Origin: Dimargaris cristalligena
Taxonomy: Eukaryota
DNA length: 20,000 nt
Assembly: GCA_003614675.1 (NCBI GenBank)
Contig: ML002222.1
Location: 55,810-75,809 of the forward strand
Direction of reading: 5' to 3'
Below are positions 1 through 20,000 of the stretch, one piece after another. The translations under genes and the position numbers were made by a program. The notes below the pieces were generated by a model. That model ran no database searches. It was not told the DNA's origin and saw nothing but the letters and a program-made list of their open reading frames with translations. Within the stretch, counting starts at the first letter, position 1. Each line of letters opens with the position of its first letter.

Positions 1-886
1 GGAACGGTAAGTCTGGCTACAGTAGAATAGCACGGTGGTTAGTCTCGAGTCACTAAGTTCAGTTTAGATGAGTGATTACTATTATACACACACACACACA
101 CATATATATATATACAATACTGGTAAACCACTGACTCGGGCTTTCCAGACAGTTGAACCAACACCCCTCTTCCGAACTGCTTTATCAACCCTAATCAAGG
201 CACTCCATACCCCACTCGCTTCACACAATCCCTACTTACTAGATTCATCTCCGATCCGGACATTTGCTCCCGAATCCGGGAGTGCTTCACGGGTCTGTAC
301 CCCCTGGACTCCACCCCGGCCGGCCGGCAGGCTCTCCAGCAAGCCTTAGCCACGCCTGAACGGTTTGTATTGAAACCCCAGCGGGAGGGCGGGGGCAACA
401 ATGTCTACGGCCATGATATCCCTAGCTTCATTCAGACCCTGTCCCCGAAGGAACTTGGGGGATATATCCTTATGGATCTCATCTGCCCACCACCCACGAG
501 TAATATTCTCATCAATCAAGGCCAGCTGCACCACGGACCTGTAATTAGCGAACTTGGTATTTTCGGTGTCTGGTTGAGGTAAGACCACCGGCTTAGTTAG
601 CGATGACCAATAGCATCAATGATGTGGTGATGGTACCCCCGCAACTACAACAAGACCAGCTAAAAAAGGTGTACCTTGTGCTTCATGAATTAACCCAGTC
701 TTTATTATCTTATACATTATATCTAATTTGTCCCGGATACTTTGATTGCCCCTCCCCTCTAGTGACGCCAATACGGTCCATTTGAACGCGGAAGCGGGCC
801 ATCTATTACGTACCAAAGTGGCATCATCCAACGAAGGAGGAATTGCGGCCGGTTTTGGGGTTATCGACAGCCCCTTGCTAATTTAA
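1..886 (+). CDS. GSH2: Glutathione synthetase (eukaryotic ATP-grasp type), 3' part; join(<1..6,243..578,763..886)
   Basis: Spliced translation reads ERFISDPDICSRIRECFTGLYPLD...PERFVLKPQREGGGNNVYG...YILMDLI...VISELGIFGVWL-SDANTVHLNAEAGHLLRTKVASSNEGGIAAGFGVIDSPLLI*. It contains the KPQREGGGNN glycine loop, SELGIFG and the GHLLRTK..EGG.AAG C-terminal motifs. Introns 7..242 (GTAAGT..TAG) and 579..762 (GTAAGA..TAG) keep the frame. Confidence 0.96.
86..114. repeat. (CA)n(TA)n compound microsatellite in GSH2 intron
   Basis: Run of AC repeats followed directly by TA repeats, read from the sequence. Confidence 0.9.
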
Positions 887-1241
887 GGCAACATTAATTG
901 GTTTAATTCAGACGGGCTCTTTGGGACCGAGGCATTTGGAAGCGTACGGTTCCCCTCATTGTGCCACCCCGGCCACATTTGGTCAACCGGCCGTTAATGA
1001 ATTTTAATGGTTGAGTACTTTAGTATTCATTAATTACCGTGTTGCTCTGCTTATTTCGATCCCGACGCTCTACTATCCCAAGATGCATTGGGGTTTGGTC
1101 CATCTCATTCATGTGTACCTATTCGCCGCCAGACAAAAAGATGGGGACTTAACAGGAAATATTCCCACCCTCTTGTTCTGGTTTACCGATTCTACTTACA
1201 AGTCCAGTTGGTTTAGAACCACGGGGCGTTACTAGCTGGGG

Positions 1242-1255
1242 TATATATATATATA
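1242..1255. repeat. (TA)n microsatellite
   Basis: TA run read directly. Confidence 0.85.
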
Positions 1256-3756
1256 TTATTGTTTGGGAGGGGATGAAGATAACGATTCCACTATTGCATT
1301 TCTATCTGTGGAGATCGTTGGGAATAAGCACTCACCTATTACAATGCAAGTATTCGTACATAAATGATTTCATTACTGGGCTACCATGGCATCCAGTGTG
1401 TTTTGGATATTGGATGGAACTGCACTACGCTGGCTATTTAACGTATCCCATGGCTGGCTGGGTTAGCCAGTCGACTATTTTTGCCATGAAAATCGGAGGT
1501 ATTCAGCAACCGCGAGCCCTTCCGCTTACGCAATAGAGTAGCACTAATGCCGTGGTGCAACCGGGCCAAAATATCTCTCCCTTCGGGATACTGCCTGTAT
1601 TTTCGCAGGGCCTGTCCATCATGATTTCACGGGCTTTCGGTGGTGAGTGGTGTGCTTCCCTCTTGTTATTCTAACCTCCTCTTCCTCCCCCGCATTCACA
1701 CCCACTTGACTACCCCACCCATACTAATTCGGTTCTGCCTACGGCTCTGACTTGAATGACCCAGCAAGAGGATCTGGGTTCTTTCTCCCTATAATAGCAC
1801 CGCTACAGTGGCGTAGCAGCGCAAGCAGATGACCTAACCCAAGGACCAGGCATGGGTGGTGGCGGAGCTACTGAATGCTGTGGTATGGTAGGTAGACTTG
1901 GCTTAATCGGTAGGCGTACCTTGACCTACATTGGCATGTAAATTATAAATGAGAATACCGATATTATTATTATTATCATAATTGTTGTTGTTATTCTCGG
2001 GACCCTCCGGTGGTAATTGAAAAATAGGGAATATTTTAACTCTTACTAATGCTATCCCCAAAATCCGCCCGAATTCCGAATATGGATGAAATTGATGGAC
2101 ATAGTGATGGTAAGTAAGAATGTAACGCCTGCATAGCGTCGCACCACGCCTCCATCAGGGATTAGTAGTCAGACAACGGATCAACGAGCTAATTTCCGGA
2201 AGCCCGTAAGGTAAAAATGGGATTGAGTGGGTCTCGTGCTGTAATCCTAGAAATTGGGGAGGGGGTTGCCATCGGTCCTATCAGCCTTGGTGAAAGCGGC
2301 GAGACAGCTGATACCCAACGTGGGCCAGGGGCAGCCATGCCATTAGTGTGTAATAGGAGGATGAGGAGGAGGACTTTAGTTGGGGAGGGTGTGCCTGACT
2401 ATACCATAGGCAATGGAATAAATCAAAGTGGAGGCGAGGGGATATGGGTAATCTGCGTGGCGAGTTCCCCCAGCCAGGGAATGTGAGCCCCCCCCCTAGG
2501 TTTGGCCAGGAGATATAAGCGCCCCGTGCCGCGGAGGTGGCCATGGAGAGGGCGACTACAACATTCTGGAGAGAAAGGAGGGTTGGAAATAACAACCACT
2601 GTGACCTGTACCAGCAAAGACCGTCTGTCCCACCATAACCATCTTCGGCTAATTAGGCTTGCTTATAATGTACCTTTGGGGCTGGCGGAGCGGACTTCCC
2701 CTTCCTATGGGGCCGCACTATACCTATTTCCGGGGACCCCTTTATAAAAAGGGTGGGTTGAGACGGGTGATGCTATTGATTTACACTGCAGCTCCCCGCG
2801 TCTATTGCGGCCCCTTACTCTGTCTTAAACCGGTGGTTTATTATATACCCAACCCACCACCACACCCCATGGAATAGGCCGGGCCACTGAAACGTGTCCA
2901 TTTGTCCGCGCCCACCTTTGGGCCATTAATTCTATTCTATTAATCTTTGTATTAGCCTTTAGTAGTGGCCTCTTGGTGATGTGATATACCCTCCCATCCT
3001 TTCATATCGGCCACTACAACTAACCGCTCCCTTTCGCGCCCTGCTCTTTTTATTATTATTATTATTCGCCTTGACTCCCTACCATCTATTAATATTACAT
3101 AGTCCATCATTATTATTCCATTTTCATACCCAATTCCTTTATTTTTAGATATCCCTGAGGAGGTTCATTTGACCTGCGCACTGGCTTCACAGTGGCTGCC
3201 CCCTGGTGTTTCTCCATCCCCACTCCTTCAGTTCGGTCACAGGCAGGGTGGTTGATGCCTAGACGGAATATCTGCATTAGATAGTCAAGGGTGCCGGTGG
3301 GCGAGCCCGTTATTCAATCCAGCCATGTCCTGGTTTCTTTTACACTGATTATCTCTTCCTTTTAATATCTACCCCATTATCTTTTAGCCGACTATAGCGA
3401 TAGAGGACATCGTTAGCTCATAACCACCCCCCCCCCCGCTCTGCTCCAAAACCCCGCTCCCATAGATAGTCACCGTTTTGTGTCTTGTTATCGTATCGTT
3501 CGACTTATTTTAGGTTTAGCTATTTATTCTACCCTCGTTCTATCTCTCTCTATTTTTACCTATTCCTTCCGTGTTCACCTATTCTCCTTCCTTTCCCGCA
3601 CTTCACTGGGCTACTCTAGTATTGCTTTTGACGTCAGGACATACCTCGCCTGACCCCCGTCTCCTTTGTCACACACGGTGTCACCTGTGCAGTTATCGCG
3701 GCCATCGAACACCTTAAGCACGCCAGAGGCGAACTCTCCCATCTTGCTACTTGGCT

Positions 3757-3850
3757 ATGCGGTCGCGGGCTTCTTTACTACCATGGGTCCTCTGGACCCT
3801 GGTGATGTATACTACACACTCGGCCAGCGGGCTGCCCGCTTTCCACACTC
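3757..3850 (+). other. Probable first coding exon of the ATPase, encoding a signal peptide
   Basis: MRSRASLLPWVLWTLVMYTTHSASG-LPAFHT has a basic n-region, a hydrophobic core and an A-S-G cleavage-like site. Donor GTAAGT at 3851 is phase 1 and matches acceptor CCTTAG ending at 4456 (C|CT = Pro, then NQYDLDGNQCP). Confidence 0.75.
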
Positions 3851-6800
3851 GTAAGTTTGCTGATTGTTTTTTATTTGATCATATAGGGAGGGCTATTATT
3901 CACTACCGCCTGGTCCCTGGCTCAGTAATGATGGTACATCTTAGTAATCCTCTGTACCTTGGAGATTAAAAGTGAATATTTTGCCGTCCAAATGGCGGGG
4001 TGAAGAGTCGCAAGTATCACTCTTTGTGATCTTGTAATGGACTGGAACTCCCCTCCCAAAGGGTCGAGGCCAAGTATGCGGAGTTAGGCCGGCGATACTA
4101 TTTGTTGTGCTACGCCAATCGCTGGCTGAATCCCCCCTTCAACTAGACCATTGTGATATATATATATATATATATATATATCTCCAGGTTCCTCCTAAGG
4201 GGGGATGGTGGGCGTACACTATTCCTTACGGGCAACTAAGCTACATGTCATGATGGGTGGGTATGGCTCCTTTTTCGCACCTCCTCCGGTTGGACAAGAG
4301 AAAGAGGAGCTTGGCCGCTCCAATAACCGCCGTCATTTAACTAATTCCATTTAACCGCCAATGATTTTTTGGTGTATCTTCTTGTCCTACACTCACCCAC
4401 CCACAACGGCTTCCGCTTCCACCATGGGGCCCTCCTCGCCTCCTTTTCTACCTTAGCTAACCAGTATGATCTCGACGGTAATCAATGCCCACTGTACCCC
4501 AAGCGGGACGTCGTTTGTCCCCTCGTTTGCGTCACTGACCTATCGGAATGCCCCCGTTTACTTCAGCCCAACTGCCCCAACGGCAAGCAATTTTGCCTGG
4601 ACAGCACCTGTGCCGACCAATGCCCCAAAGACCTGCCGAACCCCTGCTTATGTGGCGAAACCAGCTACCGCGACAGTGGCGAAATGGTAATCCCCTGCCG
4701 GAAATCGCCCACCATTGACATCCCGCACTATAATATGCGCAACGGCACGGCCCAAACCCAAGGGGCGTGTCTCAAGGCCCTCAACACCACCTCCCGCATC
4801 TTAAATTATGGGGCTAAACCCACGGACCCCGTCTGGTTGGATTGCTCCCGCCGGGGATGGAACGAAGATGGTGATTCAGACGCCACCGAAACGACCCCCC
4901 CCGGGGTTTACCTACGTGGAGCCCATTTGGTTGGCGCTGTGGACCATGCTGGGGTTGGAGGCCATGGTGCTAACTGGGTGGACCCTGTACAAACAGTGGC
5001 GGGAAAAGGCGCAGCGTCGGGGCGTCGGGGTGGCGGTCGGGGGAACAACCGCGGACCCCCTGGCGAAGGAAACGGCCGATTCGGAGCTGAGTTCCGTGGA
5101 AGGGTTGGATCGGGAAAATTACAAACTCACCGCGTATCGAACCTCACTCTACGGCAATTTCGCCGCGTACTCGCTAGTCGCCATCAGCTTGAGTCTGGTC
5201 GTTTACATGTTCCTTATCATTGCCGATTATTACGGCGCTCTGTTAGGTAAGTATCGAAGGGCATATTCCCTAGGGTATTATTGCCTGGCTGGGTGGTTTT
5301 TGGGATATCAACTTTCCGGTGGTTTAATTTTTTTTTGATGAGCTCATCTAACCTTAATGTGAGCTAACCCTGCCCCTTCGTGTACTAATCTCCTCCCCCA
5401 TATGATTTTATCTGGCTCGAATTGTTCTCCCTTGGCATCGCTGGTAATGAACATTTAGGCGAAGCGTTTGCCCTAACCCACCAGACCTCGGCCTTGTCTT
5501 CGCAGCTATTTATCATATCTTGGTATCTGATGGTGGCTTGGTTCATTACGCTGAACATTACCCGCCACCGGTTGCGCAACTTCTTTCGTATCCAGACCCG
5601 TCCGGCAGAGGGCCATTTTATTCAAGTGGAGCAGCAATTAGCACCCCTAATCTTGCTGGATGACAACAGTGTGATTCTTCGACACATTCGTCGAATTGAG
5701 ACCTCCATCAAATCATTGGTTGGGTAAGCATCATCTTAAAGCTATACTTAATGTGATAATCATAGTATTGGTAAATACTGCCTTCAACTCGTATATACGG
5801 CTTGCCCCGTACTATTCAACCCCCTAATCAATCACGGTCTTTATTGAATTGAATAATGTCTGTTATTATTTTATTAGCTGGCACGTCCATGTCACAACCA
5901 CTCGAATCGAAAAGACCGCCCATGGAAGACGCTACTTCACCTACCAATGCACCCGCTATGTATACGACTCGGTGCACGGTCGGTTCGCTCCCTTCGGGTT
6001 CCAGGTGGGGACCACGGGCGCGGAGCTCCTCAAACAACAGTCGGGTATTCTTCAAGGGGAAGCCGACCGTAGGATTGAGCTACTCGGCTCGAATTTCATT
6101 ACGGTGGCGGTGCCCTCCTTGTTCAATGCCATCCTGCAGGAATTCACCGGGTTCTTTTACCTCTACCAACTCACCATTCTATTGCTCTTCTATTATTACG
6201 CCTATTACGAAATGTAAGTCGCTCTCCACAATCGCCTTCGCGTATCACCTGTAAATCCACGTATCCCCATGGATTACATTGTTGGATTTTTAATATTACC
6301 CGCACCCCAATATCCAGACTAACTGTATACTATCTTTTGTTTCGGATGGCCATTTTTATTTACGGTTGATATTCCCATATTTTTGCATCATTTTTAGCGG
6401 TTTGGTGGATACCGGTGTGGTACTGATCTCAGCCTTCGTCAAGGTTGCCATCCGCTTACAATCCGAAAAGCGCCTTAAATCCATGGCCGAACACGAAAGT
6501 ACCTGCCAAGTACTCCGGGACCAAACCTGGCGCACCACTACCACAGCCGACCTAGTTCCCGGGGACGTGTACCAAATCGACGTGGACCAGGTGGTTCCCG
6601 CCGACTCAGTTGTTCTCTCGGGTAATATTGTTGCCGACGAGAGTTCGTTGACGGGCGAGCCCCTACCGATCCGTAAATTCCCGGTTTCCCTGGATATGAC
6701 TGATTTTGACCTGCACACCACCGGCAAGACCAACGCCCTCTTCGCCGGCACGACCATCTCGCAGGCTCAGCTCGAACTCCACTCTAGTCGCTGTACTGCC

Positions 6801-9238
6801 TTGGTGTACCGCACGGGAACGGCCACCGACAAGGGCCAACTGGTTCGTAAGATTCTGTTCCCTAGCCCCGTATCGTTTGTATTTGACGAACAGCTCAAGA
6901 TCGTCATGATGATTCTCGCCCTCGAGGGCCTCTTCATGTTTGGACTTAGTCTCTGGCTCCAGCAGCAGAATATTAACGCATCTTGGTTCAACGGTATGTT
7001 CTGTTTGGCCCAAATCATCAGCCCCATTTTACCCGCGGCGCTGGTCGTGGGCCAGTCGGTGGCGTCCACCCGGCTGCGCAAACAGCAGATCTATTGCGTG
7101 GATCTGCCACGCATTATGGTGGCGGGCAAGACGCAGATTTTCTGTTTCGACAAAACGGGCACGCTGACCAAAGAGGGCCTCGATTTCTACGGGGTCCAGT
7201 GCGTCCGGCCCACGCTGGAGGGTATCGTGGACAGTGCCCCCCCGGTTTGATAACCGCACGGAAGATTTCCCCGGAGTGCCCCGCCTCATGCGCCTGGCGA
7301 TGGCGTCATGCCACGCCGTGACGGAACTCAATAACCGGCTCATTGGCAATCCCGTGGACATTGAAATGTTCCGGGCGACGGGGTGGGACCTCTGTCACCC
7401 GGACAACCCCGACTGCCTTGACATGGCCGTGACCGCCAACGAACGGCTCCTGGTGCTCCGGCGGTTCGAGTTTGTCCACGCCCGCATGTCCATGTCGGTC
7501 GCGGTGCTCGATACCTCCACCCACCACGTGCATATCTTCGTGAAGGGTTCGTTTGAGAAAGTGCGCGACATGTCGGACCCGGGAGGCCGACCCGCCGATT
7601 ATGACCGGGTGACCAGTCAGTTGGCCCGGGAGGGCTGCTACGTGCTGGCGGTGGCCCACCGGGATTTGGGGCCCGTCGACCCGGACTTAATCCGGACGTG
7701 GAGTCGCGAGGATTTTGAAAGTCACGTGGTGCTGCTAGGCCTTATTTTGTTCAAGAATAACCTTAAAACGGACACGGCCGACGCCATGGCGGAACTGAAA
7801 CAGGGGTCGACCCGTACCGTCATGATTACGGGGGACACGGCCCTAACGGGAGTGTACATTGCCCAGGCCTGTGGCATGACCCCGTCCGGGGACCGGATGT
7901 TGCTCGGCGACATCGAGATGGACAACCCCCCTCCTGATGGCCGCCCCTCCGACGAGGACGGCCCGGCGGAAACTGCTTATGAAGTGGTCTGGCGGGACGT
8001 GGACACCCACGAAGTAGTCGATGTGAATCGCGCGCTCCTCGCCAGTGTGACGATGGACTCCAATGCCTTGTCCAGTACCCTCGTGGGCAAGGCCGGTCCC
8101 CCGCAGGTCGGCCAGGGCCTCGAATTGGCCGTTACCGGCCGGGCCTTTAACGCTTTGGTCGAGCGCGACCTAATCCGGGAATATTTGCTGAATATCCGGG
8201 TGTTCGCCCGCATGACGCCACAGGACAAGGTTGCGTGTGTGCAACTCCACATGGAACGGGGTATCACGGCCATGTGCGGGGACGGCGGCAACGACTGCGG
8301 GGCGCTCCGGGTGGCCCACGTGGGCATTGCGCTGAGCGAAGCCGAAGCGTCCATCGTGTCACCGTTTAGCACCAGCGTACGGTCCATTTATTCGTGCGTG
8401 GAACTCCTGCGCCAGGGTCGGGCGGCACTCGCTACGTCGTTCGCGGGTTACAAGTACCTCATCCTCTACGGCCAGACCATGGCCATGCTCAAGGCCAACT
8501 TTTTTTACTTCCAAGGGTCCATCGCCCAATCCCTCTGGATTTTCGTCGATGCGTTCATTACCATGGGCATGACCGCCTGTTTGGCCCTCAGTAAAGCGGC
8601 CCCCCCGGTTAGCCCCCCAACGACCCACCGCCCGCCTGCTGGGCATCGAAACCCTGACTTCTACGGTGGGGATCGTTCTCATCAACTGGCTATTTTTGGT
8701 CGGTGGGTACCTATGGCTGTACCAACAAACCTGGTTCCGCTGCCACGAATTCGACGCCCGTGGTATTGATATTGCCAAATGGTGGCTGTTGGGCGACAAC
8801 TACGAAAGCGCCTATTTGGCCTTTTTGACCATGTTCCAGTTTATCAACAATGGGGCGATTTTCAATTTCGGCTACCAGTTCCGGCAAGCCTGGTGGCGTA
8901 ATTACAGTCTGGTGGCCGTGTGGGCCGCATTTATTGCTATGATGAGCTACGTCGAATTAGCCGACCCGAACCGGCTGGGCTGTCTATTCCGCTTGAATTG
9001 CGGTAATCCCAAGGTTTTGGAGGAACTGGGCTTCCCCCGCCCCACGTTCGATATCGAACCGTACAATATTGACCAGGGCCACAATGTGTTCCCTCGGTCG
9101 GCCCGGTTTTGGCTATGGAGTTACAGTATCGCCAATATGGCTGTTGGTTTACTATGGGAGAGGGCCGTGGTGTTGGGACCTCTCCGTACGTTATTGCGAC
9201 GACTGTACCCCCAGTCTCGCCTGCAATTGAAACTGTAA
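3757..9238 (+). CDS. P5-type (P5B-like, ATP13A/Ypk9-related) P-type ATPase with N-terminal signal peptide and Cys-rich domain; join(3757..3850,4457..5246,5459..5723,5878..6213,6398..9238), three +1 frameshifts at about 4900, 7240 and 8603
   Basis: Motifs seen: DESSLTGE, CFDKTGTLT (phospho-Asp), ASCH, KGSFE, MITGD, VFARMTPQDK, MCGDGGNDCGAL, GIALSEAEASIVSPF, GRAALATSF. All four introns are GT-AG (donors GTAAGT or GTAAGC) with compatible phases. Removing one C at each of the three C-runs gives a 4323-nt ORF (1440 aa). Exon 1 is my inference from a signal-peptide-like sequence and a phase-compatible donor. Confidence 0.9.
4156..4181. repeat. (AT)13 microsatellite in ATPase intron 1
   Basis: Perfect AT run followed by CTCCAG. 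Confidence 0.9.
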
Positions 9239-10013
9239 TCTTTTTTCTTTAATACATTTTTTTAAATATATTTATCGTATGTCTTGTCTAGTGGAATTAT
9301 ACCAGCTGGAATACTATAATTCCCGCTCTCGTTGTTATTGCTGTTGTTTCTTCTATACTATATTATAAAGCGACCTCCTTGCATATGCTTAATCTACACC
9401 AAACCCCGTGATCTGGATATGACTATAGTAAAGAGTAGGATGTTCATCATCCGTGTAACTCATCGTGTCTCCCGAGCGAAGGTCCCATGTTGAGCGTCTA
9501 ACTACAGTCAATTATGAAAGACCCTCCCTAAGAATCGGGCACCTGGGCTAAGCAAAATGTATTATCCGAGTTTCTAGTCCGTTAAGGTCCATCATATTAC
9601 AAGACACGGACATGAAACCGAAACCCGCCTAGGCCATTAAGGATAGTGTATATGTAGAACACTTCCACTCTCATAATTAATATCGCAACCCAACAATTAG
9701 CTTGTAAAAAAAACACGAAAATGTCTTCACCATAACATTTATTTGGCAATGTCTCAAAACAATGGACGACATATTGTTGAATAATATATATATATATTGC
9801 AGAGACGAGACCGTAGCAACCCAACTTCCGATAAGGGTTGCGCAGGTGAAGGGACACGCGAATAGAGCGGAAGAGGATTGCCCCCCCCCCGGGACTAGTC
9901 GATCGGATCGGAGGAAGGGATGTGTGTGGATGTGAGGGGAGGAGGGGGGACGAGGCAAGGGTGTGGGGTGGGAGATGTGAGGGGAGATCTGCCGAATATT
10001 AGACAATCGACGC

Positions 10014-10595
10014 TTAGACTTCCATCAGTTCACGGAGACGACGGACGGTCGACCGGACGGAGTTGGCAGCGGGGGTACTGTTGGGGGGTTGAAGTGGAAG
10101 GAGGAAAAGGAAGGATATAATATTATATTAGTTTCGGATGAGACAGTGGGGTGTTTTTCGATCCGATCCTGAAGTAATGAAGCTCGATCTAGTCGCCGTT
10201 GTACTCGGATTCAGAGGGCCTGATTCCGCGATCGGTCCCACGGATCTGGCCGTTTCGAGGTGCTACTAACTAGTGGCACTGAACCACCGACAGCGGAAGG
10301 GGAGATAGCCGAAACCGTTAGTGGCAAAAATAAGGACGAGAGAGTAAGGGAGGGCGAAGGGTAGGGTGGGGTATACTTACGCGAGGGTCCAGGCACCGCC
10401 GGCGACGGTCTTCTTGCAGCCACGGCACTTCCAGATCCCGACGGCGGAACGCTTGATGGCGTCCTTACCGCAGAAAGAGCACTGGTAACGGGCGTGCTGG
10501 GTCACTTCCATCTTCTTGATCTGCTTACGCAGGGAAGCACCATACCGCACACCGTATTTACCGGTGATACCGACTTTAGCAGTACGCTTGGCCAT
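10014..10595 (-). CDS. RPL43: 60S ribosomal protein eL43 (L37a/L43); complement(join(10014..10077,10381..10595)), 92 aa
   Basis: [92 protein letters not shown]. The C4 zinc finger is intact. The 303-nt intron runs GTAAGT..ACTAAT..CAG. Confidence 0.98.
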
Positions 10596-11258
10596 TGCAG
10601 AAGATTTCTTTTTTGCTTCGTTCGAAACGACGGTGAAGGGGCGAAAGAAGTGGGAGGAGGTGTATGACACACGAGAGAGTGATGGTCAAGGAGAAAGAGA
10701 AGGATCGATCCGGGCTGACGATCCAAGACGGGCACAAGTACACCTCTCTGGTCTCCTCGGGCTAGGCGCAAACTCCCTCGCCCTGGCTTTCTCCTGCCAA
10801 AAACCCTTTCGCTCACCTAACTGACCCATATTGAATAATGTGTGCGCCGCCCCACCATGGGACATGGGTGGTATCAAATTGCCTACAATTTTTTTCCCTG
10901 GCGAAAAAAACTGGGCGGGTTGGGTTGGCCTGCTTAATTAGAATCCCCATGTCTCATCATCCACGTGACCTATATTCCCAATCATTATCAGCCATGGTTG
11001 TGTCATTTCCCCCACCTAATAATAAGTGCCCAGAGGGGCAAAGTGCTTCACAATACCAGCGGACTCGAAAGTGAGGTAGAGCAGGAGGAGAGGAGAGATT
11101 CAGCAATGATCCGCCAAATGAAGCCGATGGGACCCAGCACAGAGCAATGCGTGTGCTATAATTCCTCCCCACCCTGTGCACATTAAGCGATCTATGCATA
11201 TTCTCTGTTCCCATAGTCAGTATTACTTTTGTCTCTAGACTCCTTCACACACACCAAC
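10596..11258. promoter_or_regulatory. Divergent (putative bidirectional) promoter region of RPL43 and MRPL35, with a GTCACGTG E-box (Cbf1-type) at 10962..10969
   Basis: The head-to-head ATGs are separated by 663 bp. CACGTGAC on + equals GTCACGTG on -. A/T tracts lie at about 10888-10910. Confidence 0.55.
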
Positions 11259-12758
11259 ATGCGCTGTCGATTCCCCACTCGTCCGCTCACGGCTCTGGTA
11301 CGTCGCTATCGGATTCAGGACCGAAACCAATAGACCCCAACACCGTTGGAATCCTCCAGTCCCCTGGTATGGAATTCCCTTTGGATTCCTTGCACTTAAG
11401 CAACACCAGTAACAGTAATAACTGATAATACCCGCCTATGCATATCCTATACCTTACACCCTCCTATTACACGTCACCAACAGACCCTGCAGTCCCAAGC
11501 CTCGCTAAATTCAGCCCGGCAGCCCGGCCTTGGTGCCCGCCGTTGGCTAGCGCAGAAAGTCGACATCCTGACCGAATCCGAATCTTCGTTCCAGGCCCCT
11601 TCTTTGAAGGCCAACCCGGCGTATGATGCCGCCATGGAGTTCTTGGCCAACCACGAAAAAGACGAACTGACCCAAGCGGAACGGATTAAGGAGTCGGTCG
11701 CAGCACTTCGCAAAGGTTCGTTAGTTGATCAAATCATTCCAGACAGATATGCCCAATGGTGAAATAAGGGATTTCGTCTAGTAACTATATATAACAAACA
11801 TACCCTGTGATTAATTCCTTGGACTTATTTATTTGGCTCGAAACACCCCAATTGCATTCGCTACATCTTCTCTGCGTGTACCCACCCACACACACACATA
11901 TATATATATATAGGCACCCCTAGTCCATCGGCAGAGGCTCAGATCCAGGCCGCTGAACAAGAAGCCTACAATCACGAAGTGGAGGCCGAAATTTATAGCG
12001 CGGAGACCCTGTGGAATTTCAGTCACAACAAGGCTGACCTGAACGTGCCCGTCTACCACTACCTGGCCCACCAGCAGTTCCAGACCGAGTACCTACCGAT
12101 CCTGACGCAACGGATCACCCAAATGTTCGTGGTACCCGACGTTCTCCCGCCCAGCGCGGTCCGCCCCGAACTGAAGCTCCAGTTGACGTATCCGGCCGCC
12201 CCGGAGACCCCGTTTACCGCGGGGGTCGTTTTGGAACCCAAGCATACCCTCGAGACCCCCACCGTGTCCGTGGTCCCTTTCCACCAGGATACCCGGCTCT
12301 ATACCCTCGTCATGGTGGACCCCGATCACCCGAACCAAACCACCCAGCGTTACGAAGAGCGCTGCCATTGGTTGGCCACCAACTTGGCCCTCAGCGTGTC
12401 CATTGCCTCCCCCGCCACTTTTGACACGGTCCTCCCGTACTTGCCCCCCCACCCGGCCCAAGGGTCTAAGCGGCACCGCTATACCTTCCTGCTCCTGGAG
12501 CAGCCCAACGGCGGGCGGGACCGTCTGGAGGTCAAGTTAGCCACCGAATCGCGGGACTTTAACACCCGTAGTTTCTGCGCCGAGCACGGGTTGGCCGTCC
12601 GTGGCATCACCTTTTTCCGGGCCGAGTACGACGAGTCGGTCAGGGGGGTGTATGAGAATATCCTGGGCACCCCTAGTCCCTGTTACCAGGCCTTCCCGTA
12701 CATTGATCCTCGCGTTGGCCCCGACGGCAAGATGATCAATCGTTACAAATACTTCTAA
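11259..12758 (+). CDS. MRPL35: Mitochondrial large-subunit ribosomal protein mL38 (PEBP family); join(11259..11297,11484..11715,11914..12758), about 371 aa
   Basis: The Arg-rich, acid-free N-terminus (MRCRFPTRPLTAL-TLQSQASLNSARQPGLGARRWL) resembles a presequence. It is followed by NPAYDAAMEFL, then PVYHYLAHQQF..ILTQRITQMFVVPDVLP. The PEBP core reads YTLVMVDPDHP..HW..YLPPHPAQGSKRHRYTF. Introns are GTACGT..CAG and GTTCGT..TAG; the exact intron 2 borders are ambiguous. Confidence 0.9.
11887..11912. repeat. (CA)n(TA)n compound microsatellite at the 3' end of MRPL35 intron 2
   Basis: The repeat runs directly into the TAG at 11911..11913. Confidence 0.9.
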
Positions 12759-13847
12759 ATGTTGGCTGTTTCGTGGTAGTACTATTTTTTATTTCTTTGC
12801 TTTTTATTGAGATTTATAGTAGAGTCTGAATGTCTCTCTCTCCCCTCTCTCTATATATAGACATCCCAGCCCCCCTTTATCCTAACATACTATTTTGTTT
12901 TTTCATACACCTAACCTTTTAAAAACCGCACCCCTTTTTATTTAATAAAATGCCTTCTCTACTAAGAACATAGATAAGGGAACTGATAGTATGTATTTTG
13001 GAGGTGGGAGAAAACGGGGGGAAATAATAATACTTTCCTTCGGTGGCGGGGGAATTCCAACCAGGCCCAGTGAGAGGATTTTTACAATGGGATATCCGAT
13101 TGGGTCAACTTCACCCAAAATATTCGCCAATGTGTCCTAAAGAATTTTTTGAGAAAAAAAATATTTAAGAGATCTCACACCAGCCATTTTCAATCACTTC
13201 TGTCTGTCTGGATAATCCACAGTAATGCCTTTGTTCTATTTTTTTTTGAATGGTGGTCTATTGGCTGTAAAGGCATTGTTATGGGTGGTAGGGTTTAGTA
13301 GAAATTTACTTTTCCTAATGCATAGCCTTATAGAGACTCCAGTATACCACTTTACGAATGAACCTGTGAGGTTCCTGTATCCATGGGTGCAATATTCAAC
13401 CTGGTACCCATTCTTAAAATGAGGCAAAGTAATCATACATTGACTTGCAGGAGGGGGTCTCCGGTGTAAGCCATTGGGGAAAATGAACTAGAATAAATGG
13501 TATGGTATTTAATCATGAGATGATAAAGGATTAAGAGAGAAATGGCTAATGAAGAAAAAAATAAGATAGCAAGAGGGAATAAATGCGATCTAGCCAACTC
13601 GTGTGGGGGATTGAATGGATATGAGAAGTGTAAATAAAAAAGGAATGGAATTCGGGGAATAATCCAAGGAGGATTACAAAATGGTGTAGCCCGTTTATGT
13701 AATATGAGGTGTGGGTGAATGATAATATCAATAGTTTAACCGGAAAAGATTAGGCAACCCCCGAAACCCTTTGGAGTTTATATAAGTGTGTGAGGGGATA
13801 TGGGAGGGGGGTATACAGGCGTTGCAACTTCAAGCCACTCGTCGAAC

Positions 13848-16800
13848 TTAGGCCAGGTTTTGCAGCACCGAATTGACCTTAGCCAGCTGGGCGGGTTTCA
13901 GCTGTTCGTCGGCGTTAGCCTGGACACTCTGCAGAATACCCTTGAGTTGCGGGAGGTGGGGCTGCACGGCGGGGTGACCTTCAGCGATCAAACCGCACAC
14001 GAAGTCGTAAACGGGCTCATTTTCGGCGAAATCGGCCTGGAGGGGCAAGTGACGCACCAGGGTGCTGAGGATATCAGGGAGGGGCACGGCGGCCAGATCC
14101 TTCATGGAAATGCGGGCGAGAGCACCACAGGCATTATCTAGGAGATTCTTGGCGTTGCGGTGACGGTCGGCCTGGGCAAAGATGGTGTGCAGGGCACCCA
14201 GGACGGCGTTGACATCAATGGGGGCGCTACCGGCGGGGGCGTAGAAGACCAGGGCACCCACGGCGAAGGCGGCGTTGCTCTTCACTTCGGGGTCGGGGTC
14301 GGCCAGGGCCTGGAGGAACAAAGGAAGTAGGTCACCGACGAAGGGGGCACAGCCTTCCTTGAGGCCGGACACGGATTCGCCCAGGCAGCCAATGGCCATG
14401 GACCGTTCGGGCACATCCTCATTGGCGGTGTAGTAGCCAGCAATAAAAGGCAGGAACACCTGGAAGTAGGGGGTGAAGTGGGGGCCCAGCACCAAGCACA
14501 GAGCGGCCACTACATCGGCGGCCCCACCGGTAAGTACGGCGTCCCGCTTCTGCTTGTCCTCGTCGTCCAATTGGTTATCTTCATCCGCATCATCTTCCTG
14601 GCAGAGAGCCTTCTTCTGCAGAATGTTGCCCAGTTCATTACAAAGGGCGGTCAGGTTGGCATCGGGACTCTGGGAGCTGGCCGATAGGTCAGCGGCCGAG
14701 TCGGCGGAACCGGCACCCAGGGACTTGTACACCAAGAGAGCGGGGCCCATAGTCTTGAGAGCCTGGGTCAATTCGACGCAGATTTGGATCACGACGCCCA
14801 CCACCTCCTCTTCGGCCCAAACGGCCATAACGGCGGGCATGACAATCTGGATCAGCTGGGCCAGAGTCTGGTTCACGGGAACCTGGACGGGCCAGCCGGC
14901 CACCCAAGGGGCGTTACCGGAAATGCGGTGGAAAGTGAGCAGGCACTTGAACAGGGCCCCGACGACCGCCGTACGGACGTGGTCGGCATCATGGTCGGCC
15001 AGCTTAACCAATTCCTGGATGGTAGCTTCGGCGTAGGGCAAGAAGTGGGTACCGGTGTTGCTGAAGATCTCACCCAACACGTCGGCAGCCACCTCCTTCT
15101 CGTCGGCCACGGCGGTATTGACGTAAAAGTCGTCTTCCTGGTCGGACAGCAGCTCCTCTTCGTCGTCCTCAAGGGCCGCAGTGACGGCGGCAGTCCCCTC
15201 GATATCGGTGGTACCGTCGCCGACCTGGATGCTCTCATCGACTCGGCAGCTCTGCAGAAGCGGGGGAACGACGAACTGGAGGTAGGGGGCAAAGTCATCG
15301 CCAAAGACCTCGCTGATGGTGCCGAAGAAGAGGAAAGTGCAGTCACGGAGACGGCCTGAGCTCAATTCCAGGCCCTCCAGAGCCAGCTTCATGAAACCCT
15401 CGAGGTGGGGAGCAAAGACTTCCTTACCCACGGCGCTGGCGATCACCCCCACGGTGTCAACGGCAATACCGCGCAGGGCAAAGTCGTCCTCCACGGTGGA
15501 GACGGTGAATTGGTGGCGCATGCGCTGGATAATGTTGTCGAAGTAGGGCAGGAAGGCGGAGCCAGCGGCGTTGGCGGCACTACCCAAGGCCCCGGTGACG
15601 GTGATCTGGATCTTGACGGGAGCGGTTTCCAGCAGGTGGGTCAAGCCATTGATCAGAGTGGGCAGGTATTCCACCACCACGGTCGAATCCATACCCTCCA
15701 GGATAGCGTCGAGGGCATTGCACGAGTATTTGATCACATCAGTGTGGGCGTCACCCATCAGGTTGAAGATAAGGGGCAGGAGGGTGGCGTGGTGTTCGGC
15801 AATTTCCTCCTCGAAGTTTTCGGCGAATGAGCCGAGGGCCATGCAGGCGGCGCGGCGGACCGAGATGGCGGGGTCCTGCAGACCGGCCACGACCAGACGG
15901 ATCAAGTCGTTGATCTTGTCGGTAATAAGGTCAACGGAGGGCTCAATCAATACGGCGAAGCTCAGCATAGCGGCCTTGCGGAAGGAAGGAGTGGGGTTTT
16001 GCATATACTGCAGCACCAATTGCATAGTCACGGGGAAGACGGCCGAGGCGGGCAGGTAGGTGCCCAAAGAAGATAGCGTGGTGAGGGCCACCTTGCTGGC
16101 ACTATCGTCATCATCGTCCTCATCATCACTATCGTCGGCAGACTGATCCTGGGCATCGCCGTCTTCGGAGGGCTCGGCAATAATGGGCATAAGGGCCTGG
16201 ATCAAAGGGGTAACCAGCTTGAGCTTCTGCAGCTTACTGCGCTTGAACATGGTGGCCATGGAGATAAAGGACAGGGCCATGCTGCGGATGGAATCGGGGT
16301 ACTGGCGGTTCCCGGCGACGGTCATGAAGAACTGGACGAGATCGGCAAAGTGCTTGGTCAACAGAGGAGTCTCCAGAACCAGCAGCGAATCAAACACATC
16401 GAAACCGTGGCTGACGCCCTCCTCGTCGCCGTTGCTCAGGCAATCCTCAATGACATTGACCATAGCCGGCACCAGGTCCCGGAAGGTCTTGACGTCCTCG
16501 GTATTTTCGGGTTCGAGGAACTCGGCGACCTTACCGAGGGCCTGCAGGGTAGTGACCCGCACGGTACGGGACTCGGGGTCGCGAATGGACTGGGCGAACA
16601 AACCGAACAGTTCGGCCAGGGCCTGGGAAGTGTTCTGCAGCTCGCCGTCGGCGATGACTTCGAACAGGGTGTACAGCACGTAGATACCGGTTTCCCGCTC
16701 GCTGGTCTGGGCGCTGCGGCTAAGCTGGAACAAAAAGGGGAGCAGCTCGGACCATTTGCCCAGGTCCTGGATCACTTCGGCAATGGCCGAGATGACCCGG

Positions 16801-17117
16801 GACAAAGCGTGCCGTACGGCGGCTTCGGGATCCTGGACGACTCGCTCGAGAAGGTGTTTCTGGATAGAGACCTGCAGCTCGGTGGGCACTTGCACCCACT
16901 GCTTGATCACCCGCTTACGGAGCTCGACGGCCGCCAGCTGGCGCAGCTCGGGGGCCGCGCCTTGGCTGGCGATCTCGGTCAGAGCGGGGACGCTGGCGGG
17001 TTGGCTATAGAAGTCCTTGTTCAGAGTGGCGGTCAGCGAGAGAATCTCCTGGGTGTCGGTGGCCTTGATAAACCGCTGGAGGGCTTCGTTCAAGCTGGCG
17101 GTGAATTGGGGGTCCAT
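13848..17117 (-). CDS. KAP123: Importin-beta family karyopherin, Kap123/importin-4-like, intronless, 1089 aa
   Basis: N-terminal IBN_N-like segment (LRQLAAVELRKRV..W) followed by HEAT repeats (VRRAACMALGSFAE, SCNALDAILEGM, ERSMAIGCLGE, VKSNAAFAVGAL, DNACGALARI) and acidic loops. Length fits Kap123/IPO4. Confidence 0.88.
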   Translation of the reverse strand: MDPQFTASLNEALQRFIKATDTQEILSLTATLNKDFYSQPASVPALTEIASQGAAPELRQLAAVELRKRVIKQWVQVPTELQVSIQKHLLERVVQDPEAAVRHALSRVISAIAEVIQDLGKWSELLPFLFQLSRSAQTSERETGIYVLYTLFEVIADGELQNTSQALAELFGLFAQSIRDPESRTVRVTTLQALGKVAEFLEPENTEDVKTFRDLVPAMVNVIEDCLSNGDEEGVSHGFDVFDSLLVLETPLLTKHFADLVQFFMTVAGNRQYPDSIRSMALSFISMATMFKRSKLQKLKLVTPLIQALMPIIAEPSEDGDAQDQSADDSDDEDDDDDSASKVALTTLSSLGTYLPASAVFPVTMQLVLQYMQNPTPSFRKAAMLSFAVLIEPSVDLITDKINDLIRLVVAGLQDPAISVRRAACMALGSFAENFEEEIAEHHATLLPLIFNLMGDAHTDVIKYSCNALDAILEGMDSTVVVEYLPTLINGLTHLLETAPVKIQITVTGALGSAANAAGSAFLPYFDNIIQRMRHQFTVSTVEDDFALRGIAVDTVGVIASAVGKEVFAPHLEGFMKLALEGLELSSGRLRDCTFLFFGTISEVFGDDFAPYLQFVVPPLLQSCRVDESIQVGDGTTDIEGTAAVTAALEDDEEELLSDQEDDFYVNTAVADEKEVAADVLGEIFSNTGTHFLPYAEATIQELVKLADHDADHVRTAVVGALFKCLLTFHRISGNAPWVAGWPVQVPVNQTLAQLIQIVMPAVMAVWAEEEVVGVVIQICVELTQALKTMGPALLVYKSLGAGSADSAADLSASSQSPDANLTALCNELGNILQKKALCQEDDADEDNQLDDEDKQKRDAVLTGGAADVVAALCLVLGPHFTPYFQVFLPFIAGYYTANEDVPERSMAIGCLGESVSGLKEGCAPFVGDLLPLFLQALADPDPEVKSNAAFAVGALVFYAPAGSAPIDVNAVLGALHTIFAQADRHRNAKNLLDNACGALARISMKDLAAVPLPDILSTLVRHLPLQADFAENEPVYDFVCGLIAEGHPAVQPHLPQLKGILQSVQANADEQLKPAQLAKVNSVLQNLA

Positions 17118-18316
17118 GGTGCAAAAACTGAATAGGATGGAGGCGCACTCGGCTGGGGACAGGTTGGAGAGGAAAAGGAGAAAAGCAGCGGAGTGTAGAG
17201 AGGGATCCGGTGCTGGGGGGTGGATAGGCTATATATTATTAGGCGGGGGTATATAAAGAAGGGGGTATATGGCTGAGTGAAATAGAAGCAGGGCTTGGGG
17301 AGACACCACAGGAACAGGGGATACTGAATTGAATGGTTCAATAGGAAAAAAAGACCGGGTGAATACGTGAAAATTGGGTGAGTTGCAAAGCGGTAAAATC
17401 AACCACTGGCACCGAAAAATGCAGAGTAGTCGTAAAAGCGACACAGCAGCCCAGGCCAATGTTCCTCCTATATACCAGAATAAAAGGTATTGAGCAGAAT
17501 CTATCCTTTTTTCTATTCCATTTTTTTTTTGTAAAAAAACTAGTTGGAGTACATATTATTATCATGCGGTCTAGGGAGGTGTGCGACGCAACAGCAGCCC
17601 CTTTACCATGGACCAGTAGTGACACAGCGAAGAGGGCGGACAATCATTGAAAAAAATATATATTTAAAGAAGTGTGTCCACAGCCGTCGTCACAATGCCC
17701 CCCATTCGACTAAAAAACCCAGTCAAGTGAAGGGGAGACCACCGCTAACGAGAGGGCCTACTGAATAGCACTTATACAAGTAGAGCTGATTCCAAATGGC
17801 AGTCGTATAAAGAGTGCAGCCGCTATTGGAGTTGGTATGAATTAGTAGGTGGTTCTAGCCCCTTTTCGGCACCTGAACTGGGCCAGAAGCCGACGCAGTA
17901 CACGGACGGCCGAACAATACGGGTGAAATTCGGCCCAGCTGTATAGAGTTTTAAATGATACGTGCACTGGAAAATAGGCGGGATGAGTATTTTCAACTAG
18001 CAGTATTTGCCTCATACCGGATTTTTTCGTTACACAGCATGACTGAACTCCTCCCATGTGTATAATGTCATTCGAATAGCCCTACATTTAGGATGACTAG
18101 AATCATTCATAGGGCCGTGTCCTTGTGTTAAATATTTAGATTATATTAAATGGCATGCTGGTGGTCACTGGATGCCACAATAGCCACATACTTAATAGCA
18201 TTTATGGGCACAACTTCCTACTGAATAGATCACCCATAAGCAAGTCAAGCTTTTGGGACTTGTCTATTTAAATAAATTAGTCCAAAATTGATAGGTGCTA
18301 TTCTAAAGTCAGGGTG

Positions 18317-18338
18317 TATATATATATATATATATATA
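18317..18338. repeat. (TA)11 microsatellite, intergenic
   Basis: Perfect TA run read directly. Confidence 0.9.
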
Positions 18339-19648
18339 CATTGTTGAATTAGTGGCGAGGTTGGTATAGGGCTAATACAAACCCCAATCATCGGGACTCT
18401 GTAAAAACAGCTTATTATTAGTAGCTATAAACAGTCCATGTTTTTTTCTGCTCAGGGAGAGCAATCAAGCTACAATCCAATGGATTGTTGGGAACCTCAC
18501 CAACCCACTCGACCTAATATCCAACAGTGCGTTTGCATAATGGATATAGCGCAATCTAAATGAGCCCAGTAAAGATTTGGAACTGACAACTCGTCAAGTA
18601 AAAAGCACCTTGGTATAGACTGGTACATGTATAGATCTGGTAACTATGGATTTGAAAGGGGGTTTTATCAATAACCATTACAGTAAGCTCTCAAAGAATG
18701 GCTTAAATTAGGTTCAATGGTAAACTTAACCCAGTAATCAGACATTTGCAGTACATAAACACCTTGAAATGGCCCCTTGACTAGCGGATGTTCCTTATAT
18801 TGGGTATAGAGGTACACTCGAATACTGTCTATCAGCCCTCCATACTTGCCTTAACTAAAAGTAGTAAATAGACCACCGACGAAGTCATTGGTATTATCAA
18901 ATAGGCAAGGTAGTAGTAAAGGTACTGGTGAAAGTTCGCCTAGGAGTAGATACACCGAAATATGTAATGGTGGTAGGCAAAAACCCCCCGCCATACCTCC
19001 CAATAGAGGCAGAATGCAGTTACTCGTTCCATTAGCCCCCATCTCATATCTCGACCTGCCCTTTTCTTGGCAAAAAAGGGCCTACAGCATTGGCAAGAGG
19101 GAAAGGGGAGACCAGCCATGGGTAATCAATTAGACCGTTATTCAACGGCGGCCCATGAGCATTGCGTAGTGCCTAGTCTAATGAAGAGAAATCGACCGAG
19201 GCAAGCCAGCCAATGGACCAACAGAAAGACGGAGGGTCCGTTCCAAAATGCCTGGGCACCCGGCTGATTATTTAGGGCCACCTACGTTAATACATAGGCC
19301 ATTGAGCCTTAGCCTCGTTAAAATTCCCGCCGGAGTCCGCCAGCGATACCCACTGTGAAATTCTGGACAGGGGCAGCAGGCCCTGACTCCCCTTGGTGGC
19401 CCGGGGCCGGGTTCCAACTCCTATGGCAAAGGTCATTGGTTGGTCACCAGCGCGTGTTGTCGCAGAGCCTGGGTACTCTAACTTTAATCGGATAATGCCC
19501 TAGGCAATTGCCCGAGGCCAAATTACCCGAGACTATATTGCGAACATAGGGGTCATCGTGAACCCTGCTGCACTCTCCACCTCTGCCACATCTTTACACA
19601 GACTGGCCACTCCAAAGAGACTGCAGTCAGTTCAGACCCCTTTAAAAC

Positions 19649-19657
19649 ATATAAATA
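19649..19657 (+). promoter_or_regulatory. Possible TATA box of a gene starting near the right edge
   Basis: ATATAAATA is followed by a C-rich leader-like tract. UTRs of the identified genes in this window are C-rich on their sense strand. Confidence 0.3.
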
Positions 19658-20000
19658 CCACACCCTTTCTGGTCTCCCAAAATCAGCATCAATTACAACA
19701 ACTTCCTCTACTACTCCACTAGACTACTGCCTTATTTCACTGTTAACCCACACCTAATACACTCTCCCTCCTTCCCCCGTAACCTTCTAATCCTGTCCAT
19801 TGTTGGGCTGGTGATTTGAGGAACCCCTCTCCCGGGACTAAGGCTGGGGCTGAGCCCCGTGCTATGCTCGGGATTGGATGGGTCACCGGACGTCGGGTTT
19901 GGAGGGCTCGAGGAACCTAGGTGGAACATACCGAATTCGGGCAGCGGTCCTTCGGCGATACGGATGGGATCGGAACTGTGCTCGGAGGCGGTACTGGGGT

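What the first reader, a model, noticed from the sequence alone, without database searches (positions are those of the whole stretch)
3757..5600. Receptor-like P5 ATPase: signal peptide, 13-Cys ectodomain and extra TM helices fused to the pump
Seen: a signal-peptide-like exon precedes about 130 aa with 13 Cys (CPLYPKRDVVCPLVCVTDLSECPRLLQPNCPNGKQFCLDSTCADQCPKDLPNPCLCG...IPC...GAC...WLDC) and two N-glycosylation sequons (NGT, NTT). Three hydrophobic segments follow (IWLALWTMLGLEAMVLTGWTLY; FAAYSLVAISLSLVVYMFLIIA; LFIISWYLMVAWFITLNI) before the standard P5 core. Established: yeast Spf1/Ypk9 and human ATP13A1-5 have no cleavable signal peptide or disulfide-rich ectodomain. Inference: this is a distinct P5 subfamily with a luminal or extracellular sensor/binding domain, or a fused accessory subunit. 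Similar unstudied proteins may exist in other early-diverging fungi and protists; I cannot verify that here.
Basis: partly seen in the sequence, partly recalled or inferred. Interest (0 to 1): 0.75.

Follow-up and report, generated by a model that had tools for sequence, protein, structure and literature searches.

The report
Pump with built-in cysteine-rich outer domain
This fungal gene encodes an ATP-driven membrane pump that, unlike textbook pumps of its class, starts with a secretion signal and a small disulfide-rich domain on the far side of the membrane, a layout shared by many early-branching fungi.

Summary
The window (Dimargaris cristalligena) holds one five-exon gene, 3757-9238 on the + strand, for a 1440-aa P5-type ATPase. 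It begins with a signal peptide, a 13-Cys ectodomain, an extra helix (TM0) and a membrane hairpin. Three frameshifts, one exactly between the Cys domain and TM0, are assembly errors: contigs of four read sets drop one C at these C-runs.

The architecture is conserved. All 13 Cys are kept in 107-108 of 108 full-length relatives from non-Dikarya fungi, and an ichthyosporean also has the domain. Every named protein carrying the domain is a P-type ATPase.

The core is not a canonical P5A or P5B pump. The M4 motif is SP(L/I)LP in place of PPALP or PPELP. My tree places it in a third clade with alveolate and other protist pumps. That fits the "P5C" clade named in 2025 (PMC12217143), a paper that does not mention this N-terminus in its main text or text-held supplements.

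The ectodomain folds confidently (pLDDT 85) and matches no Pfam family or solved fold.

The "receptor-like" function is untested. I favour a fused, beta-subunit-like luminal cap. This is a new variant of a known kind; interest is moderate to high.

The parts
3757..3850 (+). Exon 1. It encodes the signal peptide (residues 1-24, 3757-3828) and the start of the conserved P-A-F-H-T motif. The last base is the first base of a split codon.
   Evidence: Translation. GTAAGT donor at 3851. The motif xP(A/V)F(N/H)T.N.(Y/F)DL.G..CPL spans the exon 1/2 junction in homologues.
3851..4456 (+). Intron 1 (606 nt, GTAAGT...TAG). It contains an (AT)n run at about 4148-4191.
   Evidence: Read contigs break at 4148-4191. 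No RNA run was available to confirm the junction.
4457..4924 (+). First part of exon 2: the 13-Cys ectodomain (first Cys codon at 4486-4488, last Cys in WLDC at 4831-4845) and an acidic stalk leading to TM0.
   Evidence: The 13 Cys are kept in 107-108 of 108 relatives. The AF2 model has pLDDT 85 and pTM 0.74. No Pfam family. No solved fold matched.
4895..4902 (+). C8 run carrying a one-base over-call (assembly error). As written, it shifts the frame between the ectodomain and TM0.
   Evidence: One C is left out at 4895 in the contigs of 4 of 4 runs. P0004 reads ...ATETTPPGFTYVEP....
4925..4990 (+). TM0 (IWLALWTMLGLEAMVLTGWTLY), the extra membrane helix. It is followed by a basic stretch, KQWREKAQRR (4991-5020).
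   Evidence: K+R averages 0.93 in the 15 residues before TM0 and 4.43 in the 15 after; 56 of 58 rows are more positive after it. A helix is predicted at the equivalent place in the homologue model.
5159..5246 (+). Helix Ma of the hairpin, plus the conserved DYYG motif, to the end of exon 2.
   Evidence: D263, Y264 and Y265 are (nearly) invariant in 58 relatives.
5459..5723 (+). Exon 3: the hairpin loop, helix Mb (5506-5559), and the start of the cytosolic N-terminal domain.
   Evidence: The junctions agree with deposited model P0004.
5878..6213 (+). Exon 4: the rest of the cytosolic N-terminal domain, M1, and the start of M2.
   Evidence: (weak PF00690 match).
6398..9238 (+). Exon 5: the A domain, M3, M4 with the SPILP motif (7020-7034), DKTGTLT (7149-7169), the N and P domains (ITGDT at 7825-7839, GDGGNDC at 8278-8298), M5-M10, and the stop codon at 9236-9238.
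   Evidence: PF00122 at E=1.5e-26. Best solved relatives are ATP13A2 at 349.6 bits, a Ypk9-type pump at 334.5, ATP13A1 at 256.9 and Spf1 at 218.4. Coordinates.
7237..7243 (+). C7 run with a one-base over-call (assembly error) inside the P domain.
   Evidence: One C is left out in 3 of 4 runs. P0004 reads ...DSAPRFDNR....
8600..8606 (+). C7 run with a one-base over-call (assembly error) between M6 and M7.
   Evidence: One C is left out in 3 of 4 runs. P0004 reads ...SKAAPRLAPQ....
8732..9004 (+). Luminal loops L7/8 (WFRCHEF, 8732-8752) and L9/10 (GCLFRLNCG, 8978-9004), which carry three further conserved Cys.
   Evidence: C1251 and C1331 (P0004 numbering) are kept in 108 of 108 relatives, and C1337 in 106 of 108.

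Best explanation
Shown:
- This is one intact gene of Dimargaris cristalligena encoding a 1440-aa P5-type P-type ATPase.
- The pump core belongs to a third P5 lineage with an M4 motif of SP(L/I)LP. That lineage is most likely the "P5C" clade of PMC12217143.
- The N-terminus consists of a signal-peptide-like leader, a conserved ectodomain of about 135 aa with 13 Cys, an extra helix (TM0), a variable cytosolic linker, and a two-helix hairpin before M1-M10.

Inferred topology: the leader sends the N-terminus into the ER lumen, where the Cys domain is oxidised and N-glycosylated. TM0 crosses the membrane N-out/C-in, and the hairpin brings the chain back to the cytosol. The catalytic domains therefore sit in the cytosol as in every P-type pump, giving 13 membrane helices and a luminal or extracellular N-terminus.

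Inferred function: the ectodomain plus TM0 act as a built-in accessory subunit, comparable to the Na,K-ATPase beta subunit or to Cdc50 of lipid flippases. It would sit as a cap over the luminal face of the pump, needed for folding, ER exit and stability, and would shape the luminal mouth of the transport path.

The luminal side has 16 conserved Cys: 13 in the domain, 1 in loop L7/8 and 2 in loop L9/10. The odd Cys of the domain may therefore form a disulfide to the pump's own loops.

The substrate is unknown. The hydrophobic M4 motif, and the only studied clade member (TgFLP12, reported as a fatty-acid exporter), point to a hydrophobic or amphipathic cargo and not to polyamines.
For: Gene and fusion:
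- Read contigs remove the three frameshifts, and an independent assembly gives a contiguous protein.
- The corrected CDS encodes 1440 aa with no internal stop and has four GTAAG(T/C)...TAG introns.
- The exon 1/2 junction is spanned by a conserved motif in homologues.

Co-occurrence of the domain with the pump:
- A search of 1.84 billion representative proteins with the Cys domain gave only 67 hits. The domain was always N-terminal, and no hit showed it in another protein context.
- A profile search gave 13 hits, and 13 of 13 carry PF00122.
- All named hits are fungal. One ichthyosporean protein also matches at E=2e-14.

Topology:
- Among 80 relatives that have the motif and at least 4 residues before it, position -1 is A, S or G in 77 and position -3 is V, T, A, I or S in 78.
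- The positive-inside rule holds at TM0 in 56 of 58 rows.
- 54 of 58 relatives have at least one N-glycosylation sequon in the ectodomain.
- In the AF2 model of a homologue's N-terminal 465 aa, helices fall at the leader, TM0, Ma and Mb.

Cysteine conservation: 13 plus 3 luminal Cys are conserved.

Ectodomain: it is a confident, compact fold with pLDDT 85.

Clade:
- The M4 motif is SPLLP, NPLLP, SPILP and similar in 143 of 143 family proteins that carry DKTGT and a scorable M4 motif, and PPALP in 0.
- The same motif type occurs in protist relatives, whereas canonical P5B has PPALP and P5A has PPELP.
- In the tree, the Cys-domain group is one clade (SH-aLRT 96). It is sister to the protist group (together 99) and separate from P5B and P5A.
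- An AU test rejects a union with P5B (p=3.9e-5).
- PMC12217143 describes a third clade that is present in fungi and alveolates and absent from animals and yeasts.
Against: - No transcript evidence exists for the 3850/4457 junction, because no RNA run was available.
- Signal-peptide cleavage and topology rest on heuristics. SignalP and DeepTMHMM were not available.
- The accessory-subunit role and the interdomain disulfide are inferences from Cys counts and analogy. I could not fold the full-length protein (1415-1440 aa exceeds the 1200-aa limit), and no natural relative of 1200 aa or less holds both the ectodomain and M7-M10.
- The positions of the window's two sequons are poorly conserved (8 of 58 and 17 of 58 rows).
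- Identity of this clade with the published P5C clade is not proven. That paper's tree species are only in an image, and I could not tell which Toxoplasma gene P0258 is. Toxoplasma and Neospora join my clade only at SH-aLRT 84, on long branches.
- The tree is a quick LG+G4 search, and the groups for the AU test were named after the tree had been seen.
- Non-family rows were limited to proteins of 1463 aa or more by the search filter.
Confidence: 0.6

Rival explanations
1. Substrate-capture domain. The ectodomain binds the transported molecule (a lipid, fatty acid, polyamine or metal) on the luminal or outer side and hands it to the pump, like a tethered binding protein.
For: The domain sits on the side from which P5B and P4 pumps take up cargo (established knowledge of those families). 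It is strictly conserved and always fused to this pump. Protist relatives carry other, unrelated luminal N-terminal domains on the same TM0 scaffold, as would fit exchangeable specificity modules.
Against: No resemblance to any known binding fold or family. The domain is small (124-150 aa) and rich in disulfides. No pocket analysis was possible.
Confidence: 0.2
2. Receptor or sensor. The ectodomain senses an outside ligand and regulates pump activity, making the protein a "transceptor".
For: Only the general layout supports this: signal peptide, Cys-rich ectodomain, a single helix, then a variable cytosolic linker of 30-117 aa.
Against: There is no signalling domain. The cytosolic linker is variable and predicted disordered. 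No known ligand-binding family was matched. P5 pumps studied so far reside in internal membranes (passages of PMC3355532, PMC12217143), where a luminal domain would not meet outside ligands.
Confidence: 0.12
3. A derived canonical P5B polyamine pump. On this reading it is the early-fungal orthologue of Ypk9/ATP13A2 that merely gained an N-terminal extension.
For: The best solved relatives by sequence are ATP13A2 (349.6 bits) and a Ypk9-type pump (334.5 bits), ahead of P5A at 256.9 and 218.4 bits. JGI labels relatives "cation-transporting ATPase 13A3/4/5".
Against: The PPALP motif, called invariant in P5B (abstract of PMC5856429 as listed; passage of PMC10654040), is absent in 143 of 143 family proteins. 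PF12409 is found in canonical P5B hits but not here. The tree and the AU test separate the two groups. A chytrid-grade fungus (Gonapodya) holds a canonical PPALP pump as well.
Confidence: 0.06
4. Annotation artefact. There are two neighbouring genes, a small secreted Cys-rich protein and an ATPase starting at an internal ATG, joined only by a forced frameshift correction.
For: In the window as written, the two parts are in different frames. ATG codons exist in the ATPase frame near 4808 and 4869. Some database hits are short, ending soon after the domain, so stand-alone forms elsewhere cannot be fully excluded.
Against: Contigs from 4 of 4 read sets restore a single frame, and a second assembly agrees. 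108 full-length relatives from many genera have the same continuous layout. The frame-1 continuation past 4900 translates to low-complexity nonsense.
Confidence: 0.02

Closest known systems
P5C-ATPases (TgFLP12 of Toxoplasma gondii; clade named in PMC12217143, 2025)
   Same: - A third P5 lineage beside P5A and P5B.
- Reported as present in fungi and alveolates and absent from animals and yeasts, which matches the distribution I see.
- My tree joins this family with Chromera and other protist pumps (SH-aLRT 99), and more weakly with Toxoplasma and Neospora (84).
- More than 10 membrane helices (TgFLP12 is named for 12).
   Different: - The paper reports no N-terminal targeting sequence for TgFLP12 and does not mention a signal peptide or a Cys-rich domain (0 occurrences in the main text and text-held supplements).
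- The 13-Cys domain was found only in non-Dikarya fungi and one ichthyosporean.
- Protist members have other N-termini.
- The M4 motif of Toxoplasma and Neospora (LPLWLP) differs from SPLLP.
- TgFLP12's reported role (apicoplast fatty-acid export) cannot apply in fungi as such.
P5B-ATPases (human ATP13A2-5, yeast Ypk9; polyamine transporters)
   Same: - Closest solved structures by sequence.
- All catalytic motifs are shared.
- There is an N-terminal membrane-associated hairpin before M1.
   Different: - M4 is PPALP in P5B and SP(L/I)LP here.
- The PF12409 N-terminal domain is absent here at E<=0.001.
- The sequence alignment to ATP13A2 starts only at residue 367-375 of P0004.
- P5B N-termini are cytosolic (passages of PMC5837089), whereas here the N-terminus is predicted luminal.
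- The AU test rejects one clade.
P5A-ATPases (yeast Spf1, human ATP13A1; ER transmembrane-helix dislocases)
   Same: - P5 core.
- Two extra N-terminal membrane helices (Ma, Mb), comparable to the hairpin here.
   Different: - M4 in P5A is PP(D/E)LPxE (passage of PMC10654040; rows P0259 and P0261).
- Lower sequence similarity: 256.9 and 218.4 bits.
- No signal peptide or ectodomain.
Accessory subunits of P-type pumps (Na,K/H,K-ATPase beta subunit; Cdc50 of P4 flippases); recalled knowledge, not tested by sequence
   Same: - A membrane-anchored, N-glycosylated, disulfide-bonded luminal or extracellular domain beside the pump.
- One anchoring helix next to the core.
   Different: - Here it is fused to the N-terminus of the pump rather than being a separate protein.
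- No detectable sequence similarity or listed fold similarity.
- The function is not shown.

Membership tests
P-type ATPase, type P5 | Catalytic motifs: DKTGT phosphorylation site, TGE(S) in the A domain, TGD, GDGxND | tested here: met
   DKTGTLT at 7149-7169, ITGDT at 7825-7839, GDGGNDC at 8278-8298. SLTGEP is seen in P0004. PF00122 at E=1.5e-26.
P-type ATPase, type P5 | Closest solved relatives are P5 pumps, well ahead of P2 and others | tested here: met
   ATP13A2 349.6 bits, Ypk9-type 334.5, ATP13A1 256.9, Spf1 218.4. The best non-P5 match is about 100 bits.
P-type ATPase, type P5 | Extra N-terminal membrane segments before M1 | tested here: met
   Hydropathy peaks fall at P0004 residues 243-261 and 286-304. 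Helices are predicted at 238-265 and 281-310 in the homologue model.
P5B (Ypk9/ATP13A2-5) | PPALP motif in M4 | tested here: not met
   SPILP here. 0 of 143 family proteins have PPALP. Canonical P5B rows show PPALP.
P5B (Ypk9/ATP13A2-5) | P5-ATPase N-terminal domain (Pfam PF12409) | tested here: not met
   No PF12409 match on P0004 at E<=0.001 or on the exon pieces at E<=0.01. The precomputed labels show it on the canonical P5B hits only.
P5B (Ypk9/ATP13A2-5) | Groups with canonical P5B in a phylogeny | tested here: not met
   It forms a separate clade. Holding it with P5B costs 87.8 lnL units, AU p=3.9e-5. This is a quick search with limited sampling.
P5A (Spf1/ATP13A1) | PP(D/E)LPxE motif in M4 | tested here: not met
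   SPILPAAL here, against PPELPMEL in the P5A rows.
P5C (PMC12217143) | Third clade, outside P5A and P5B, that includes alveolate pumps | tested here: met
   27 rows (the Cys-domain family plus protist rows, including three Chromera proteins) form one group at SH-aLRT 99. P5B and P5A lie outside it.
P5C (PMC12217143) | Same clade as TgFLP12 (TGGT1_289070) and PF3D7_0504000 | tested here: inconclusive
   A Toxoplasma protein (P0258, 2473 aa) and its Neospora relative join at SH-aLRT 84 on long branches. I could not establish which Toxoplasma gene it is. The paper's taxon list is not readable as text.
Pump accessory subunits (Na,K-ATPase beta, Cdc50) | Fold or sequence similarity of the ectodomain | tested here: inconclusive
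   No Pfam hit. Foldseek best E is 4.4. VIA-align best Z is 2.5 among 48,161 chains. Absence from these lists does not exclude a relation.
Pump accessory subunits (Na,K-ATPase beta, Cdc50) | Separate polypeptide that assembles with the pump | tested here: not met
   The domain is fused in one reading frame, so this can only be a functional analogy.

The most novel reading that the evidence does not exclude
These proteins would be the first P-type ATPases with a cleaved signal peptide and a luminal N-terminus. They would be 13-helix pumps whose built-in, disulfide-knotted domain has a previously unseen fold and is covalently tied by a disulfide to luminal loops L7/8 or L9/10. That domain would gate or feed the luminal entrance.

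The TM0 scaffold is shared across the whole third P5 clade, and different lineages plug different luminal modules onto it: the 13-Cys domain in fungi and ichthyosporeans, and other domains in euglenid-like and other protists. This would imply that specificity or regulation from the luminal side is the defining innovation of the clade.
Probability: 0.3. Interest if true: 0.78.

Novelty: new variant of a known kind. Interest (0 to 1): 0.6.

Why it matters
By established knowledge, P-type ATPases have both termini in the cytosol, and where they need a luminal partner (the beta subunit, Cdc50) it is a separate protein. A conserved family with a signal peptide, a luminal disulfide-rich domain and an extra helix fused to the pump changes that picture.

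It also gives the recently named and almost unstudied third P5 clade a clear structural hallmark.

The family is present, often in several copies, in Mucorales, Entomophthorales, Kickxellomycotina, Zoopagomycotina, chytrids and Blastocladiomycota, some of which are genetically tractable. It is absent from the animal and yeast hits seen here. It therefore offers a way to learn what this clade transports and what the luminal module does.

There is a practical point too. Both deposited models of this gene mis-call the N-terminus, and one of them hides the frameshifts with false introns. Automated annotation has therefore obscured the feature.

Tried and rejected
- Whole genome: none is held for this window, so paralogues, including a possible canonical P5B in Dimargaris, could not be searched.
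- RNA evidence: no RNA holder was listed, so the 3850/4457 junction has no transcript support. This is no evidence either way.
- Complex prediction (ectodomain plus TM0 against M5-M10): no answer, score 0.02 against a mark of 0.34. The alignment was not used. This is not evidence for or against docking.
- ESM Atlas with the ectodomain: no usable hit.
- Foldseek against the PDB with the ectodomain: nothing at E<=0.001. VIA-align wide: best Z 2.5.
- Foldseek with the 465-aa N-terminal model of homologue P0138 (pLDDT 68): nothing significant, best E 0.67, although most top rows are P5 pumps. So it remains inconclusive whether the hairpin resembles P5A Ma/Mb or the P5B hairpin.
- The mixture-model tree (LG+C20 PMSF, 1344 columns) did not finish in two runs. 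I fell back to LG+G4 quick on 997 columns.
- Earlier findings of this scan: none.
- Literature: searches for a P5 pump with a signal peptide or a Cys-rich luminal domain, for "P5C" or "SPLLP", and for P5 pumps in early-diverging fungi found only PMC12217143 as relevant.
- Its text-held supplements contain none of the 11 organism names I searched for, because the trees are images. Supplements I could not read as text may list the fungal members.
- Considered and dropped: programmed +1 ribosomal frameshifting at the three C-runs. Read contigs simply lack one C.
- Considered and dropped: alternative first exons as in the deposited models P0004 (MGPLDPA...) and P0005 (...WTLYDLDG...). Both lose the conserved PAFHT motif, and P0004's lacks the leader.
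Full report
**What is in the sequence**

The region lies in a eukaryotic, intron-containing gene on the + strand.
- An ATG at 3757 opens a 94-nt exon that ends at a GTAAGT donor.
- After a 606-nt intron, exon 2 starts at 4457 behind a TAG acceptor. It reads NQYDLDGNQCPLYPKRDVVCPLVCVTDLSECP...WLDC.
- There are 13 Cys in the first 165 residues.
- Downstream exons carry a complete P-type ATPase core: PF00122 at E=1.5e-26, and DKTGTLT, ITGDT and GDGGNDC.

**Frameshifts**

As written, the window has three +1 frameshifts. Each lies in a run of 7 or 8 C followed by GG: 4895-4902, 7237-7243 and 8600-8606. The first falls exactly between the Cys domain and the first hydrophobic helix, so the claimed fusion depended on it.

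Two independent lines show these are assembly over-calls.
- A second deposited assembly of the same species gives a contiguous 1415-aa protein (P0004) that reads through all three sites as if each run were one C shorter.
- Contigs built from public read sets lack one C at 4895 in 4 of 4 runs, and at 7237 and 8600 in 3 of 4 runs each. One of those runs comes from a second study.

With the three bases removed and four introns spliced out (GTAAGT or GTAAGC ... TAG), the CDS is 4323 nt, giving 1440 aa with no internal stop. From NQYDLDG onward, 1408 residues equal P0004 apart from two substitutions.

**Organism and existing annotation**

The closest database proteins are from Dimargaris cristalligena. 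Both deposited models mis-call the N-terminus.
- P0004 starts MGPLDPANQY... from a weak donor and has no leader.
- P0005, flagged "LOW QUALITY PROTEIN", skips from ...WTL to YDLDG. It also jumps over the frameshifts with false introns.

In homologues this motif runs uninterrupted from the end of the leader into the domain. No RNA run was available to confirm it directly.

**How widespread it is, and whether the domain always rides on the pump**

- A search with the ATPase A-domain exon returned 120 listed relatives at 55-100% identity. Those I inspected mostly show the same N-terminus.
- A full HMMER scan of 1.84 billion representative proteins with the 148-aa Cys-domain piece gave only 67 hits. 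In all of them the match lies near the N-terminus.
- Where a hit is long enough, TM0, the DYY hairpin and DKTGT follow. The short hits (95-343 aa) end in or soon after these elements, as fragments of short contigs would. Stand-alone forms cannot be strictly excluded.
- A profile search gave 13 hits, and all 13 carry PF00122.
- Named sources are:
  - Kickxellomycotina: Dimargaris, Tieghemiomyces, Coemansia, Smittium, Spiromyces and others.
  - Zoopagomycotina: Piptocephalis, Syncephalis.
  - Entomophthoromycotina: Basidiobolus, Conidiobolus, Entomophthora, Massospora.
  - Mucoromycota: many Mucorales, Umbelopsis, Bifiguratus, Calcarisporiella.
  - Chytrids: Kappamyces, Polychytrium, Cladochytrium, Blyttiomyces, Phlyctochytrium, Physocladia and others.
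  - Blastocladiomycota: Allomyces, Blastocladiella.
- One non-fungal protein, from the ichthyosporean Creolimax, also has the domain (E=2e-14, 27% identity over 147 columns).
- No Dikarya or animal protein with the domain appeared.
- D. cristalligena has at least one paralogue with the same layout (P0006).

**Conservation**

In 108 full-length family members:
- The 13 ectodomain Cys are kept in 107-108 rows.
- Three more Cys in predicted luminal loops are kept just as well: one in L7/8 (108 of 108) and two in L9/10 (108 and 106 of 108).

This gives 16 conserved luminal Cys, 13 in the domain and 3 in the loops. That count is what prompts the idea of one disulfide between the domain and the loops. 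It is an inference from counts only.

**Topology (inferred)**

- Leaders in the family have a basic start and a hydrophobic core. Among the 80 rows with the motif, position -1 is A, S or G in 77 and position -3 is V, T, A, I or S in 78, counted one residue before the conserved Pro. By a strict hydrophobicity cut, 70 of 106 rows pass. Many of the rest are truncated models.
- Around TM0, K+R averages 0.93 in the 15 residues before and 4.43 in the 15 after, and 56 of 58 rows are more positive after it. This fits an N-out/C-in orientation.
- 54 of 58 rows have at least one N-x-S/T sequon in the ectodomain. The window's own two sequon positions are conserved in only 8 and 17 of 58 rows.
- The linker between TM0 and the hairpin is 30-117 aa long and is predicted disordered.
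- An AF2 model of a homologue's first 465 residues (pLDDT 68) shows helices for the leader, TM0, Ma and Mb. A beta-rich cytosolic domain follows.
- For the catalytic domains to be cytosolic, TM0 must cross the membrane once, and the hairpin must cross it twice or not at all.

The hairpin is the P5 hallmark.

**The ectodomain itself**

With a 31-sequence alignment of natural N-terminal fragments, AF2 gives a confident compact model: mean pLDDT 85, pTM 0.74, and low confidence only in the acidic stalk.

It matches nothing known:
- No Pfam family, for it or for any of the 31 fragments.
- No PDB chain by Foldseek (best E 4.4).
- No PDB chain by VIA-align over 48,161 representatives (best Z 2.5).
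- No Atlas cluster.

A missing match does not prove a new fold, but none is in hand.

**Which P5 pump is it?**

By sequence, the best solved relatives are P5B pumps (ATP13A2 at 349.6 bits, a Ypk9-type pump at 334.5). P5A pumps score lower (256.9 and 218.4), and alignment begins only at residue 367-375. The defining P5B features fail, however.
- M4 reads SPILP here. Across 143 family proteins it is SPLLP 98, NPLLP 18, SPILP 12, and other xP(L/I/V)(L/I)P forms 15, with PPALP 0.
- PF12409 is absent.

A length-filtered search (1463 aa or more) brought in several comparison groups:
- Canonical P5B with PPALP and PF12409, from basidiomycetes, an insect and Gonapodya.
- P5A with PPELPMEL.
- Protist pumps that share the SPL(L/I/V)P-type motif: three Chromera velia proteins, a euglenid-like transcript, and several unnamed ones.

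In a quick LG+G4 tree (42 rows, 997 columns):
- The 17 Cys-domain rows form one group (SH-aLRT 96).
- That group is sister to the 10 protist rows (94), and the two together have support of 99.
- Toxoplasma, Neospora and Amoebophrya attach at 84 on long branches.
- P5B (99) and P5A lie apart.

Forcing the family together with canonical P5B costs 87.8 log-likelihood units (AU p=3.9e-5; the group was named after the tree was seen).

A 2025 paper names just such a third clade "P5C". [quoted passage not shown] One member has been studied: TgFLP12, proposed as an apicoplast fatty-acid exporter (PMC12217143; passages read).

- I could not read that paper's taxon list, because the trees are images.
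- I also could not tell which Toxoplasma gene my P0258 is.
- Equating the two clades is therefore likely (about 0.75) but not proven.

**A clade-wide scaffold**

The protist relatives also have a helix in the TM0 position ahead of the DYY-type hairpin, but different luminal N-termini.
- Some have a short YPTGP-containing stub without a leader (Chromera and others).
- Others have a leader plus an unrelated domain of about 270-300 aa (the euglenid-like P0234 and P0235, and P0236 and P0238). hhalign of P0235 against the Cys-domain profile gives probability 0.4%.

A luminal N-terminus on TM0 thus looks like a feature of the whole clade. The 13-Cys module is the opisthokont (fungi plus ichthyosporean) version.

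**Mechanism, with odds**

Shown: one gene; a conserved leader, Cys domain, TM0, hairpin and P5 core; a third-clade core.

Inferred: the domain is luminal, oxidised and glycosylated.

The four readings, with my odds:
- **Built-in accessory subunit (about 0.6 including the architecture, about 0.45 for the role itself).** The domain plus TM0 work as a fused accessory subunit and luminal cap, analogous to the beta subunit and Cdc50. They may be disulfide-tied to L7/8 or L9/10.
- **Tethered substrate-capture module (0.2).**
- **Ligand sensor (0.12).**
- **Derived polyamine P5B (0.06).**

The two-gene artefact is excluded at the DNA level (0.02).

The cargo is unknown. The apolar M4 motif and TgFLP12's reported role hint at a hydrophobic cargo.

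**Limits**

- No transcript data, and no dedicated signal-peptide or topology predictor.
- No full-length fold, because of the 1200-aa limit. No natural relative of 1200 aa or less holds both ends.
- The docking test gave no answer.
- The tree is quick and unevenly sampled.
- The mixture-model runs did not finish.

**Verdict**

The "distinct subfamily" idea is right, but the clade was named in 2025. What appears undescribed, as far as the searches reach, is its signal peptide, TM0 and conserved 13-Cys luminal domain. This is a new variant of a known kind; interest 0.6.

Noticed in passing
window 4895-4902, 7237-7243, 8600-8606; also 2488-2496, 3427-3437, 9881-9890, 12444-12450: This assembly over-calls long C runs by one base: three cases in this gene were proven by read contigs. 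Other runs of 7 or more C exist in the window. The one at 12444-12450 lies inside the PEBP-like ORF and could hide a further frameshift.
   Followed up: partly
window 3757-4490 (proteins P0004, P0005): Both deposited models of this gene mis-call the first exon and lose the conserved PAFHT motif, and P0004's lacks the leader. P0005 also bypasses the three frameshifts with false introns and drops other short stretches.
   Followed up: yes
proteins P0234, P0235, P0236, P0238, P0239-P0243, P0251: Protist relatives with the same SPL(L/I/V)P-type M4 motif also have a TM0-like helix, but other luminal N-termini: a short YPTGP stub, or a leader plus an unrelated domain of about 270-300 aa. Their hairpin loop carries two conserved Cys (DYYDGC...DNLCFYG) that the fungal group lacks.
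   Followed up: partly
protein P0255 (Gonapodya sp.): This is a 2311-aa gene model that fuses an RNA polymerase III subunit to a canonical PPALP P5B pump. It is probably a mis-joined model. It does show that at least one early-branching fungus has a canonical P5B, so the two clades may coexist.
   Followed up: no
protein P0006 (D. cristalligena, 835 aa): A second D. cristalligena gene with the same leader, Cys domain and TM0 layout (77% identity in the A-domain exon). The species therefore has at least two such pumps.
   Followed up: partly
window 157-582 (+), 11811-12758 (+), 13848-17228 (-): Neighbouring ORFs match a glutathione synthase ATP-binding domain (partial), a phosphatidylethanolamine-binding protein, and an importin-beta/IPO5-like HEAT-repeat protein. 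These are ordinary housekeeping genes with no evident link to the pump.
   Followed up: no
window 4148-4191 (intron 1): An (AT)n microsatellite. All read-set contigs from the first study break here, so this part of the intron is poorly assembled.
   Followed up: no

What the first reader, a model, noticed from the sequence alone, without database searches (positions are those of the whole stretch)
4894..8610. Three same-direction +1 frameshifts in the P5 ATPase, all at one Pro-Pro slippery-like motif
Seen: the ORF breaks at ACC CCC CCC GGG GTT (4894-4908), GCC CCC CCG GTT TGA (7236-7250) and GCC CCC CCG GTT AGC (8599-8613). The last two share the 12-mer GCCCCCCCGGTT in the same codon phase. 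Skipping one C restores TTPPGFTYVEPIW, DSAPRFDNR and KAAPRLAPQRPTARLL, and the catalytic motifs are otherwise intact with no other stops. Comparable coding runs not followed by GG do not break frame: C7 at 12444-12450, C6 at 7926-7931 and 8613-8618, G6 at 12643-12648. Established: CCC-N and CCG are +1-prone codons, characterised P5B ATPases transport polyamines, and polyamines control +1 frameshifting in antizyme and eIF5A-dependent Pro-Pro translation. Inference: the most likely cause is a systematic homopolymer over-call in the C(n)GG context, possibly linked to CpG methylation. The alternatives are polyamine/eIF5A-sensitive recoding of a transporter, or slipped-strand pseudogenisation/phase variation. 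Three serial shifts would need very high efficiency, which argues against recoding.
Basis: partly seen in the sequence, partly recalled or inferred. Interest (0 to 1): 0.72.

Follow-up and report, generated by a model that had tools for sequence, protein, structure and literature searches.

The report
Assembly errors break intact pump gene
The three apparent frameshifts in this fungal membrane-pump gene are each one extra C wrongly added to a run of C's in this assembly, and the gene itself is intact, so the finding is ordinary.

Summary
A five-exon P5B-type ATPase gene (3757-9238, + strand) changes frame by +1 inside C8 (4895-4902), C7 (7237-7243) and C7 (8600-8606). Each run is followed by GG.

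The extra bases are not supported by other data. Contigs built from four public runs were laid on 4400-9300. They lack one C at 4895 in 4 of 4 runs, and at 7237 and 8600 in 3 of 4. These include one run from a different study, which spans the gene in one 18-kb contig. No other insertion or deletion was listed in the 4.9 kb.

Removing one C per run gives one 1440-codon ORF. It matches a deposited 1415-aa Dimargaris cristalligena protein (P0121) over 1408 residues, apart from two substitutions. The model that fits the window's DNA (P0122) is named "LOW QUALITY PROTEIN" and jumps the breaks with tiny false introns.

Recoding and fixed pseudogenisation are effectively excluded. Real tract-length variation among cells is not fully excluded, because run X1 keeps two of the extra C's.

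This scan reached a similar verdict on another genome (e1-1490907).

The parts
3757..3850 (+). Proposed exon 1: start codon and signal-peptide-like N-terminus. It ends one base into a codon, before a GTAAGT donor.
   Evidence: Sequence. Joined to 4457 it gives ...PAFHT-P-NQYDLDG, which parallels PIFNTPNQFGLDG in P0124 and PVFHTPNLYGVDG in P0142. The join used started 3 nt early; the exact join was used. Both deposited models use a different donor at 3801. No RNA evidence.
3851..4456 (+). Intron 1 (606 nt, GTAAGT...TAG). It contains a (TA)n repeat near 4158-4181.
   Evidence: intron ends; sequence.
4457..5246 (+). Exon 2: Cys-rich N-terminal domain, then the first membrane segments. It contains break site 1.
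   Evidence: No Pfam family for the N-domain.
4895..4902 (+). Site 1: C8 in the window, C7 in all four runs laid.
   Evidence: table 4: one letter left out at 4895 in X1, X2, X3 and X4.
5459..5723 (+). Exon 3.
   Evidence: The intron before it is 5247-5458 (212 nt, GTAAGT...TAG).
5878..6213 (+). Exon 4.
   Evidence: The intron before it is 5724-5877 (154 nt, GTAAGC...TAG).
6398..9238 (+). Exon 5: actuator domain, M4 (SPILPAAL), DKTGT, nucleotide-binding and phosphorylation domains, C-terminal membrane domain and TAA stop. It contains break sites 2 and 3.
   Evidence: The intron before it is 6214-6397 (184 nt, GTAAGT...TAG).
7237..7243 (+). Site 2: C7 in the window and in run X1, C6 in X2, X3 and X4.
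   Evidence: table 4.
8600..8606 (+). Site 3: C7 in the window and in run X1, C6 in X2, X3 and X4.
   Evidence: table 4.

Best explanation
The gene is an intact, intron-bearing P5B-type (ATP13A2/Ypk9-like) P-type ATPase of the mycoparasitic fungus Dimargaris cristalligena. The window's assembly carries one C too many in three C-runs that are followed by GG. Each extra base shifts the frame by +1 on paper only. The cell translates an uninterrupted mRNA of about 1440 codons, with no recoding. Shown here: the shorter run lengths in other read sets, the restored ORF, and its identity to an independently deposited protein. Inferred: the extra C's arose during library amplification and/or pooled assembly. 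Illumina read-level indel rates in homopolymers (up to 2%, PMC3334598 abstract) are too low to give a majority call, yet one run (X1) carries two of the extra C's in its own contig.
For:: contigs of four runs were laid on 4400-9300. One base is left out at 4895 in 4 of 4 runs, and at 7237 and 8600 in 3 of 4 (X2, X3, X4). X4 comes from a second study, spans the whole stretch in one 18,252-base contig at depth about 209, and differs from the window otherwise by only 4 listed substitutions. No other insertion or deletion is listed. Of the 9 homopolymers of 6 or more bases in that stretch, only the three C runs of 7 or more are affected.

the spliced CDS as it stands in the window has 34 stops. 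With one C fewer in each run it is one ORF of 1440 codons. This ORF equals P0121 over 1408 residues except A/V and T/I, and those two changes correspond to the X4 substitutions at 6108 and 6502.

P0121 (named by NCBI as a D. cristalligena hypothetical protein, 1415 aa) is 100% identical over the 451-aa query and reads straight through all three sites. P0122, which fits the window's allele, is named 'LOW QUALITY PROTEIN'. It skips about 49, 13 and 25 nt around the three runs.

10 of 10 full-length relatives align without a gap across site 3, and all carry the F/Y-T/S-Y/F-x-E motif directly after site 1.

sites 2 and 3 share an identical 12-mer, and all 3 coding C6+GG sites in the window are the broken ones. 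This points to a context-specific technical error.

Context: a published D. cristalligena genome was made by phi29 amplification of 1-100 sorted cells, HiSeq 2x150 sequencing, read normalisation and pooled SPAdes co-assembly (PMC6784888, section 'Single-cell genomics pipeline' read). I did not establish that the window or the coded runs come from that work.
Against: Run X1 keeps the window's C7 at both 7237 and 8600, in a contig at depth about 130. The longer form therefore exists at majority level in at least one read set and is not purely an assembler slip. X1, X2 and X3 are marked as possible sources of the window, so they are not independent of it. X4 and P0121 share two substitutions, so they may be one data source and should count once. 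Contigs drop rare variants, so none of the runs shows whether a minority of molecules carries the other length. I saw no raw reads and no RNA. The cause of a C(n)GG-specific over-call is not explained.
Confidence: 0.9

Rival explanations
1. The tract lengths really vary among nuclei or cells of this coenocytic fungus through slipped-strand mutation at C-runs. Some nuclei would then carry a frameshifted, sheltered null allele of the pump, and the assembly happened to pick those forms.
For:: X1 (sample S1) and X2/X3 (sample S2) carry the same organism label and study code. They differ at two of the three runs and at nothing else in 4.9 kb. [quoted passage not shown] Homopolymer indels are much more frequent than substitutions (recalled), so 2-3 indels with no substitution is not absurd for a sheltered allele.
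Against: The window's C8 at site 1 is in none of the 4 runs, so at least two independent lineages would each have to hit the same gene. All three changes are +1, and all are in the same C(n)GG(TT) context, with two in an identical 12-mer. That looks technical rather than mutational. As far as I recall, real slippage in long runs gives mostly deletions. The deep run X4 assembles only the intact form.
Confidence: 0.07
2. Programmed +1 ribosomal frameshifting at Pro-Pro (CCC/CCG) sites, possibly sensed by polyamines, is needed three times to make the pump.
For: Polyamine-controlled +1 shifting in antizyme is recalled, not tested here.
Against: The DNA of 3 of 4 runs and the deposited protein P0121 need no shift. 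All 10 aligned relatives are deposited as continuous proteins through the sites. Three serial shifts would multiply their inefficiencies. No RNA holder was available to test it directly.
Confidence: 0.01
3. The gene is a fixed pseudogene in this strain, decaying at mutable C-runs.
For: There are three frame breaks in one gene in the window.
Against: Apart from the three bases, the 1440-codon frame has no stop, and all catalytic motifs searched for are present (DKTGT, TGEP, TGDT, GDGGND). The other read sets with the same organism label lack the breaks.
Confidence: 0.02

Closest known systems
Single-base homopolymer length errors in draft genome assemblies
   Same: The errors are confined to homopolymers, each is one base long, they are contradicted by other read sets, and the corrected length restores a conserved ORF.
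   Different: The data appear to be short-read based, where such errors are rarer than in long-read or flow-based data (recalled). All three errors are over-calls in one context, C6-7 followed by GG. One run reproduces two of them at majority level.
P5B P-type ATPases: human ATP13A2 (polyamine transporter) and fungal Ypk9-type pumps with solved structures (7fjq, 7m5v, 7op1)
   Same: The TIGR01657 score is above its cut-off (632.8 against 618.25). The best solved relatives are ATP13A2 (about 350 bits) and a fungal P5B-ATPase (about 334 bits), ahead of P5A pumps (218-257 bits). DKTGT and GDGGND are present.
   Different: The M4 motif reads SPILPAAL where ATP13A2 has PPALPAAM. The protein also begins with a signal-peptide-like segment and a roughly 145-aa Cys-rich domain that matches no Pfam family.
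Polyamine-regulated +1 frameshifting of ornithine decarboxylase antizyme, and yeast +1 sites (Ty1, ABP140, EST3) (recalled)
   Same: Only the direction of the apparent shift, and a loose thematic link to polyamines.
   Different: Those shifts are encoded in every genome copy and conserved in orthologues. Here the shift is absent from most read sets and from all aligned relatives.
Phase-variable poly-G/C tracts of bacteria
   Same: A C-run inside a coding region has a length that differs between samples (X1 against X2/X3).
   Different: This is a eukaryotic housekeeping-type gene. Three tracts are all shifted the same way, and one tract length is unsupported by any run. No evidence separates biological from technical variation.

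Membership tests
Homopolymer over-call (assembly or library artefact) | Other read sets of the same organism give a different run length at the site. | tested here: met
   4 of 4 runs are shorter at 4895. 3 of 4 are shorter at 7237 and 8600, and X1 agrees with the window at those two.
Homopolymer over-call (assembly or library artefact) | The alternative length restores a full conserved ORF. | tested here: met
   stops fall from 34 to only the terminal stop. The ORF is 1440 codons and equals P0121 over 1408 aa apart from 2 substitutions.
Homopolymer over-call (assembly or library artefact) | The differences are confined to homopolymers. | tested here: met
   table 4: the only three indels listed in 4901 bases are at the three C-runs.
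Homopolymer over-call (assembly or library artefact) | The same error recurs genome-wide in the same context. | not testable with these tools
   No whole genome is held for the window, and read laying is capped at one call. Within the window, 3 of 3 coding C6+GG sites are affected.
Programmed +1 ribosomal frameshift | The interruption is present in the genomic DNA of the organism. | tested here: not met
   it is absent from X2, X3 and X4 at all three sites, and from X1 at site 1.
Programmed +1 ribosomal frameshift | The shift site is conserved in orthologues. | tested here: not met
   all 10 relatives are deposited as continuous proteins across the three sites. These are predicted proteins, not proven ones.
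Programmed +1 ribosomal frameshift | Shifted product or ribosome pausing is shown. | not testable with these tools
   No RNA holder was listed, and there are no proteomic data.
P5 / P5B P-type ATPase | The family profile scores above its curated cut-off. | tested here: met
   TIGR01657 scores 632.8 bits against a cut-off of 618.25, on P0121.
P5 / P5B P-type ATPase | The phosphorylation motif DKTGT and the hinge motif GDGxND are present. | tested here: met
   DKTGT at residue 746 and GDGGND at residue 1122 of the restored product.
P5 / P5B P-type ATPase | The M4 signature is PP(A/V)LP for P5B, against PP(D/E)LP for P5A (signatures recalled). | tested here: inconclusive
   SPILPAAL aligns with PPALPAAM of ATP13A2. 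The LPAA part is P5B-like, but the first Pro is Ser. Close relatives show SPLLPAAL or SPILPAAL.
Phase-variable homopolymer tract | Tract length varies between samples for biological reasons. | tested here: inconclusive
   X1 differs from X2/X3 at two tracts. Contigs cannot separate amplification error from real variation.

The most novel reading that the evidence does not exclude
The C-runs are genuinely unstable in vivo. A fraction of nuclei in this coenocytic mycoparasite would carry +1 alleles that silence a polyamine-pump paralogue. This would be a eukaryotic, heterokaryon-sheltered analogue of homopolymer phase variation, and run X1 would have caught one such lineage.
Probability: 0.05. 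Interest if true: 0.45.

Novelty: not a real feature. Interest (0 to 1): 0.06.

Why it matters
The finding matters mainly as a correction. The gene is whole, and the deposited model on this DNA is damaged by false mini-introns. The corrected structure is given here: five exons and about 1440 codons, with a new first exon. The same C(n)GG over-call may break other genes of this assembly. Frame breaks at such runs should therefore not be read as pseudogenes or recoding without checking reads or the second deposited protein set. There is no new biology in the frameshifts themselves.

Tried and rejected
1. Whole-genome count of C(n)GG breaks. No genome is held for this window, so this could not be done.

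2. RNA evidence. No RNA holder was listed, so nothing can be said on expression.

3. An alternative start at ATG 4361 with a miscounted T6 (4365-4370), which would put a signal-like peptide in frame with the Cys-rich domain. I dropped this once exon 1 at 3757-3850, with a GTAAGT donor and the acceptor at 4456, gave a junction peptide that parallels relatives.

4. Short introns as the cause of the frame changes. The candidate GT..AG pairs around sites 2 and 3 would be 13-20 nt long (my reading), whereas the real introns are 154-606 nt. P0122 uses such jumps and is flagged low quality.

5. Earlier notes of this scan. Searches for frameshift or homopolymer notes in this genome gave nothing. A word search gave only other genomes.

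6. Literature on a Cys-rich N-terminal domain of fungal P5B pumps. One search (five terms, 12 papers held at least four terms, 10 listed) showed no title or abstract on it. This is not proof that it is unpublished.

7. The M4 signature in PMC5837089. A find for PPALP and PPELP gave 0 occurrences, so the signatures stay recalled.

8. Contig breaks and loose ends of X1-X3 near 5291-5373 (tables 7 and 8). They fall at different places in each run and are absent in X4. They may be amplification chimeras, and I did not pursue them.
Full report
WHAT IS IN THE SEQUENCE

The window is eukaryotic and no whole genome is held for it. The coding blocks are separated by introns that begin with GTAAGT or GTAAGC. 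The 12-mer GCCCCCCCGGTT occurs at 7236 and 8599 and nowhere else in the window. None of 200 shuffles gave two matches.

Three-frame translation and tblastn with three full-length relatives place a +1 frame change at each run. At site 1 both frames remain open from 4808 to 5250, so only homology shows that break. At site 2, TGA TAA follows immediately.

WHAT THE GENE IS

A 451-aa stretch between sites 2 and 3 (7246-8598) finds P5-type ATPases of zygomycete fungi. Among proteins of near length, the best hits are at 60-61% identity, to Dimargaris cristalligena and Tieghemiomyces parasiticus. Among longer proteins there are two much closer hits:
- P0121, 1415 aa, named a D. cristalligena hypothetical protein, is 100% identical.
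- P0122, 1338 aa, named 'LOW QUALITY PROTEIN ... [Dimargaris cristalligena]', is 95% identical.

Earlier notes of this scan had already called the genome D. cristalligena, and one search agrees.

P0121 scores 632.8 bits on TIGR01657 (P-ATPase-V), above the cut-off of 618.25. Its best solved relatives are human ATP13A2 (about 350 bits) and a fungal P5B-ATPase (about 334 bits), ahead of P5A pumps at 218-257 bits. Pfam finds E1-E2_ATPase.

THE DECISIVE TEST

Five public runs hold the stretch, and none is on record as RNA. I laid contigs of four of them on 4400-9300.
- One letter is left out at 4895 in X1, X2, X3 and X4.
- One letter is left out at 7237 and at 8600 in X2, X3 and X4, but not in X1.
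- No other insertion or deletion is listed.

X4 belongs to a second study. It covers the whole stretch in one 18,252-base contig at depth about 209, and it differs otherwise by four listed substitutions (6108 C>T, 6502 C>T, 7845 A>C, 7908 C>T).

One search lists nine homopolymers of six or more bases in the laid stretch. Only the three C-runs of seven or more are affected. The unaffected ones are C6 at 7926, C6 at 8613, T9 at 5328, T7 at 8500, T6 at 9241 and T7 at 9257.

X1-X3 are marked as possible sources of the window, so they are not independent of it. X4 is the independent set.

RESTORING THE FRAME

I mapped P0121 and P0122 onto the window and derived five exons: 3757-3850, 4457-5246, 5459-5723, 5878-6213 and 6398-9238. 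The introns are 606, 212, 154 and 184 nt long.

Read as it stands, the spliced CDS has 34 stops. With one C fewer at each of the three runs it is a single ORF of 1440 codons. From NQYDLDG onward it equals P0121 over 1408 residues, apart from A/V and T/I. Those two changes are the coding effects of the X4 substitutions at 6108 and 6502. P0121 and X4 may therefore reflect one data source and should count once.

P0122 carries the window's allele at the one of these two positions that it covers; it skips the other. It jumps over the three runs (4830 to 4880, 7220 to 7234, 8589 to 8615) and has six further small in-frame skips. This is what a gene caller does when it meets a frameshift.

RELATIVES ACROSS THE SITES

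I aligned P0121 with ten full-length relatives from Dimargaritales, Kickxellales, Basidiobolus, Mucorales and Zoopagales.
- Site 3 is gap-free in 10 of 10, with (R/K)L...RPTA(R/Q)(L/I)LG just after the run.
- Site 1 is followed at once by the conserved F/Y-T/S-Y/F-x-E-P/K...W/F membrane segment in 10 of 10.
- Site 2 lies in a variable loop. Similarity resumes just after it: 8 of the 10 relatives have Phe in the column of the Phe that follows the restored Pro-Arg.

Both sides of each break are therefore under selection in one reading frame.

WHY THE ERROR AROSE (inference)

Illumina indel rates rise in homopolymers but reach only about 2%. G-rich motifs such as GGG and CGG lie upstream of error-prone positions (PMC3334598, abstract and passages seen). 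That rate cannot give a majority call, yet X1's own contig carries the longer form at two sites. The extra base must therefore already be common in some libraries.

One published D. cristalligena genome was made from phi29-amplified sorted cells (1 to 100 per well). It used HiSeq 2x150 sequencing, read normalisation and pooled SPAdes co-assembly (PMC6784888, section 'Single-cell genomics pipeline', read). In such a design, an early slippage event in one low-input library could dominate a locus. I did not establish that the window or the coded runs come from that work.

The window's C8 at site 1 is in none of the four runs laid, which also points to a pooled or assembler-level choice. All 3 coding C6+GG sites in the window are the broken ones. 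The one coding C7 not followed by GG (12444-12450) lies inside a continuous PBP-domain match.

RIVAL EXPLANATIONS

Real tract-length variation among nuclei or cells is not excluded. X1 differs from X2/X3 at two tracts and at nothing else, and cell-to-cell polymorphism has been reported for this species (PMC6784888, passage). Against this reading:
- Three of three changes are +1.
- All three share one sequence context.
- One of the lengths is unsupported by any run.

I give it about 7%.

Programmed +1 frameshifting fails its first defining test, because the interruption is not in most of the DNA. Fixed pseudogenisation fails for the same reason.

VERDICT

The feature is not real biology. A comparable verdict was reached by this scan on another genome (e1-1490907, not checked here).

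SIDE RESULTS

These are given under Noticed in passing: a corrected first exon, a conserved signal peptide plus Cys-rich N-terminal domain on this clade of P5B-like pumps, and an unusual M4 motif.

Noticed in passing
window 3757-3850 and 4457-4893: The pump appears to start with a signal-peptide-like segment and a roughly 145-aa domain with many Cys residues (13 Cys in the first 178 residues of my model). No Pfam family matches it. An exhaustive search found 67 representative proteins with this domain. The match starts within the first 114 residues in all 67. Thirteen of them are 1100-1492 aa long, and four of those (P0202, P0208, P0217, P0238) are also in the P5-ATPase hit list. A lumenal or extracellular N-domain on a P5B-type pump may be undescribed. 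One literature search showed nothing on it.
   Followed up: partly
window 3757-4457: Both deposited gene models (P0121, P0122) use a donor at 3801, with different start codons. A GTAAGT donor at 3851 and the acceptor at 4456 give a junction (…PAFHT-P-NQYDLDG) that parallels Tieghemiomyces and Ramicandelaber relatives. No RNA evidence is available.
   Followed up: partly
window about 7020-7045 (M4 helix): The M4 motif reads SPILPAAL where human ATP13A2 has PPALPAAM. Close fungal relatives have SPLLPAAL or SPILPAAL. The first Pro of the PPxLP signature (recalled) is replaced by Ser in this clade.
   Followed up: partly
window 5291-5373, also 4543-4572 and 4929-4958: Contigs of X1, X2 and X3 branch or end with unlike loose ends at different places in each run, while X4 runs straight through (tables 7 and 8). 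This would fit library-specific chimeric molecules, but I did not examine it.
   Followed up: no
window 2488-2496 (C9), 3427-3437 (C11), 9881-9890 (C10 followed by GGG): These are long C-runs outside the laid stretch, and I found no coding sequence at them. The ORF over the third has no Pfam match, and the other two were not scanned. If the over-call is systematic, their lengths may also be wrong.
   Followed up: no
window 157-579 (+), 10380-10685 (-), 11811-12755 (+), 13851-17228 (-): The neighbouring genes are a glutathione synthase fragment (PF03917), ribosomal protein L37ae (PF01780), a PEBP-domain protein (PF01161) and an importin-beta/IPO5-like protein (PF25780 and HEAT repeats). I saw no frame breaks in them.
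   Followed up: partly
P0122 mapped on window 6497-6513, 8046-8116, 8779-8810, 8890-8909, 9013-9023, 9097-9128: Besides the three jumps at the C-runs, the deposited low-quality model leaves out six further short in-frame stretches. These stretches are present in P0121 and open in the window, so the model is faulty beyond the frameshifts.
   Followed up: partly
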